Assembly (NCBI GenBank): GCA_963674945.2
Contig: CAXXWQ010000002.1
Span: 256,001 to 320,000, forward strand
Reading direction: 5' to 3'
Length of the DNA: 64,000 nucleotides
DNA from: an uncultured Desulfosarcina sp.
Lineage (GTDB): Bacteria; Desulfobacterota; Desulfobacteria; Desulfobacterales; Desulfosarcinaceae
The notes below the pieces were generated by a model. That model saw nothing but the letters and a program-made list of their open reading frames with translations. It was not told where the DNA came from and ran no database searches. Shown here one piece after another: positions 1 through 64,000 of this stretch. The position numbers and the translations under genes were made by a program. Each line of letters starts with the position of its first letter. Positions within the stretch are counted from its first letter, which is position 1.

Positions 1-1351
1 ATGCCGACTGGTTGATTTTTCCCCTGTTTCGGGAAAGAAGTTCTTTGAGATAGCGTCGCTCGATTTCCGCCAACCCTTTTTCCCGGACCATTGCCAGCGT
101 TTCGGTTGTATTGACGGTGATTTCGGTCATGGGTTCGAAGGTCTCGAAAAGTTCGGATGGAAAGCTCTCAGGCGTCAATTCATATGAGGTTTCGAGAATA
201 TACGCGCGTTCCAACAGATTCTCCAGTTCTCGTATGTTTCCCGGCCAGTCGTAGTTCATCAATGCATCCATGACATCCGGATGGATGGACCGGATCGTCT
301 TGGTGTTGAACTGGTTGAACCGCTTTAAAAAGGCGTTGGCAAAAGAGGGGATGTCCTCTTTGCGTTCGTGAAGCCGGGGGATGTGAATGGGGAAGACGTT
401 GAGCCGGTAGAAGAGGTCCTTTCGAAACTGTCCCTGGTCGCACATCTCTTTCAGGTTAGCATTGGAAGCGGCGATGACCCTTACATTGGCTTCCAGGTTT
501 CGTTCTCCGCCCACCCGCTGGTATATCCCCTCCTGGAGAACGGTGAGGAGTTTTACCTGGGCGGCTTTGGAAATCGTGCCGATTTCATCCAGGAAAATCG
601 TTCCCTGTGAAGCCAATTCAAATTTACCCATTTTCCGTCGGTGGGCGCCGGTGAAGGCGCCCTTTTCGTGCCCGAACAATTCGCTTTCTATCAGCGTGTC
701 CGGGATTGCGCCGCAATGGACGCTGATGAACGGGCCGTTTTTTCGATTACTGTGCCGATGGATGAGTTTGGCGTTGAAATTTTTCCCTGTACCGGTCTCG
801 CCAAGAAGCAGTACGGTCGTCTTCGTGGGGGCGACGGACCGGACATTGTCATACACTGTTTTCATTTTTGGGCTTAACGTCCGGACGATGTCGGACCCGT
901 CTTCTTGCAACAACTGCTCCCGAAGATAGGCCAATTCCGACTGCTGGCGTCGATCCCGCAACATCTCCTCCAGTACCAGTCTGACCTCATGGGCATCCAC
1001 GGGCTGTGTGATATAGTTGCTGGCTCCATTTTTCATGAAGGTGATAGCCCTGCGAATTTCGGTTGTCCTTACGAGGACGACGATGTCCATGAGGGGGCGC
1101 GCCGATTTTAGGTTCCTTATCAAACCTTTCGGATCTTCGTTGGCGTTATAAGCGGCATTGGCGTCACCGTCTGCCGAAAGCCCCTCCAACTGCGAAAGAT
1201 CGATAATGAGGCATTCGCATGGCAGGGTGTCGATATGTTCCCACAACTGATTCGTCGTGTTGGCGACGGCGATGCGGTAATCCGAGGATAGGACGTCACA
1301 AATGGTTTGGCGGGTTTCTCGATTTTGCGTCGATAAAAGGATGGTTTCCAT
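1..1351 (-). CDS. Sigma54-dependent enhancer-binding protein (NtrC/Fis type; atypical receiver-like N-terminus); 3' end runs off the window
   Basis: Not in the ORF track. Manual minus-strand translation from ATG at 1351 (METILLSTQNRE...) gives ESELFGHEKGAFTGA near 641-690 and the start of a Fis-type HTH (ERRYLKELLSRNRGKINQSA) at the window edge. Confidence 0.9.
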   Translation of the reverse strand, partial: METILLSTQNRETRQTICDVLSSDYRIAVANTTNQLWEHIDTLPCECLIIDLSQLEGLSADGDANAAYNANEDPKGLIRNLKSARPLMDIVVLVRTTEIRRAITFMKNGASNYITQPVDAHEVRLVLEEMLRDRRQQSELAYLREQLLQEDGSDIVRTLSPKMKTVYDNVRSVAPTKTTVLLLGETGTGKNFNAKLIHRHSNRKNGPFISVHCGAIPDTLIESELFGHEKGAFTGAHRRKMGKFELASQGTIFLDEIGTISKAAQVKLLTVLQEGIYQRVGGERNLEANVRVIAASNANLKEMCDQGQFRKDLFYRLNVFPIHIPRLHERKEDIPSFANAFLKRFNQFNTKTIRSIHPDVMDALMNYDWPGNIRELENLLERAYILETSYELTPESFPSELFETFEPMTEITVNTTETLAMVREKGLAEIERRYLKELLSRNRGKINQSA

Positions 1352-1698
1352 ATGGGCAAAAGCGGTATATTGTCCATGGACAGAATGCGGCACCGATCCA
1401 AAGATCACCCGCAGACAGGTGCCCGAATGGATCGATCCCACACGATTGCATAGATTTGTTAAAGCAGGGTAATCCCCGCTGTGTCAATATTTATCACGAT
1501 GGGCGGTGCGTGCCTTGCCCATATCGTCGGATGATCGAAACCAACGGTGAGCGCTCAGCTTCTCGTAATTAGCCCGTTTCTATTGAGTACTGATCAACAA
1601 TTTTTTGAAATTATGCTGCTAACAGCCAATCGCTCAATTCGGGAAAACAAGAACCAAAAATTCCGATTCTTTTCAAACCAGAACGGCCACTTCTTGTT

Positions 1699-2064
1699 TC
1701 AATAGCCGATGACTTTTTCGTAGGCCTCCCTGCTGCTCTTGCAGGCGATGCAGAATCTGGCCACCGGACGGGCTTTGAGCCTATTTATGGAAATCGGCTC
1801 TTCACAGTCTTCGCAAATGCCATAGGTACCGGCGTCGATGGCGTTAAGGCTGTTTTTGATTTTACTGATCAGGCGGCTCTCCCGGCTGCGAATGCGATAG
1901 GCGTTGTTTCTGGATAATTCCGATGTGGCGCGGTCCAATGGGTCGGCTTGGGCATCCGGATCGGATCGAACCAACTCCAAGACTGTGTCCTCCGCCTTTT
2001 CAAGCAAGTGCGCCAGTTCCGCCTCGAGTATCTGGCGAAAAAATTCGAGATCTTTCTTTTTCAT
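1699..2064 (-). CDS. dksA: DksA/TraR family RNA-polymerase-binding protein with C4 zinc finger
   Basis: DPLDRA (DxxDxA) coiled-coil tip, YGICEDC...RLKARP...CIACK. ATG at 2064 follows AGAGGA. Confidence 0.88.
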   Translation of the reverse strand: MKKKDLEFFRQILEAELAHLLEKAEDTVLELVRSDPDAQADPLDRATSELSRNNAYRIRSRESRLISKIKNSLNAIDAGTYGICEDCEEPISINRLKARPVARFCIACKSSREAYEKVIGY

Positions 2065-2160
2065 GGCCCATCCTCTCTGTTCGGTGTTTTGGCGTTGACG
2101 CGACCGGTCGATTGCTGCCATCCGATAATCATCATGAAACGGCCGTATCCATCCGTTTTT

Positions 2161-2424
2161 TTACTCCGCATAGGGAAGTGCATCGAGCAACTCAAATTTT
2201 TTGATGTTGATCATGCGGTGCGCTTTCTTGCTCGTTTTCACAAAGCCCACGGTCCGTATCGGTCTGGTCACCAGATCCAGGAAACGTCCGCTGTTTTCAA
2301 TGCGATACTCTTCATCATCCGTGGCAAATAGCGATACCTGGGAAACCTGGTCGTGTTCATCCCATGCACAGGGTGTAACGATGCCGGTTAGGGTTCGTAT
2401 GGAATCATTTGTCTTCTTTTTCAT
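2161..2424 (-). CDS. Small hypothetical protein (87 aa)
   Basis: ATG at 2424 with GAAGGAG RBS; lies between a sigma54 promoter and dksA on the same strand. Confidence 0.7.
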   Translation of the reverse strand: MKKKTNDSIRTLTGIVTPCAWDEHDQVSQVSLFATDDEEYRIENSGRFLDLVTRPIRTVGFVKTSKKAHRMINIKKFELLDALPYAE

Positions 2425-2453
2425 GGTGACTCCTTCGGGTTTGTTCGCATACG

Positions 2454-2469
2454 AGCAATAGATGGGCCA
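2454..2469 (-). promoter_or_regulatory. Sigma54 (-24/-12) promoter
   Basis: Minus strand reads TGGCCCATCTATTGCT: GG and GC at canonical spacing, about 30 nt upstream of the 2424 start. Confidence 0.7.
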
Positions 2470-2757
2470 AAAATATAACATGTTTAAATCATATTAAATA
2501 TTTGATAAGTTTGGGGCTCGTGATGGCAAAGGGCCCAAAAATCGGAATCAATGGTTCCGAATTTTTTCCCGGTTCGCCATCCGAAATGGTGAAGTGGGAA
2601 AAGTAACGGGAGGATTTTTTCTAACCATTCGTGATGATTGATAAAATAAAAAAGAAAAAAATGTCTGATATCGGAGACATCTGTCATGGAATTTGCTATG
2701 GACGTTTTTTAACATGATTGGACCGATCCGTGTCCATGGCACCAGAAAAGGGGCGGA

Positions 2758-3858
2758 ATGATGTCTACGGGAAACGATCATATCACGGAGCCGTTTGGTC
2801 TGATGGACGGGGCATCCGGAATGTTTGCGCAGATTCAACAGGACGTGAACCGGCAGCGGGAAATCACCATCGATTCTTCCCAGCCACTGGAAATGCGGTT
2901 GGAAGCCTACGAAGATATCATCGATTCGGAGGTCGGCGACACCGCGTTTATCCGGGCGCGCAATATCGAGCGGGAGACCGGCCTTCGCCAGATTTTTCTG
3001 AAGTTCGAAGGAGGCAATCCCACCGGTACGCAAAAGGACCGAATCGCCTTTGCCCAGGCCATGGATGCGCTGCGACGCGGATTCGATACCATCTCGGTGG
3101 CCACCTGCGGTAACTTCGGGGTGGCCCAGGCATTGGCAGCGTCCCTTGCCGGCATTCGTTGCGTGGTTTTTATTCCTAAAAATTACCATACCCGGCGTGT
3201 CGGTGAGATAGAAGCGTTGGGTGCACGGATCGAGCGGGTGGGAGAGGATTACGAGGAGGCGGTGAAGGCAGCCGTAAAGCGGGCGGAAAAAGAGGACTGG
3301 TACGACGCCAATCCCGGCGGTCGCAATACGATCTTGCAATTGGGGGCCTACGGCGGCATCTCCTATGAGTTGTACGACGAACTGGGCGATGCGCCGGCCG
3401 CGGTTGCCGCACCGGTCTCCAACGGAACCACATTCGCCGGAATATTCAAAGGATTTGCCAGCTTGTACCGACGGGGCAAGACCTCCCGCATGCCAAAGAT
3501 GGTGGCGGGGTCCTCTTTCAGGAAGAATCCCATCATTCAGGCGGCTCTTAAGAACAAGCCCGCCTGCGAGGACCTCAAACCGGATCGAATTCGGGAAACG
3601 CAGGTCAACGAACCGCTGATCAACTGGCATGCCATCGACGGCAACCTGGCCCTGCGCGCCATTCGCGAAACTGACGGATGGGCCGGTGACGCATCGGACA
3701 AGTCCATGCGCTGGTGTTCCAAATTGATTCGCGAAAGAGAAGGGCTGGATGTCCTGCCCGCCTCCACGGCCGGACTCATCGCCCTCATCGAGCGTCACAA
3801 AACCAATCCTTTGCCCAACGACAGATACGTTGTCGTGTTGACGGGGAGAAAATCATGA
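2758..3858 (+). CDS. PLP-dependent fold-type II enzyme, threonine-synthase-like
   Basis: LKFEGGNPTGTQKDR (Schiff-base Lys), ATCGNFG, PVSNGTT, PASTAGL, VVVLTG. Confidence 0.85.
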   Translation: MMSTGNDHITEPFGLMDGASGMFAQIQQDVNRQREITIDSSQPLEMRLEAYEDIIDSEVGDTAFIRARNIERETGLRQIFLKFEGGNPTGTQKDRIAFAQAMDALRRGFDTISVATCGNFGVAQALAASLAGIRCVVFIPKNYHTRRVGEIEALGARIERVGEDYEEAVKAAVKRAEKEDWYDANPGGRNTILQLGAYGGISYELYDELGDAPAAVAAPVSNGTTFAGIFKGFASLYRRGKTSRMPKMVAGSSFRKNPIIQAALKNKPACEDLKPDRIRETQVNEPLINWHAIDGNLALRAIRETDGWAGDASDKSMRWCSKLIREREGLDVLPASTAGLIALIERHKTNPLPNDRYVVVLTGRKS

Positions 3859-4934
3859 GACCGGAAGGAAACGCCATCGTCTATTGTGAAGGCGCATTTG
3901 CCACCCTGAACGGCAAAACGGCACACGGCCTGGTGCGTTTTTGCCGAAGATACCGGATTATCGCCGTGGTGGATACCCGTTACGCGGGAGCCGATGCCGG
4001 AGAAGTCCTGGACGGTAAGAAGAACGGGATCTCCGTGGTGGGATCCATCGAGGCGGCCGTGGACATGGCAGATCGTGCCGGAACCAAGGCCACCCACCTG
4101 GTGATCGGCATCGCGCCGGACGGCGGGCGTTTGTCGAAAGATGCCCGCCAGGATGTGGTCCGGGCCATCGGTCTCGGATTGAACGTGGACTGCGGCCTCC
4201 ATGATTTTCTGTCCGAAGACAATGAGATCGCGGAAAAGGCCCGTGAGTGCGGTGTCAGCCTCCGGGATATCCGCAAGCCACCGCAGCGAAAGGATCTTCA
4301 CTTTTTTTCCGGCAGGATCGAATCGGTACAGGCGCTTACAATCGCCATCCTGGGAACCGATTCGGCCGTGGGCAAACGGACAACGGCCTGGCTTCTGGTG
4401 CAGGCGCTGGAGAGGCGCGGTTACCGGGCCGAGATGATCGGAACCGGGCAGACCGCGTGGATGCAGGGAGCGCGCTACGGAATGATTCTGGATTCCCTGG
4501 TCAACGATTTTGTCTCCGGTGAGATCGAACATGCCGTTTGCCGGGCCTGGGAGGAACAGCGACCTGACGTCATCGTCATCGAAGGGCAGGGAAGCTTGAT
4601 GAACCCGGCCTACCCGGGCGGTTTCGAGATACTGGCGGCGGGGCGGCCGGACATCGTAATTCTGCAACACGCCCCGGCCCGGAGAGACTACGACGGTTTT
4701 CCCGGCTATCCCATTCACCCCCTGTCCAGGCAGATTCAGGCCATCGAGATCCTGTCGGGAAAGCCGGTTGTTGCCGTTACCATTAACCATGAAAATCTTT
4801 CCGACGAACAGATCCCTTCGATTCTGGGTGCCATCGAGACGGTGGTGGGGCTCCCGGCATTCGATTCCCTTCGCGACGGGGGGGACTCGTTGGCCGAGGT
4901 ATTGGTTCCCCGTATTCCGAAAGGAGAACGTTGA
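3855..4934 (+). CDS. DUF1611 family protein (DgcN-like putative N-acetyltransferase, P-loop C-terminal domain)
   Basis: GKTAHGLVR, GIAPDGG, GLHDFL, GTDSAVGKRTT, TGQT, IEGQGSL motifs. ATG at 3855 overlaps the upstream stop (ATGA). Confidence 0.88.
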   Translation: MRPEGNAIVYCEGAFATLNGKTAHGLVRFCRRYRIIAVVDTRYAGADAGEVLDGKKNGISVVGSIEAAVDMADRAGTKATHLVIGIAPDGGRLSKDARQDVVRAIGLGLNVDCGLHDFLSEDNEIAEKARECGVSLRDIRKPPQRKDLHFFSGRIESVQALTIAILGTDSAVGKRTTAWLLVQALERRGYRAEMIGTGQTAWMQGARYGMILDSLVNDFVSGEIEHAVCRAWEEQRPDVIVIEGQGSLMNPAYPGGFEILAAGRPDIVILQHAPARRDYDGFPGYPIHPLSRQIQAIEILSGKPVVAVTINHENLSDEQIPSILGAIETVVGLPAFDSLRDGGDSLAEVLVPRIPKGER

Positions 4935-4936
4935 CC

Positions 4937-7297
4937 ATGTCGGATGATACTTCTACGATTTCTTCTTTCGACGACCCATTGGAAACGCTCGTTGTTTTCG
5001 ATCGGTTGGTGGTCGGCCCCGTAAAGCTGTCGCCTCGCCGGCTGGTGGCCCCCTATCGCCTGGAATGGGATGGAAAAACGGAACAGACGGAACTGATCTA
5101 CAATTACGAAGAGGATGTATTCGATCGCCGATCACCTGAATCAAGGAACCTGGCCGCCATGATCGCCGCCCAGGTGGCCCTGAATTACGGTCTCTTCTGT
5201 CGCAAGATTGTCTTCCATGGACACTTCGATAAAACCGACCGTCAATTTCTCCGTGAGATGGCCGAAAATACCGCCCGGGAGATTTTCGTAAAGAAGTTTA
5301 TAGAGCCCAATCCCTTTCTGGTGGGTGACGCGGTGGGGCTGCCGGCAGTCAAGCCCAGGGCCTATCTTAGGGCGAAACTTTACTTTCCTGAAAAGGTTCG
5401 CGGTGATGGATTTCACAGGTGGAAGACGGATAAGGGCCGCTACTGTGTACTTTCTTCCGGTGGCAAGGACAGCCTGCTCAGTTATGGCCTGCTCGACGAA
5501 CTGGGAAAAGACGTCCATCCGATTTTCGTCAACGAGTCGGGGCGTCACTGGTTCACCGCCTTGAATGCCTATCGCCATTTCCGGGACAATATCGCCAACA
5601 CGGCCCGGGTCTGGGTCAATGCCGACCGTCTCTATGCCTGGATGCTCCGCAGGATGCCCTTTATCCGAAAAGACTTCTCCAGTGTTCGTGCGGACGAATA
5701 TCCCATCAGACTTTGGACGGTGGCGGTGTTTCTCTTCGGTGTTCTTCCATTGATGCGTAAACGGGAGGTGGGGAGCCTCGTCATCGGAGACGAATTCGAT
5801 ACCTCCCGGCGGATCACCACCTCCGGTATTCGCCACTATGACGGATTGTACGATCAGAGCATCTGGTTCGATCAGCAGCTTACCCGATATTTCCATCACA
5901 AAGGGTGGTCCATCGTCCAATTCTCCCTATTGCGGCCCCTTTCCGAACTCTTGATCGAGAAAATTCTGGTCAAGCGCTATCCCCATCTCCAGACACATCA
6001 GATGTCCTGCCATGCCACCCACAAGGACGCAGAACGCGTCTTGCCGTGCGGCAGATGCGAAAAATGCCGTCGCATCGTAGGCATGCTCACCGCACTGGGA
6101 GAAGATCCCGGCCGATGTGGCTATACCGTTCAGCAGGTGGCGGATTGCTTTGCCGCCCTGTTCGAAAAGGGCCTCTACAGCCAACCCTCGGCAGAGGCGG
6201 GACACCTGTTTTTTTTACTGTCACGATCGGCTGCGGCAGTGTCCATGCCCGCCGATGTCGCAAGATCCGGCAGGGCATGCCCTGAAATCATGCAGTTGCG
6301 TTTCGATCCCAAGGTCTCTCCCATGGATGGTATCCCTCTGGATCTGCGGGCGGCGTTGTATGCTCTGTTCCTCGACCATGCCGATGGCGCGGTTCAGCGC
6401 CGCGGGTCCGCCTGGCAGGCGGTGGATGCGTTGTCCCATCCGGATTTGAAAAATCCCTTCGGTTTCGAATCGACACAGGGTGAGAAAAAGTCGATTTTTC
6501 AGTCAGAGGCGGCCATGGACACCTATTTCTGGGGAGAGTTGTGCTGGCCTGATGCCGACAATCGACTTCAGATCGTGGATACGGCACTTTTACCGGTGGG
6601 AGCCATCGAACAGCACGGCCCTCATCTGCCCCTGGACACGGACGCCCACGATGCGGCCTATCTGGCCAGGCGGGTGGCAGAGGATTGCAGTGATCCCAAA
6701 CCGCTGGTGCTCCCCCTCATCGCCTACGGCGTATCCTATCATCACGAGGCGTTCAAGGGCACCATCAGCATCAACAACGACACCTTGTCCCAGCTGGTAT
6801 ACGACGTGGGGATCAGCCTGGCCAAAAACGGCATCCAGAAACTGGTGATCATCAACGGTCATGGGGGAAACGCCCCTTCGTTGAACTTCGCCGCCCAGCG
6901 CATCAACCAGGATGCCCGCATCTTCGTCTGTGTGGATACCGGCGAGACCAGCGATGTGGACGTGGACGACCTCATCGAGACACCCAACGATGTCCACGCC
7001 GGGGAGATCGAGACCAGCACGAGCCTTGCCAATCGGCCGGAAGGAGTGCGCATGGATCGTCTTCACATGGAGGTTCCCGAATTTACCAGTCGTTATCTGG
7101 ATTTTTCTTCCAAGCGAGGGGTCGCCTGGTATGCTCATACCCACAAAATATCCAACAGCGGTGTCATGGGGGATCCCACCAAGGCCAGTGTCGAGAAGGG
7201 AGAGAAAATTTGGGCCGCCATGGTCGGGCATCTGGTGAATTTCGTGGATCAGATCAAGAGTATGACGCTTGAAGAGATCTACCAGAAGAAATATTGA
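4937..7297 (+). CDS. Fusion protein: N-terminal PP-loop (HUP) ATP pyrophosphatase with Cys cluster, plus C-terminal creatininase/MftE-family amidohydrolase
   Basis: LSSGGKDS and SCH...CGRCEKC in the N-terminal part; [39 protein letters not shown] in the last ~260 aa. AAGGAG RBS upstream. Confidence 0.82.
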
Positions 7298-7299
7298 AC

Positions 7300-8367
7300 A
7301 TGAGAATTAAGAGATTAGAAGCCTGGCCGGTCACCATGAGACTGGCAGAACCGTATACCATCGCCTACGAAACGATTACCTCGGCCACAAACGTGTTTCT
7401 GCGGATCGAGACCACCAGCGGCATCGTCGGGTATGGGTGTTCGGCACCGGATGCGGCGGTGACCGGAGAGACCGCCGAAACGGTAATGGATGCCCATCGC
7501 CGGGTCATCGACCCAGCCTTTACGGGTTCCGATCCCCTGCGACCGGTCATGCTGACCGAGCGGATTCGCTCCCAACTGAAAGCTGAGCCCGCGGCCATGG
7601 CCATGGCGGACATGGCTCTTTTCGACATCATGGGAAAAGTAGCCGGTCTTCCTCTTTTCCGAATGCTGGGGGGATATCGGGATCGCATGCGTACCAGCGT
7701 CACCATCGGGATTCTTCCCGTCCGCGAAACCGTGGACAGGGCATCGGCATACGTGAGCCAGGGCTTTCGGGCGTTGAAGATCAAGGGGGGCGGTGACGTG
7801 GACCTGGACATCGAGCGGATGCTCCGGGTGCGGGAATCCGTGGGTGAGAAGATCGCGCTTCGTTTCGACGCCAACCAGGGGTATGACGAGGCGGACACCC
7901 TTCGTTTCGTCATCGCAGTGCGGCCGGTGCGGCTGGAACTGTTGGAACAGCCCACGCCTCGGGCCAAAGAGCGTCTTTTGGGGAGGGTAACCCGGCAGGT
8001 GACCCTTCCCGTCATGGCCGACGAGAGCCTCATGAATCTTTCGGATGCCCTTCGGTTGGCGAGAAGAGAGATCGTAGACATGGTCAACATCAAACTCATG
8101 AAGGTGGGCGGAATCAACGAGGCCCTCAAGATCAACGCCGTAGCCCGCGCAGCCGACCTGGATGTGATGGTCGGCTGCATGGATGAATCGGCCTTTGCCA
8201 TTGCCGCCGGGCTTCATTTTGCCCTGGCACGGCCCAATGTCGCCTATGCGGACCTGGACGGTCATCTGGATCTCGTGGAGGATCCCGCTTTTGGTGCCGT
8301 CATTTTGAAAAAAGGGATCTTGTATCCCACGGGGCGACCAGGGATCGGTCTGGATCCCCGTCATTGA
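7300..8367 (+). CDS. Enolase-superfamily dipeptide epimerase (L-Ala-D/L-Glu epimerase / DgcA-like)
   Basis: LKIK, FDANQG, EQP, MADES, NIKLMK, GCMDE, DLDG motifs. Confidence 0.88.
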
Positions 8368-8490
8368 CGACTTCGGTAAAAATCCGATATCTGCGTTATG
8401 CTTCATCCCTCGTCACTGCGGCGTATTTATGTATACGACTCATTCCTCGGGATTCGCAAGCCTTGCTCTCGGACTTTTATCGAAGTCGTT
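8365..8490. repeat. Family A inverted-repeat element (MITE/ERIC-like), complete copy
   Basis: GACGACTTCGGTAAAAATCCGA ... TCGGACTTTTATCGAAGTCGTT termini; related copies at 29203, 41932 and 57990. Confidence 0.8.
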
Positions 8491-8544
8491 CAAAATCAAT
8501 TTCGTTTGTATCGTTACTTTGAACGAGGAAAAGAGAAGATAGAC

Positions 8545-9807
8545 ATGATCCAAGCCATGGGCGCCTTCGGCAGTTTGTTCGCCGCTGTTTTTATGTTATT
8601 GACCGGAAACGGTCTGCTCAACACCTTACTCAGTACGCGGATGGCCATGGACGGGTATCCCATGGTCACCATGGGTGTCGTCCTCTCCTGCTATTTTTCG
8701 GGGCTGTTGGCCGGTTCATTCGTCTGCCATCGTCTCATTCAACGGATCGGGCACATTCGCGCCTTTGCCGTCTTCGCAGCCGGTACAACAGTCATAGCTC
8801 TCTCACATGGACTATTTCTGTCTGCTTGGGTTTGGGGTGGGCTGCGCTTTTTCTGCGGTGTCACCTCCTTCGGACTGTTCATGACCATAGAAAGCTGGCT
8901 CAACGAATGCACCGATTCGGGATATCGGGGGCGGGTTTTCTCCATCTATATGATTCTCTGCTATTTGGGCATCGGCGTCGGTCAGCAGCTCCTCAATGCC
9001 GGGGACATCCAGGGTAACGAGCTTTTCCTCATCGCCGGGATCATCTTCGCCCTGTGCCTGATTCCCGTGGCGGCCACCGAAGGTGTGCATCCGAAGTTAC
9101 CCGGTCGAGCACGGTTCAGTTTTACAGCCATTTTTCGAAGGGCACCCTTGGGCATGCTTGGCAGCGTGGCTGCCGGGCTCACCAATAGTGCCTTTTACGC
9201 CATGATGCCGGTGGTGTGCAACGCCGTGGGCCTGAGCCATCATCAGCTCTCCTGGATCATGTCCATCACGGTATTTGCCGGCCTGTCCGCCCAATGGATC
9301 GTTGGGGCCGTTTCGGACCGGTTTGACCGAACCCTGGTCCTTACCATTGTTGTTATCGCCATCGTGGCAGTCAGTGGATTCATGTTCATCTACAAAGATT
9401 CCTCGTTTGTTGGACTGGCTTTCAAAATGGCGCTGGTCGGCGCCCTCATCTTTTCCGTCTATCCACTTGCCGTGGCCCGGACCCACGATATCTTCGGTGG
9501 TCAGGATGCGGTTGCCGTCAGCACCGGCCTGTTGTTCGCCTATAGTATCGGAGCCAGCGTGAGCCCTCTCCTTGCGTCGGGGATGATGACCCTGGTTCAC
9601 ACGCCGTTGGGTCTTTTCGCCTTCTGGTGCTTGGTTTATAGTATTTTTACCGGGTTCATCTTCTATTTGAGAAAAAAGGAAAAAATAGAAATCGTACCTG
9701 TGGATGATCAGGTCTCCTTCGTTCCGATGAAGAGTACCTCTCCGGTGGCCATGGTACTGGATCCGCGAACCGATCCTGAGGATGATGGTAAAGAGCATTT
9801 AGTGTGA
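8545..9807 (+). CDS. MFS transporter (YcaD-like)
   Basis: About 12 hydrophobic segments; RIGHIRAF, IESWLN...RGRVFSIY, GAVSDRFDR. Confidence 0.88.
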   Translation: MIQAMGAFGSLFAAVFMLLTGNGLLNTLLSTRMAMDGYPMVTMGVVLSCYFSGLLAGSFVCHRLIQRIGHIRAFAVFAAGTTVIALSHGLFLSAWVWGGLRFFCGVTSFGLFMTIESWLNECTDSGYRGRVFSIYMILCYLGIGVGQQLLNAGDIQGNELFLIAGIIFALCLIPVAATEGVHPKLPGRARFSFTAIFRRAPLGMLGSVAAGLTNSAFYAMMPVVCNAVGLSHHQLSWIMSITVFAGLSAQWIVGAVSDRFDRTLVLTIVVIAIVAVSGFMFIYKDSSFVGLAFKMALVGALIFSVYPLAVARTHDIFGGQDAVAVSTGLLFAYSIGASVSPLLASGMMTLVHTPLGLFAFWCLVYSIFTGFIFYLRKKEKIEIVPVDDQVSFVPMKSTSPVAMVLDPRTDPEDDGKEHLV

Positions 9808-9877
9808 GATGGTTCATCTTGTCCTACATAGCATGGTTGAAAAGAGAGTATTGAACAGCCGAATTCGCAGGCTCCCG

Positions 9878-10730
9878 TTACTGAACCACTACTCGCATTC
9901 GACCGATGTTCTGGACGAGGGCGTAGGGTGTTTCGGTATCCCCCTCCCTCTGCGAAGCGACGCGAATCACGGGAAAATATGTCCCAGGTTCCGAATAGGC
10001 ATACGTGGCAGATAACATCACCTGATTGCCCGATGTGTCGATATTGCCAAGAGGCGCCGCAACCGGATCGGTGCCGGCACCCTCGAAATCCCATTGCGCG
10101 GAAACAACCTTTCCCGTATTTGGCGGTACTTCGATGACCGCCGAGAACGCGACAGTCTCTCCGGCCGCAATCTCAACGCGTTCTTTTCCATCGGCACTCA
10201 GGGTTACAACTGGCTGAATGCCGCTATGCTCCGCAGCTGTCTCAGGTACTTCCACTTGGCCATCGATCACCTCATACGTAGTACTCATAGGTGGCGGAAC
10301 GCCGTCTTCGACCCATGCACTTAGCTCACGCAGCGCCTGTTCTATCGCTCCTATGTAGTCAACGGTGTGCGCTTGGGCGATAAGATCACTCTCCTCAGGC
10401 GTTTTGTGCTGGGCATGATCGATAAACCAGAGTCGGTGATTATCGTCAAGGTTCGATCCCAGCGCTTCTTCGACTCGCGAACGATACCAGTCGGCCTGCC
10501 AGGGGAGGGAATCCATATCCATCAATGTCTGCACCACGATTATCTTTCCATCAAATTGACCCGTCTGGTGAGACCCTGCCGCATTGAATGCACCAACCGG
10601 ACCCAGCAGGACATCTCTCTGTGGGTATATCGGAGTGCCATCGGGTTTTCTGAATTGATCCCATACATACATGTCAGGTGTCGGAATATAGTGACGGTGA
10701 TAGGTTTGCAGGGCGAGATAATCCGAAGAA
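9878..10730 (-). pseudogene. 3' fragment of an alpha/beta-hydrolase-like protein with C-terminal PKD-like domain
   Basis: YLALQTYHRH...WDQFR...PIYPQR...WDFEGAG...YSEPGTYFPVIRV. No signal peptide or convincing start; the ORF begins inside the end of the upstream gene. Confidence 0.6.
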
Positions 10731-10736
10731 AACATT

Positions 10737-12350
10737 CTATTCAACCTCGATTCCGACACAGCCCAATCCAGATATCACCTTCGCAATAATTTCGTCGAAT
10801 TTGATATAGTGCCGTATCAAGACGCGGCCGCGTTTGGGAAAGTCGGGTTTGCATGCAAGCAGGTCTTTGCCGGCTTGAATTCCCTCTTCGATTCTTCCCA
10901 ACAAACCCAATATAGCGGCTTTCATGAGTGGCTCCCAAAATAGCAGGGGCCTTTTGAAATGAAGGGTTTCATCGTACGCCCGGTCGTATTTCTCCTGCCG
11001 GACCCAATCGACCCACAACGCGTAGTGAACGGTAATGTTATAGTACGGGTTTTGTTCGATGGTTTGCCTGATGAGCGCCGGACCCCGTTGCCAGTCGCCG
11101 AAAAGGGTCATGAGGTATCCAAAATTTTCAAGAAAAACCAATGAGTTCGGATTCAATTGCAATGCACGGTCGACCTCGGCCAGACCCGCAGAGAGTTCAT
11201 TTTCAAACAACAGAATGAAGGCCATGACTGTCCTGACCCGTTGGTTGGCCGGTTCGAGTCTTACACTTTTCTCGGCATAGATTTTGGCTTTGTCGATGGG
11301 TGTTTTTAGGTCGAGCAATTCCAGGCTGTAATTGAGGGAATAGAGGCGGGCGAGCATGCTCCATGCGAGTCCACACTCCGGCTCTTTTTCACACGCCTGC
11401 CGGAGTGCCGCAAAGGAATCCATAAAGGTCTGGGGGGAAAAGTCCATCAAAAACTGGTAAAATCGCAGGATCGCCTGGTGGGTACTAAGCTCCAAGGGGG
11501 GGATTCTTTTGGACTCAATCGACAGGGTTTTCACGATCACCCCATCTTCACTGGTGATCTTACCGACAACCGCCGCGGCAATTCTCTCCTCGAAGGAAAT
11601 CAGCCGGGAGGGGTTGAAATCGGATTGATACGCGTCCATCCAGATATGAATGCCCGTTTGTGCGTCGGCCAGACTGACGATCACTTTCAGGCCGGTCATA
11701 TCCTTGTTGACACTTCCGCAGAGCACGAAGCGTGCCCCGATATCCGTGGCACGTCGCAGACCTTTCTCGGGGCTTTGCCGCAGAACACGGATCTCCTGGT
11801 AGCGCGTGATTTCCAGGGCGATCTCCGTGGCGATACCAATCCCGATGTAATCCAACTCCCCATTGCCGGTAAGGTTCTCCAGTGACTGAACGAGGATTGT
11901 GGGCCAGACGTTGGCTTCGGATGACGCAAGTTTTTCGTTGGGTTGAATCGGTCTTTGAAAGCCGACATTTTCTGTCCGGTGAAATACGGGGACGTAGGTG
12001 CCCTTGGGGATGTCGATGCGGATGGGATCGTTTCGGCCGGCCACCAGATAGTAGCGTTCAAGTGCCCTCCGGAGCTTGTTGGCCTGAATGCTCACGATGG
12101 GATCGGTTGCCTGGTCGAAATCATCTTGCCGACCGAACACCTCGGTTGCGACCGTGTATCCCTTGATTTCGTCCGCCTGCCCGGCCAGGGCTTTGTTGAT
12201 CACATATTGGAAGAATGCGCGCTGGGCATCCGTGGCTTTGAACTCGGCAGAGTTCAAGATACGGTCCGACTGCGCATGAATGGCCGAAGGTGGAAATTCG
12301 GCGTCCTCCACATGGGCCGTTACCGGTTTCGTTATTTTACTCTTGGGCAT
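10737..12350 (-). CDS. Putative regulator: N-terminal wHTH-like domain, TolB-N-like domain and TPR repeats
   Basis: IKGYTVATEVFGR.DDFD...DPIVSIQANKLRRALERYY...IDIPKGTYVPVF, followed by TPR-like helices (ALQLNPN). Confidence 0.75.
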   Translation of the reverse strand: MPKSKITKPVTAHVEDAEFPPSAIHAQSDRILNSAEFKATDAQRAFFQYVINKALAGQADEIKGYTVATEVFGRQDDFDQATDPIVSIQANKLRRALERYYLVAGRNDPIRIDIPKGTYVPVFHRTENVGFQRPIQPNEKLASSEANVWPTILVQSLENLTGNGELDYIGIGIATEIALEITRYQEIRVLRQSPEKGLRRATDIGARFVLCGSVNKDMTGLKVIVSLADAQTGIHIWMDAYQSDFNPSRLISFEERIAAAVVGKITSEDGVIVKTLSIESKRIPPLELSTHQAILRFYQFLMDFSPQTFMDSFAALRQACEKEPECGLAWSMLARLYSLNYSLELLDLKTPIDKAKIYAEKSVRLEPANQRVRTVMAFILLFENELSAGLAEVDRALQLNPNSLVFLENFGYLMTLFGDWQRGPALIRQTIEQNPYYNITVHYALWVDWVRQEKYDRAYDETLHFKRPLLFWEPLMKAAILGLLGRIEEGIQAGKDLLACKPDFPKRGRVLIRHYIKFDEIIAKVISGLGCVGIEVE

Positions 12351-12610
12351 TATTCGCCCCTTATCTTCACAGTGTGTTTCCAGCCAATGGGAATTCTGGC
12401 GGTGTCACAACCGGGCGTGATCTGGTGCCCGTCAGGAAATCCCTTTTCGGGATAGTTGTTCGCATTTTAATCAGGGAACTGTTAGCGGCGTGCTAAAAAA
12501 ACGAGACGTAATTTAACCTATAATAGGTTTTCATGGTTCCCATTTCCTATTACATAATTTTTTGAGATATTCAATATTCTATGCCCCCCAAAGATGCAAC
12601 GGGTGAATTT

Positions 12611-12862
12611 ATGTCGGTGATCCAACCAGGTCTGTTTTTGGTCATGATGCGATTTCCACCGTACAGAGATAGACTACGCCGCATGTATCGAAACCACCAG
12701 TCGTTTCAGTCCCTCTGCGAAGATTATGAAAAATGCTCCCGTGCAAAGGCATACTGGATGAGGTCCAGGCATGATCAGGCGGAACAGAGGTATCGCGAAT
12801 ACCAGAAATTGATAGAAGAGCTGGAGATGGAGATCCGGCAGCGTATCGATGAGATGCGATAA
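12611..12862 (+). CDS. Small helical hypothetical protein
   Basis: RFP..RDRLRRMY....FQSLCEDY..C...YW...EYQKLIEELEMEI; divergent from the TPR regulator. The start could be 12581. Confidence 0.65.
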   Translation: MSVIQPGLFLVMMRFPPYRDRLRRMYRNHQSFQSLCEDYEKCSRAKAYWMRSRHDQAEQRYREYQKLIEELEMEIRQRIDEMR

Positions 12863-12903
12863 ACCACTCAACCATTTTCCGTGAAAAAAGGAGAGGCACC
12901 CCA

Positions 12904-14010
12904 ATGAAAAAAGGAAGCAGCTGCATTTTCGCAATCCTCATCGCCGTGATTGCGTTGACCTCAATCGACACCCAGGCCTTCGAGATCATCACCCGTGAGA
13001 TGATGGAAAGAGAGGTCGTCACGGAAGTCGATCTGATTCGAACCGTGGACAATTTCATCATCCTGTTCGATACATCCGGTACGACCAACCAAATGGTGCC
13101 CGGCACCTCCATTTCGAAAATCCAGGCCGCCAAGGCATTTTTGAAGGAACGCAATAGCTGGCTGCCGGAGCTGGGCTTTGAGGCGGGTCTGTACGAGTAC
13201 ACCAACAATGAGACCCTTGCCGGAACCTTCAAGGAGATCTACGGGATGAGGCCGTATGACCGCGAATCTTTCGCTGCGGCCATCGACCAACTGCCGGAAA
13301 AGGGCCAGGGACCGGCCATGCTGGGGGAAGGTCTTCGTGGCCTGCGCAAGGTGCTCGCCGGTCTTACCGGAAAGACGGCGGTCATCATGTTTACCGACGG
13401 CAGCTTCACGGTCAATCGCGGCACCAAGCGTCCCTTGCAGATCGCCCAGGAGATCGCCGCACAGCACGATGTCTGTTTCTATCTGATCAGCAGTGCCACG
13501 GAATCGGTCAATGTCCAGTTGCTGGAAGCGGTTTCTAAGGTCAACGCCTGCTCCCGCGTCGTTCCCATCCAGCTGTTTATAGAATATCCGCAATATCTGG
13601 GCGGCGCCCTGTTTACCGTCAGATCAACCAGCTATGAACGTCTGCGGCCAACCACCAAAGTCGTCGGTTTCGTCGCCCAGGATATGCTGTTCGATTTTGA
13701 CAGTCCGCAGATCCGGGAAGATTATTTCGAAAAACTCGGCATGCTGGGCGATTACCTGAAAAAAAATCCCAAGGCTTACGTGGTGGCTGCGGGCTTCACC
13801 GACGACACCGGCGACGAGGATTACAATCTGGCGCTCTCAAAGCGGCGTGTCTCCAGCGTCAAGGATCATCTCGTAACAAACTATGGAATCGATCCGGACC
13901 GTATCGTGACCCTGTGGTTCGGTGGGTTTAATCCCGTCGCCGATAACGGCACCCCCCCAGGCCGGCAGCGAAACCGCCGGGTTGAGGTTGCCGTGGGCAC
14001 CGGAAACTAA
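12904..14010 (+). CDS. Secreted vWA-domain plus OmpA C-terminal (peptidoglycan-binding) protein
   Basis: Signal peptide, LFDTSGT and FTDG (MIDAS-like), GFTDDTG..YNLALSKRR, NRRVE. Confidence 0.85.
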   Translation: MKKGSSCIFAILIAVIALTSIDTQAFEIITREMMEREVVTEVDLIRTVDNFIILFDTSGTTNQMVPGTSISKIQAAKAFLKERNSWLPELGFEAGLYEYTNNETLAGTFKEIYGMRPYDRESFAAAIDQLPEKGQGPAMLGEGLRGLRKVLAGLTGKTAVIMFTDGSFTVNRGTKRPLQIAQEIAAQHDVCFYLISSATESVNVQLLEAVSKVNACSRVVPIQLFIEYPQYLGGALFTVRSTSYERLRPTTKVVGFVAQDMLFDFDSPQIREDYFEKLGMLGDYLKKNPKAYVVAAGFTDDTGDEDYNLALSKRRVSSVKDHLVTNYGIDPDRIVTLWFGGFNPVADNGTPPGRQRNRRVEVAVGTGN

Positions 14011-14029
14011 CCAATCCTGGAGAATCCTC

Positions 14030-15559
14030 ATGGGAAAATCTTTCACAATCAAACTCGCTCTACTCCTTATCTTCTCGGTGGTGGGGAGCGGGTGTGTCCA
14101 CACCGTCGCCCCTCCCCAAATGCGCATGACCACACAGATTCCTGAATCGATCATCGTTCCGGACAAGATCGAGACAAGATTGGGTACACTCGAGTTCTTC
14201 GACGGGTTCCCTGCGGATGAAACCGTCCAGAAAATGCATGACTATCTCTATTTTCACAGGGCCGTCGATGTGTTTCTGGATGAGATGAGCGCGGCTTCCA
14301 TTTTCGCAATTCGTGAGGGACTCAAAAGTGTCGGGGTCCATGAATGCCACCAGATGGCCCTCTTCGAAAGCCTGATGGATTCTAAAGCGCTGTGGCTGAC
14401 CGCCAATACGGAAACGGTATATGCCTCCAATTTTCTCGATCTGAAAAAAGACGGGCCCGTCGTGATCGAATCTCCGCCCAATGTCCTGGGCATTTTAGAC
14501 GACATGTGGATGCGCTATGTGGGCGATATCGGCAATGCCGGCCCGGACAAAGGACAGGGCGGCAAATTCCTGATCCTTCCTCCCGGGTTCGACGGCGATG
14601 TTCCTGAGGGTTACCACGTGTTTCGGTCCAGAACGTACGGCGTGTGGTTTATCGTCAGGGGGTTTTTCGTCGATGGCGATCCCGGACCGGCAGTGGAAAG
14701 CTTCCGGCGTGACCTCCGCATCTATCCTCTCTCAGCAGCCGACAATCCTCCGGCCATGGCGTTTATAAATGCCTCGGGTGTGCCTCACAATACCATCCAC
14801 GCCAATAATCATATGTTTTATGAAGAGCTGAACGCCGTTGTGCAGGAGGAACATGAGGACGCCATCGATGCCGAAAGAAAAGGCAGACTGGCCCTGCTGG
14901 GCATCATCAAAGGCCATGCCTTCAACCCGGCTGAGCGCCTGAAGTTGATCATGGATGAATCGGCCTATACGGGCGCCGCCATTGCCAGGACCCTCTCCTG
15001 GGCATCCACCGACCCAACGGTCTTTTTCTACGAGGATGATCCCACCTGGTTCAGCGCCTTTGCCATTGGAAATCATGAGTTCTTGTCCAAAGAGGGATGG
15101 CTGCACCGGGATGCCCGCACCATGTTCATGTACAACGCCATCGGCATCACCCCGGCCATGGCGGTGGCCATGCCGGGCGTCGGCTCTCAATATGCTGCCG
15201 CGGCAAAGGATTCGGAAGGGAACTGGCTGGATGGGAGCAAAACCTACAAACTGACATTGCCGCCGAATGTGCCGGCCAAGGATTTCTGGTCGGTGGTGTT
15301 GTATGACCCCCAGACCCGCTCCATGCTGCAGAGCGATCAACAGTTCCCGAGCCTCAACAGCCAGAGTGGAAAGGTTGAGATAAACGATGACGGTTCAACC
15401 GATGTTTATTTCGGTCCCGAAGCCCCGGCATACAAGGAGAACAATTGGGTGCAGACGGTTTCCGGTAAAGGTTTCTGGCTCATTCTTCGGTTGTACGGTC
15501 CTTTGGAACCCTGGTTTGACAAAACCTGGCGGCCGGGAAAAATTGAATTGATTGAGTAA
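14030..15559 (+). CDS. DUF1254/DUF1214 domain lipoprotein
   Basis: Lipobox-like GSGC, TANTETVY, GPDKGQGGKFL, GSQY, FWSVVLYD, RLYGP...W.PG. Confidence 0.85.
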   Translation: MGKSFTIKLALLLIFSVVGSGCVHTVAPPQMRMTTQIPESIIVPDKIETRLGTLEFFDGFPADETVQKMHDYLYFHRAVDVFLDEMSAASIFAIREGLKSVGVHECHQMALFESLMDSKALWLTANTETVYASNFLDLKKDGPVVIESPPNVLGILDDMWMRYVGDIGNAGPDKGQGGKFLILPPGFDGDVPEGYHVFRSRTYGVWFIVRGFFVDGDPGPAVESFRRDLRIYPLSAADNPPAMAFINASGVPHNTIHANNHMFYEELNAVVQEEHEDAIDAERKGRLALLGIIKGHAFNPAERLKLIMDESAYTGAAIARTLSWASTDPTVFFYEDDPTWFSAFAIGNHEFLSKEGWLHRDARTMFMYNAIGITPAMAVAMPGVGSQYAAAAKDSEGNWLDGSKTYKLTLPPNVPAKDFWSVVLYDPQTRSMLQSDQQFPSLNSQSGKVEINDDGSTDVYFGPEAPAYKENNWVQTVSGKGFWLILRLYGPLEPWFDKTWRPGKIELIE

Positions 15560-15589
15560 GAAAAAAGTACACGAAAGGGAGAGATCAAT

Positions 15590-17128
15590 ATGAATGATTT
15601 CAAAAAAATGAGCAAAGGATTTCTCGTTGCCTGCATGGTCACTCTTTTCCTGTCAAGCATCGTCGGCGCAAAAGAAATTCCAAAGGGCTATAACACACCG
15701 ATTCCCAGTTCCATCATGACACCGGACAAGGTGAAAACCCGCATTGGAACGCTCGAATTCTTTGACGGTGTCCCGTCCAAAGAAACAGCGAAAGTGGCTC
15801 TTGATAACTTGACCTTTCTTCGCGGCGTGGAGGCCTTTCTCAACGGCGTGCCCATGGCATCCATCCATGCGCTTGTGGAAGGATATAAAAGTATCGGGGT
15901 CACGGAAGCGAACCATATGATCGTGACCGATAAATTGATGGACTCAAATCCGCTCTTTCTCACAGCCAACACGGATACGGTGTATGCCTTCAGTTTCTTC
16001 GATCTGGAGAAAACCGGGCCGCTGGTCATTGAAGTCCCGCCGGGAACAGGGCCGGGAACGGTCAATGACGCCTATTTCCGTTTTGTTGTGGATATGGGAG
16101 CGCCGGGTCCGGATCGAGGCAAAGGCGGAAAATACCTGATCCTTCCTCCGGGTTATGAGAAAGAGGCGCCAGAGGGGTACTTTGTCGCGAAATCGCCAAG
16201 CTACATCAACCTGTTCGTTCTCAGAGGATTTCTTGTGGACGGCAAACCCGATTCAGCCGCCAAAATGTTCTCCGAGCAGGTGCATGTCTATCCGCTCTCC
16301 CAAAAAGACAACCCGCCCAAGATGGTGATCACCTCGGGATCGGGCGTCTCATACAACACCATCCACGCCAATGACTTCACCTTTTATGAAGAGATAAACG
16401 ATGTGCTGCAAAAAGAACCCGTTGATTTCATCGATCCGGAACTGCGCGGCCTGTTCGCCGGTATCGGCCTGCAAAAAGGCAAAGAATTCAAGCCGACGCC
16501 AGAGCTTAAAAAGATCCTGACCGATGCGGTGGCCGTGGCCAATGCCACGGCACGCGCCTTGATTTTCCATACTCCCCAGAAAGAGGCCTACCTGTATGAG
16601 AACTCCTATTGGAAGACAGCCTTTATCGGCGGCAACCATGAGTGGCTCAAAGATGAAGGCACGGGCGGACGCTACCTGGATGCACGCACCCTCTTTTTCT
16701 ATGGTGCGACGGTGAACACCCCTGCCATGGTGATGCAAATGGTGGGTGTGGGATCGCAATACGCCATGATTACCCAGGACAGTAAGGGGAACGTTCTGGA
16801 TGGCGGGAAAACCTATAAGTTGAATATCCCGGCCAACGTACCGGCCAAGGATTTCTGGTCGGTTGTGATCTATGACCCGCAAACGCGATCAGAACTACAA
16901 ACCTCCAATCCCTTCCCGAGCAAAAACAGCGAGGCCGACAAGATGGTCGCCAATGCCGACGGGTCCATCGACCTCTACTTCGGGCCTGAAGCACCCAAAG
17001 GCAAAGAAAACAACTGGATAGAAACCGTGCCCGACAAATCCTGGTTTCCGATCCTGCGCCTTTATGGCCCCCTGGAACCATGGTTTGAGAAGACCTGGAA
17101 ACCTGGTGAGATCGAGCTGGTCAAATAA
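15590..17128 (+). CDS. DUF1254/DUF1214 domain protein (tandem paralogue)
   Basis: Signal peptide, TANTDTVY, GPDRGKGGKYL, FWSVVIYD, RLYGP. Confidence 0.87.
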   Translation: MNDFKKMSKGFLVACMVTLFLSSIVGAKEIPKGYNTPIPSSIMTPDKVKTRIGTLEFFDGVPSKETAKVALDNLTFLRGVEAFLNGVPMASIHALVEGYKSIGVTEANHMIVTDKLMDSNPLFLTANTDTVYAFSFFDLEKTGPLVIEVPPGTGPGTVNDAYFRFVVDMGAPGPDRGKGGKYLILPPGYEKEAPEGYFVAKSPSYINLFVLRGFLVDGKPDSAAKMFSEQVHVYPLSQKDNPPKMVITSGSGVSYNTIHANDFTFYEEINDVLQKEPVDFIDPELRGLFAGIGLQKGKEFKPTPELKKILTDAVAVANATARALIFHTPQKEAYLYENSYWKTAFIGGNHEWLKDEGTGGRYLDARTLFFYGATVNTPAMVMQMVGVGSQYAMITQDSKGNVLDGGKTYKLNIPANVPAKDFWSVVIYDPQTRSELQTSNPFPSKNSEADKMVANADGSIDLYFGPEAPKGKENNWIETVPDKSWFPILRLYGPLEPWFEKTWKPGEIELVK

Positions 17129-17261
17129 CTGCCGCAGGTTGTCCCAGGAATCGGCAACAGCCTGCTGCCCTATAGGCCACGGTCAGATTAACGTGTGACA
17201 TATTGCTGCTCCAATACAGGGATCAACGGTTCGAGAGAAATTATACCATTAAGGAGGTATC

Positions 17262-19736
17262 ATGAAAGTATTGAAGACCGTAATTATCTTTTTAGGAATT
17301 CTCTTCATTGCGTCCTGCAATCAGGCGGATGTCGCTCAAAAAACTGAAGACAGCAATCAGGTGGCCGTCGATCAAAAGATCGGAGACAGCAACGCCATCC
17401 CCTATCCGTTGGAGGAATGGAAAGGAGTCCAGGGCAAAACACTGGCGGACTCGAAACCCGATTTTATCGGACAACCCAAAGCGCCTGAAGGGGCTCCCAA
17501 TGTCCTGGTGATCATGCTGGATGATGCCGGTTATTCGAGTGCGACATCCTACGGGGGCGTCATGCGCACCCCCACGTTCGACCGTCTGGGGGACGAAGGC
17601 ATTCGATACACGCACATGTCCGTGGCTGCGGTTTGTTCACCCACCCGGGGCTCGCTGTTGACCGGCTACAATATTCACCAGATCGGCACCGGCATCATTT
17701 CAGAGTTTGCAACCGGCTATCCGGGGTACAATTCACAGATCGACTACACCACCCCATCCATTGCCAAGATTTTAACCGACAATGGATATGCCACGGCGGC
17801 TTTCGGCAAATGGCACAACACCCCCATGGAAGAGGCCTCGCCTGCCGGTCCTTTCGAGAGCTGGCCCACGGGCATCTGGGGGTTCGAGTATTTCTGGGGC
17901 TTTTTGGGCGGCGAGACCAACCAGTTCCACCCCTTATTATACGAAAACACCACGGCCATTGAAACTCCGAAAACCAATGCCGATGGATCGGAATTCCATT
18001 TATCCCAGGGTATGGCCGACCAGGCCATCAAATGGCTGGACAACTGGAAAGGGCTGCGGGATGTGCCTTTCTTTGTCTACTACACGCCGGGTGCGGTTCA
18101 TGCGCCCATCCAGGTACCCAAAGAGTGGCGCGACAAGTACAAGGGACAGTTCGATGAAGGCTGGCATGCCTATAGGGCCCAGCAACTTGAACGCCAGAAA
18201 AAGCTGGGTCTGGTTCCCGAAGATGCCAAAATGGTTGATTGGCCTGAATCCATTCCCAAATGGGATTCCTTCAGCGAGGAGGGGAAACGGTATTTATCAC
18301 GGCAGATGGAGGTCAATGCCGCTTTTCTGGAACACGTCGATTATCACATCGGACGGGTTATCGACCATATCGAGGAAATGGGCGAGCTGGACAACACCCT
18401 GGTGATTTATCTGACCGCGGACAACGGCTGCACCGCTGAAGGAACGCCCACCGGAACATTTTCCGAGCTGTTGATGCAGAACGGGTTCCCGCCACTGACC
18501 ATGGAACAGCAGCTGGAAAAACTCGAAGAGTTCGGAGGAATGGATGCCTGGGGCGGGCCGCACCTGGCCAACCATTATTCGGTCGGATGGGCGTATGCCT
18601 CATCCACCCCGTTCCAGTGGACCAAGCAGATGGCGTCCCATTTCGGCGGGACCATGTCCGCCACGGCCATACGATACCCCAAAGCCATTAAGGCCAGAGG
18701 AGAATGGCGAAGACAATTTCAGAACGTTACTGATTTGGTTCCCACGATTCTGGAAGTGACCGGTGTTCCTGCTCCCGATTATGTAAACGGACAGAAAAGA
18801 AAAGAATATCCGGGTAAATCGCTGACCTATGCATGGAACAATCCCGATGCCAAAACCAACCATCCCACCCAGTATTTTGAAATGCTGGGCTTCATGGGAC
18901 TGTATCATGACGGCTGGACCCTCTCCGGGAAGCCTTATCGTATTCCCTGGTCAGTTGATCCCGCGGCCCTTGCAAACTTCGATCCCCTGAATACAGAATG
19001 GGAACTGTATAATATTAATGAAGACCCCATCCAGCAGGTGAATGTGGCGGACAAGTACCCGAAAAAAGTTAAAGAACTGGATAAACTGTTCTGGGAAGAG
19101 GCGGACAAGTACGATGTGTATCCGATTGGTGGATCAATGGGTAAAATGCTGCAACCGGAATCCAATGCGCAGCAGGCAGCAAAACGGCATTGGGAGTTGA
19201 CGCCCAATGTATACCGGGTGCCCGAACTGGCAGGGCCCGAGATCAAATCCACCAACTATGAGGTCAATGCCTACATCACGGCCGACGAAACGACCGAGGG
19301 CGTGATTTATGCGGTGGGCGAGCATATCGGCGGCCAGGCCCTGTTTATCAAAGACGGGAAACTGAGATACAGCTATTCCACGCTTGGTCTGTACTGGCAC
19401 GATTTCGACGGCGATGTGAAAATACCGCACGGTGATATTAAGATCACCTTGAAACATACCATGAAAGAGCAAAAACTGAACGGCCCCTCTACCGTTGAAT
19501 TCTTCATCAACGATAAAAAGGTGGGTGAAATGGACATTACCGCGACTGTATATGGTTCTTATACAGCTCACGAAACGTTCGATATCGGCCGTGATGAAGG
19601 CATGCCGGTGAATGAGGAATATGCAGACCAGGGTAAATTTGAATTTACCCCGGGCCAGTTGCACAAGGTGGTGTTCGACATCAAGAATCCCGACGACCAG
19701 GAAACGAGTGCCACTGAGTACAGCATTATTGACTAG
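17262..19736 (+). CDS. Arylsulfatase (Cys-type), lipoprotein
   Basis: PNVLVIMLDD, CSPTRGSLLTG, GYATAAFGKWH, ADNG; lipobox IASC; AAGGAGG RBS. Confidence 0.92.
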   Translation: MKVLKTVIIFLGILFIASCNQADVAQKTEDSNQVAVDQKIGDSNAIPYPLEEWKGVQGKTLADSKPDFIGQPKAPEGAPNVLVIMLDDAGYSSATSYGGVMRTPTFDRLGDEGIRYTHMSVAAVCSPTRGSLLTGYNIHQIGTGIISEFATGYPGYNSQIDYTTPSIAKILTDNGYATAAFGKWHNTPMEEASPAGPFESWPTGIWGFEYFWGFLGGETNQFHPLLYENTTAIETPKTNADGSEFHLSQGMADQAIKWLDNWKGLRDVPFFVYYTPGAVHAPIQVPKEWRDKYKGQFDEGWHAYRAQQLERQKKLGLVPEDAKMVDWPESIPKWDSFSEEGKRYLSRQMEVNAAFLEHVDYHIGRVIDHIEEMGELDNTLVIYLTADNGCTAEGTPTGTFSELLMQNGFPPLTMEQQLEKLEEFGGMDAWGGPHLANHYSVGWAYASSTPFQWTKQMASHFGGTMSATAIRYPKAIKARGEWRRQFQNVTDLVPTILEVTGVPAPDYVNGQKRKEYPGKSLTYAWNNPDAKTNHPTQYFEMLGFMGLYHDGWTLSGKPYRIPWSVDPAALANFDPLNTEWELYNINEDPIQQVNVADKYPKKVKELDKLFWEEADKYDVYPIGGSMGKMLQPESNAQQAAKRHWELTPNVYRVPELAGPEIKSTNYEVNAYITADETTEGVIYAVGEHIGGQALFIKDGKLRYSYSTLGLYWHDFDGDVKIPHGDIKITLKHTMKEQKLNGPSTVEFFINDKKVGEMDITATVYGSYTAHETFDIGRDEGMPVNEEYADQGKFEFTPGQLHKVVFDIKNPDDQETSATEYSIID
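17317..17393 (+). repeat. Imperfect 36-bp tandem duplication in the sulfatase linker
   Basis: Encodes NQADVAQKTEDS NQVAVDQKIGDS. Confidence 0.6.
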
Positions 19737-19762
19737 ATGATGATTCATCTTAAAAAAAGCCG

Positions 19763-19867
19763 CAAGGGCTGTGGCCGCTATCCGATGGCTGCACCCTTGC
19801 GGGCCTTATCCCCGTTGCACTGGGCGGCGTATACCACTAGGCGGCGACGGGCAGGACATATGAGGTG
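19763..19867 (+). pseudogene. Degenerate copy of the 3' end of the 20375-20782 gene
   Basis: GVYH*AATGRTYEV versus GVYYQAAVGQTYEV; shared CAAGGGCT, GGCTGCACC, TTATCCC, GCACTGG blocks. Confidence 0.65.
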
Positions 19868-19869
19868 TT

Positions 19870-20244
19870 ATGCACCAACTGAACATGGGCAACAACACCA
19901 GCGTCGCTGAAATCGCGACCTACAAGCCCGTGACGATCGCCCGGAACAGTGGGTTGGGTTGGAACAAGGGTACGACCGTGATTCTCCTGGACGATGCTGA
20001 AGGCAACACCTGGGTCATGAAAGGGTTCGAGTTGGGCCTCGAACCGCAATATACGTACGATGAATTCCTGGCCGCCTTGCCAGGCGTTTACCAGAAGCTC
20101 CCGGAGGGGTGGAAGGTTCGGGTCAAGACGCTGGAGGAGGATCTGATCGAGAAGCCGGAAGGCGGAGTCGCCACCATCATGAAGGACGAATTCTTCAATG
20201 TCTATGACAAGACCGGACCAGGCATGACCAACTACAAGCCCTAG
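19870..20244 (+). CDS. Hypothetical protein, probably a C-terminal fragment
   Basis: Good coding-like composition; abuts the relic at 19763-19867; no signal peptide. Confidence 0.55.
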   Translation: MHQLNMGNNTSVAEIATYKPVTIARNSGLGWNKGTTVILLDDAEGNTWVMKGFELGLEPQYTYDEFLAALPGVYQKLPEGWKVRVKTLEEDLIEKPEGGVATIMKDEFFNVYDKTGPGMTNYKP

Positions 20245-20374
20245 TCATCCGACATTGGGTCGAACGAGACACAAGCAAGGATGACTACCATGAAAACTAC
20301 GCTTCTTTCCCTGGCTCAAAATAAGAAAGATAAGCCCTATGAAAAAGAGCCCGGATAGGACAGGCAAAGTGTAC

Positions 20375-20782
20375 ATGAAACAAACAAGATTAAGCCCATG
20401 GGCATTTATCGCCGTCTGCCTGGTCCTGATGCTGACGGCCGCCGGCGTCGCCGCGGCCCAACCGCTGGATTTTAAGGTCATTGCCGGGAAATGGGCCCGC
20501 ATCGACGGCAGTTACACCCTGCAGGTCGAAGATATCACGTCCCAAGGCGCGGTAAACGTGCGCTACTTCAATCCCGGCGAAATCCATGTGGCCCAAAGCC
20601 AAGCCGGCACCCAGGAGGGCCGGATCAGGCTGTTCGTCAAACTGCAGGACAAGGGCTACCCGGGCTGCACCTACACCCTCTTCTATTATCCCGAACAGGA
20701 CGCACTGGCCGGCGTGTACTATCAGGCGGCTGTGGGGCAGACGTATGAGGTGATATTCGTCAGGCCGGGAGTAAAAAAATGA
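20375..20782 (+). CDS. Secreted hypothetical protein
   Basis: Signal peptide; GKWARIDG.Y...YFNP..IHV...LQDKGYPG.TYTL; stop overlaps the next ATG. Confidence 0.75.
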   Translation: MKQTRLSPWAFIAVCLVLMLTAAGVAAAQPLDFKVIAGKWARIDGSYTLQVEDITSQGAVNVRYFNPGEIHVAQSQAGTQEGRIRLFVKLQDKGYPGCTYTLFYYPEQDALAGVYYQAAVGQTYEVIFVRPGVKK

Positions 20783-21714
20783 GAATGGCAGCTTTTGTCG
20801 GCAGTGCCCTATGCATCGCCATGCTGCTGGTGTCCTGCATGAAGCAGGCAACGCCGCCTCCCGGTGCGCAAACCGGAGGCATTGAAGGCATCCAGTGGTA
20901 TCTGACGGAGGTGGGCGGGTCGCCGGTATCGCCGATGGCAGATGATAAGCAGCCCCACATTCTGCTGGATCCGGCAGAGAACCAGGCGACGGGTTTTGCG
21001 GGGTGCAACAACTTCTTCGACAGGTACGAACTTAACGGGTCTTTGCTGGCATTCGGCCCAATGGGCGCAACCCGCATGGCATGCCCGGATCTGGAGACGG
21101 GTCTGCAAACAAGCGTTTTTGATGCGCTGGAAAGGACCCGCAAATGGAAAATCGAGGGCGGGGATCTGCTGCTTCTCGATGCCGATGCCGTTCTTGCCCG
21201 CTTTAGTCAGGAGAAATACATATCCCTTGTCGGGTCGGTGCTCGCCGCGCAAAGCAAGGACGGCGCGACCGACGTTTCACAAACCTACCGGACCAAAACC
21301 GGCAAGACCATCGTCGTATCGGAAACCCACCCCGCCGGCCGGAGCCTCGGCACCATCGAGGTCAGCACCGAGGGCTTCGAGCACAATTACGGGGAAGTGT
21401 TCGAGGACCGGGACCCCATTTCGGATATCTTCACGGCGGATCTGGACGGCAACGGCTTCGACGAGATCTACATCGTCACCACGGGGGCGGGTTCCGGCAG
21501 CTATGGCACCGTCCTGGGGTTCGCCTCGAACAAGGACAAGAGCCTCTCCATGATCCATTTCCCCGAAGTGCGGGAAGGCGACTATCCCGTGTCACAGATC
21601 GACCTGCTGCCGGAGAATCAGTGCCATGAGGCGGCCTGTTCTATCGGTGACGCAGAAATATTTGGAAACGTCTGGAAAGTTTTCAGACCAGGAGAAGTTG
21701 CTCAGGTACTTTAA
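20779..21714 (+). CDS. META (HslJ-like) lipoprotein fused to a truncated PliI-like domain
   Basis: LVSC lipobox, GFAGCNNF, TRMACP; then DLDGNGFDEIYI...GSGSYG...NKDKSLSMIHFP. Confidence 0.7.
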   Translation: MRMAAFVGSALCIAMLLVSCMKQATPPPGAQTGGIEGIQWYLTEVGGSPVSPMADDKQPHILLDPAENQATGFAGCNNFFDRYELNGSLLAFGPMGATRMACPDLETGLQTSVFDALERTRKWKIEGGDLLLLDADAVLARFSQEKYISLVGSVLAAQSKDGATDVSQTYRTKTGKTIVVSETHPAGRSLGTIEVSTEGFEHNYGEVFEDRDPISDIFTADLDGNGFDEIYIVTTGAGSGSYGTVLGFASNKDKSLSMIHFPEVREGDYPVSQIDLLPENQCHEAACSIGDAEIFGNVWKVFRPGEVAQVL

Positions 21715-21741
21715 TCTGATCATTTAAAGAAGGAGGAAATT

Positions 21742-22152
21742 ATGTTTAAAGCGTTGGGTATGTTGACGGCATTGGCGGCAGCAATGATGTTTTCAACAAC
21801 GGCTTTTGCCACGGACCCCTTGACCGAAACCGTTAAAAATGGATGCAAAGCAGAACTGGAAAGCTACTGCAAGGGGGTTACCCCCGGCGAGGGACGGGTG
21901 CTGGCCTGCCTTTACGCTCACGGGGATAAATTGAGCGCAAAATGCGAATTTGCCCTGTTTGACGCCGCGGTCCTGCTTGACCGGGCGGTCTCCGCCCTGG
22001 CTTATGCGGCCTACGAATGTGAAGACGACCTGGAGAAGTATTGCGCCGACGTGCCCGTGGGTGAAGGGCGTTTGCTGGACTGCATCACAAAAAACAAGAA
22101 AAAGGTCAGCAAACGCTGCCTGGATGCGCTGACCGAGACGGGATTGAAGTAA
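21742..22152 (+). CDS. Secreted cysteine-rich repeat protein (GLG1-type repeats)
   Basis: Two repeats of C..(E/D)LE.YC..V..GEGR.L.C.......S..C; AAGGAGG RBS. Confidence 0.85.
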   Translation: MFKALGMLTALAAAMMFSTTAFATDPLTETVKNGCKAELESYCKGVTPGEGRVLACLYAHGDKLSAKCEFALFDAAVLLDRAVSALAYAAYECEDDLEKYCADVPVGEGRLLDCITKNKKKVSKRCLDALTETGLK

Positions 22153-22223
22153 AGTCCCGGGTCTATCGGGCCCAGCCTTGGGTTTCCCTGGAAGGGGCGA
22201 TGCACTGCGTTCACGGAATGCCA

Positions 22224-22345
22224 CAGGAGTCAGAAGCCAGTATTCAGGAGACAGAATGAATCCGATGTCGCTTCGCTCCATCGATCGGATAATATGGATC
22301 GAGCCGAAGGCGAATCCTGCTTCTGGATTCTGACTCCTGGATTCT
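22224..22345. repeat. Family B inverted-repeat element with heptamer-built arms
   Basis: CAGGAGTCAGAAGCCAG ... GATGTCGCTTCGCTCC ... GAGCCGAAGGCGA ... CTGGATTCTGACTCCTG; reverse-oriented copies at 48161 and 57846. Confidence 0.8.
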
Positions 22346-22439
22346 TGTAGTATTCATACAGCAAAGCCAATGAACGCTGATCTGGCCCAGGGGATCAGGT
22401 TTTCCACACCTTACCTGCTTTATAAAAAGGTTTGCCATC

Positions 22440-22664
22440 ATGCTCACCCGCTTTGGTTTCATCTGCAACGTGCACTGGCACAGTGACGTGGTCCAAGGGC
22501 GTTTCATGGGCGCTGCCGTTGTCGCACGACTGCACGCCGATCCCCAGTTTTGCGCGGATTTACAGGCGGCCAGGGCCGACTATGCCAAGGTTCTCGAAAA
22601 AGGCCTTTCGCCCACAAGGGATTGCCGGGCGGAGGCCCAGGCACTGGAGCACCGGGATCCTTGA
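22440..22664 (+). pseudogene. C-terminal relic of a class A (PAP2, PhoN/PhoC-like) acid phosphatase
   Basis: ICNVHWHSDV..GR.MGAAVVARLH.DP.F.ADL.AAR (third PAP2 motif) without the upstream motifs. Confidence 0.7.
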
Positions 22665-22756
22665 AATTGTTTTATTTTCTGTCTGCATCTCGACGTCGTC
22701 AAACGCAGGACTTCTTTGTGGGCCGGAATTTTGTTGGATCTCAAAAGGATTAGAAC

Positions 22757-23842
22757 ATGATGCGAATTTACCTACTGTTTTCCTTGCTTCTCTGTTTTTT
22801 ATTGAGTTTTCCCACAAGCGCCAGGGCGGAAGAAGAAACGGCCAAGATTGATCGAGGAAAAAACTTCGCCTTTGCTCCCATCGTTATCTCCAATCCCAAT
22901 ATCGGCAGCGGCCTGGGAGCGGCGGGAATGTATTTCTTCGACATCGGCGATTGGCGCGAGGAGGATCCCCGGTCCAGCGTTCAGGCGATAGGGGCGTACA
23001 CCAACACCGACTCCTATTTTTATGGACTGCTGAGCAGCCTGTACCTTAATAATGACAGTATTCGTGGCAATTTCGGCATTTTCCAGGCGACCGTCAACAA
23101 CGAATACGATATTCCCTGGGGCGGTGAGGCCAAATTTTCCACGGGAGCCCTGGCCGTGTTGGGTCTGCTCACTTATCAGGTATGGGATAATGTTTTTATC
23201 GGCGGGCAAGCGTTGGTGATCGACGTCAACTATGATCCCGACACCCCCGCCGATGGTGATTACCTGGAATTGGTGGGAGCGGAGGATTCCACAACGACGG
23301 GTGTCGGGCCGGTGATCAGTTACGACACGCGGGACAATGTCAACTACCCCTCCGCCGGAACCCTGGTCGAACTCAAAGGGTACTATAAACCCGAGGCCTG
23401 GGGCAATGAAGCGAATTATGCCGTGGGCGATCTGGCCGCGAACCACTTTATCGGCCTCACCGAGACGCACATCCTGGCCCTGCGCGCCTATGGCCGCACC
23501 GGTACGGAAGACACGCCCTACTCGGACAAATCCCGCCTGGGGCAACAGAGCGATTTGAGAGGATTCAAATCCGGCGAGGTTTCCGGCCGCACGCTGCTAT
23601 CCGGCCAGGTGGAAATCAGGTGGCAATTTACCGAGAAAATCGGTTTCGTGGCCTTTGCCGGCCTGGCCAAACTGTGGGATGACGAATTGGAGGACCTGAT
23701 CACCGAGGACCTTTACTACAGCGGCGGCGTTGGCTTTCGGTATATGCTCAACCCCGATCAGAAGATCAACTTCCGCATCGATGCGGCCGTGGGCAATGAC
23801 GATAACGAGGGGATATATGTCGGTATTCAGGAGGCATTTTAG
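22757..23842 (+). CDS. Omp85/BamA-TamA-family beta-barrel without POTRA domains
   Basis: Signal peptide, YDTRDN..YP, LRGF, GVGFRY, NFRIDAAVG, terminal IQEAF. Confidence 0.82.
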   Translation: MMRIYLLFSLLLCFLLSFPTSARAEEETAKIDRGKNFAFAPIVISNPNIGSGLGAAGMYFFDIGDWREEDPRSSVQAIGAYTNTDSYFYGLLSSLYLNNDSIRGNFGIFQATVNNEYDIPWGGEAKFSTGALAVLGLLTYQVWDNVFIGGQALVIDVNYDPDTPADGDYLELVGAEDSTTTGVGPVISYDTRDNVNYPSAGTLVELKGYYKPEAWGNEANYAVGDLAANHFIGLTETHILALRAYGRTGTEDTPYSDKSRLGQQSDLRGFKSGEVSGRTLLSGQVEIRWQFTEKIGFVAFAGLAKLWDDELEDLITEDLYYSGGVGFRYMLNPDQKINFRIDAAVGNDDNEGIYVGIQEAF

Positions 23843-23984
23843 ATCGTTTTTGAAAACCCTGTCTAAGCTCCGCTACCGGCGTTGGAAACTATCTCAAAAT
23901 GCTCACATATTACATATATGCTCCGCTTTTGAGCTATTTTCCGCCTTGTTATCGGACCTGATCCAGAGCTTTCAAAAACGATCT
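23841..23984. repeat. Family C MITE-like element (144 bp, perfect 15-bp terminal inverted repeat)
   Basis: AGATCGTTTTTGAAA (23841-23855) and TTTCAAAAACGATCT (23970-23984). Confidence 0.75.
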
Positions 23985-24021
23985 TCGAAAAGAACAAATG
24001 TGAGTATTTTAGGAGGATAAA

Positions 24022-24804
24022 ATGATTTGCCTTACAAGGAAAACAGTTTCAGCGTGGATGGGATCGATGCTTGTTGTTTTTCTTCTTGCCTTACCGGTCC
24101 ATGCAGAATCCGGCGGCAACGACAAGTGGCAGTTTCACATCGCACCCTATGGTTGGCTGTGCGGACAAAAAGGAGACATCGCGACCCAGCCGGGATTGCC
24201 GGCCTCGGATGTGGATGTCGATTTTTATGATGACATCGCCGGTAACATCAACAGTTCCTTTTCCCTGATTGGCGAGGCCCGCAAGGGTCGATATGGCGTC
24301 GTGGTCGACATCGATTATTCGGATATCGAGGACGATGAAGCAACTCCCGGCCCGCTTTATTCGAGCCTCGCTGTCCAGACAAAATCCTGGATTGTCTCCA
24401 CGGCGGGCATTTATCGGCTGATCCAAAAGGACCGTGCCTTTCTGGATGCCATGGTCGGTTTGCGGTATTGGTCCGTGGATTCCACCTATAAATTGGGTGC
24501 GGGCATATTACAGGGGAGAGAATTGTCCAACACGGAGGATTGGGTGGATCCCGTCATCGGCATCAAGGGACTGATGCCCCTGGGAAATTCAAAGTTTTTC
24601 ATAAATGGGGTGCTGACCATCGGTGGATTCGGCGTCGGTTCGCGCTTCATGTGGGACGCAATGATCAACCTGGGGTACCAATGGACAAAAATGTTCGCCA
24701 CCACCGTCGGATACCGCTACATGGCCGTTGATTACGATGATGACGATTTTTTGTATGATGTTTCGCAAGATGGCTTGATTCTTGGGTTGTCCTGGCGATT
24801 CTAA
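24022..24804 (+). CDS. Outer-membrane beta-barrel protein, unknown function
   Basis: Signal peptide, WQFHIAPYGW, WVDPVIG, GGFGVGS, terminal LSWRF. Confidence 0.8.
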   Translation: MICLTRKTVSAWMGSMLVVFLLALPVHAESGGNDKWQFHIAPYGWLCGQKGDIATQPGLPASDVDVDFYDDIAGNINSSFSLIGEARKGRYGVVVDIDYSDIEDDEATPGPLYSSLAVQTKSWIVSTAGIYRLIQKDRAFLDAMVGLRYWSVDSTYKLGAGILQGRELSNTEDWVDPVIGIKGLMPLGNSKFFINGVLTIGGFGVGSRFMWDAMINLGYQWTKMFATTVGYRYMAVDYDDDDFLYDVSQDGLILGLSWRF

Positions 24805-24833
24805 CCAATTTATTACCAGAGGAAGGATTAAAA

Positions 24834-25667
24834 ATGAGAAATGCGATAGCGATCATCACTTCTCTTCTTGCTCTTTTGATCATCCTTGCACCTGCAGGAG
24901 TTGCCCTGGCGGAAAACACACGACGTGGTGAGGACGCCGAACTTGCCCAGGAACTGACCAATCCCGTGGCGGAACTGATGACGATTCCGATTCAAATGAC
25001 CTACGATTCCGACATCGGCGTGAACGACGACGGCTGGCGGCTGCAAACCAATCTTCAGCCGGTGATCCCCTTTAATTTGAATGCCGACTGGAACCTGATC
25101 ACGCGAACGATTCTGCCCATCACCCATCAGGACGAGATCGTACCGGGAACCGGCTCCCAGTTCGGCCTGGGCGACCTGAGCCTGAGCCTGTTTTTCTCTC
25201 CCGACGACCCCTCGCCCGGCGGTTTCATCTGGGGCATCGGTCCCATATTGATGCTGCCCACGGCCACCGATGACCTTCTCGGAACGGAAAAATGGTCCGC
25301 AGGGCCTGCGCTGGTGGCCCTGACCATACGCGGACCCTGGACAATCGGGATGCTTGCCAACCACAACTGGTCCTATGCCGGCAACAGCGATCGCCAGGAC
25401 ATCAACGTTACCTTCTTGCAGCCCTTCGTGGCGTTTACCACACCCGGCGCCTATACGATTGCATTCCAGCTGGAAAGCACCTATGACTGGGAGTCCGAGA
25501 ACTGGTCCGTGCCGATCACCGGCTCTATTGCAAAGATCGTTCGCCTGGGGAAAATGCCGGTGAGCCTGCAGGCCGGCGTAGGGTATTGGGCCGATTCGCC
25601 GGAAACCGGCCCCGAAGGCTTTCGCTTTCGGCTCCAGGCCAATTTCGTGCTGCCCAAATTCTTTTAA
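24834..25667 (+). CDS. Outer-membrane transporter-like beta-barrel (often auto-annotated as neuromedin U or transporter)
   Basis: LAQELTNPVA, QPVIPF, GLGD, PTATDDLLGTEKWSAGP; aromatic C-terminus. Confidence 0.78.
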   Translation: MRNAIAIITSLLALLIILAPAGVALAENTRRGEDAELAQELTNPVAELMTIPIQMTYDSDIGVNDDGWRLQTNLQPVIPFNLNADWNLITRTILPITHQDEIVPGTGSQFGLGDLSLSLFFSPDDPSPGGFIWGIGPILMLPTATDDLLGTEKWSAGPALVALTIRGPWTIGMLANHNWSYAGNSDRQDINVTFLQPFVAFTTPGAYTIAFQLESTYDWESENWSVPITGSIAKIVRLGKMPVSLQAGVGYWADSPETGPEGFRFRLQANFVLPKFF

Positions 25668-25698
25668 TCGTATCTGAATGTAAGGACGGAAGTGTCTG

Positions 25699-27042
25699 AT
25701 GATGGGTGAGAACTTGACGATAAACAAACAACTGAATACTGTTTTTGGGGTGCTGCTGATTTCCTTTCTCATGCTCATCGGCCACGATGTGCGTTGTGAG
25801 GAGAAGACACCCGAACGACAAAATGTCCATGCACCCGAAAAGTGGGGCATCGCCATGGGGATCCGTTCGGCATCGATTCCGTTCGATGCCGACAAAAGTG
25901 CGGTAAACGACGTCGTGCCCTTGATTTTTTACAAGAACGGCAGGCTGTTTGTCGATGGCCTCGAATTCGGGTACAGGCTTTTCCAAACCGAAAAATGGCA
26001 ACTGAGTCCCTTTGCCAGATATCGGTTTTTCGATATTCCCAAGGAGTATCAGAACGAGATCCGTGAATCCGGGTTGGATCTGGGGGGGCAGTTCAGATAT
26101 CATTTTACGGACTGGTTCCATACGGACCTCGAGGTGCTGAGCGATCAAAGCGGGCGATTCTACGCAAATCTGACACCCGGTTTTGAAGTAGAAAGAGAAA
26201 ACTGGGAGTTCAGGCCCCATGTGCGGTTTCGTTGGAAAAGCGCCGATTTCAACGACCGCTATTATGGCCTGGAAAGAGAAGAACCGGGAAGCGCAATGGA
26301 CGTCCAGATCGCCGTGGACATCCGCTTTCACGTGTGGCGAAACCTGTACCTTTTAGGAAGGGGCAGTATTCTCTTTCTGGATAGCGATACCCGAGACGTC
26401 TCTTTTGTCGATGATTCCACACAAGCCGAGGGGTTTGTGGGATTCGGATTTTTCGATGACAAAGAAAATCCCGTAACCACGCTGGCATCCAAACCCTATG
26501 TTCGTCTGGCCCATGGGTGGGGAACCGAATCCAATCTGGGCGAAATCATGAGCGGGAATACAGAGAGCGACCCCTACAACAATCAGCTCTCCTCTGTCTT
26601 TTTCGGCGTTCCCCTGGCCGATGAACTGTTTAGCCTGCCCATCGCCACCTATCTGACGCCCGGCATTGTCCATCACCATTCATCGGATGTGCAGGACCGG
26701 TCCACCGAATACGTTCTGGCGGTCAAACTCTACTACACGATCAAATGGCCCACGCCGTGGCGGTTGGGTTTTGCCGAAGGCTTGTCATATGTTGACAGGA
26801 TCCCCTACCTGGAAGAAAAAGACATGGTGGAAAAGGGATACAGGCCCAGCCAGCTTCTGAATTTCCTGGACTTCTCCCTAGACTTGAGCCTGGGACACCT
26901 TTTTCGCGTAGACTGGATGGAAGAGTTGTGGCTGGGATACAGCATCCACCATCGCTCCGGGATCTATTCGAAATCTTCTGCCTTCGGACGAATCTCCGGT
27001 GGCAGCAACTACAATACGGTATATCTACAGTATCATTGGTAA
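25699..27042 (+). CDS. MipA/OmpV family outer-membrane protein with an extra C-terminal barrel-like region
   Basis: VPLIFYKNGRLFVDG, FNDRYYGL; C-terminal IHHRSG...GGSNYNTVYLQYHW. Confidence 0.75.
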   Translation: MMGENLTINKQLNTVFGVLLISFLMLIGHDVRCEEKTPERQNVHAPEKWGIAMGIRSASIPFDADKSAVNDVVPLIFYKNGRLFVDGLEFGYRLFQTEKWQLSPFARYRFFDIPKEYQNEIRESGLDLGGQFRYHFTDWFHTDLEVLSDQSGRFYANLTPGFEVERENWEFRPHVRFRWKSADFNDRYYGLEREEPGSAMDVQIAVDIRFHVWRNLYLLGRGSILFLDSDTRDVSFVDDSTQAEGFVGFGFFDDKENPVTTLASKPYVRLAHGWGTESNLGEIMSGNTESDPYNNQLSSVFFGVPLADELFSLPIATYLTPGIVHHHSSDVQDRSTEYVLAVKLYYTIKWPTPWRLGFAEGLSYVDRIPYLEEKDMVEKGYRPSQLLNFLDFSLDLSLGHLFRVDWMEELWLGYSIHHRSGIYSKSSAFGRISGGSNYNTVYLQYHW

Positions 27043-27076
27043 TTCGACTATAAACCCAACCAGTAGGGGCTTTGCG

Positions 27077-28156
27077 ATGAAAACATCGGTTGTATTCACG
27101 GAGAGACGTCGCCATCGGTATCTGGCGAACCGGATCATTTGGCTCCTGACATTGAGTATTCTGGTCGTCGCGCTAAACGGTTGTGCGACAATGAAAGAAA
27201 AGTTCACGTCGAGCACCAAGGCGAATATCGGTCTGTTCACCGATAACACCATTGCCATGCTAAGCGATTTGCAGTTGGATATTTCCCGAAATGAAACCAT
27301 AATCACCCGGCGCTTTTTAGACCCGTCAGAACCGGAAGAGCAGAATATGATGGCCCTTGCGGATCAGACACGAAAGGGAATCGGCAGGATTGCAAAATAT
27401 TCGATCACACTCGTCTCATTGGCCGAATCCTCCGGAAGCGAACAGGAGAAGGTGGATTCCTATGCAGACTTTATCGCCTCTTTCAAATCCAGTGTGGTGG
27501 AACGGCTGGATTTGGAGCCGCAGCACTATGATGACCTGATTGAAGAGATCCGTGAGCAGACCGACTTTCTGTCAGCCCTGCAGACAGCCCAACCGATCAT
27601 CAACGGGGCAGTGATGGCGGGCATCATGCGCCTCGGCGAACTCAGCAGGGCGATTGGGGTTTTGGCGGAGAAGATCGATGGTAAGATCGAGGCCGAATAC
27701 GTTGATATCATTCGCTACCAGCAGAAGCTGGAAGACGAGAAGTTTCTTATTCTAGGTGCCTTCGAAACCATCTACGATGCCTATCGCACCGATGATCCAA
27801 ATCTGAGCAAATTATCGGAAAACGGTGTGATCTGGGTGCCGGAGATCGTTCCCAAGGGCCGGGCGACACGAAAAGAGCTGCAGGCCATCGCCGTTCATTT
27901 ACAAAACCGTATGGACGCCATGCACAAAGTCCAGCAGGAGATTCAGCCGGATTGGGAAGAGTACCGAAGTGCACTGCGGGAGGTGGATCGTGTGACGACT
28001 GCCGCCGTGGAGCGGATCAACCAAATCCGACTGATTTTACTCGTATGGGTCCGTGCCCACCAGAAGATGGCATCCGGTATCGTCGAACCGGCCGAGTGGT
28101 TCGATGTCAACGATACCCCACGCCAGCTGATCAACCTTGGGATGAAAGCATTGTAA
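27077..28156 (+). CDS. Hypothetical helical lipoprotein
   Basis: Lipobox LNGC after a hydrophobic stretch; long open frame. Confidence 0.72.
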   Translation: MKTSVVFTERRRHRYLANRIIWLLTLSILVVALNGCATMKEKFTSSTKANIGLFTDNTIAMLSDLQLDISRNETIITRRFLDPSEPEEQNMMALADQTRKGIGRIAKYSITLVSLAESSGSEQEKVDSYADFIASFKSSVVERLDLEPQHYDDLIEEIREQTDFLSALQTAQPIINGAVMAGIMRLGELSRAIGVLAEKIDGKIEAEYVDIIRYQQKLEDEKFLILGAFETIYDAYRTDDPNLSKLSENGVIWVPEIVPKGRATRKELQAIAVHLQNRMDAMHKVQQEIQPDWEEYRSALREVDRVTTAAVERINQIRLILLVWVRAHQKMASGIVEPAEWFDVNDTPRQLINLGMKAL

Positions 28157-28170
28157 AAGGATTTATCGAC

Positions 28171-29205
28171 ATGTACAACAATGACTCCCACTCAAAATCA
28201 AAACACTATCTGCGAACAGCCCTTGAGATGATCGGCAAACATGGACTTTCTCCGGAACCGATGATTTACCATGTCTGGTATGAATATGCCGCAGGACAAA
28301 ATGAAACGCTCAATGCAGCCATTGATCGATACCTTCAAGAAAATAAACGCCTGTCCGAAAATATTCTTCACCAGATCTATAATCAGCACATTGCAGACGG
28401 TGAGCAAAAAATCACATCGTTGGTCAAAAAACAGCTGAAAACGGTACTCACTGAAATTATCGAGACAATCACATCCGCCGACAATCATTTCACCGGGTCG
28501 AGTGAAAACCTGACCGCCATTCAGAAATCCATCGACCTTATTTTGTCAGAAACGGATCTGGAAGCGATCATCGGCAATATTAAAAAAGAGATAAGCGGTC
28601 TCAAGTCGACGAATGATGCGTTCAGAGAACAGCTTCAACAGGCAAGTGAAAAAATATCCGAACTAAATGAAAAGCTGGCCCAATATCACGAGCAAGCCCA
28701 TAAAGATGCGTTGACCAGATTGGACAATCGCCGTTCCTTCGAAAAAAAACTGGTCGCGGCAATTGTTGAATCCGACAATGCGGCAGACGCTGTCTGCCTG
28801 ATTCTTGCCGACATCGATCACTTCAAGAAGATCAACGACACACACGGCCATCTGGTCGGCGACAAAGTTCTCAAAATGGTGGCGGCCACCATCAAAGAGT
28901 CGGTCAAGGGACGGGACACGGTTGCCCGGGTCGGTGGCGAAGAGTTTGCCATTCTCTTAACCGGTACACCAATCGAAGGTGCCGTGAAAGTGGCCAATGA
29001 TATTCGATCTGCATTCGAGCGTCTGGATTTGAAAAAGCGAAACACCGGCGAAAGGATAGGCCAAATTACGCTCTCTTTCGGAGTTGCCCGCTATCATTCC
29101 GGTGAAGATGTGAAAGACTTCATAAACAGGGCGGATGTGGCATTGTATCAGTCGAAAGAAAATGGCCGAAATCGGGTAACCGTCCAACCCATGAATCAAA
29201 ATTGA
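28171..29205 (+). CDS. Cytoplasmic diguanylate cyclase (GGDEF domain)
   Basis: DALTRLDNRR, DIDHFKKINDTHGHLVGD, RVGGEEF, RADVALYQSKENGRNRV. Confidence 0.92.
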   Translation: MYNNDSHSKSKHYLRTALEMIGKHGLSPEPMIYHVWYEYAAGQNETLNAAIDRYLQENKRLSENILHQIYNQHIADGEQKITSLVKKQLKTVLTEIIETITSADNHFTGSSENLTAIQKSIDLILSETDLEAIIGNIKKEISGLKSTNDAFREQLQQASEKISELNEKLAQYHEQAHKDALTRLDNRRSFEKKLVAAIVESDNAADAVCLILADIDHFKKINDTHGHLVGDKVLKMVAATIKESVKGRDTVARVGGEEFAILLTGTPIEGAVKVANDIRSAFERLDLKKRNTGERIGQITLSFGVARYHSGEDVKDFINRADVALYQSKENGRNRVTVQPMNQN

Positions 29206-29294
29206 CGGCTTCGTAAAAAATCCGATATCGGCGTTACGCTTCATCCTTCGTCACTGCGACGTATCCTAAATACGCCTCATGTCATGATTCGCAC
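29203..29294. repeat. Family A element, right end truncated
   Basis: TGACGGCTTCGTAAAAAATCCGATATCGGCGTTACGCTTCATCCTTCGTCACTGCG closely matches 8365-8425. Confidence 0.8.
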
Positions 29295-29485
29295 GATTGT
29301 AACAAACTGTTACGATATAGTTACCCAAATTCAATAAAGTCTACTCATATAAGGGGCAAAAAGAATACTATGATAGTCCCGTTTGATCGATCAAACCAGG
29401 AGGAGTTGTATATCGCCGGGCGAAATCCATAGCCGGATGCCGATGTGACGGTGCACTCGGGACAATTTTTTCATGCAGGAGAACG

Positions 29486-29951
29486 ATGATGAGTGGAATC
29501 GCAAATGTGCTCGCCAATTCACCGACATGTGAAGCGTCCAAGACAGTCCTTGATGAAGCCGATGCTTCGAATATTTTTTCCGCTCTCGCCAATCAGCAAA
29601 ACGGAATGGAGGATTTATCCAACACCTATTTGGAAACCGGTATTACGGAATACTCCATATGAAGGCCATCGACATCGATCCCTCCTTTTACGAGGCATAC
29701 GCCGAGACCTATAATTTCGGAGATGAAATTCCGTCCACCGAAATTACACTCTGCCCACATATCCAGATTATGTGACTTACGATGCGGATTCCTATACGGC
29801 AACCATCGGTTTCACGATTCATCAAAACGAAACAGCAGACGGAACCATCGATCCATCCCACATTGTCTTCAAATTCGACGGCGAGGATGCCTACGGGGTG
29901 TCCATGGACGAGGATGCGGACGAATACTCCGGTTTTTCCGGCGTGGCATGA
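29486..29951 (+). pseudogene. Fragmented, internally deleted TPR-containing gene
   Basis: AGGAGA RBS plus ATG, then three short out-of-frame coding-like blocks: MMSGIANVL...EYSI*, KAIDIDPSFYEAY, and DGTIDPSHIVFKFDGEDAYG...YSGFSGVA*. Confidence 0.55.
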
Positions 29952-29986
29952 ATCAATTTGGCTGCTGCTCGTCTTTTCATTTCACA

Positions 29987-30316
29987 CTAGTGTGTATTGG
30001 CAGGAGGCCGAAGCGGTTCAGGAACCACGGGAGAGGGTCCCCAGATCCGAATATCGACGTGGGTGGCCAGCGAAGTTCCCAACTTCTCAATGAGTTCCGC
30101 CCAGTCTCCGGAATCGGCAAAGCCGGCCCAATCAGACAGCGTTTCCCACACCGTGATCAGCAGGATATGCGGAGAACCAAGCAGATTTCGATGGGCCTTC
30201 AGCTCCACAAACCCCTTGCGTTTCATTACGGGAACAATCGCCTTTCTCTGCCACTCGGAATAGGCCTCCGGATCAGATTGGGGCAACAGGTCATAAGTGA
30301 TGTGAACCTCTATCAC
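29987..30316 (-). CDS. ABM-like dimeric alpha/beta-barrel protein
   Basis: GTG start with AGGAGG RBS; YDLLP...Y.EW...GFVE...WETLSDW. Confidence 0.65.
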   Translation of the reverse strand: MIEVHITYDLLPQSDPEAYSEWQRKAIVPVMKRKGFVELKAHRNLLGSPHILLITVWETLSDWAGFADSGDWAELIEKLGTSLATHVDIRIWGPSPVVPEPLRPPANTH

Positions 30317-30458
30317 GGCTTCCTCCTTTCCGGTCTCGTTTGAGACGGCCTCAGTCTATGAATGAATTGTGTTACCAAGCCATTACCATAATAATATGAT
30401 ATCCCATGAAATAACAGTCCAATTTGTTCTTAACTGGTCAACTTTCGTGAGGCTGATT

Positions 30459-31379
30459 CTACCCTTTCATGCATTTCCAATCAGGCCGGGTCTTTTTAAT
30501 AAAAACTGTTTTCACCTTATCCATAAAGCTTTCTAATAGAGGCGAGATCCATTTTCCTCGGCACCATATCATCAGGACAGCAGTTTCAATAGCCTCTTTC
30601 TCCCAATTCAGGGAGGTTAGGTTACCTTGAGAAATTTCTGCTTCTGCTGCTATATCAGGCATTATGGTAATTCCGAGGCCCTTTGAAACACATTGTTTGA
30701 TTGCTTCTATGCTGTTCATTTCCACCAAAGACCCTGCTTCTATTTTTTCTTGGATGAGCCATTGCTCAAACATCATCTTATAACTGCAATCATGCTTAGG
30801 TAAAAAGATGGTTTCACCAGATAAGTCTGTAATTGAAACTCTTTTTTTTTGAGCTAGGTTATGATTAGGGGCGCTAAGCACTACCAACGTCACTGTTCCT
30901 AAAAACTCAGTTTTCAGTTCTGAAAAATCAACAGCGTCAGCCAAAAGAAAAGCAATGTCGGTTATTCCGGTTTTAAGTTCGTTTGGAAGGTTTTGATATT
31001 CACAGCTTGCCACGTCAAAGTCTATACTAGGATAGGATTTGTAAAATTCCTGCAGGATGTCGGGAAGAAAATAGGTTCCAAGGGTTTGGGGAATTCTTAA
31101 CGATAATTTCCCTTGGGGTGTTTTTGTCTCAGATACTTTTGCAACGGCTTCTTTCTCTATGGCAACGATTTTCTGTGCATATTGTACAATATCTCTGCCA
31201 GCCTCAGTTAGATCAATGGTTTTGCCCTTCCTTTGAAAAAGGGGTTTCCCCAACTCCTCTTCTAAGATTTTTATCTGGGCAGATACAGTGGATTGGGCAT
31301 AGTTCAATGTCTCAGCAGATTTTCTGAAATTAAGCAACCTCGCCACAGTTAAAAATGTTTTCAGGTTTCGGATCTCCAA
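30459..31379 (-). CDS. LysR family transcriptional regulator
   Basis: LKTFLTVARLLNFRKSAETLNYAQSTVSAQIKILEEELGKPLFQR; TTG start at 31379 after AAGGAG. Confidence 0.92.
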   Translation of the reverse strand: MEIRNLKTFLTVARLLNFRKSAETLNYAQSTVSAQIKILEEELGKPLFQRKGKTIDLTEAGRDIVQYAQKIVAIEKEAVAKVSETKTPQGKLSLRIPQTLGTYFLPDILQEFYKSYPSIDFDVASCEYQNLPNELKTGITDIAFLLADAVDFSELKTEFLGTVTLVVLSAPNHNLAQKKRVSITDLSGETIFLPKHDCSYKMMFEQWLIQEKIEAGSLVEMNSIEAIKQCVSKGLGITIMPDIAAEAEISQGNLTSLNWEKEAIETAVLMIWCRGKWISPLLESFMDKVKTVFIKKTRPDWKCMKG

Positions 31380-31389
31380 GCGATCTCCT

Positions 31390-31410
31390 TTGATCAATAA
31401 TTTCGATCAA
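31390..31410. promoter_or_regulatory. Candidate LysR recognition site
   Basis: TTGATC-AATAATTTC-GATCAA dyad containing T-N11-A in the divergent intergenic region. Confidence 0.45.
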
Positions 31411-31561
31411 ATACTTCAATTTATTTCATTGGACACAAAAATATCGATAATATATATAAACCCGAAATTCAAATAATTTCTGCAGAAATTTTCAATTAAC
31501 AGCCTGTCGATGACTCATAACGGGCTTCATTTACTATGAATAATGAGTAAAGGAGAAAATC

Positions 31562-32083
31562 GTGAAAAAGCAAATACCGTTAGTAACATTGCTGATAGTT
31601 AGCATCGTTCTTTGTAGTCCACTGGGGGCCTTAACTGGTGAAAACCCTGCGCCTTATCAAGTAAAGGTTACAAGCCGCGAAGTGGCAAACCGGATTGTTG
31701 AATCCTGTGTCCGAGGCCATAAGGTGTTGGCCGATCAGCCTAAAAATTTTGGTGCCGATGATTTGGCTCCCACCCCGCCGGAATACTTGGCCGTAGCCTA
31801 TAGCACCTGTGTTGTATCCACCCTTCGGTTTGTGGCTATACTGGACAAACTGGACATCAAAAATATTGAAGTCCAAGTGGAAGGAGAGGTTGACTTCTCA
31901 AAAGCAATGGGGCTTGCTACGACGAAAAGGGCTGGGTTTTCTGGCTTGAAGGTCATGATCAGCTTTAAATCGACCATGACGAAAAGCGAACAGCAAGCAT
32001 TTATCGATAAAGCGATGGAGCGGGGTGCTGTTCTTGACAATGTTCGTAACAGAACACAAGTGTTATATGAAATTGTAAACTAA
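31562..32083 (+). CDS. OsmC/Ohr family protein with N-terminal signal-like peptide
   Basis: GH....DQP..FGADD.APTP.EYL......C; AAGGAG RBS with GTG start. Confidence 0.8.
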   Translation: MKKQIPLVTLLIVSIVLCSPLGALTGENPAPYQVKVTSREVANRIVESCVRGHKVLADQPKNFGADDLAPTPPEYLAVAYSTCVVSTLRFVAILDKLDIKNIEVQVEGEVDFSKAMGLATTKRAGFSGLKVMISFKSTMTKSEQQAFIDKAMERGAVLDNVRNRTQVLYEIVN

Positions 32084-32090
32084 TTCGTTT

Positions 32091-32984
32091 CTATTCATCG
32101 CCTGCAACCATTTCCCCGGCATGATAAGAGCTTCTCACGAAGGGCCCGGAGGCGACTTTTTCGAATCCCATGGAGAGCGCCGTTTGCCGCCAATGATCGA
32201 AGGTTTCCGGCGGGACGAATTCGGTTACCGGCAAGTGATCGGCCGTGGGTTGGAGGTACTGGCCGATGGTGAGCAGACGGCAACCCGTTTTGTGGATGTC
32301 GCCGACGACCTGCCGGATCTCTTGTTCGGTTTCGCCCAGACCCAACATGATACCGGACTTGGGTATGATGGCCGGGGCGATTTCTCTGACCCGGGACAGC
32401 AGTTCCAGTGATCGGTCGTAGTCGGCCTGGGGGCGGACAGTGGGGTAGAGGCGTCGAACGGTCTCCATGTTGTGATTGAGCACGTGGGGTCGGGCGACGA
32501 GAACCGTCTCCAGGGCTTTTCGGTCGCCTTTGAAATCGGGGATGAGGACTTCGACCCCCACCCCGGGGATTTTCGCCTTCAGGGCATGGATGGTGGCGGC
32601 GAAATGTGCGGCGCCGCCGTCTTCCAGATCGTCCCGGGTCACCGATGTGACCACCACATGGCGAAGATTCATCCGCGCAGCCGCGTCGGCCACCCGCCGC
32701 GGCTCGTCGGGGTCCAGGGAAAGCGGCGTTCCGCCACGGATATTGCAGAAGGTGCAGCTTCTCGTGCAGACGGAGCCAAGGATCAAAAAAGTGGCCGTAT
32801 GGGCGGAGAAACATTCGAACTGGTTGGGGCAGTTGGCCTCCTGGCATACCGTATGGAGCCGGCCGGACGCGATCATGGAGCGGATCTTCTCATAGGCCGG
32901 CCCGGAGGGCAGCTTTTTTTTCAGCCAGGGGGGTTTGTTGGTTTTTATTGGTTTTCGGTTCACGGTTGACGGTTCTCGGTTCAT
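32091..32984 (-). CDS. lipA: Lipoyl synthase
   Basis: CQEANCPNQFEC, CTRSCTFC, VTRDDLEDGGA, RSSY. Confidence 0.96.
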   Translation of the reverse strand: MNREPSTVNRKPIKTNKPPWLKKKLPSGPAYEKIRSMIASGRLHTVCQEANCPNQFECFSAHTATFLILGSVCTRSCTFCNIRGGTPLSLDPDEPRRVADAAARMNLRHVVVTSVTRDDLEDGGAAHFAATIHALKAKIPGVGVEVLIPDFKGDRKALETVLVARPHVLNHNMETVRRLYPTVRPQADYDRSLELLSRVREIAPAIIPKSGIMLGLGETEQEIRQVVGDIHKTGCRLLTIGQYLQPTADHLPVTEFVPPETFDHWRQTALSMGFEKVASGPFVRSSYHAGEMVAGDE

Positions 32985-33041
32985 GGTTTATGTTTCTATG
33001 GGTAACAAATAAAGGGTTCAAGGGGGTATGAGTTTGTCTTC

Positions 33042-33164
33042 TATTATACCGGCAATTAAATAGCTCAATCTCTCCTGAGCTATATTATCATAAAACCCTG
33101 TAAGCCGCAGGTTCAAGAAAATTACTATATCTGTAAGCTGGGCTATTTAATTGCCGGTTTAATA
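33042..33164. repeat. Family D MITE-like element (123 bp; 26-bp terminal inverted repeat, 2 mismatches)
   Basis: TATTATACCGGCAATTAAATAGCTCA ... TGGGCTATTTAATTGCCGGTTTAATA between lipB and lipA. Confidence 0.75.
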
Positions 33165-33173
33165 ATGATCGAA

Positions 33174-33920
33174 TTAGGGCTTTCCGCATCCTTTCGACAC
33201 CTCGAATCCTTTTTCCCCAATTTCTTTAAAAAGCCGTTCCGCCGACACCTGGATCAACCTAACGCCCAACGCTTCACCCAAATGTCCGGCCAGGACCTGT
33301 CGGGCTTCTGTCATGTCCACAGGATAGCCCAAAAGACGCTCGACACTGGTCATCTTTACCCGGTCAAGGCCGCAGGGATGGATCCAGGAAAAGGGTTCCA
33401 TGTCCGTGTTGACGTTAAGGGCCAGGCCGTGAAAGCTGATTCCCCGGCGCACGGTGATGCCGATGCTGCCCAGCTTGTCGCCGGCCACCCAGACGCCACG
33501 GTTTGCAGGGGCCGTCTCCGCTTCGATGCCCCAATGGGAGGCGGCTCGGATCATGGCTTGCTCCAAAGCCGAAACAAAATCGACCACCCGGAAACGCCGC
33601 TGATTGAGCGCGACGATGGGATAGCCCACCAGTTGCCCCGGTCCGTGATAGGTGATGTTGCCGCCCCGTTCTGTTGGTACCACGGCTACATGCTGTTGTC
33701 CCAGAAACGCTTCGGTGACGCACAGGTTCTCCCGACCGCCGCGTCGGCCCAGGGTGAAGACCCGGGGGTGTTCGACGAAAATGGCGACGTCTTCTCGCAG
33801 TCGTTTCTCTACTTTTGCTTTCACGACGGACAGCTGCAGGTTCAAGGCTTTCCCATAGTCGGTCAGGGGAAGCTCCACCCACCAGAAATCCGCTTGGTCG
33901 TTGTCGTTCCCGGCAGTCAT
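33174..33920 (-). CDS. lipB: Octanoyltransferase
   Basis: EHPRVFTLGRR, RGGNITYHGPGQLVGYP, KLGSIG, HGLALNV, PCG. Confidence 0.95.
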   Translation of the reverse strand: MTAGNDNDQADFWWVELPLTDYGKALNLQLSVVKAKVEKRLREDVAIFVEHPRVFTLGRRGGRENLCVTEAFLGQQHVAVVPTERGGNITYHGPGQLVGYPIVALNQRRFRVVDFVSALEQAMIRAASHWGIEAETAPANRGVWVAGDKLGSIGITVRRGISFHGLALNVNTDMEPFSWIHPCGLDRVKMTSVERLLGYPVDMTEARQVLAGHLGEALGVRLIQVSAERLFKEIGEKGFEVSKGCGKP

Positions 33921-33958
33921 CAGCACTTCATCTACGTCTCTCGTCCATCGCCTATGCG

Positions 33959-35425
33959 TTATCCCTTCAGACAGGGTTTTCTTGCCGCCAGAGTCTCGTC
34001 CAGCCTTCGTAATTTGGGAATCCGGGGTGCCTCGTGCAGGCGTTCGGGGCTGTTTTTTGCCTCTTCGGCGATCTGTCGCATGGCGTCGATAAACTGGTCC
34101 AATGTCTCCCTGGATTCGGATTCGGTGGGTTCGATCATGATGGCGCCGTCGACCACCAAAGGGAAATAGACCGTGGGTGGATGGAATCCGTGGTCCATGA
34201 GTCTTTTTGCGATGTCCATCGTTGCCACACCGTTTTCCTGCTGCAGTTTGTCGGTGAAGACACATTCGTGCATACAGGGCCGGTCATATGCGAGGTGATA
34301 GTGTCCCTTGAGGTTTTCCTTGAGGTAATTGGCGTTGAGAACGGCGTACTGACTGACTTTTTTGAGATCCTTGCCCACACTGCGGATGTAGCTGTAGGCG
34401 CGGACGAGGATCCCGAAGTTGCCGAAAAAGGCGTGAACCTTTCCCACGGACAAAGGGTAGTTCTCATCCAGGCGAAAGCGTTCGTCCTCTTTGACGACCC
34501 GGGGCACGGGCAGAAAAGGTTCCAATACCGTGGTGACGCAAATCGGTCCGGCACCGGGTCCGCCGCCGCCGTGTGGGGTGGAGAAGGTCTTGTGCAGGTT
34601 GAGGTGCAAGATGTCCACACCGGTGCGGCCCACGTCCACCATGCCCATGATGGCGTTCAGGTTGGCTCCGTCCCCGTAGACCAGTCCGCCCTTTTCATGG
34701 ACGATGTCGGCCACATTACGGATGTTGTCCTCGAACAGCCCCAGGGTGTTGGGATTGGTGATCATGATGCCGGCCGTGTCTTCATCCATCTTTTCGGCTA
34801 CCAACGTGGGCTCCAGGACGCCGTTTTCTCCGGATTCGACCGCAACGGCGGTAAAGCCGCACAGGGCGGCGCTGGCAGGGTTGGTCCCATGGGCCGTATC
34901 CGGTATGAGAACCTTGGTGCGCGGGCGTCCCTGGTGTTTGTGAAATGCGGCAAAGATCAGCATCCCGGTCAATTCTCCCTGGGACCCTGCCGCCGGTTGC
35001 ACACAGACGGCGGGTAGTCCGGTGATTTCTCCCAGGTATCGTTGCAGGTCGAAGATCAATGCAAGGGCGCCCTGGCTCAGGCTCTCGGGCAGCATGGGAT
35101 GAGCAAAGGCAAAACCGGGGATGGATGCCATCCGTTCGTTGATCTTGGGATTGTATTTCATGGTGCATGACCCCAGCGGATACATCCCGCTGTCCACGCC
35201 GAAGTTCCACTGAGAGAGTCTCGTGAAGTGGCGCACCACGTCCGGTTCGCAAAGATCGGGGAAATCGGGGCCTTCTCCCGTGAGCGCCTCGTCCAGGGAT
35301 GCTTCGTCCACATCTCTTTTGGGCAGCGACAAGCCCGTTCGTCCCGGTGAGCCCTTTTCCCAGAGAAGGGGCTCGTTGAAGACAAGGCCGGTGGTTCCCA
35401 TTTTCTCTTTGGTTGCAGTTTTCAT
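33959..35425 (-). CDS. gcvPB: Glycine dehydrogenase (decarboxylating) subunit 2
   Basis: YPLGSCTMKYNP, HGTNPASA, TNPNTLG, LNLHKTFSTPHGGGGPG. Confidence 0.95.
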   Translation of the reverse strand: MKTATKEKMGTTGLVFNEPLLWEKGSPGRTGLSLPKRDVDEASLDEALTGEGPDFPDLCEPDVVRHFTRLSQWNFGVDSGMYPLGSCTMKYNPKINERMASIPGFAFAHPMLPESLSQGALALIFDLQRYLGEITGLPAVCVQPAAGSQGELTGMLIFAAFHKHQGRPRTKVLIPDTAHGTNPASAALCGFTAVAVESGENGVLEPTLVAEKMDEDTAGIMITNPNTLGLFEDNIRNVADIVHEKGGLVYGDGANLNAIMGMVDVGRTGVDILHLNLHKTFSTPHGGGGPGAGPICVTTVLEPFLPVPRVVKEDERFRLDENYPLSVGKVHAFFGNFGILVRAYSYIRSVGKDLKKVSQYAVLNANYLKENLKGHYHLAYDRPCMHECVFTDKLQQENGVATMDIAKRLMDHGFHPPTVYFPLVVDGAIMIEPTESESRETLDQFIDAMRQIAEEAKNSPERLHEAPRIPKLRRLDETLAARKPCLKG

Positions 35426-36756
35426 CGGGTCACCTCCTGGACCAGGGCGTCCATGTCGTTTTTGTCGATGGTTTCTGTCACGCACATGAGCCAGCAATCG
35501 ACCATTTCCGGGTAGAAGGGCGTAAGGTGCAAACCGGCCACGATCTTCTTGTCCACCAGTCGTTTCCAGGTGTCTGTAAATCCTTTGGGAAAGCGGACCA
35601 CGAACTCGTTGAAGGTCGGTGCGGTAAAAGGCGATTCGTGACCGGACGCGGCGAGGGCTTTTTTGAGGTACTCGGCCCGATCCCGGTTGAGGCAGGAGAG
35701 TTGTCGGATGCCCGTGCCGCCCATGGCCGCCATATACATGGTCGACGCGGTGGCACACAGGCCCTGGTTGGTGCAGATGTTGGACGTAGCTTTTTCCCTG
35801 CGAATATGTTGCTCCCGGGTGGCCAGGGTCAACACATAGCCGGTTTTTCCATCCCGATCCACGGTCTTGCCGATGAGACGCCCCGGCATGGCGCGAAGAA
35901 ACTGCTGTTTGGCGGCGAACATGCCCAGACCGGGGCCGCCGAAGCTCTGTGGAATGCCGAAACTCTGACCTTCGCCACAGGCGATATCCGCACCACAGGC
36001 GCCCGGGCTTTTGAGCAGGCCATAGGCCAGCGGTTCGGAAAAGGCGGTGACGAAAAGGGTCTTGGGATCGGCATGAATGATCTGACCGGCCGTCGCCAGG
36101 TCTTCGATACAGCCGAAGAAGTTAGGACTCTGCACGGCCACGCCGGCCAGTTCTCCCAGTTCGGTCAGTCCGGACAGATCCGTGCGGCCGTCTGTACCCA
36201 CGGGCAATTCTACAATCTCGAAGCCGGTGGGGGAGAAATAGGTTTTAACCACCCGGCGATACGTGGGATGGATACCGCACGATACGGCGACCCGCTTTCG
36301 ACGGGTGACCCGGATGGTCATGAGCATTGCCTCGGCCAGGGCCGATGCGCCGTCGTACATGGAGGCGTTGGCCACGTCCATGCCCAGCAGACGGGTGACC
36401 AGGGTCTGGTATTCATAGATGGTCTGAAGCGTGCCCTGGCTGATCTCCGGCTGGTAGGGGGTGTAGGCGGTGAAGAACTCTCCCCGCAACAAAAGCTGCC
36501 GCGTGATCTCCGGAATCCAGTGGTGGTAACTGCCGGCGCCCATGAATACCTTGAAGGCGGGTGATGCGCCCATGCCTTCGGCCAGTTTGTTCATGTGCGT
36601 AGACAGTTCCCATTCGGTGAGGGGTTCGGGCAGGTTGATCTCTTTTTTCCTGCGGCAATCGGCGGGAATACTGGTAAAGAGTGTGTCCAGATCCGCCGCG
36701 CTTACCGCCTTGAGCATATGGTCGATGTCTTCGGGGGTATGGGGCAGATATCGCAT
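35422..36756 (-). CDS. gcvPA: Glycine dehydrogenase (decarboxylating) subunit 1
   Basis: MRYLPHT, YTPYQPEISQG, NASMYDG, REQHIRREKATSNICTNQ. Confidence 0.95.
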   Translation of the reverse strand: MRYLPHTPEDIDHMLKAVSAADLDTLFTSIPADCRRKKEINLPEPLTEWELSTHMNKLAEGMGASPAFKVFMGAGSYHHWIPEITRQLLLRGEFFTAYTPYQPEISQGTLQTIYEYQTLVTRLLGMDVANASMYDGASALAEAMLMTIRVTRRKRVAVSCGIHPTYRRVVKTYFSPTGFEIVELPVGTDGRTDLSGLTELGELAGVAVQSPNFFGCIEDLATAGQIIHADPKTLFVTAFSEPLAYGLLKSPGACGADIACGEGQSFGIPQSFGGPGLGMFAAKQQFLRAMPGRLIGKTVDRDGKTGYVLTLATREQHIRREKATSNICTNQGLCATASTMYMAAMGGTGIRQLSCLNRDRAEYLKKALAASGHESPFTAPTFNEFVVRFPKGFTDTWKRLVDKKIVAGLHLTPFYPEMVDCWLMCVTETIDKNDMDALVQEVTR

Positions 36757-36761
36757 TGGTT

Positions 36762-37160
36762 TTATCCTTTCAACATTTCAAGGTAGGCGTTCTTGTCCAT
36801 TAAACGCGTCAGCTCTTTGGCATCGCCGGGTTTAATGTCAATCATCCAGCCGCCGTCATAGGGATCCTGGTTGACCAGTTCCGGTTTGTCGGCAAGGTCC
36901 TCGTTGATGGCCGTCACCTCTCCACCCACGGGCATGAAGAGTTCGGATGCGGCCTTTACCGACTCCACGGTGCCGAACTCCTCTCCTTTTTCGAAGGTGC
37001 TGCCCACCTCCGGCAGTTCGACGAAGACGATATCTCCCAACTGGTCCTGGGCATAGTCGGAAATGCCCACGCGGATGATATCACCCGTCTCTTTGGCCCA
37101 TTCATGGTCTTCGGTGTATCGCATGTCGTCCGGTATATTCATTTCGCTGATCGCTTTCAT
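36762..37160 (-). CDS. gcvH: Glycine cleavage system H protein
   Basis: HEW, GISDYAQDQLGD, VESVKA (lipoyl Lys), N.DPY..GW. Confidence 0.96.
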   Translation of the reverse strand: MKAISEMNIPDDMRYTEDHEWAKETGDIIRVGISDYAQDQLGDIVFVELPEVGSTFEKGEEFGTVESVKAASELFMPVGGEVTAINEDLADKPELVNQDPYDGGWMIDIKPGDAKELTRLMDKNAYLEMLKG

Positions 37161-37216
37161 CGGTTTCCTCCCTTGTATTGTCTTTGTTTTATGAGGTGTC
37201 ATGGCCGCGGCGGCAC

Positions 37217-38482
37217 CTATCCGCGCATTTCGGCCATGGGTTTTCGGGCGGTGCGATCCGGACGTACGTCGTCGGTGATGGTCACGGTGAGCTTGCGCCG
37301 ATCGTCGGCGATCGTAACATGGCTTCCCATGGACAATTTACGATCGACCCTGATAAAACCGCAGCAAAGTCCTTTGGCGGTAAAATTTTCGGGCCTGTCC
37401 GGGCTGGCAACACTGAAGATTCGATCATCAAAACGACCGATGCCCATGTCTGTTACGCAGGTAAGCACTCTGCCGATCACCACACCACTGGCGTCGATGA
37501 CCCGGGAATCGCCGCCAACCGTGATTTTGCGTGGATCACTGCCCACGAAGATCTGCGTGAATTGGAATTCCGACAGATTTTCCAAGGCGGTCCGACCGAT
37601 GAAATCTTTGGTGAATCCGGTCTGGTCGGCGGTGAAGGGCAGGGCAAAGGGCCAGGGATGATTGAAAAATGGCCAGTCTCCGATATCCTGGTGGGAAAGG
37701 GCCAGCCCGGCACCGGCCCGCAGGCTGTCCCGCGCCGCCAGGCCACAGGGCCGGATGCCATGGGCCGTACCCGCATCCAACAGGCGCTGCCACTGGGATT
37801 GCACCTTGTCCGGCGCCAGGAAGATCTCGAACCCGAATTCACCGGTGTACCCGGTGCGGGACAAGAGGATCGGGGTTCCGTCTTCCAGGCGAACCACATC
37901 GGCCTGGGGGGCCTCGGGATCATAGTGGCCTTTGAAGGAGAAGTAGGGCATGGCGGAAAAGACATCATCCGGGTTCTGCAGACATCGGCCGAGGATCCTG
38001 GCCGATGCCGGACCCTGAATGTCAATCTTTCCCAGCCGGTCGGTCAGGTCCGTGATGGTTGCATGTCGACGTTCGAGATGTTTTTCCAGGTGATCGGCCA
38101 CGATCTTTCCCATGCCGGCGTTGACCACGACCATGTAGCTGGCCGCTTCCAGGAAAAAGACGATGGCGTCGTCGACGGTATGGCCTCTTTCATCCAAGAA
38201 GGCGCCGTAGACGCATCGTCCCGGCGAAAGGGGTGTTTTCTTCGGTCCCACGCAACCATCCAGATCGTTGGTAAAACAGTGCTGAAGAAGTTCTTTTGCG
38301 TCGGGACCGGTTACGATGACGGCGGGCATGTGACTGGTGTCGAAGATGCCGGCGCCGGTCAATACGGACAGGTGCTCCGCCTTCACCGATTCGTACCATA
38401 ATGGCATGTCGTAACCGCCGAAGTCGGCCATGTTGGCATTTTCATTCCGGTGCCAGGAATTAAGTGGTGTTTGTTTTAACAT
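37217..38482 (-). CDS. gcvT: Glycine cleavage aminomethyltransferase T
   Basis: LKQTPL, FGGYDMPLWY, FDTSHM, SRTGYTGEFGFE, GLAARDSLR. Confidence 0.9.
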   Translation of the reverse strand: MLKQTPLNSWHRNENANMADFGGYDMPLWYESVKAEHLSVLTGAGIFDTSHMPAVIVTGPDAKELLQHCFTNDLDGCVGPKKTPLSPGRCVYGAFLDERGHTVDDAIVFFLEAASYMVVVNAGMGKIVADHLEKHLERRHATITDLTDRLGKIDIQGPASARILGRCLQNPDDVFSAMPYFSFKGHYDPEAPQADVVRLEDGTPILLSRTGYTGEFGFEIFLAPDKVQSQWQRLLDAGTAHGIRPCGLAARDSLRAGAGLALSHQDIGDWPFFNHPWPFALPFTADQTGFTKDFIGRTALENLSEFQFTQIFVGSDPRKITVGGDSRVIDASGVVIGRVLTCVTDMGIGRFDDRIFSVASPDRPENFTAKGLCCGFIRVDRKLSMGSHVTIADDRRKLTVTITDDVRPDRTARKPMAEMRG

Positions 38483-38514
38483 TTGTCGTGACCTTCCGGA
38501 TTAAAAATTGAATG

Positions 38515-38621
38515 AGTGTTAAGTGTAAAGTTTTAAGTGTTAAGGGAAGGTCTTGCGATCATTTTAATATAAAATCGATAGAATTCATCAACTTAACACT
38601 TAAAACGTAATACTTAACACT
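38515..38621. repeat. Long inverted repeat built of AAGTGTT-type heptamers
   Basis: 30-bp arms (38515-38544, 38592-38621) with 3 mismatches. Confidence 0.75.
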
Positions 38622-38623
38622 TC

Positions 38624-39073
38624 TCAATATATATACGGCACCTTCAGATTGTAGCTCTTATACACCACGAAGGTTTCCACCGATTGCACTTCATCCAGCT
38701 TGGAAACCTCCTCGGTATAAAACTCCAGCAGTCCGAACCCATCCTTGAGCAGCACCACCAGGATGAGGTCGAATCGTCCGGTAACCACGCTCACCGACAC
38801 GACCCCCCGGACGCGGCTGAACTCTTCCCCTTTTTTCACCAGATCCATCGTGTCCAGCTTCACACCCACCATCACGATTCGGTGCAGGGGAATCGCCTCG
38901 GGATTCACGAGGCCGGTGATATCCAGCACACCCTCTGATTCCAGTTTGTTGACCCGGGATCGAATGGTATTTTCGGATACGCCGAGATCCTCGGCGATTA
39001 TTTTGTAGGACTTCCTTCCCTCCCGCAAGTGGCGAATGATGGAGATGTTCAACGCATCAATTTTCACGGACAA
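38624..39073 (-). CDS. Lrp/AsnC family regulator
   Basis: GRKSYKIIAEDLGVSENTIRSRVNKL, VTGRFDL. Confidence 0.92.
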   Translation of the reverse strand: MSVKIDALNISIIRHLREGRKSYKIIAEDLGVSENTIRSRVNKLESEGVLDITGLVNPEAIPLHRIVMVGVKLDTMDLVKKGEEFSRVRGVVSVSVVTGRFDLILVVLLKDGFGLLEFYTEEVSKLDEVQSVETFVVYKSYNLKVPYIY

Positions 39074-39492
39074 CCTTTCTTTGTTTAATTGATTTAATTA
39101 TAAGTATTGTAGTCAATAATAAAGTATCCGTCCAACAAAAATTTAAAAAACTGAAGATTTCTTCAAAAGTTCGGATCGAAGTTGTCTCGCGGACGGTTTT
39201 GCGGCATCGACCGCCGCCGTCGAGGTGTCCAAAAAACAGAAGAAGCGGACCCGGCAATCTTTTCCTATTGCCGGTCCCATTTTTCGGAGAATGCACCGTT
39301 GAAAGATTTGGATCATCGCCAGTGGCGGCGGGAATGTGCAGACGGATTGCCGTGTTTTCCCGCCGGAACGGCTTGTCATCCAGACGCCAATATTCCTCCC
39401 TTGTTGTGGCATAAAATGTGAATGGATTGCGTCCATATGAACCATGGGATTCATGGGTACGATTGCCCCTTATTCAACGTAGGAGTCATCAC

Positions 39493-40320
39493 GTGTTTAA
39501 AAATGGTCTTTTGTTGTTCGGTATTTTTGTCTTCTTTCTCCTTGCCCGCGACGTGATGGGCGAGATTCCGGTCTGGGTCAATTTCAGGAGCGCTGCCATG
39601 GTGTTTACCGGAACGATCGTCTGCGGCTTGCTGGCCTTCCCCGTCCGGACCCTTTGGGGTTTTTTCAGCAGCTTTCGAAAAAGCATGCGATCCGATGGCA
39701 AGTCTTTGGCGGATTTGATTCAGCAGATCGTCGTACTGGCACGCCTGCAACGGGTCGCCGGTCTCGGCGAGATGAATCGGAAGATCAATGCCGTGTCGCA
39801 CCCCGTGCTGCGCCGGGGTTTTTTGATGATTCTGGACAATCACGATCGTCACCGCGTAGAAACAATGCTGGAAAAGGAGATCAATATCTATCTGGATCAA
39901 CTACAGACACAGCTAAACGTGGTCAATCGTTTCAGCCGTCTGGCTCCGGTCTTCGGATTCGTCGGGACCATCATCGGGTTGATCAATGTACTCAATCACA
40001 TCGGCGACAGCACCCAAATCGGACAGGGCATGGCCGCGGCGCTGCTCACCACTTTTTATGGCCTGCTTTTCGCAAATTTTCTGTTTCTCCCCCTGGCGGG
40101 AAAGTTTGCCGAATACGCCAGGCGGGAGGCCCTTGCACTCAATGTCATTTTCGATGGTGTTTTGTGTGTGGCTGATGGGCGTCCTCCCCTTGAGATCGCA
40201 CATTATTTGTTGTCCTATGCGGAGGCCGATCAAACATCCTCCCAGGCGAATTCGCTCCATCTTCCCAAAGGATGGAACCCATGGGGACGTTCGTCACTGC
40301 AACGTCCAGCGGCGAGGTGA
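39493..40320 (+). CDS. motA: MotA/PomA-type stator subunit
   Basis: APVFGFVGTIIGLI, IGQGMAAALLTTFYG...ANFLFLP; AGGAG RBS with GTG at 39493. Confidence 0.85.
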   Translation: MFKNGLLLFGIFVFFLLARDVMGEIPVWVNFRSAAMVFTGTIVCGLLAFPVRTLWGFFSSFRKSMRSDGKSLADLIQQIVVLARLQRVAGLGEMNRKINAVSHPVLRRGFLMILDNHDRHRVETMLEKEINIYLDQLQTQLNVVNRFSRLAPVFGFVGTIIGLINVLNHIGDSTQIGQGMAAALLTTFYGLLFANFLFLPLAGKFAEYARREALALNVIFDGVLCVADGRPPLEIAHYLLSYAEADQTSSQANSLHLPKGWNPWGRSSLQRPAAR

Positions 40321-40323
40321 TCG

Positions 40324-41223
40324 ATGTTCGATACCGGCGGTTCCATGGTAAACTGGCGGATGGGGATAAGGTCGGAAAAGGGTGCCGCCGCGCGGTTTTC
40401 GATTTTGGGCCAGAAAGAGGCCGCCCAGGAGGATTCCTTTCTTTGGAGCATGGCCGACCTGATGACCCTGCTCCTCATCTTTTTCGTCCTGTTATATGCC
40501 GACTCTCTGCCCCGTATGGTCCCAAAGAAGGCCGAAAAAGATCCTGCGCATGTGGTGGCGGTTTCTTCGAAGACGATATCCGAACCCGATCTGTCAGTTT
40601 CACCACCGGAAAAAGAACTATCGGCCGAACAAGCGGTGACGGAGGAAACACCGCCGTTGCCAGAACGCGAAATCCAGCTGCCGCCGGAGGCAAACACCTT
40701 GACCCTGGCGTCGGAGAAAGTCGCCGAACAGGTGGAACCCGCGGGTTCAATGGGGCCGCTGCAAAAGGAGATGGTGGAGGCGCTGGAGGACAGCTTCAGC
40801 AATGATTTCTATGTTCGGTGGGATGAAAAGGCGCCTGTTTTCGTCCTGGGGGAGCGGATCACCTTCGATGTCGGTGAAGCGGTGCTGCTGTCGGATTCGC
40901 AATCTGCGTTACAGCGGATGGCCGAACTGATCTTACCGCGTACGGACTATCTGGTGATCGTTTCGGGTCACACCGACAATGTCACCATCCGGACACCGGT
41001 TTTTCCCTCCAACTGGGAACTCTCCGCGGCACGAGCGGCCTCCGTGGCCAAGTTCTTGGCGGCCCACGGGGTTTCTCCCGAGCGGCTCGTCATTCAGGGA
41101 AGAGCGGAATATCATCCTCTCGTCGCAAATACATCGGAGCAGAACCGCAGAATCAATCGCAGGGTCGAAATTTCCCTGATTCGAGAGGCGCCGGAGTCCT
41201 CGTCCGTTTCCGAGATTCCTTGA
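40324..41223 (+). CDS. motB: MotB/PomB-type stator subunit with OmpA-like domain
   Basis: WSMADLMTLLLIFFVLLYA, GHTDN, SNWELSAARA, NRRVEI. Start uncertain (40324 or 40345). Confidence 0.87.
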   Translation: MFDTGGSMVNWRMGIRSEKGAAARFSILGQKEAAQEDSFLWSMADLMTLLLIFFVLLYADSLPRMVPKKAEKDPAHVVAVSSKTISEPDLSVSPPEKELSAEQAVTEETPPLPEREIQLPPEANTLTLASEKVAEQVEPAGSMGPLQKEMVEALEDSFSNDFYVRWDEKAPVFVLGERITFDVGEAVLLSDSQSALQRMAELILPRTDYLVIVSGHTDNVTIRTPVFPSNWELSAARAASVAKFLAAHGVSPERLVIQGRAEYHPLVANTSEQNRRINRRVEISLIREAPESSSVSEIP

Positions 41224-41285
41224 GGCATGGAAGCCGGCACTGTCGTTCCCGTGTCGTAAAACCCATTTTTTTGTAATGCCCGGGG

Positions 41286-41768
41286 TTATTGCGATCGGGG
41301 TATCTGACCTTCCAGTTCCGCGATTTTTTTTTTGATCTGTTCGATCTGTTGCTCTTTCATTCCCATTGTAAAGGTTGTGCTCAAGCCGCGGTTTTCGATC
41401 CTGGCAATCTCCTGGCGCAGTCGGGCCTGCTCCTCGATGATCTGGCGTGTCCGCTCGTCCAGTTCCGCCTGCCGTCGTTCCTCGGCTTCCCGGGCCTTTT
41501 TGTCGGCTTGCTGCTCGAAATGCCGATCGGCTTCTTCGCCGGCCTCTTCCACCATGGTGTCGAATGCCTGTCGCTGCTGATTTGCCTGCTGCTCGTCGTA
41601 TTGGATTTCCTGAATCGACTCCACGTTTTCGGCATCTTCCGGAGGCTGGGAATTGGAGTAACGTTTCACGCCGTCCGCATCCGTCCATGTATAGATGGTG
41701 CCGGCCAGGGTGTTTGCGCTGATAAACAAGAGTGTTATGGTCAAGATCGTCAAAGTTGTCCGATGCAT
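41286..41768 (-). CDS. DUF4124 domain secreted protein
   Basis: Signal peptide then IYTWTDADGVKRYSNSQPP; coiled-coil tail. Confidence 0.82.
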   Translation of the reverse strand: MHRTTLTILTITLLFISANTLAGTIYTWTDADGVKRYSNSQPPEDAENVESIQEIQYDEQQANQQRQAFDTMVEEAGEEADRHFEQQADKKAREAEERRQAELDERTRQIIEEQARLRQEIARIENRGLSTTFTMGMKEQQIEQIKKKIAELEGQIPRSQ

Positions 41769-41931
41769 GATAGTCTCCTTGCGGTATCGGTCGAGCAAAC
41801 CGATAAACATCAGAAAATACCACTAATTTATAGATTCTGTTCCCATGCGTCAACCCAAAATACCCTGGTGCTTTTGTAAAAATGCGCAAATTGTTGCACC
41901 TGCAGGAAAAGATGTGGTAACGATACGAAAT

Positions 41932-42079
41932 ACGGCTGCGAAAATAGCGTGATATCCGCTTTCCTTGCGACGCACGTTTGTTGTCCGTCTCATTTGTCGG
42001 GATGAGAGGCGTGTTCGTTCGCTTGTACTTGCCATTGCGGACAAAAATATTGATCTCGTGATTTTTTTGCGAAGCCGTC
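41932..42079. repeat. Divergent family A-like element
   Basis: ACGGCTGCGAAAA ... TTTTTTTGCGAAGCCGTC termini. Confidence 0.5.
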
Positions 42080-42370
42080 TCTCATCTTTTTTTCCGAGCC
42101 TGTAAAAAGCGTTTCCGGGCCATGGATGGCCAAACGGTATTACGAAATAAACGCATTCTTGTATTTTTTTGTCGTTGGATTGAATGGGGAAAGGTTTTTT
42201 AATCTGTAATCATGAACGAGTTCCTTGGAAGTACCGAATAAATTTGAAACGAAGCGTTTCGGCACACGATCGTTGTGAAAAGCAAATAGCCAAAACACCG
42301 TCAAACTTTTTGCTGCTATTGGAAAAAAATTGACGGTTTTTTATACGAGGGGAGCCTGTAGAGCGAAAAA

Positions 42371-43807
42371 ATGCATTCCATAAAACTGGTCGTCGAATAT
42401 TGGGTGTTGCTCGTTCCCATATTTCTTCATGTGATCGGTATTCTTTTCGTTTTCGATGTGCTGATGAACGGTCGGACGAGCCAGGGTACCATTGCCTGGG
42501 TCATGGCGCTTTTTTTCTTTCCCTACATGGCCGTTTTCCTCTATCTCATTTTTGGCGCCCGGCGTATTCAGGAATACGCCGCGGCCCATCAGACCGGTAC
42601 AACGGAAATTCACCACCTCGGCAAAATGCTGCGCCAGGACCGGCAGCTGCGTACACTCATGGTTCGGGAGACACCGCAGATCGATGTTTTAAGCGACATC
42701 TACCAACTGCCCATCATGAAGGGCAACCGATGCGCCCTGTTGATCGACGGAACGGAAACCTTCGATTCCATTTTGGCGGGTATTGCCGCTGCACGGCGCT
42801 ATGTGCTGGCGCAATTTTTCATCGTCCATGACGACGATTTGGGTCGTCGGTTCCAATCGGCTCTGATGGAGCGTGCACAAGCCGGTGTCCGTGTCTACTT
42901 TCTCTACGACACGATTGGGTCGGTGGGCCTTCCCCGTTCCTATTTGAAAGAACTGAGAGCCGCCGGCGTACAAGTGTGTATGTTCCGGGTTGGGCATGGC
43001 TGGCTGAACCGGTTTCGGATCAACTTTCGAAATCACCGGAAGATTGTGGTGGTGGACGGGGAAAAAAGCTGGGTGGGCGGGCACAACGTAGGCGATTCCT
43101 ACTTGGGGAAGGACAGGCGTTTTTCCAGGTGGCGGGATACCCACGTGAAGATGGCCGGGCCGGTTACCCTCGCCGTTCAACTCTCCTTCGTGGAGGATTG
43201 GCATTGGGCCTGCGGCAAGATACCCGATGTCTCGTGGGCCCCGCCGCCCACTTTCGGTAACGAACCGGTACTGTGTATTCCCACCGGTCCCGGCGACCTG
43301 GTGGAGAGCTGCTCCCTCATGATGGTCCAGGCCATCAATGCCGCCACCCGGCGTTGTTGGATATTCAGTCCCTATTTTGTTCCGGATGTGGCCGTTATCA
43401 AGGCCCTTCAGCTTGCTGCCATGCGCGGCGTGGATGTGCGTATCGTCATGCCCGCAAATCCGGACAAGCGGGTGGTGTGGTGGGCGGCCCATAGTTATCT
43501 GTCCGAAGTCGCCGTGGCCGGTGTGCGTATGTACAAATACCGGGAAGGCTTCATGCACCAGAAGGTGTTTTTGATCGACGACGCCATGGCCGGTATCGGC
43601 ACGGCCAATCTGGACAACCGAAGCCTGCGAATCAACTTCGAGATCACCATGGTTTTTACCAATCCCGATTTCATTCGGCGGGTGGACCGAATGTGCCGGG
43701 ACGATCTGGCGCTTTGCGATCCTTTGACCACCGACGATGTCTATCGCCGATCCTTTTTCTTCCGTCTGGCCATCCGGACGGCCCGCCTCTTCTCCCCTAT
43801 TCTGTGA
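42371..43807 (+). CDS. cls: Cardiolipin synthase
   Basis: Two HKD motifs (NHRKIVVVDG, MHQKVFLIDD), SPYFVP, NLDNRSLRINFE, N-terminal TM pair. Confidence 0.93.
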   Translation: MHSIKLVVEYWVLLVPIFLHVIGILFVFDVLMNGRTSQGTIAWVMALFFFPYMAVFLYLIFGARRIQEYAAAHQTGTTEIHHLGKMLRQDRQLRTLMVRETPQIDVLSDIYQLPIMKGNRCALLIDGTETFDSILAGIAAARRYVLAQFFIVHDDDLGRRFQSALMERAQAGVRVYFLYDTIGSVGLPRSYLKELRAAGVQVCMFRVGHGWLNRFRINFRNHRKIVVVDGEKSWVGGHNVGDSYLGKDRRFSRWRDTHVKMAGPVTLAVQLSFVEDWHWACGKIPDVSWAPPPTFGNEPVLCIPTGPGDLVESCSLMMVQAINAATRRCWIFSPYFVPDVAVIKALQLAAMRGVDVRIVMPANPDKRVVWWAAHSYLSEVAVAGVRMYKYREGFMHQKVFLIDDAMAGIGTANLDNRSLRINFEITMVFTNPDFIRRVDRMCRDDLALCDPLTTDDVYRRSFFFRLAIRTARLFSPIL

Positions 43808-44043
43808 GGAGGATCGAAGTCCTATTCTGCTATGTTCGATGCACCATGGAGAAAATTTCACCTTCCACCCCGGCATATCAAACGATCTGTTTCCGGAAAA
43901 AACGCCCCTGCCCTTGAGATACTTAACAGTGTGTAAATAATACTGACATATCTACGATTCCATTTTGTTATCAAAGTTTTTTCCTTTCAGTAATTTCCTA
44001 TTTAATTTAAGGTTGTTACGTTCGACATTCTTTTTCTTGTAGG

Positions 44044-44059
44044 CGGCACATCCATTGCA
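44044..44059 (+). promoter_or_regulatory. Sigma54 (-24/-12) promoter
   Basis: CGGCACATCCATTGCA, about 70 nt upstream of the 44128 start. Confidence 0.65.
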
Positions 44060-44127
44060 TTGGCATGGCGCAGGCTATGACGGAAGAGCGTCGCTCGGTG
44101 TAATACAACAGACAAGGAGGAGTCGTA

Positions 44128-44940
44128 ATGAGAAAATACGCAATTATTTTTTGTATGGTGGTGGCCGCTGTGCTTCTTCTTCTACCCCTGCAAGCTCCAT
44201 TGGCAGCAAATTATCAAGGGCACATTGTCATCAGTTGTTCCGCACAGGCGTACGATGCTTTCATTGAACCCGCCATTAAGGTCTTTGAAAAAGAGAATAA
44301 TATCGAAGTAGATGTCTTTGTGTGTTCTTCCAAGGTGGCGGTGGACCGGGTCGATAACGATTATGCCCAAATCGCCGTTTCAACGGAGGATATTCCGATT
44401 CGGTACTCCTATATGGAAAGTGGGTATAAGAAAATTGAATTTTGTAAGGACACTCTTGCAGTGATTGCAAACGAGGGTTTCGGCCCGAACGATATTACGA
44501 CGGAACAGATCCGGGCCATTTTTAGCGGTCAGATAACCAACCAAAAAGAGGTTGGTGGGAGAGATCAGGAAATTGTGATTGTAGCTCCAGAAAAGAACAC
44601 CGCTGCTTACAATAACTTCTGCCGTCAAGTGATGGGAAGAGAAGGCGTGAAGTATGATGTCTCCACCTATACCTCGACCGATACGATCAGAATGGTGAAG
44701 TTGATACCGGGCGCCATATCTTTTATTTCTCACGGCGCGTTGTACAATAAAGAAGGGATAAAAGTACTGTCGGTAAATGGTGTTTCTCCGAAAAACGGCG
44801 CCTATCCCTATTCACAGACATTTTCTTTTATCATCAAGAGGCCTCCGGGAAAAACGATAAGGGCGTTCATCGATTTTCCGAAAACGGACAAGGGACAAGC
44901 CATCATTCGGGAGAGAGGAATGGTGCCCATCTCCTATTGA
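44128..44940 (+). CDS. PstS-like periplasmic substrate-binding protein
   Basis: Signal peptide, D.LAVIAN, IRAIFSGQITN, PGAISFIS, NGAYPY; AAGGAGG RBS. Confidence 0.78.
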   Translation: MRKYAIIFCMVVAAVLLLLPLQAPLAANYQGHIVISCSAQAYDAFIEPAIKVFEKENNIEVDVFVCSSKVAVDRVDNDYAQIAVSTEDIPIRYSYMESGYKKIEFCKDTLAVIANEGFGPNDITTEQIRAIFSGQITNQKEVGGRDQEIVIVAPEKNTAAYNNFCRQVMGREGVKYDVSTYTSTDTIRMVKLIPGAISFISHGALYNKEGIKVLSVNGVSPKNGAYPYSQTFSFIIKRPPGKTIRAFIDFPKTDKGQAIIRERGMVPISY

Positions 44941-45044
44941 CTCGTTACCGATTCATGATCTGCCGTTTAATCATAATTGAAAGATCTGTTCTTTTCTCGT
45001 TTTGCTGCCATTAGGGTAGGGTACATAGCAATAAAAATCAGGAG

Positions 45045-45074
45045 GGCCGACCACTGCCAATAGAGTGGTCGGCC
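45045..45074. terminator. Hairpin between convergent genes
   Basis: GGCCGACCACT ... AGTGGTCGGCC perfect 11-bp stem. Confidence 0.55.
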
Positions 45075-45262
45075 GTTTCCTATGGCTATTTGGTGCCTGA
45101 CCAGAAATGAAAAATATTTATCTTCTCATGAATGAAAAAAGGATACGAGACTTCGATGAGAAGTACTTCGCCGCTGAAATAAGAAGAACTCCCACGCCCT
45201 GCTTTTTCATCCGGACACTTTTTCGAAATTTCCCACGGAAGAATCCGATGCGGTCTCTCTGT

Positions 45263-48106
45263 CTAAGATGGTCTCTCGTGCACCCCGTGCAGGGTTATAC
45301 CCGCCGGTAAGGATTCGCCGAACAGGGCCTGCTCTTCCTGGTGGGCGATGGGGACAACCTCGGTCAAGAACCGTCGCGGATCGGCCATTTCCGGTTCCTG
45401 TGGAATCCATGCCAGCAGGCGATCGATGACCTTGACATCCAGGTCACGGGTGCGGTCGCCGGTTTTCCGGGCGATTTGGGCCAGGGCGTTGACTGCCGGT
45501 TTGACCGGCGGCCATTGCTGCTCCAGAAAATGTTCGATCCAATGTTGCGCTTCCGTGGCCTCGATTACGCGATCCACGGGGCCGTATAGGGGCTCACGGG
45601 CGCCGATTCGTGCCAGGGTCCAGAAATACTGCTGCCTTTTCTGCTTGGGTGTTAGTTGAGACAACAGCAAACGGCCCCACTGGATCTTGTCCTTGACGTA
45701 GAGTCTTTCCAGGTTGGCAACAAGCATCCACAATTCTATCTGCTGCTGGATGGAAATTTTGCTCTTGGCGCCTTTTTTCCTTGGGATGAGAATACCGCCG
45801 ATATCCTGACTCAATTGGCGTTGCTGTCCCGGATTCAAGCCGCCGGCCAATCGGCGCCACATGATCCACCATTCGGTCAGCACCTGGGCGTCTTTTCCGT
45901 GGACAGGACCCTGCTGGTATATTTTCCAGGCTTTTTTCATTCGCCACGAATCCAGCGCATCACCGAATCCCGGCCGCAGACAAAAACCCAGGAGGTTATT
46001 CCATCTCGCCTCGTGTTGGGCCGAGCGCTGGCGATCATTCCGATTTTCCAATAATTGGTCGGCCAGATCCCGGAGAAAGGTCAGCGGCCAGTCGTTTTTC
46101 GGCAGGTCGACGATGCCGGCGATCCGTTTGACCAGACCCGCCAGCTGGTTGGCGTCCGCTGCTTTGAACACATCGTTTGCCGCTCTTTTTGCCTCTTTCA
46201 CGCTTCCGGCTTCCAGCACGGTCGCTTCCTGAACCTGGCCGGAACTGTCGGTGGCATCCCGCAGCTGGAACTGCAGCTGCCAGCGGTGATCACTGGTTGT
46301 GGATCGGCAAAAGAGCGCCAGGGTTCCCATTTCGGTGTATTCGGCTTCGATCCGTACCGGTATTTTGGTTTCTGCACCCTTTTTTCCGAACTGAATGACC
46401 GTCTGCAAGGCGGGAAGGGCGGTAAAGCTGTCGTCGATCTCATACATTTCGCCCCTTTTGTCGTTACTTCGGTAGCTGGAACTGTAGAGATCGAAGCGAA
46501 CCGGGCGGTTGGCCAACACCTCGAACTTTTTATCGCTCAGCCGGATCGTGGTCCCCTCATCCAACCCGCGTTCGACCAGGCAGATGGCCTGGTGAGGCGC
46601 CTGGGCCTGACCATCCTGTTGGCCGATGCCCAGGTAAAAGGATCGGGGGCTTCCGCTTCCCACGCGGACCCCTTCGCCGATTTTTACCAGCCCGTAGTAT
46701 GCGGCGCCCAGTGCAACGGCCAGGTTCATGTCGGGATTATCGATGATCCGTGGAACAATATCCGTTTCCCCGGAAAAGTTGGCCCTGATGGCCTGTACGA
46801 CCCGATCCTGGATGATCCCCGGGGTGAGTGCTCCGCCGTTGAAAAGGATCAAATCGGGCATGGGGCAGCCTTTGCCCACGGCTTCGGCCACGTCCTTTTG
46901 GTGACGTTGCAAAAAGCGGCACAAGTGGCGTGTCACCGCCGGCTCATGCTCGTAGGGGAGGCCGAATTCGGAAATGGCCAGACGCTGCACCGGTGCCTCG
47001 TGTTCGCCGTCGATGATGGGAAAGAAGCCTTCGAGAAGGATTTGCGAAATGGTCTTTTGGTCCAACTCCACGGAGATGGTGTCGTCGATCAGGCGGCTGC
47101 CCGTTCCCATCAAGGTGATGGTCTGTTTTTCTGCCTTTCCGGAGAGGATGTTTTCTTTTGCCTGTCGGCATTGATGGCACAAAGCCTTCCACCGGTCTGT
47201 GGAGAGTGGCTGGCGTTTTCCGGAATTTTTCGATTCCACTGCCCTGGCAAGGGCCATGTCCATGTTGTCACCCCCCAATATCAGATGGTCGCCGACGGAT
47301 ATACGGTTGAATCGCGGGCTGCCCCCTTCGGCCGTACTCACTGCGATCAGGGTAAAGTCCGTGGTGCCGCCGCCCACATCACAAATGAGAATCAGTTCTT
47401 CGGGTCGAACGTGGTCACGCCATGTATGTTCATTTTCCACAAGCCAACTGTAAAAGGCGGCCAGGGGTTCCTCGATCAGGGTCACATCCGTAAGGCCGGT
47501 CATCTTGGCCGCCTCCAGGGTCAGCTCGCGGGCAACCTCGTCGAAGGAGGCCGGAACGGTGAGAATCACCTTTTGGTTCTCGAGAAACAGCTCCTCTTCG
47601 TTTCCGAAGGAATGGTTCCATGCCTGTTTGATGTGTGTCAGATATGCCGCGCTGGCATGGACGGGAGAGACCTTCATGACCTCCTGGGGTGCCCCCCACG
47701 GCAAGATGCGGGCATTGCGATCGACCTTGTCATGACAAAGCCAGCTTTTGGCCGATGATACCAGGCGGTTTGGCACTTTGGCACCCTGATCACGGGCCAG
47801 TGCGCCGACGAAGTGATCCTCGGATGTGGGCCAGGGATGGACGATTCCGGTAAGATCCACATCGTATTCACCGGGGATGTATAAAAAGGAGGGAAGAACG
47901 GACAGTCGGTGAAATTCCCCCGGGCCGGTCAACTGGGGGATTTCGAAAATATGAATGGGCCTTTCGGCCTTTTTTCCAAGGCTGCGTAAATCAACGTATG
48001 AGACCGCCGAATTGGTTGTCCCCAGGTCGATGCCGACGATGAATGGGAGATCCGTCTCGGAAAAAACCTCTGTATCCTCTTCATGTTTGATGGAAGAATG
48101 GTTCAT
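45263..48106 (-). CDS. Atypical Hsp70-family protein with long C-terminal extension (DUF3731-like)
   Basis: GIDLGTTNS, TVPASFD, EEPLAAF, DVGGGTTDF, GGDNMD, LFNGG; C-terminal WNNLLGFCLRPGFGDALD.WR. Confidence 0.87.
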   Translation of the reverse strand: MNHSSIKHEEDTEVFSETDLPFIVGIDLGTTNSAVSYVDLRSLGKKAERPIHIFEIPQLTGPGEFHRLSVLPSFLYIPGEYDVDLTGIVHPWPTSEDHFVGALARDQGAKVPNRLVSSAKSWLCHDKVDRNARILPWGAPQEVMKVSPVHASAAYLTHIKQAWNHSFGNEEELFLENQKVILTVPASFDEVARELTLEAAKMTGLTDVTLIEEPLAAFYSWLVENEHTWRDHVRPEELILICDVGGGTTDFTLIAVSTAEGGSPRFNRISVGDHLILGGDNMDMALARAVESKNSGKRQPLSTDRWKALCHQCRQAKENILSGKAEKQTITLMGTGSRLIDDTISVELDQKTISQILLEGFFPIIDGEHEAPVQRLAISEFGLPYEHEPAVTRHLCRFLQRHQKDVAEAVGKGCPMPDLILFNGGALTPGIIQDRVVQAIRANFSGETDIVPRIIDNPDMNLAVALGAAYYGLVKIGEGVRVGSGSPRSFYLGIGQQDGQAQAPHQAICLVERGLDEGTTIRLSDKKFEVLANRPVRFDLYSSSYRSNDKRGEMYEIDDSFTALPALQTVIQFGKKGAETKIPVRIEAEYTEMGTLALFCRSTTSDHRWQLQFQLRDATDSSGQVQEATVLEAGSVKEAKRAANDVFKAADANQLAGLVKRIAGIVDLPKNDWPLTFLRDLADQLLENRNDRQRSAQHEARWNNLLGFCLRPGFGDALDSWRMKKAWKIYQQGPVHGKDAQVLTEWWIMWRRLAGGLNPGQQRQLSQDIGGILIPRKKGAKSKISIQQQIELWMLVANLERLYVKDKIQWGRLLLSQLTPKQKRQQYFWTLARIGAREPLYGPVDRVIEATEAQHWIEHFLEQQWPPVKPAVNALAQIARKTGDRTRDLDVKVIDRLLAWIPQEPEMADPRRFLTEVVPIAHQEEQALFGESLPAGITLHGVHERPS

Positions 48107-48160
48107 TTTTGCCTGTTCGTTATTCAGTTCAGAAAAAAATGACTCTGCCCAAGGATTGTT

Positions 48161-48289
48161 ACAGGAATCCAGGAGTCAGAATCCAGAATCAGGTATTCGC
48201 CTTCGGCTCGATCCATCTGATCCAGTCGATGGTCCAATCGACGGAGCGAAGCGACATCAGGTTCATTCTGGCTCCTCGTATCTGACTTC
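48161..48289. repeat. Family B element (reverse orientation)
   Basis: CAGGAGTCAGAATCCAGAATC...CGCCTTCGGCTCGATCCA...GGAGCGAAGCGACATC. Confidence 0.8.
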
Positions 48290-48438
48290 ATTTTCCCGAA
48301 GTCAGGTTTTAGTTCAAACCGGTTGAAAGCCGGCGGCAGCGCTGAATTCTGACTTCTGACTCCAATGGTTCCCGCGATTGTCGCCTATCCCCCATCTGGT
48401 GGGAATTCGAAGCTGGGCATTCCAATCACGGATTTTCG

Positions 48439-50256
48439 TTATTGTTCCCGGACATTAAATTCCAGCTTCCATTTTCTGTCGTCCATTTTTGAAACGCAGT
48501 ACAACTCGAGGGTACCCACCTCGGTCACCTCGATTTCAAGGGAGACGGGAATGGCCTGGCCAAACTCTCCTTCCAGCGTGGTCTCGATGGTGGTAATGGC
48601 CTCGACATCTCCCTGCCACTCTTCCAGGACGCTGCCGACTTCGTCCTCCTGTCGGGTGGTCGACCCCATGAAGTCGAAGGAGACCGGTTGTCCGACCACC
48701 AGCACGAATTCCCGGTCGGGAACGCTGGCAACGGTTCCCTCCTCCATGCCGAAGGGCGCCACACAAAGGGCTTTGGTCAAGGCAGGCATACCCGGCACGG
48801 CCGGCATGGCGGCGGCGATGCCGATGTAATAGGAGCGCCCCAAACCGCCCCGGATGCGGACGCCGCCGCCCTGCCGGGCCATACCGTAATAGGCGGCCCC
48901 ACGGGCTACGGCCAAATCGTAGTCGATGGCGTCGATCTCCCGAATATCATCGTTGGCAGTCCACGCCTTCAGGACCGATATCACCCGGTCGCGTAAGAGG
49001 CCTGCCTTCATTACCCCGCCGTTGAAGAGAATCGTCGTCGGCCGGATCGGTTCTCCCTGATCGTCCTGTCTGTCCAAAAATGCGGCCAGGTGTCGGGTGA
49101 TACCTGCATCCGCCTCGAAAGAGAGGCCGAATTCCTGGATCCCGGAGCGAACCGCGGCCTTGGGTTTATCGGTACGTGCGCACGTTGGGAAGAAACCGTC
49201 CCGCAGCACCTCATCCACCATCTGGCGGGTCAATTCGGTGGTGATGGTTCCACCGATCAGACTGGATCCGCGCCCCAAAATGGATACCGAAAGGCTCTGT
49301 GTATCCGGGTCCGACAACAAGCGCTCCTTAGCCCTGCGGCAGCTCTGCCACAGGCCTTTCATCTGCCAGGTATCCAACCGGGTGCCCTGCTCGGCCAATT
49401 GGTGGGAGAGGCGATACGCCAGGGCCAGGTCCATGTTGTCACCCCCTACCAGCAGGTGGTTTCCCACGGCGATCCGATCAAGGGTGAGGTCTCCATCTTC
49501 TTCGCCCACCCGGATCAGACTGAAATCGCTGGTTCCCCCGCCCACATCACAAACCAGGATGAGGTCGCCGGGTGAAACGCGTTCCCGCCACTTGCCGTCG
49601 CTGGCCCCGATCCATGCATAAAACGCCGCCTGGGGCTCCTCCAACAGGGTCGCATGGGACAAACCGGCGATTTCCGCCGCCGTCACGGTCAGCTGCCTTG
49701 CCACGGCGTCGAAGGAGGCCGGAACCGTCAAATAGATCCGTTGCTTCTCCATCCGCAGACGGTCGTCGATTCCCTCTTCGGTCGTGGCCATGGTATGGTT
49801 CCAGGCATCGCGGATATGTGTCAAAATTGCCGCCGACGCCTCCACCGGTGACATCTTTTTCCCCTCCGGAATGGATTTTTCGGATCCGGCACCCGTCCAC
49901 GGCAATATGGGGGCCTTTCGGTCCACCAGGGTATTGCACAGCCACGATTTGGAAGAGGAGATCAGGCGGTGCGGAATCTCTTCGCCCCGCGTTCGGGCAT
50001 ATTCGCCAACGGCATAAGAGGCCGCTTTGTTCCAGGGGAGTTCGATGGCGCCTTCGGGAATATCCGGTGACTCCGGCAATAAAACGAAAGACGGCAGTGA
50101 CGGGCGATTTTCGACAGTGCCGGCATCGACGGTTTGCGGGACGTCGAAGATGCGAACCCGTGCCTCTTCGAATCGATCGGTATCCGCCTTTGTATAGGCA
50201 ACGACACTGTTGGTCGTGCCCAGATCTATGCCGATAATAAAAACAGGGTCATCCAT
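48439..50256 (-). CDS. Atypical Hsp70-family protein
   Basis: GIDLGTTNS, EEPQAAF, DVGGGTSDF, GGDNMD; terminal WKLEFNVRE. Confidence 0.88.
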   Translation of the reverse strand: MDDPVFIIGIDLGTTNSVVAYTKADTDRFEEARVRIFDVPQTVDAGTVENRPSLPSFVLLPESPDIPEGAIELPWNKAASYAVGEYARTRGEEIPHRLISSSKSWLCNTLVDRKAPILPWTGAGSEKSIPEGKKMSPVEASAAILTHIRDAWNHTMATTEEGIDDRLRMEKQRIYLTVPASFDAVARQLTVTAAEIAGLSHATLLEEPQAAFYAWIGASDGKWRERVSPGDLILVCDVGGGTSDFSLIRVGEEDGDLTLDRIAVGNHLLVGGDNMDLALAYRLSHQLAEQGTRLDTWQMKGLWQSCRRAKERLLSDPDTQSLSVSILGRGSSLIGGTITTELTRQMVDEVLRDGFFPTCARTDKPKAAVRSGIQEFGLSFEADAGITRHLAAFLDRQDDQGEPIRPTTILFNGGVMKAGLLRDRVISVLKAWTANDDIREIDAIDYDLAVARGAAYYGMARQGGGVRIRGGLGRSYYIGIAAAMPAVPGMPALTKALCVAPFGMEEGTVASVPDREFVLVVGQPVSFDFMGSTTRQEDEVGSVLEEWQGDVEAITTIETTLEGEFGQAIPVSLEIEVTEVGTLELYCVSKMDDRKWKLEFNVREQ

Positions 50257-50558
50257 GAATATGAATCCTCCAGTCTCGAAATCCGATCCCGTTGGGAAGG
50301 GGTATCATCGAATCCGTAACTACGAAGAGATGTAAGCGATTTCGGACGGGAGATATGGAATTTTTGATATGCCGTCCGGGTGATCATTTGCAAACGGCAT
50401 AATATATATCAGATGGGAAAATCATCAACCCAAAATTGATGGCAAACGGATCTGCCTCCCCCCGATCCGGTTCACCGGGCGGCGCGGACACCCATGGAGG
50501 ACGAACGGGATCCTTCGCCGATCATCAAAGAGACATTGGTTTCAGGAGAACAGAATCA

Positions 50559-50942
50559 TCAACCGCTTGCCAAGGCCCTCGCATTGATTACGTACAAAAT
50601 GACCTCGAGGATTTCGAGTCGGATCGGTTTCTGGTAGATGCCATCGAAACCGGCGGCAACGAGATTTTCGAAATCGTATGCTGCAAGGTTGCCGGATAGG
50701 GCGAAAATCTTCATGTCGGGAAATTTCCGCCTCACTTTCTTACAGAAGGCGACACCATCGAGCCATGGCATTTTCAGATCCGTGATCAGTGCCGGGAAAT
50801 CATTTTCCCACTCCAGAATCAGTTCCGCTTCTTCGGCACTGTCAACGGTTACGGCTTCCCATCCAAACTTTTCCAACATTCGTTTCATCAATCTCAGGTG
50901 ACTTCGTTGGTCGTCAATTAACAAGATTTTTTCACTGTGCAT
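50559..50942 (-). CDS. Single-domain response regulator
   Basis: ILLIDD, ITDLKMP..DG, ALSG, KP. Confidence 0.88.
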   Translation of the reverse strand: MHSEKILLIDDQRSHLRLMKRMLEKFGWEAVTVDSAEEAELILEWENDFPALITDLKMPWLDGVAFCKKVRRKFPDMKIFALSGNLAAYDFENLVAAGFDGIYQKPIRLEILEVILYVINARALASG

Positions 50943-51410
50943 GAGTTTCCACTGTTTCCGTTAAGAATTGAGAAGAAAGATGCAATGTCAACCGTCACAA
51001 AAATAGGATCGACTTCGATGTTCGCAGCCAGGAAATGCGCCTTCACAGATTAATTACATGGGGGGGCTGCAGACCCGGACAACCCGTCACGCAAAAGTTC
51101 ATCCACCGCCAAAATGCCCCAATACGCGCCTATGAATGAACCTCGTTGACGAATCAACATCCGGCGAAATGGTGTGATAATTTTGTATAGCGGTATTTAG
51201 ATTGCTACGTGAGTGTTACGAATGGATCCACTGTAAACGGAAAAGCATGATTCTGTCAACCAGTACGATGTGAGATTTTTCATTGGTTGACTTCGAGCCG
51301 GGTGAGGTCCTCCCGGATTTGCCCCCAAGGATTGAAAGATGGACGTGTTTGTTGACTTTCATTTGATTATTTTTGCTTTTTTCCCCGCGGATGAAAACGT
51401 CATGTCCTGT

Positions 51411-52289
51411 TCAGTGCTTTATTCTCAATGCGTCGGTCAGTATCTTAAAATCGAATCGATCACTTTTCCATCCCAGGTCTCCATCGATTTGAAGTCGTAA
51501 TGGACGGTCCAATTCAATCATCGCCCTTTTCCCCGTCCGGTAATCACCTACACGGTTGCCGATGGTAAATCCTTGCAGGAAAGCGGCCACGATCCGAAAA
51601 AATCCAGAGGACAGGGCCATGGTGTGCAGCCGACCATCGTCCCAACGGGCATGGGGGACCACCTTCAGGCCCATTCCGAAGAAAGGTTGTTTGACCACCA
51701 TGAAGCTTACGAGATTTTCCATACGTATTGTTTTGTCGTCTATCCGGATCCAGGCGCCGGTGGGCCGGTACGCATGGAAAACTGCGCTGACAACGGCGCG
51801 GAAGTGGGCGTGGAACCCATGGTATCCCATGTTTCGATACTTTTCATAGCGTTTTATGGCCGTGCCGTCGATTCCCAGAGATGCCATGAAGGATTTACGC
51901 TTGCCCCCACAATCGATGAGATCGTACCGATACATCTTTCCATTGCGGATCCGATTGGCGACAGCCAAAGGGCCGCCTCGATATCCAAGCGCATGGGTGA
52001 GGGCGTTTCCGGTCCCGAAAGGCAGAAAGGCCAGCGTCGTTTTCGATACGTCTACGGTATTGATGGCCAAAGAGAAGGTACCGTCACCACCGGCCACGAC
52101 CATTACATCACATTTTTCGGCCTGGTCCCGGAGGCATTGGGCGAACTCTTCGGCGCTTTTCGTATCCAGTCCTTTGATCCGTGCACCGAAAATGGCGGCG
52201 ATCTTCTTTAAAAGCGCATAACGCCTTTCCATGGTCAAGACGCCGGAGACCGGATTGGCGATCACGCAGTAGCGTGTGTCGTCGGTCAT
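51411..52289 (-). CDS. Diacylglycerol/lipid kinase family protein
   Basis: NPVSG, GGDGT, PFGTGN, QIDGD. Confidence 0.88.
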   Translation of the reverse strand: MTDDTRYCVIANPVSGVLTMERRYALLKKIAAIFGARIKGLDTKSAEEFAQCLRDQAEKCDVMVVAGGDGTFSLAINTVDVSKTTLAFLPFGTGNALTHALGYRGGPLAVANRIRNGKMYRYDLIDCGGKRKSFMASLGIDGTAIKRYEKYRNMGYHGFHAHFRAVVSAVFHAYRPTGAWIRIDDKTIRMENLVSFMVVKQPFFGMGLKVVPHARWDDGRLHTMALSSGFFRIVAAFLQGFTIGNRVGDYRTGKRAMIELDRPLRLQIDGDLGWKSDRFDFKILTDALRIKH

Positions 52290-52415
52290 CAGAAGCCCCT
52301 TCTTTTCAACTTTTTCATAGGATGCAAAGGAATGAGGGATGTATAGAAAATCTGGCACGCATGACTCGTGAATACATGCCAAATTTTTATTTCATGGTGA
52401 TTGACGATCGATTTT

Positions 52416-52796
52416 TTATGCCGGACACAACTCCTTAATCTTCGACAAGAGTGCGGCCTTACGAAGCGGCTTGACAACGAAGGCATCACATTTTCCCCTG
52501 GCCTTTACCACATAGTCCACGTTGCTGTGGGCGGTGACCATGATCTTTTTTGCCGGTTTGATGCCGTTTTTCTGTTCCAATTGGCAAAACCGCTGCAGCA
52601 AATCCAAGCCGGTGATGTCCGGCAGTTCGATGTCGATGGTGATGAGATCATAATATTCACCGTTGCCAATGGCTTCCACGAAATACTCTGTTGCTTCGAT
52701 GCCAGTTACAGCGGTGTCACAGTTGCCGACATTGGTCAGCATCAACTCCAGTTTTTTCAAGGCGATGGGTTCGTCATCGATCAACAAGATTTTCAT
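52416..52796 (-). CDS. Single-domain response regulator (CheY-like)
   Basis: [24 protein letters not shown] overlaps the kinase stop. Confidence 0.88.
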
Positions 52797-55453
52797 ACCA
52801 TATTTCCTTCCCATTGGGTGATAAACTCTTTAAACCGCTGAAATTGGTCCGTAAGATCGACAATTTGTTCGTTCAATTCTTCCATGGTGCCGGAAGGGCT
52901 GTGATTTTCCAGAAGGGCCGCCGCTTTTGACAGTGCCGCCGCTTCCAATGTCGCGGCACCGCCCTTGATGGCATGGGCCTCTTTTCGAATTCGTTCCCGG
53001 TCCCTTTGATCCATGGATTTTCGGATAATCGGTAGCTGGGCATCTATATTTTCGATCAGTTGACGGGCCACAACGATGACGGTCTCGGCATCACCGAATT
53101 CATCCACCGCGGTAACCGTGTCCATGACCTTCGCATCGGGCGTATCGGTGGCGGTGATGGATTCTCCGTTTTCCGTTCGGTTCCTCTGTTGCATGCCATC
53201 GTCTTTGGTTTTGATCCATTTATCGGCCGTTTCGATCAGCTGATGCCGCCGAACCGGCTTGGTAAGATAGCCGTCCATGCCGGCATCCCGGCATTTTTTT
53301 TCATCCCCCTTCATGGCGTTTGCCGTCAGCGCAATGATAGGGACCCGTTGGACAGATTTCCGGGCGTTTTCCAATGCCCGGATTTTCCCGGTTGCCTCGA
53401 ACCCGTTGCAGACGGGCATCTGAATGTCCATGAAGATCAGATCGTACAGGCCGGCCTCGAAGGCCTCTACTGCCTTTTGGCCGTTTTCGGCCACATCCAC
53501 ATCGAAGCCAGCCGCCGTCAAATGCAAGAATGCCGCCTGTTGGTTGGTAATATAGTCATCGACAAGGAGGATCCGTCCCTGTCGAATGGGCTGGCGTTCG
53601 TTTTCGGGCAGTGCCGATTCGGCGACCACCGTTCGTCGGCTTTTTTCCGCCGATTCGAATGTTCCGCCGTTCAAATGATCCACTATCGATTTTATTTCTC
53701 CCAGTTTTGCCGGTTTGGAAAGGCAGCCGTCGAAACCCAGGGCCAGATAATCCTTTGCCACCGCCATCTCTTTTAAACTCGTGAATACAATGACAGGCGT
53801 TGCGGCATACGGTGGGAACTGCCGCATGCGTTTTTTGAGCGTCATGCCATTCATGTCCGGCATCCGGGCATCGATGATGATGGCGCTGATCGGCGTCTCT
53901 TCTTTGGACATTTCAGTAAGGAGCGAAAGGGCCGTTTGGCCATCGGTGGCCGTTACTGCCGTCATCCCCAGTTGGTCAAGATATTGTGCCATAACCTTGC
54001 AGGTTGTGGCGCTATTATCCACCACCAACAAGGTCATTGTCTCTTCAGTGATTTCCTGACAGATCCGTTCTGCTGGTTGGGGCACCTGTAATCCAAAATC
54101 GGCGGTAAACCAGAAGGAGCTTCCTTTTCCCGGCCGGCTTTCGACACCAATCTTTCCGCCCATCATTTCCACCAGTTGTTTGCTGATGGCCGTTCCCAGT
54201 CCCGTCCCGCCATATTGCCGCGTCGTTGAACTGTCGGCCTGGGTAAAGCTGGAAAAGATCTGGTCCAATTTGTCCGGCTCGATGCCGATACCCGTATCGG
54301 TGATGGTGAATCGGAGTGTTACCCGGTCCTCGGAGACGGCTTCTTTTCGTGCATCAATGAATATCTCACCGGATTCGGTAAATTTCGCGGCATTTCCGGT
54401 GAGGTTCATCAGTATTTGACGAAGTCGCACGGGGTCACCCATCAATGCCGAGGGAACCGACATCGGTACGAAAACATTGAGTTCGACACCCTTTTCCGAG
54501 GTTTGAAAAACAAAACTTTCACCCACCTCGTCTACCAAGTCCCGAAGGTCGAATCCGATGTGCTCGAGTTCCATCTTTCCGGATTCGATTTTCGAAAAAT
54601 CCAGCACATCATTGATCTGATGAAGCAGCGAAAAGGATTCCCTGCCGATGATTTCGATGATTTGTCGCTGGTTTTCGTCCAGGTCGGTGGACAGCGCCAC
54701 TTCGGTCATTCCGATGATGCCGTTTAACGGGGTCCGCAATTCGTGGCTCATATTGGCGAGAAATTCGCTCTTGGCCCGGTTGGCGGCCTGGGCCTTTTGG
54801 GCAAGGGCGCTTGTCCTGGCCATTGCCTGTTCCAGCTCAATCTGGGACATGGTCAACTCCAGGGTTCGCTCTGCCACCTGCTCTTCGAGCAGACGACTTT
54901 GATTTTGCATCAGGTGGGCATAGGCGATGCTTTCCGCCGCATTGGCAACGTGAAGCAAAATAATGGACAACAAGGTATTGGCCGTATCGGGCAATACCAT
55001 TTGATCCAATGGCAACAGACCGACGAACATTCCCCGGATCTGGTTATGGTTGGCAATTACATGAAGCAGGAATTGACGGCCTTGATCCATGGAGGAGATC
55101 GGCACACTTCGACGTTCGCGAATGGCCCATGCGAAATATCCCTCCTCGATCATATGGTCCACCTCCTGTTGAATCATCGATACCAGATGATCGGGGTCGC
55201 CGAAGGCGGACTGAAATGAAAAATCCGATTCATCCACGAGGTAAAAGACCTGACCCTCAAATGGGAAAATGGTGTCGATCCGTCGTTTGGCTTCGGGCAG
55301 CAATGCATCAAAATCGGTGTTTTCGCCTTCAATGTTGGTATAAAAGTCTTCCAGTGACAGCACCATCTCCAACGCATTCTGGATATACCGACGATTTTCC
55401 TCCAGATGAGAAATTCTCGACTCAAGGGCCTCGATCCTGCTGATAGACGTCAC
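52793..55453 (-). CDS. Cytoplasmic hybrid histidine kinase (HisKA-HATPase-REC-REC-HPt)
   Basis: [48 protein letters not shown]. Confidence 0.93.
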
Positions 55454-55454
55454 T

Positions 55455-56690
55455 TTATTTATCCTCTGAAAAGACTGTCACGAGAAAGTCGAGGTGATCG
55501 ATCGCCTGGTCCATAATTACGGAGAGGCTTTTCGCCGATAACCGAAGCTTCTCCCATGCATCGGCATTCAATGTTGGAACCCGCAATTCACCGCTTCTTC
55601 CTTCCCCCAGGCTGTGTGCGATGATATCGGCAAGGTGGATCACTGCGGCCTTCACCGGGTCCTGGGCGGATAAGGGACGATGGTGGTAAATGACATTTTG
55701 ACTCAAGGCCACGGGAAAGTTCCACTTTTTGAAAAGATCGGCGGCGACATCGGTGTGACGGAAGCCCATCATGGCTTTTTCCGTGTCGTACAGCATTGCG
55801 TTTTGTTCTTCGGATGAGGACAACATCCACGCCGATTCCTTTGGGAAATGTTTGAAAATCACCAGGCGACCGATATCGTGAAGCAGACCGGAGACGAACA
55901 TCTGTTCCGTATTTCGAATGTTGCCGCTGGCCGAGATCGTTCGGGCGAGGACGCCGCAGGCCAGATTGTGGTGGGTGAATGCCTGCATATCAAACACTTC
56001 CTTGGGAATGTCTTTGAATATTTCCATCGTGGTGATGCCGACGGCAAGAGCGGAGACCTCCTTTGATCCGATGATGGTAACGGCACGTGTAACGGTGTCG
56101 ATGCGGGATGGAAACCCGTAAAAGGCACTGTTGACGATTCGCAGCAAGAGTGCGGAAAGACCGGGACTCTTGTTGATCACACGGGCGATGTCCTCCGCCG
56201 ACGAGAACGGGTCGGCAATGGTGTCATTGAGTTGAAAGATGATGGACGGAATTTCCGGAAGATCGATCTCCCGGTTGCTGATCTTTTGGCGCATTCCTTT
56301 TCCGGGATTCAAGTTGGGGGTATCGGGCGCGGTCGTATTCATCCTGGCCGGCTTCCGATGATCCTCCGGCTTCCTGCTCCGGTGGAGAACCGAATGACGA
56401 AAAATTTCCGCTACCGCAGGGTGGCCCAGATCGTTATCGGCAAAGGCGGTTTTCAGATTCTCGGCCACCTGTCGTATTTTTTCCGGATTCGGTGCACTGA
56501 CGTCGTTTTCATTGGCGTCATTAGACGGTTCCTGCACCGCAACTTCTCTGATGCCCCAGGTTTTGAATACCGTCAGGTGATTGTTGCGGACGGTTTTTCC
56601 CTTTGAGAGAAAGAGCTTTCCGTTTACGCCGATGACGTCTTCTGAGAGAATCATTCCTGTTTTCAGTTGATCTATAGGAAGATTTGGCAT
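55455..56690 (-). CDS. HDOD domain protein
   Basis: [33 protein letters not shown]. Confidence 0.9.
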
Positions 56691-56866
56691 GGTTCACCAT
56701 TCTTTTTTTTATGCGGATTGCACATCTTTATCAATTTTCTTTATCGTGCAGTTGCTGTGCAACTTGAGGGTTTGAAATTCCAGGGGAAGGTGATTATTTT
56801 TGTCAATATATGGGTTCAAGCCGTACCATTTGATGAAAACGGACAGAACTGGAACTGGAGGAGCCA

Positions 56867-57766
56867 ATGGAAGAACAGCGAAAAGCGGCAGTCTGGGGAG
56901 CATTCGTGGCCGATGCACTGGCATTGGGCGTCCACTGGGTATACAATGTCAACGTCATCGATAAAAAATTCGGTCGGATCCAAGGATACGTCGACCCCAT
57001 CACATCCTTTCATGAAGGCAAGAAAGCGGGGGATTTTACACACTACGGGGATCAGATGCTCCTGCTTTTGGAATCGTTGGACGAACGCGGGGTGTATGAC
57101 GAAAGCCGCTTTGCCCGCTCCTGGCGGGAATTTTTCTCCACATACAAGGGCTATTTCGACAAAGCAACGAAAGGGACCCTGGAAAATATGGCTGCCGGAA
57201 AAGGCGAGACCGAAAGCGGTTCCGCATCCGACGATCTGGCCGGGGCTTCACGGATGGCCGCCTTGCTTGCCACCGATGACGATGATCCGGAGCATCTGGT
57301 TCAGGCCGCCCGGTCCCAGACCGCCGTCACGCACGGTGATGAACGGGTGATGCAAAGCGCCGATTTCTTTTCCCGCGTGGTCATGGCGGTTCTACAGGGA
57401 GAATCCCCGGTGGTCGCTTTGGAGACGATCGCCAAATCCCATTTTTCCCATAGCGCTATTTCCGATTTGATCCGTGCGGGGCTCGAGAGCCGCGAGGGAG
57501 AAACCAGAAAGGTCATATCCGACTTCGGTCAGATGTGTAGCGTGGGGGCCGGCCTGCCCGGCGCCATTCATCTCATTTGCCGATACACAGATGACCTTGC
57601 CACCGCATTGGTGGAGAACGTCATGGCCGGGGGGGATTCATCGGCCCGGGGAATTCTGGCCGGCATGGTACTCGGGGCGGCCAACGGCATGGCGGCCATA
57701 CCGGCGCGATGGATAACGGAGATGAATGCCGCGGAGAGAATCAAGGCGCGGTTGGATCGTCTTTGA
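56867..57766 (+). CDS. ADP-ribosylglycohydrolase family protein
   Basis: GAFVADALA, GDFTHYGDQ, AVTH, NVMAGGDSSARG..AG.VLGA..G...IP..W; GGAGG RBS. Confidence 0.85.
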   Translation: MEEQRKAAVWGAFVADALALGVHWVYNVNVIDKKFGRIQGYVDPITSFHEGKKAGDFTHYGDQMLLLLESLDERGVYDESRFARSWREFFSTYKGYFDKATKGTLENMAAGKGETESGSASDDLAGASRMAALLATDDDDPEHLVQAARSQTAVTHGDERVMQSADFFSRVVMAVLQGESPVVALETIAKSHFSHSAISDLIRAGLESREGETRKVISDFGQMCSVGAGLPGAIHLICRYTDDLATALVENVMAGGDSSARGILAGMVLGAANGMAAIPARWITEMNAAERIKARLDRL

Positions 57767-57845
57767 TAATTGCAATTTATTGGGGTGAAAAAATCATGGT
57801 CCTTTGGACCAGTCAGCGTTCATTTGCCTTGCCGTATGCTTGTTG

Positions 57846-57976
57846 CCAGAATTCAGGAGTCAGCATTCAGAATCCAGAATCAGGTACTCGCCTTCGGCTC
57901 CATCCATTTGATCAAATCGGCGGAGCAAAGCGACATCAGATTCGTTCTGGCTCCTGAATTCTGGCTTCTGACTCCT
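57846..57976. repeat. Family B element (reverse orientation)
   Basis: Same core and arms as the copies at 22224 and 48161. Confidence 0.8.
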
Positions 57977-57989
57977 ATAATTCCCTGTT

Positions 57990-58033
57990 ATCGAAGCGCA
58001 GGTGCCCATATCGAACTTTTTACGAAGCCGTCA
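57990..58033. repeat. Family A half element
   Basis: ATATCGAACTTTTTACGAAGCCGTCA is the reverse complement of the family A left end. Confidence 0.65.
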
Positions 58034-58035
58034 CG

Positions 58036-59076
58036 CTATGGGCGAATGCCCGCGTCAGTATCGAACGTCTCGGGTGGTTGGGGCAGATTGCCGCGAATAA
58101 GAAAATTCTTCTGAAGACTCTGAACGATCCGGTCGACTTCGGCAATTTCGTCTCGAATCTCCTGGATACCGTCCCGGGTCGTGCTGGTTAGTCTGGGGAT
58201 GTCTTCGCTGCCTTCTTTCACATTCAACAAAACGGCCTGAATGGTGTCAAGGGACTTCTGGGTTTTTTCCAGGATCATTTTCAGACGCTCCACGCTCTCC
58301 ACGACGCCGACGCCGGCAGTCCGTATGGTTTCGAGGTTTTCGTTCACCCGATCCATCACCTCCGGACCCTTTGCCGTGGTTCGGCGTAAATCCTCTATGG
58401 CCGGCCCCACCTGATTCAGGTTCGACATCACGGTATCCACCAGTTCCCTGGACGCGATCAGCGAGCCCACCGTTCCCTCTCCCCGCTGGATGTCACCGGT
58501 GACCTGCGCCAGGTGTTGGGCAGTCGCCTCCAGACTCTTCACGGTGCCCATCAAGGGGCCATCCGGATCTTTCAGGTTGGCGACCAATTCGGTGATGTCC
58601 TGGATGGCCTGAACGACCAGGCGCGCCGTCTTCTCCACTTCGAAGTCCTTAAGAATGTCCGAAACCGATTTTTTTTCCTTTGATGGAATGGTTCCCCCGT
58701 CAGGGATAATGGGTGATCTCGATCGTCCCGGAATGATGGAGATGTATTCGGAACCGATGAGGGTCGGGCTGTCCACCACGGCCACCGCATCTTCCCGGAT
58801 GCGGGATGCGTATTTCGCCAAAATCGCCAGCTTTACCTTGACGTTGTCCTCCCCCAAACTGATTTCTTTCACCTTTCCGATATCCGCTCTGAAGAGTTTG
58901 ACCGCCGCATTGACCTGCAGGTTGTAGCTCTCTTTGAACTCCGTATAGAAAGTGACCTCTTCGGCGAACCAGTCCTTCCCGCGTCCCAGAAGAACCACTG
59001 TGGCCAGCAATAGTGCCGTGATGCCGATGACGAAGAGGCCGACAAGCTTTTCCATTTTCGTATAGGTGGTTTGCAT
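58036..59076 (-). CDS. MlaD/MCE family protein with helical extension
   Basis: VGLFV N-terminal TM, IGKVKEI, LIGSEYISIIPG, GEGTVG.L. Confidence 0.85.
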   Translation of the reverse strand: MQTTYTKMEKLVGLFVIGITALLLATVVLLGRGKDWFAEEVTFYTEFKESYNLQVNAAVKLFRADIGKVKEISLGEDNVKVKLAILAKYASRIREDAVAVVDSPTLIGSEYISIIPGRSRSPIIPDGGTIPSKEKKSVSDILKDFEVEKTARLVVQAIQDITELVANLKDPDGPLMGTVKSLEATAQHLAQVTGDIQRGEGTVGSLIASRELVDTVMSNLNQVGPAIEDLRRTTAKGPEVMDRVNENLETIRTAGVGVVESVERLKMILEKTQKSLDTIQAVLLNVKEGSEDIPRLTSTTRDGIQEIRDEIAEVDRIVQSLQKNFLIRGNLPQPPETFDTDAGIRP

Positions 59077-59145
59077 CAGATGGTCGCTTTCAGAAGAGAG
59101 ATGTTTCGTGGTGAACCACTGTCGGTATGGATGGTTTCCCTATTT

Positions 59146-59847
59146 TCATTCGTTCTCCGGCTCATTGTCTACATCCCAGGATTGGATCGTCCGGTCCATC
59201 ATCATCAGGATCCGGTTGGCCAAACCATAGACGCGGTTATGGTTGGAAATGAATACCAGCGCCGTCTTGTCACGAACAATTTGCTTCAGATAACCGAACA
59301 GCCCATCATTCACCGTAACGTCCATGAAGTTTTCGGGACGGTCGATCAACATGACCGACGGCGATTTGCCCATTTCGCGGATCGTGATGGCCTGTAACAC
59401 CTCCGCTTCGGAAAGGGCCGATGGCCGCAAGTCCAGCTTCGTGGTTATTCCGGCCTCATCGCACAGGCTTGCGATCTCTTTTGCCAGTTCGATGGTCAGA
59501 TCGTCCTCTTCGTAAAACCGGTGAAGCAAAAGGTTCTCCCGTATGGTCCGGTTGCTGATCAATGCCGAATCATCGGCCACATAGCCGATCTGCCGTTTGA
59601 CGGGGAGGCACTGGCGGTAGTTTTTCGGGTCTACCGGCGAATTTTTAAATCGGTAGGTGCCGTTTTCCGGGATGCTCAATGTTGCCATGACCCGAAGAAG
59701 GTGCCTGGCGTCATTGTGTCTCGGGGTTTGGATGGCGATCACGTCACCCGGTGCGACCGCAAGCCGTTTCGTTTCATATTGACCGTGACTGCCCGATGAT
59801 ACCAGGGTCAAATTCGTAATTTCGATAATGGGGTCGGGGTGCGTCAT
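59146..59847 (-). CDS. MlaF-like ABC ATPase with degenerate catalytic motifs
   Basis: IGYV.DDSALISNRTIRENL is ABC-like; Walker A, signature and Walker B are degenerate. Confidence 0.72.
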   Translation of the reverse strand: MTHPDPIIEITNLTLVSSGSHGQYETKRLAVAPGDVIAIQTPRHNDARHLLRVMATLSIPENGTYRFKNSPVDPKNYRQCLPVKRQIGYVADDSALISNRTIRENLLLHRFYEEDDLTIELAKEIASLCDEAGITTKLDLRPSALSEAEVLQAITIREMGKSPSVMLIDRPENFMDVTVNDGLFGYLKQIVRDKTALVFISNHNRVYGLANRILMMMDRTIQSWDVDNEPENE

Positions 59848-59851
59848 CGTG

Positions 59852-60649
59852 TTAAATATAAAAAAGTAACGATATCAATATGTTAAATACAAGGCAATAG
59901 AAAAAGCAGTCAACGGCGGCCCGGGACGTGGCAACCGGCACATGGGTGATTCGTGCTTCACAGTTCAGGCCATGGTACAGGCAGGTAACGGTGATCAAGA
60001 CACCATCGCCGATGCCCTTGAGCAAACCGGCTGCGATGTCGGAACCCATGACGCCTTTTGCAATCTGCTGAAAAAAGCCTTCGATGGGCAGCATCGTCAC
60101 ACTTTTAACGATGACGTAACCCCCGATGATGGCCATGAGATCGAAAACCAGAATCAGACTGACAACGGCCGTGGTAATGCCGATCAATCGTGGGAAGCAG
60201 ACGAGATGAAACGGGTCGATACCGGACATCTCCAGCGCGTCGATCTCATGGAGAACATTCATGTATGACGTCTCGATGGTGACCGCAGTAGCGGATCGAA
60301 GGATTACGATAATGGCCGTAATGAGGGGACCGATTTCCCGAAGCACAAGCAATACCACCAGCTTCCCCAGATCCACCTGGCCGGACAACTGGGAAAACTG
60401 GACGATCAAGGTGCTGCCGATGATCAGGGCGATGGGAATGATGACGGGAAGTGCCTGAACTGCGGTGAAGTAGATCTGTTCGATGATCACCCGTTTAATC
60501 ATGCTTCGGCCTTTTTTCGGCAGTGGAAGGGCGATATCGGTGAGGCGATAGGTCAGCGCACACAGATCCATCAGGCGGTTGGCGGAATCAATGGCCCTTC
60601 TTCCCAAGGCATCTATCCAATTCCCAATTTTACGATTCGCGATGGCCAT
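59852..60649 (-). CDS. MlaE family ABC permease
   Basis: QIYFTAVQALP, REIGPLITAII..LRSATA, EIDALE.SGIDP, PR. Confidence 0.88.
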   Translation of the reverse strand: MAIANRKIGNWIDALGRRAIDSANRLMDLCALTYRLTDIALPLPKKGRSMIKRVIIEQIYFTAVQALPVIIPIALIIGSTLIVQFSQLSGQVDLGKLVVLLVLREIGPLITAIIVILRSATAVTIETSYMNVLHEIDALEMSGIDPFHLVCFPRLIGITTAVVSLILVFDLMAIIGGYVIVKSVTMLPIEGFFQQIAKGVMGSDIAAGLLKGIGDGVLITVTCLYHGLNCEARITHVPVATSRAAVDCFFYCLVFNILISLLFYI

Positions 60650-60919
60650 GTGATGTATATTTTTGGTATGTTCCTGGTGTATGGGCAAATGAGGGACGAA
60701 GGACGATGGAAGCGGGATGAAAAGCGATCGCTTTTGCTCGTCCCTCATCCTTCTTTCTTCGTTTTCATACCCCTCGAATACTAGAAGAAGGCCGTGAGTC
60801 CACCGCCAGCAAGGTCCAAATGCGGTTATCCCGAGGGATCGAAGCACCCTTGTTGACTTATCCGATTTCTTACAATATATTTTCCATGTCGGTCAATAGA
60901 ATAGGGTAACTATCAAGAA

Positions 60920-61822
60920 TTGAAAGTAAATTTCATACTTCTGCGAATTTTTCCATTTGCATTGTTGCTCCTTTTTCCGGTGGCTTTGTTCGGTTTGCAC
61001 GTTGGCAGGTTTGTCCAGGTTTTGGATACGGGACAAATCGTCTGGTGCAAAAGCATCGTCCGGGCCCGCGGTGTTGCCGCTCCCGCCACGGCCCACGGAG
61101 ATGGAGATACGGGTGTCGATTCGCCTCCGGACACACTCCAGGCCGCGCGGCGAATCGCCGAGGCCAACCTATTGGAGACCGTCGGTACCATCCGTATCGA
61201 TTCCCGATTACGGGTTGTGGATCGAATGGCGCAAGACAACGCCTTTCGTACCGGTTTGACCACATTGATTCAAAATGCGTCACTTACCCACCAGGAGTAT
61301 CTTTCCGATGGCACCGTGGAGGTCGAATTGGAAATGAGCATTACCGGGGGATTCGCCCAGTTCGTGCTGCCAGAGGAGATTCGACAGGTGGATTCGGTCA
61401 CGACCGTCACCAACACCAAACCGGAAGATCGTCAGCGGGCCACACCCATGAAGACGGCTGAGAGCGAACCTTATACAGGATTGATATTGGATGCCACCGG
61501 CATCGATGCACAACCCGCATTGGTACCGGTCGTGGTCGATGAATTGGGTGATGTTGTCTACGGTCCCGCCTTCGTCAGTCGCGAATTTGCCGTTTCCCGT
61601 GGTATGTGCGCCTTTTCGGCCTCTTTGGAATCGGCCCGCGACGACCGGCGCGTTGGGCCCCATCCACTCGTCATAAAAGCCTTGCGAACCGCTTCGTCCG
61701 GTGCGACGGATTTGGTGATTTCCACCGCCGATGCGGCACGATTGCGAAGCTCGGTTGATCATTTAAATTTTTTGAAGGCCTGCCGCGTGAGTATCGTGAT
61801 GGCACCGAAAGAGGTTCCATGA
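60920..61822 (+). CDS. Conserved hypothetical exported protein (LPP20-like N-terminal region)
   Basis: Hydrophobic N-terminus; AARR.A.ANLLE, YTGLILDATG, P.VVDE.G.VVYGP. Confidence 0.65.
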   Translation: MKVNFILLRIFPFALLLLFPVALFGLHVGRFVQVLDTGQIVWCKSIVRARGVAAPATAHGDGDTGVDSPPDTLQAARRIAEANLLETVGTIRIDSRLRVVDRMAQDNAFRTGLTTLIQNASLTHQEYLSDGTVEVELEMSITGGFAQFVLPEEIRQVDSVTTVTNTKPEDRQRATPMKTAESEPYTGLILDATGIDAQPALVPVVVDELGDVVYGPAFVSREFAVSRGMCAFSASLESARDDRRVGPHPLVIKALRTASSGATDLVISTADAARLRSSVDHLNFLKACRVSIVMAPKEVP

Positions 61823-61878
61823 TCCGCTTAGCTGCAATTGTCCGACAATGTGTCAACGCATATCCATAAGGAGATATC

Positions 61879-62256
61879 ATGGCTCAACGCATCCGGCTCG
61901 TATATTTTGCCTTTTCCCTGGTTGTCCTGGGGATTGTCTTGGGCGCTTGTGGCCCCGACACCATTTTTCTCAGGCCAACGCTGGATACACCCGCCCAGCA
62001 TGTGAAAAATGGTCACAATCTTCTGGAACGGGAAAAAATCGATGCAGCCCATGCCGAATTCATGCGAGCTAAGGGATTGGATGATACCTATTGCCCGGCT
62101 TATGTCGGTCTCGCTTTGGTTCAGGGGCTTCGCGGAGACGTGGATGAAGGGCTGGCGATTTTAGATCAGGCGCGCGACCTGGCGAAGACACCGGAAGAGA
62201 TCAAAGCGGTGGAAGAGGGGGCGTTACGATTAAAAGCAATGCGGCCGGGGCAATGA
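61879..62256 (+). CDS. TPR-like lipoprotein
   Basis: LGAC lipobox, AYVGLALV; AAGGAG RBS. Confidence 0.75.
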   Translation: MAQRIRLVYFAFSLVVLGIVLGACGPDTIFLRPTLDTPAQHVKNGHNLLEREKIDAAHAEFMRAKGLDDTYCPAYVGLALVQGLRGDVDEGLAILDQARDLAKTPEEIKAVEEGALRLKAMRPGQ

Positions 62257-62304
62257 GAATTCTCTTTTATAAATGAAAATGCCGTAACCAAAATTAAAAA
62301 AAGG

Positions 62305-62363
62305 AGAATCCAGGAGTCAGAATGATTCAGCGTTCGATGTTGGAAGTTCGATGTTCTACGTTC
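62305..62363. repeat. Family B arm fragment followed by GTTCGAT-type heptamers
   Basis: AGAATCCAGGAGTCAGAAT ... GTTCGATGTTGGAAGTTCGATGTTCTACGTTC. Confidence 0.55.
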
Positions 62364-62377
62364 ATTCCTCCGGTTTC

Positions 62378-62399
62378 AAGCCCCCTTCGGAGGGGGCTT
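62378..62399. terminator. Hairpin downstream of ahcY
   Basis: AAGCCCCCT-TCGG-AGGGGGCTT. Confidence 0.6.
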
Positions 62400-62429
62400 C
62401 ATCAAACTGCCCGCTCAGCGGGTGATTTA

Positions 62430-63884
62430 CTAGTAGCGGTAGTGGTCCGCCTTGAATGGTCCCTCAACGGGAACGCCCAGATAGTCCGCCTGAACCTGCG
62501 TGAGGGTGGACAACTTGACACCCAGTCGATTCAGGTGGAGGCGAGCGACCTCCTCATCGAGCTTCTTCGGCAGCGTATACACTTTCTTTTCGTGGTCGAC
62601 GGATGCCAACTCGATCTGGGCTAGGCATTGGTTGGTAAAACTATTGCTCATGACGAAACTGGGATGGCCTGTTGCGCAGCCCAGGTTCACCAGCCGACCT
62701 TCTGCCAGCATGATGATGGAACGGCCCGAGGCCAGTGTCCATTTATCCACCTGGGGTTTGATGGGGGTCTTTTTGCAAACGTCGCTTTTATCCAGGTACT
62801 CCATGTCGATCTCATTGTCGAAGTGACCGATATTGCAAACGATCGCTTCATTCTTCATCTGTTCCATGTGCTCGCCGAGGATGACTTTATAGCAACCGGT
62901 GGCGGTCACGAAAATATCGCCGATGGGTGCAGCGTCTTCCATGGTGGTCACTTGGAAACCCTCCAAAACAGCCTGCAGGGCACAGATGGGATCGACCTCG
63001 GTGACCAGCACGCGGGCACCATAGCCGCGCATGGATTGGGCACATCCCTTGCCCACATCACCGTATCCGCACACAACGACCACTTTGCCGGCCATCATGA
63101 TGTCCGTCGCCCGCTTGATGCCGTCGGCGAGGGACTCACGGCAGCCATACAGGTTGTCGAATTTTGATTTGGTGACCGAATCGTTGACGTTGAAAGCGGG
63201 AAAGAGAAGCTCATTCTTTTGGGCCAGCTGATAGAGTCGATGGACGCCGGTTGTGGTCTCTTCGGAAACCCCACGGATCTTTGCGGCGATACGTTGCCAG
63301 AACCCGTTGTCCTTCTCAAAGCTCGCTTTGAGTCGTTCCATCAAAAGACGCATGTCCTCGGAATTGTAGTCTTTTTCCAGCAGGGAGGGGTCATTTTCGA
63401 CGGCCACTCCCTGGTGGACGAACAACGTGGCGTCACCACCGTCGTCGACGATCAAATCCGGTCCGCTTCCATCCGGCCACACCAGCGCCTGCTCGGTACA
63501 CCACCAGTACTCCGCCAAATTTTCCCCCTTCCAGGCAAATACGGCGGCCGATCCCTTTCGGGCGATGGCCGCGGCCGCGTGGTCCTGGGTGGAAAAGATG
63601 TTGCAGGATGCCCAACGAATATCCGCGCCAAGCGTTTTCAACGTATCGATGAGCATGGCGGTTTGGATGGTCATGTGCAGGCTGCCGGTAACCTTCATCC
63701 CCTTGAGGGGCTTGTCCGGTCCGTATTTTTCCCGAACGGCCATCAGGCCGGGCATTTCGTTTTCAGCCAGTTGCATCTCCTTGTCACCGAAATCGGCGAG
63801 GGTCATGTCGGCGACTTTATGGGACAGTGAACCGTCATAGGCCATGGGGCCTTCCAGGTTCACCACTTTCTCAGCGATTTTCAT
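62430..63884 (-). CDS. ahcY: S-adenosylhomocysteine hydrolase
   Basis: [56 protein letters not shown]. Confidence 0.97.
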
Positions 63885-63904
63885 TTCTTATTCCTCCGTA
63901 TCGG

Positions 63905-64000
63905 CTATAAACCGGCTTTTTCGCGAATGATTTCCGCTTTGTTTGTATGCTCCCATGAAAACTCCGGTTCGCTTCTCCCGAAGTGACCATAAGCGGCGGT
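63905..64000 (-). CDS. metK: S-adenosylmethionine synthetase, 3' end only
   Basis: Manual translation: [31 protein letters not shown], the MetK C-terminal signature. Confidence 0.88.

Follow-up and report, generated by a model that had tools for sequence, protein, structure and literature searches.

A conserved gene cassette of sediment bacteria with a PLP enzyme, a DUF1611 protein, a MurL-like/creatininase fusion and an epimerase, and its possible role in inverting a non-acidic amino acid

Introduction

D-amino acids make up a large and slowly turned-over pool in sediments, for which few routes are known. Among the closest described systems is the DgcN-DgcA pair, a DUF1611 protein and an enolase-type racemase encoded in one operon, which is described as an irreversible D-to-L route for D-glutamate (PMC12363236; Yu et al., 2023, ISME J 17:537, as cited in PMC12363236 and PMC10845958), and for which a deacylating hydrolase would be the logical third step. 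MurL is described as a C-terminal epimerase that converts ATP to AMP and works in the L to D direction only (PMC5808125; PMC8788868). Among PLP enzymes, Ser84 of serine racemase is the re-face base (PMC6424897), and Lys77 and Asp120 of DAP lyase act on both enantiomers (PMC4000059).

Here we analyse a cassette of four enzyme genes in the genome of an uncultured Desulfosarcina sp., the window being the whole stretch of 64,000 nucleotides that was examined. No description of such a four-enzyme route was found in the literature searched; subscription papers and unseen supplements could hold one.

Results

The locus has the following features:

2758..3858, plus strand: fold-type II PLP enzyme (PALP Pfam match; PRK06381 clade)
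3855..4934, plus strand: DUF1611 protein, DgcN-related (PF07755 and PF17396, DUF1611 and DUF1611_N)
4931-7297, plus strand: MurL-like/creatininase fusion of 788 aa, start TTG 4931 or ATG 4937
4931..6490, plus strand: N-terminal half of the fusion, probable MurL-like/QueC-fold adenylating enzyme (SGGKDS PP-loop, four-Cys Zn motif)
6515..7297, plus strand: C-terminal half of the fusion, creatininase-family metal amidohydrolase (PF02633)
7294..8367, plus strand: enolase-superfamily dipeptide-epimerase-type enzyme (MR_MLE_N/C Pfam)
8545..9807, plus strand: MFS transporter, PRK03633-like but below the cut-off (MFS_1), outside the conserved unit

All four enzyme genes proved to be real and intact, and they are conserved together. 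An earlier, sequence-only reading had described them as overlapping or 2 nt apart, and the ORFs and junctions lie where it placed them: the PLP enzyme and DUF1611 genes share an ATGA overlap (3855-3858), and the junctions on either side of the fusion are 4-nt overlaps if the TTG starts at 4931 and 7294 are used, the alternative ATG starts at 4937 and 7300 lying 2 nt past the preceding stop. Scans for sigma-70 promoters (2 sites vs 4.3 in shuffles) and terminators (10 vs 7.8) were uninformative. The likeliest start of the MFS gene is 8545, from which its homologues align; since this is 177 nt beyond the epimerase stop, the gene is not translationally coupled to the cassette.

With the PP-loop half of the fusion as query, we collected 59 relative loci, of which 57 contained the creatininase half, 52 the PLP gene, 47 DUF1611, 46 the epimerase and one the MFS gene. 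The cassette genes co-occur far beyond chance, and the co-conservation that had been proposed was borne out by this neighbourhood check, with the order kept across phyla and the PLP gene present at 52/59 loci. The order is found again in numerous sediment bacteria, and a modified version of it in archaea; 14 of 24 Desulfosarcina congeners lack the cassette gene, and the PP-loop half had no plasmid match. The transporter follows another distribution, being present in 23/30 genomes of the genus and in 12 of the 14 cassette-free ones, and adjoining the cassette in 5 of 11 cassette-bearing ones. It was therefore rejected as pathway member and exporter, contrary to the sequence-only reading, and the exported product, which rested on its membership, is unsupported.

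A second survey, anchored on the PLP gene, covered 35 newly drawn genomes of five phyla. DUF1611 directly followed the PLP gene in all 34 loci with room, and was itself followed by the MurL-like gene in 19, directly by the epimerase in 13 and by the contig end in 2, no other gene taking this place at the 34 loci. A profile search of the 13 genomes with the PLP-DUF1611-epimerase form revealed no MurL-like gene, nor did they hold an orthologue of the creatininase half (best matches 26-34%). This form, without the PP-loop gene, accounts for 13 of 19 Bacteroidota carriers, and 8 of the 13 PP-loop-less genomes belong to one tight clade of the PLP tree. Conversely, the PLP gene directly precedes the fusion at 9 of the 59 loci, and the 8 of these with room have no epimerase at the locus. 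In the PLP tree, genomes with either reduced form are interspersed with those of the full form. The cassette is modular, consisting of the PLP enzyme plus the DUF1611-epimerase pair and/or the MurL-like-creatininase pair, and each pair has been lost together several times; the five activities thus fall into the PLP enzyme and two pairs that can be separated, not the single obligatory chain first envisaged. The either/or pattern is not clean, since all five DUF1611-less genomes tested hold another DUF1611 (37-43%) and all five epimerase-less loci tested have an epimerase elsewhere in the genome (35-57%).

A survey of flanking genes in 78 bacterial stretches (237 ORFs, 146 representatives) gave lineage-bound repeats only (YitT 11, sigma-54 regulator 9, USP 6, C-N hydrolase 6), and no transporter or regulator recurred beside the cassette across phyla. 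USP, CorA, MscS, PPK2 and RimK were seen as sporadic neighbours.

Carriers of the PP-loop gene include Thermoplasmatota. None of 80 archaeal-type loci has the creatininase and 31 have an M14-like hydrolase, a weak assignment (25.6 bits) for a protein with no PDB or NCBIfam match and no solved relative; all 28 epimerases of archaeal-type loci sit in loci with this hydrolase. Archaeal absences of PLP or epimerase genes refer to the locus only. A RimI-like GNAT lies downstream, in convergent orientation, in 53/80 archaeal-type loci and in none of the 59 bacterial ones.

The PLP enzyme matches NCBIfam PRK06381 (406 bits, cut-off 266), a clade named 'threonine synthase', and stays under the cut-off of the ThrC model TIGR00260 (87.9 bits vs 167.1), which a separate gene of the same genome passes (184). 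A separate ThrC is also present in 21/26 carriers, and identity of the enzyme with the housekeeping ThrC, which would have refuted the earlier reading, was rejected. Its model is nearest to ThrC structures (Z 35.5-37.1; other structures ≤33.0), and it shares with ThrC the fold and the Thr at the pyridine-N position. However, Arg160, Ser155, Thr88 and Thr85 of Thermus ThrC correspond to Gln194, Pro186, Phe120 and Cys117, Gln194 being found in 122/128 relatives. We take Arg160, Ser155 and Thr88 to form the phosphate site of ThrC; no source on the role of Arg160 was found in the literature searched. The Schiff-base Lys93 is present in 126/126 relatives and Cys117 (codon 3106-3108) in 125/127. When an archaeal orthologue was aligned with rat serine racemase and Salmonella DAP lyase, Cys117 fell at the position of serine-racemase Ser84 and DAP ammonia-lyase Asp120, and could thus be a second base, which is Cys in this enzyme and in none of the aligned structures. 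Since the non-racemising CBS also carries Ser at this position, the placement is suggestive only. The score against DAP lyase PRK08206 was 50.9 bits, under the cut-off of 276, and a language-model Atlas search returned the enzyme's own clade only. The PRK06381 clade is probably something other than threonine synthase.

The DUF1611 protein (Rossmann plus P-loop) matches PDB 2g0t, 2obn and 7xrj, carries Gly173-Lys174-Arg175 as do 142-144 of 144 relatives, and is predicted to be an N-acyltransferase or ATP-dependent ligase. It scores 157 bits against DgcN NF041892 (cut-off 480), within the 157-171 bits of three cassette orthologues, and the epimerase scores 154 bits against DgcA NF042940 (cut-off 400), so that both genes are far under the family cut-offs. 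Two further differences from DgcN-DgcA are the acidic pocket of the epimerase and the gene arrangement, the PLP enzyme always standing in front and the fusion usually in between.

The epimerase shares the catalytic Lys pair (Lys164/Lys267, intact), metal ligands and DxD with YkfB/YcjG and PDB 3RIT, and its KxK, second Lys, three metal ligands and DxD are kept in 96-97 of 96-97 relatives per position. It scores 218 bits against the L-Ala-D/L-Glu epimerase model, under the cut-off of 500, and unlike YkfB/YcjG it has Glu for Arg24: Glu26 takes the position of B. subtilis YkfB Arg24 in 89/96 relatives, and Arg24 presumably positions the Glu side chain in the Ala-Glu epimerases. Asp53 (93/96) and Asp297 match Glu51 and Asp296 of 3RIT; position 297 is Asp in 69/96 and Asn in 27/96, the archaeal epimerases having Asn297. 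The DxD motif points to a dipeptide substrate whose amine is free, and less to an N-acyl amino acid. In contrast to dipeptide epimerases, no NlpC/P60 peptidase or peptide transporter adjoins the cassette epimerase.

The N-terminal 520 aa of the fusion have no Pfam match. They contain the SGGKDS PP-loop (5456-5473) and a C-x12-C-x2-C-x2-C motif (Cys360, 373, 376 and 379), both in 155-157 of 157 relatives, and were modelled by AF2 with a pLDDT of 92.7. The best solved folds were QatC, QueC and Cap9 (Z 13.0, rmsd 2.6 over 178 aa; Z 12.8, rmsd 3.3 over 190 aa), and the half has the SGGxDS loop, four-Cys Zn motif and HUP fold of QueC-like proteins. Identity to these is however 15-18%, the cassette half has extra N- and C-terminal domains, and no queuosine or defence genes lie near the cassette. 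By HMM and language-model features, MurL appears to be the nearest named family: the match to NF041275 is weak (23 bits, cut-off 700) and recurs in 26/40 aligned PP-loop members, and 27/30 matches of an ESM Atlas search were MurL clusters (0.96). MurL was absent from the fold matches listed, and NF041275 had no match in 201 Bacteroidota genomes, nor in any control. An N-domain of about 150 aa, the PP-loop, the Cys cluster and predicted carboxylate adenylation are probably shared with MurL, whereas the cassette enzyme is fused to a creatininase, lacks a MurD2 partner, with no MurD among the conserved neighbours, and also occurs in archaea and in MurI-bearing genomes. The creatininase half (residues 536-772) scores 230 bits against PF02633 (cut-off 31) and stays below the models of MftE (TIGR03964, 159 bits vs 172) and creatininase (TIGR04448, 106 vs 235); its domain metal ligands Glu32/His34/Asp43/His116/Glu164 are present in 72-73 of 72-73 relatives.

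Discussion

We tentatively favour, at a little short of an even chance, a reading in which the cassette acylates, inverts, releases and then eliminates or racemises a non-acidic, probably basic, amino acid; we infer every chemical step, the step order, the direction and the substrate class by homology. The DUF1611 protein is predicted to N-acylate the amino acid, after which the enolase-type epimerase would invert the alpha-carbon reversibly, or alternatively the MurL-like domain would do so in an ATP-driven manner via an adenylate. The creatininase domain would then cut the amide and release the amino acid, which the PLP enzyme may deaminate or racemise between Lys93 and Cys117 on opposite faces. 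We prefer salvage from D to L, as this is the simplest way to read the minimal PLP-DUF1611-epimerase form. The nearest characterised relatives (DgcN-DgcA, MurL, Ala-Glu epimerases, serine racemase and DAP lyase) all concern chirality, an M14-like hydrolase stands beside all 28 archaeal epimerases where the creatininase is missing, and the epimerase pocket is acidic (Glu26, Asp53, Asp297). Against this, a catabolic operon would be unusual without a recurring transporter or regulator, the solved folds nearest to the PP-loop half belong to amide- or nitrile-forming enzymes, and the similarity to MurL is weak, MurL itself being described as working L to D only. Inversion would be less needed if the PLP enzyme accepted both enantiomers, DxD points to a free-amine dipeptide, the archaeal epimerases have Asn297 and the M14 assignment is weak. 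The undescribed, extended amino-acid pathway proposed by the sequence-only reading is supported, in that co-conservation across phyla and a PLP enzyme other than the housekeeping ThrC both hold. Membership of the MFS transporter with export, a single obligatory chain and a part in the making of cell-wall peptide are unsupported.

The main rival, for which the folds of QueC, Cap9 and QatC speak, is that the cassette makes and recycles an intracellular N-acyl-D-amino-acid amide, as solute or store. The PLP enzyme would racemise or build the amino acid, for which Cys117 fits, DUF1611 would trap the D form by acylation, and the PP-loop domain would adenylate the carboxylate and form the amide as QueC/Cap9 do; the creatininase domain and epimerase would undo the amide, or the creatininase half would supply the amine. 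The PP-loop and creatininase halves being fused and lost together, the lack of a conserved transporter or regulator, and the sporadic neighbours agree with this. However, 13 of 19 Bacteroidota carriers lack the PP-loop gene, which would leave the amide unmade, archaeal forms lack the creatininase, and among named families MurL comes closest to the PP-loop half in HMM and language-model features, so that we regard such an amide as unlikely, though with a real chance of being right. Cap9 and QatC attach deazaguanine to a protein N-terminus. That both head the fold lists, and that a RimI-like GNAT lies downstream in 53/80 archaeal-type loci, could mean that the PP-loop enzyme couples a modified amino acid to a protein or RNA, while the other enzymes prepare this moiety or remove it; but this is improbable, as no target gene is conserved, the GNAT is convergent and in none of the 59 bacterial loci, the remaining parts are all small-molecule enzymes and the PP-loop gene is dispensable.

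A MurL-type supply of D-residues for peptidoglycan is suggested by the MurL-like domain and by this genome having no MurI above the cut-off. Replacement of MurI was nevertheless rejected, and such a supply is highly improbable: 4/5 carriers from other phyla have MurI, its presence does not track the cassette within the genus, a MurD partner is missing, and the gene is absent from 14/24 congeners and present in Thermoplasmatota. The ordinary case, a housekeeping threonine synthase beside an unremarkable DgcN-DgcA pair, with a fusion unrelated to both, is the least probable of all; the NCBIfam name and ThrC fold of the PLP clade speak for it, and against it are the separate ThrC here and in 21/26 carriers, the changes of Thermus Arg160 to Gln194 and Thr85 to Cys117, the DgcN and DgcA scores (157/480 and 154/400) and the order fixed over many phyla.

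A bolder reading, possible but doubtful, is of a chirality cassette spanning bacteria and archaea in which three inversion chemistries of unrelated kinds act on a single amino-acid substrate class. The PLP enzyme would then be a Lys/Cys two-base enzyme evolved from threonine synthase, the epimerase would supply enolase chemistry, and the fusion would hold the first MurL-family ATP-driven epimerase outside peptidoglycan synthesis; sediment microbes would thereby have an unrecognised route for basic D-amino acids. Assigning the function of the cassette would give a role to an unannotated PP-loop family common to bacteria and Thermoplasmatota, and could show whether MurL chemistry extends past cell walls. 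The cassette offers four testable enzymes, and cultured carriers are Desulfosarcina variabilis, D. alkanivorans, Eudoraea adriatica and Lewinella cohaerens.

Conservation and layout of the cassette

The four cassette genes and the adjoining MFS transporter gene are intact ORFs on one strand of the window, where the following features were read:

2758-3858, + strand: PLP enzyme (fold-type II, PRK06381 clade)
3855-4934, + strand: DUF1611 protein
4931-7297, + strand: 788-aa fusion of a PP-loop half and a creatininase half
7294-8367, + strand: epimerase
8545-9807, + strand: MFS transporter; start most likely at 8545, 177 nt 3' of the epimerase
9878-10759, - strand: 293-aa ORF, weakly matching PKD, convergent with the MFS gene and resembling the C-terminal portion of a larger gene
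13922-17128, + strand: tandem pair of similar genes (545 and 512 aa), presumably of the DUF1254/DUF1214 kind

As the sequence-only reading had it, the four enzyme genes overlap or lie 2 nt apart; the junctions are coupled by an ATGA overlap at 3855-3858 and, at 4931/4937 and 7294/7300, by either a 4-nt overlap or a 2-nt gap. Upstream, the opposite strand encodes a DksA-like protein and a sigma-54 regulator. The host genome is 7.1 Mb, and the nearest named relatives of the locus are Desulfosarcina (70-72% identity).

Using the PP-loop half as query against genome contigs, we retrieved 59 loci spanning Desulfobacterota, Bacteroidota/Ignavibacteria, Acidobacteria, Gemmatimonadota, Eisenbacteria and Planctomycetota. 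The creatininase half was present in 57 of these, the PLP gene in 52 (the remaining seven being contig starts), DUF1611 in 47 and the epimerase in 46, confirming co-conservation of the four enzyme genes across phyla. The fusion protein gave 2880 matches among 8000 candidates scored. Distribution is patchy: 10 of 24 congeners carry the cassette, and PLP-clade matches in five phyla numbered 20/401, 8/301, 8/201, 2/201 and 2/201 genomes, seeds counted in. Two copies (L059 and L216) contain several frameshifts across genes, possibly due to sequencing error. The MFS gene, previously counted as a pathway member, occurred in only one of the 59 loci; of 30 congeners, 23 have the MFS gene, among them 12 of the 14 without the cassette, and it adjoins the cassette in 5 of the 11 that carry one. 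It is a neighbour of the cassette, not a member.

Modularity around the PLP gene

Against anchoring bias, a second survey started from the PLP gene, in a fresh draw of 35 genomes. DUF1611 followed the PLP gene in all 34 genomes with room, and was itself followed by the PP-loop gene (19), the epimerase (13) or the contig end (2). Whole-genome profile search, which was positive in 6/19 Bacteroidota, found no PP-loop orthologue in the 13 PLP-DUF1611-epimerase genomes, whose creatininase-family genes share only 26-34% identity with the cassette domain. The reverse reduced form, with the PLP gene immediately 5' of the fusion, was seen in 9 of the 59 loci (in two cases a pair of loci came from one genome), and none of the eight with room carried an epimerase. 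A midpoint-rooted FastTree phylogeny of 123 PLP sequences scatters the reduced forms of either kind among full forms at several places, with 8 of the 13 PP-loop-less genomes in a single clade. As a caveat, genomes lacking DUF1611 or the epimerase in cis had a more distant copy elsewhere (5/5 in each case). The PLP enzyme is the constant element, with two separable pairs around it, and in each pair the closest named relative of one enzyme acts by inverting a C-terminal alpha-carbon.

Other arrangements were rarer. One locus (L193) reads PLP-DUF1611-PP-loop-epimerase without creatininase, and two single-member clusters are PP-loop fusion proteins, one with DUF1611 in front (P0124, 855 aa) and one with a methyltransferase behind (P0123, 825 aa). 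A Chondrinema plasmid (L150:9947-13561) carries a PLP-clade gene (64%) without any other cassette gene; its neighbours there are ppk2, a 2OG-Fe(II) oxygenase gene and a gene of the succinylglutamate desuccinylase/aspartoacylase family. In genomes whose cassette is reduced (L148, L149, L227, L230), a second DUF1611-epimerase clade, ~40% identical, occurs as a pair of its own. Near the cassette, a few unrelated loci (L010, L015, L016, L042, L192, L194, L213) repeatedly show genes for a RimK-type ligase, a putative ATP-dependent Zn protease and aspartoacylase-like proteins. A 1762-aa single chain with PALP, DUF1611, creatininase and enolase domains (P0312), from a eukaryote collection, is probably an artefact of eukaryotic gene calling that spliced a bacterial contig, the alternative being a true fusion.

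Predicted activities of the cassette enzymes

The PLP enzyme scores above the NCBIfam PRK06381 cut-off and below that of TIGR00260, and its model is closest to threonine synthases. Housekeeping ThrC could be rejected, since a separate ThrC is encoded in this genome and in 21 of 26 carriers. Compared with Thermus ThrC, it has Gln194 for Arg160, Pro186 for Ser155, Phe120 for Thr88 and Cys117 for Thr85, the Thermus residues being presumably phosphate-binding. Cys117 is conserved in 44/44 aligned and 125/127 tallied PLP sequences. An ungapped alignment of an archaeal orthologue places it at Ser84 of rat serine racemase and at the TDGN-loop Asp of Salmonella DAP ammonia-lyase, and alignment ranges place it at Asp120 of the E. 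coli lyase. Ser84 is described as the re-face base required for racemisation (PMC6424897; PMC6411801), and Lys77 and Asp120 as the two residues proposed to catalyse the reaction of a lyase accepting both L- and D-DAP (PMC4000059). Because CBS has Ser at the same position, yet does not racemise, we regard a two-faced PLP enzyme, which may be a racemase or a lyase, as a lead.

No Pfam family was found for the PP-loop half. The MurL HMM matched 26 of 40 members weakly, and 27 of 30 ESM Atlas matches were MurL clusters (0.96), ranked behind two unnamed own-family clusters; PF26298/PF26299 were on 56% of the best MurL cluster. The model (pLDDT 92.7) matches QatC, QueC and Cap9, and the PP-loop, NESGxHW, four Cys and several acidic residues are conserved in 155-157 of 157 sequences. 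Carboxylate adenylation is therefore likely. QueC-like enzymes convert the adenylate to an amide or nitrile. The predicted adenylate may be processed in this way or lead to inversion as in MurL. MurL is described as forming AMP and as working from L to D only (PMC5808125; PMC8788868).

In DUF1611 the P-loop is conserved, and the score for DgcN is 157 against a cut-off of 480. The epimerase is nearest to the dipeptide epimerases 3RIT, 3JVA and YkfB, with catalytic residues and DxD all intact, and has Glu26 where YkfB has Arg24. Asp53 and Asp297 correspond to Glu51 and Asp296 of 3RIT, which we take to prefer cationic dipeptides. Together with Glu26, they argue for a pocket that would disfavour Glu and accept a basic residue. 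In the creatininase half the metal ligands are complete, and it scores below both the creatininase and MftE cut-offs. The DgcN-DgcA route reportedly draws on acetyl-CoA. As a way of handling D-acidic amino acids it is described as irreversible and costly (PMC12363236; PMC10845958).

Weighing the possible pathways

Each part can be assigned to a known superfamily but scores below the specific family cut-offs, and the cassette appears related to known D-amino-acid inversion routes; the open-access literature searched contained no account of it. The extended amino-acid pathway proposed earlier survives as a co-conserved cassette with parts outside those cut-offs, but not as one chain, given the two separable pairs. 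In the simplest reading, the enzymes would acylate, invert, release, and finally eliminate or racemise, an order that we put forward tentatively, with confidence just short of an even balance. That the cassette instead makes and recycles an N-acyl-D-amino-acid amide is less probable and still a serious competitor, kept in play by the QueC-like fold of the PP-loop half and by the flanking-gene survey, which found no conserved transporter or regulator beside the cassette. Weaker than either are macromolecule ligation, which is improbable, peptidoglycan supply, which is very much so, and an ordinary ThrC plus Dgc case, the least probable of all; some route other than those named is rather unlikely, if less so than ligation. 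Above its cut-off, the TIGR00067 glutamate racemase is absent from this genome and from two of five congeners tested, where only an Asp/Glu racemase-family gene was found.

Archaeal-type loci

Of 10 clusters of divergent stand-alone PP-loop proteins that were looked up, four are named Thermoplasmatota. Among the best 80 of 558 metagenome loci of this type, many on short contigs, DUF1611 was found in 72, the PLP gene in 50, the epimerase in 28 and creatininase in none. A RimI-like GNAT gene lies convergently in 53 of the 80, and 31 encode an M14-like protein, among them all 28 epimerase loci. As a group the loci are called archaeal from cluster names, ESM Atlas and some neighbours read as proteasome alpha and topoisomerase VI. 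Their PLP sequences are mostly 61-71% identical to that of the window, and 39 of 44 group in one clade within the bacterial sequences (midpoint-rooted tree, node support 0.86), a hint of transfer between the domains.
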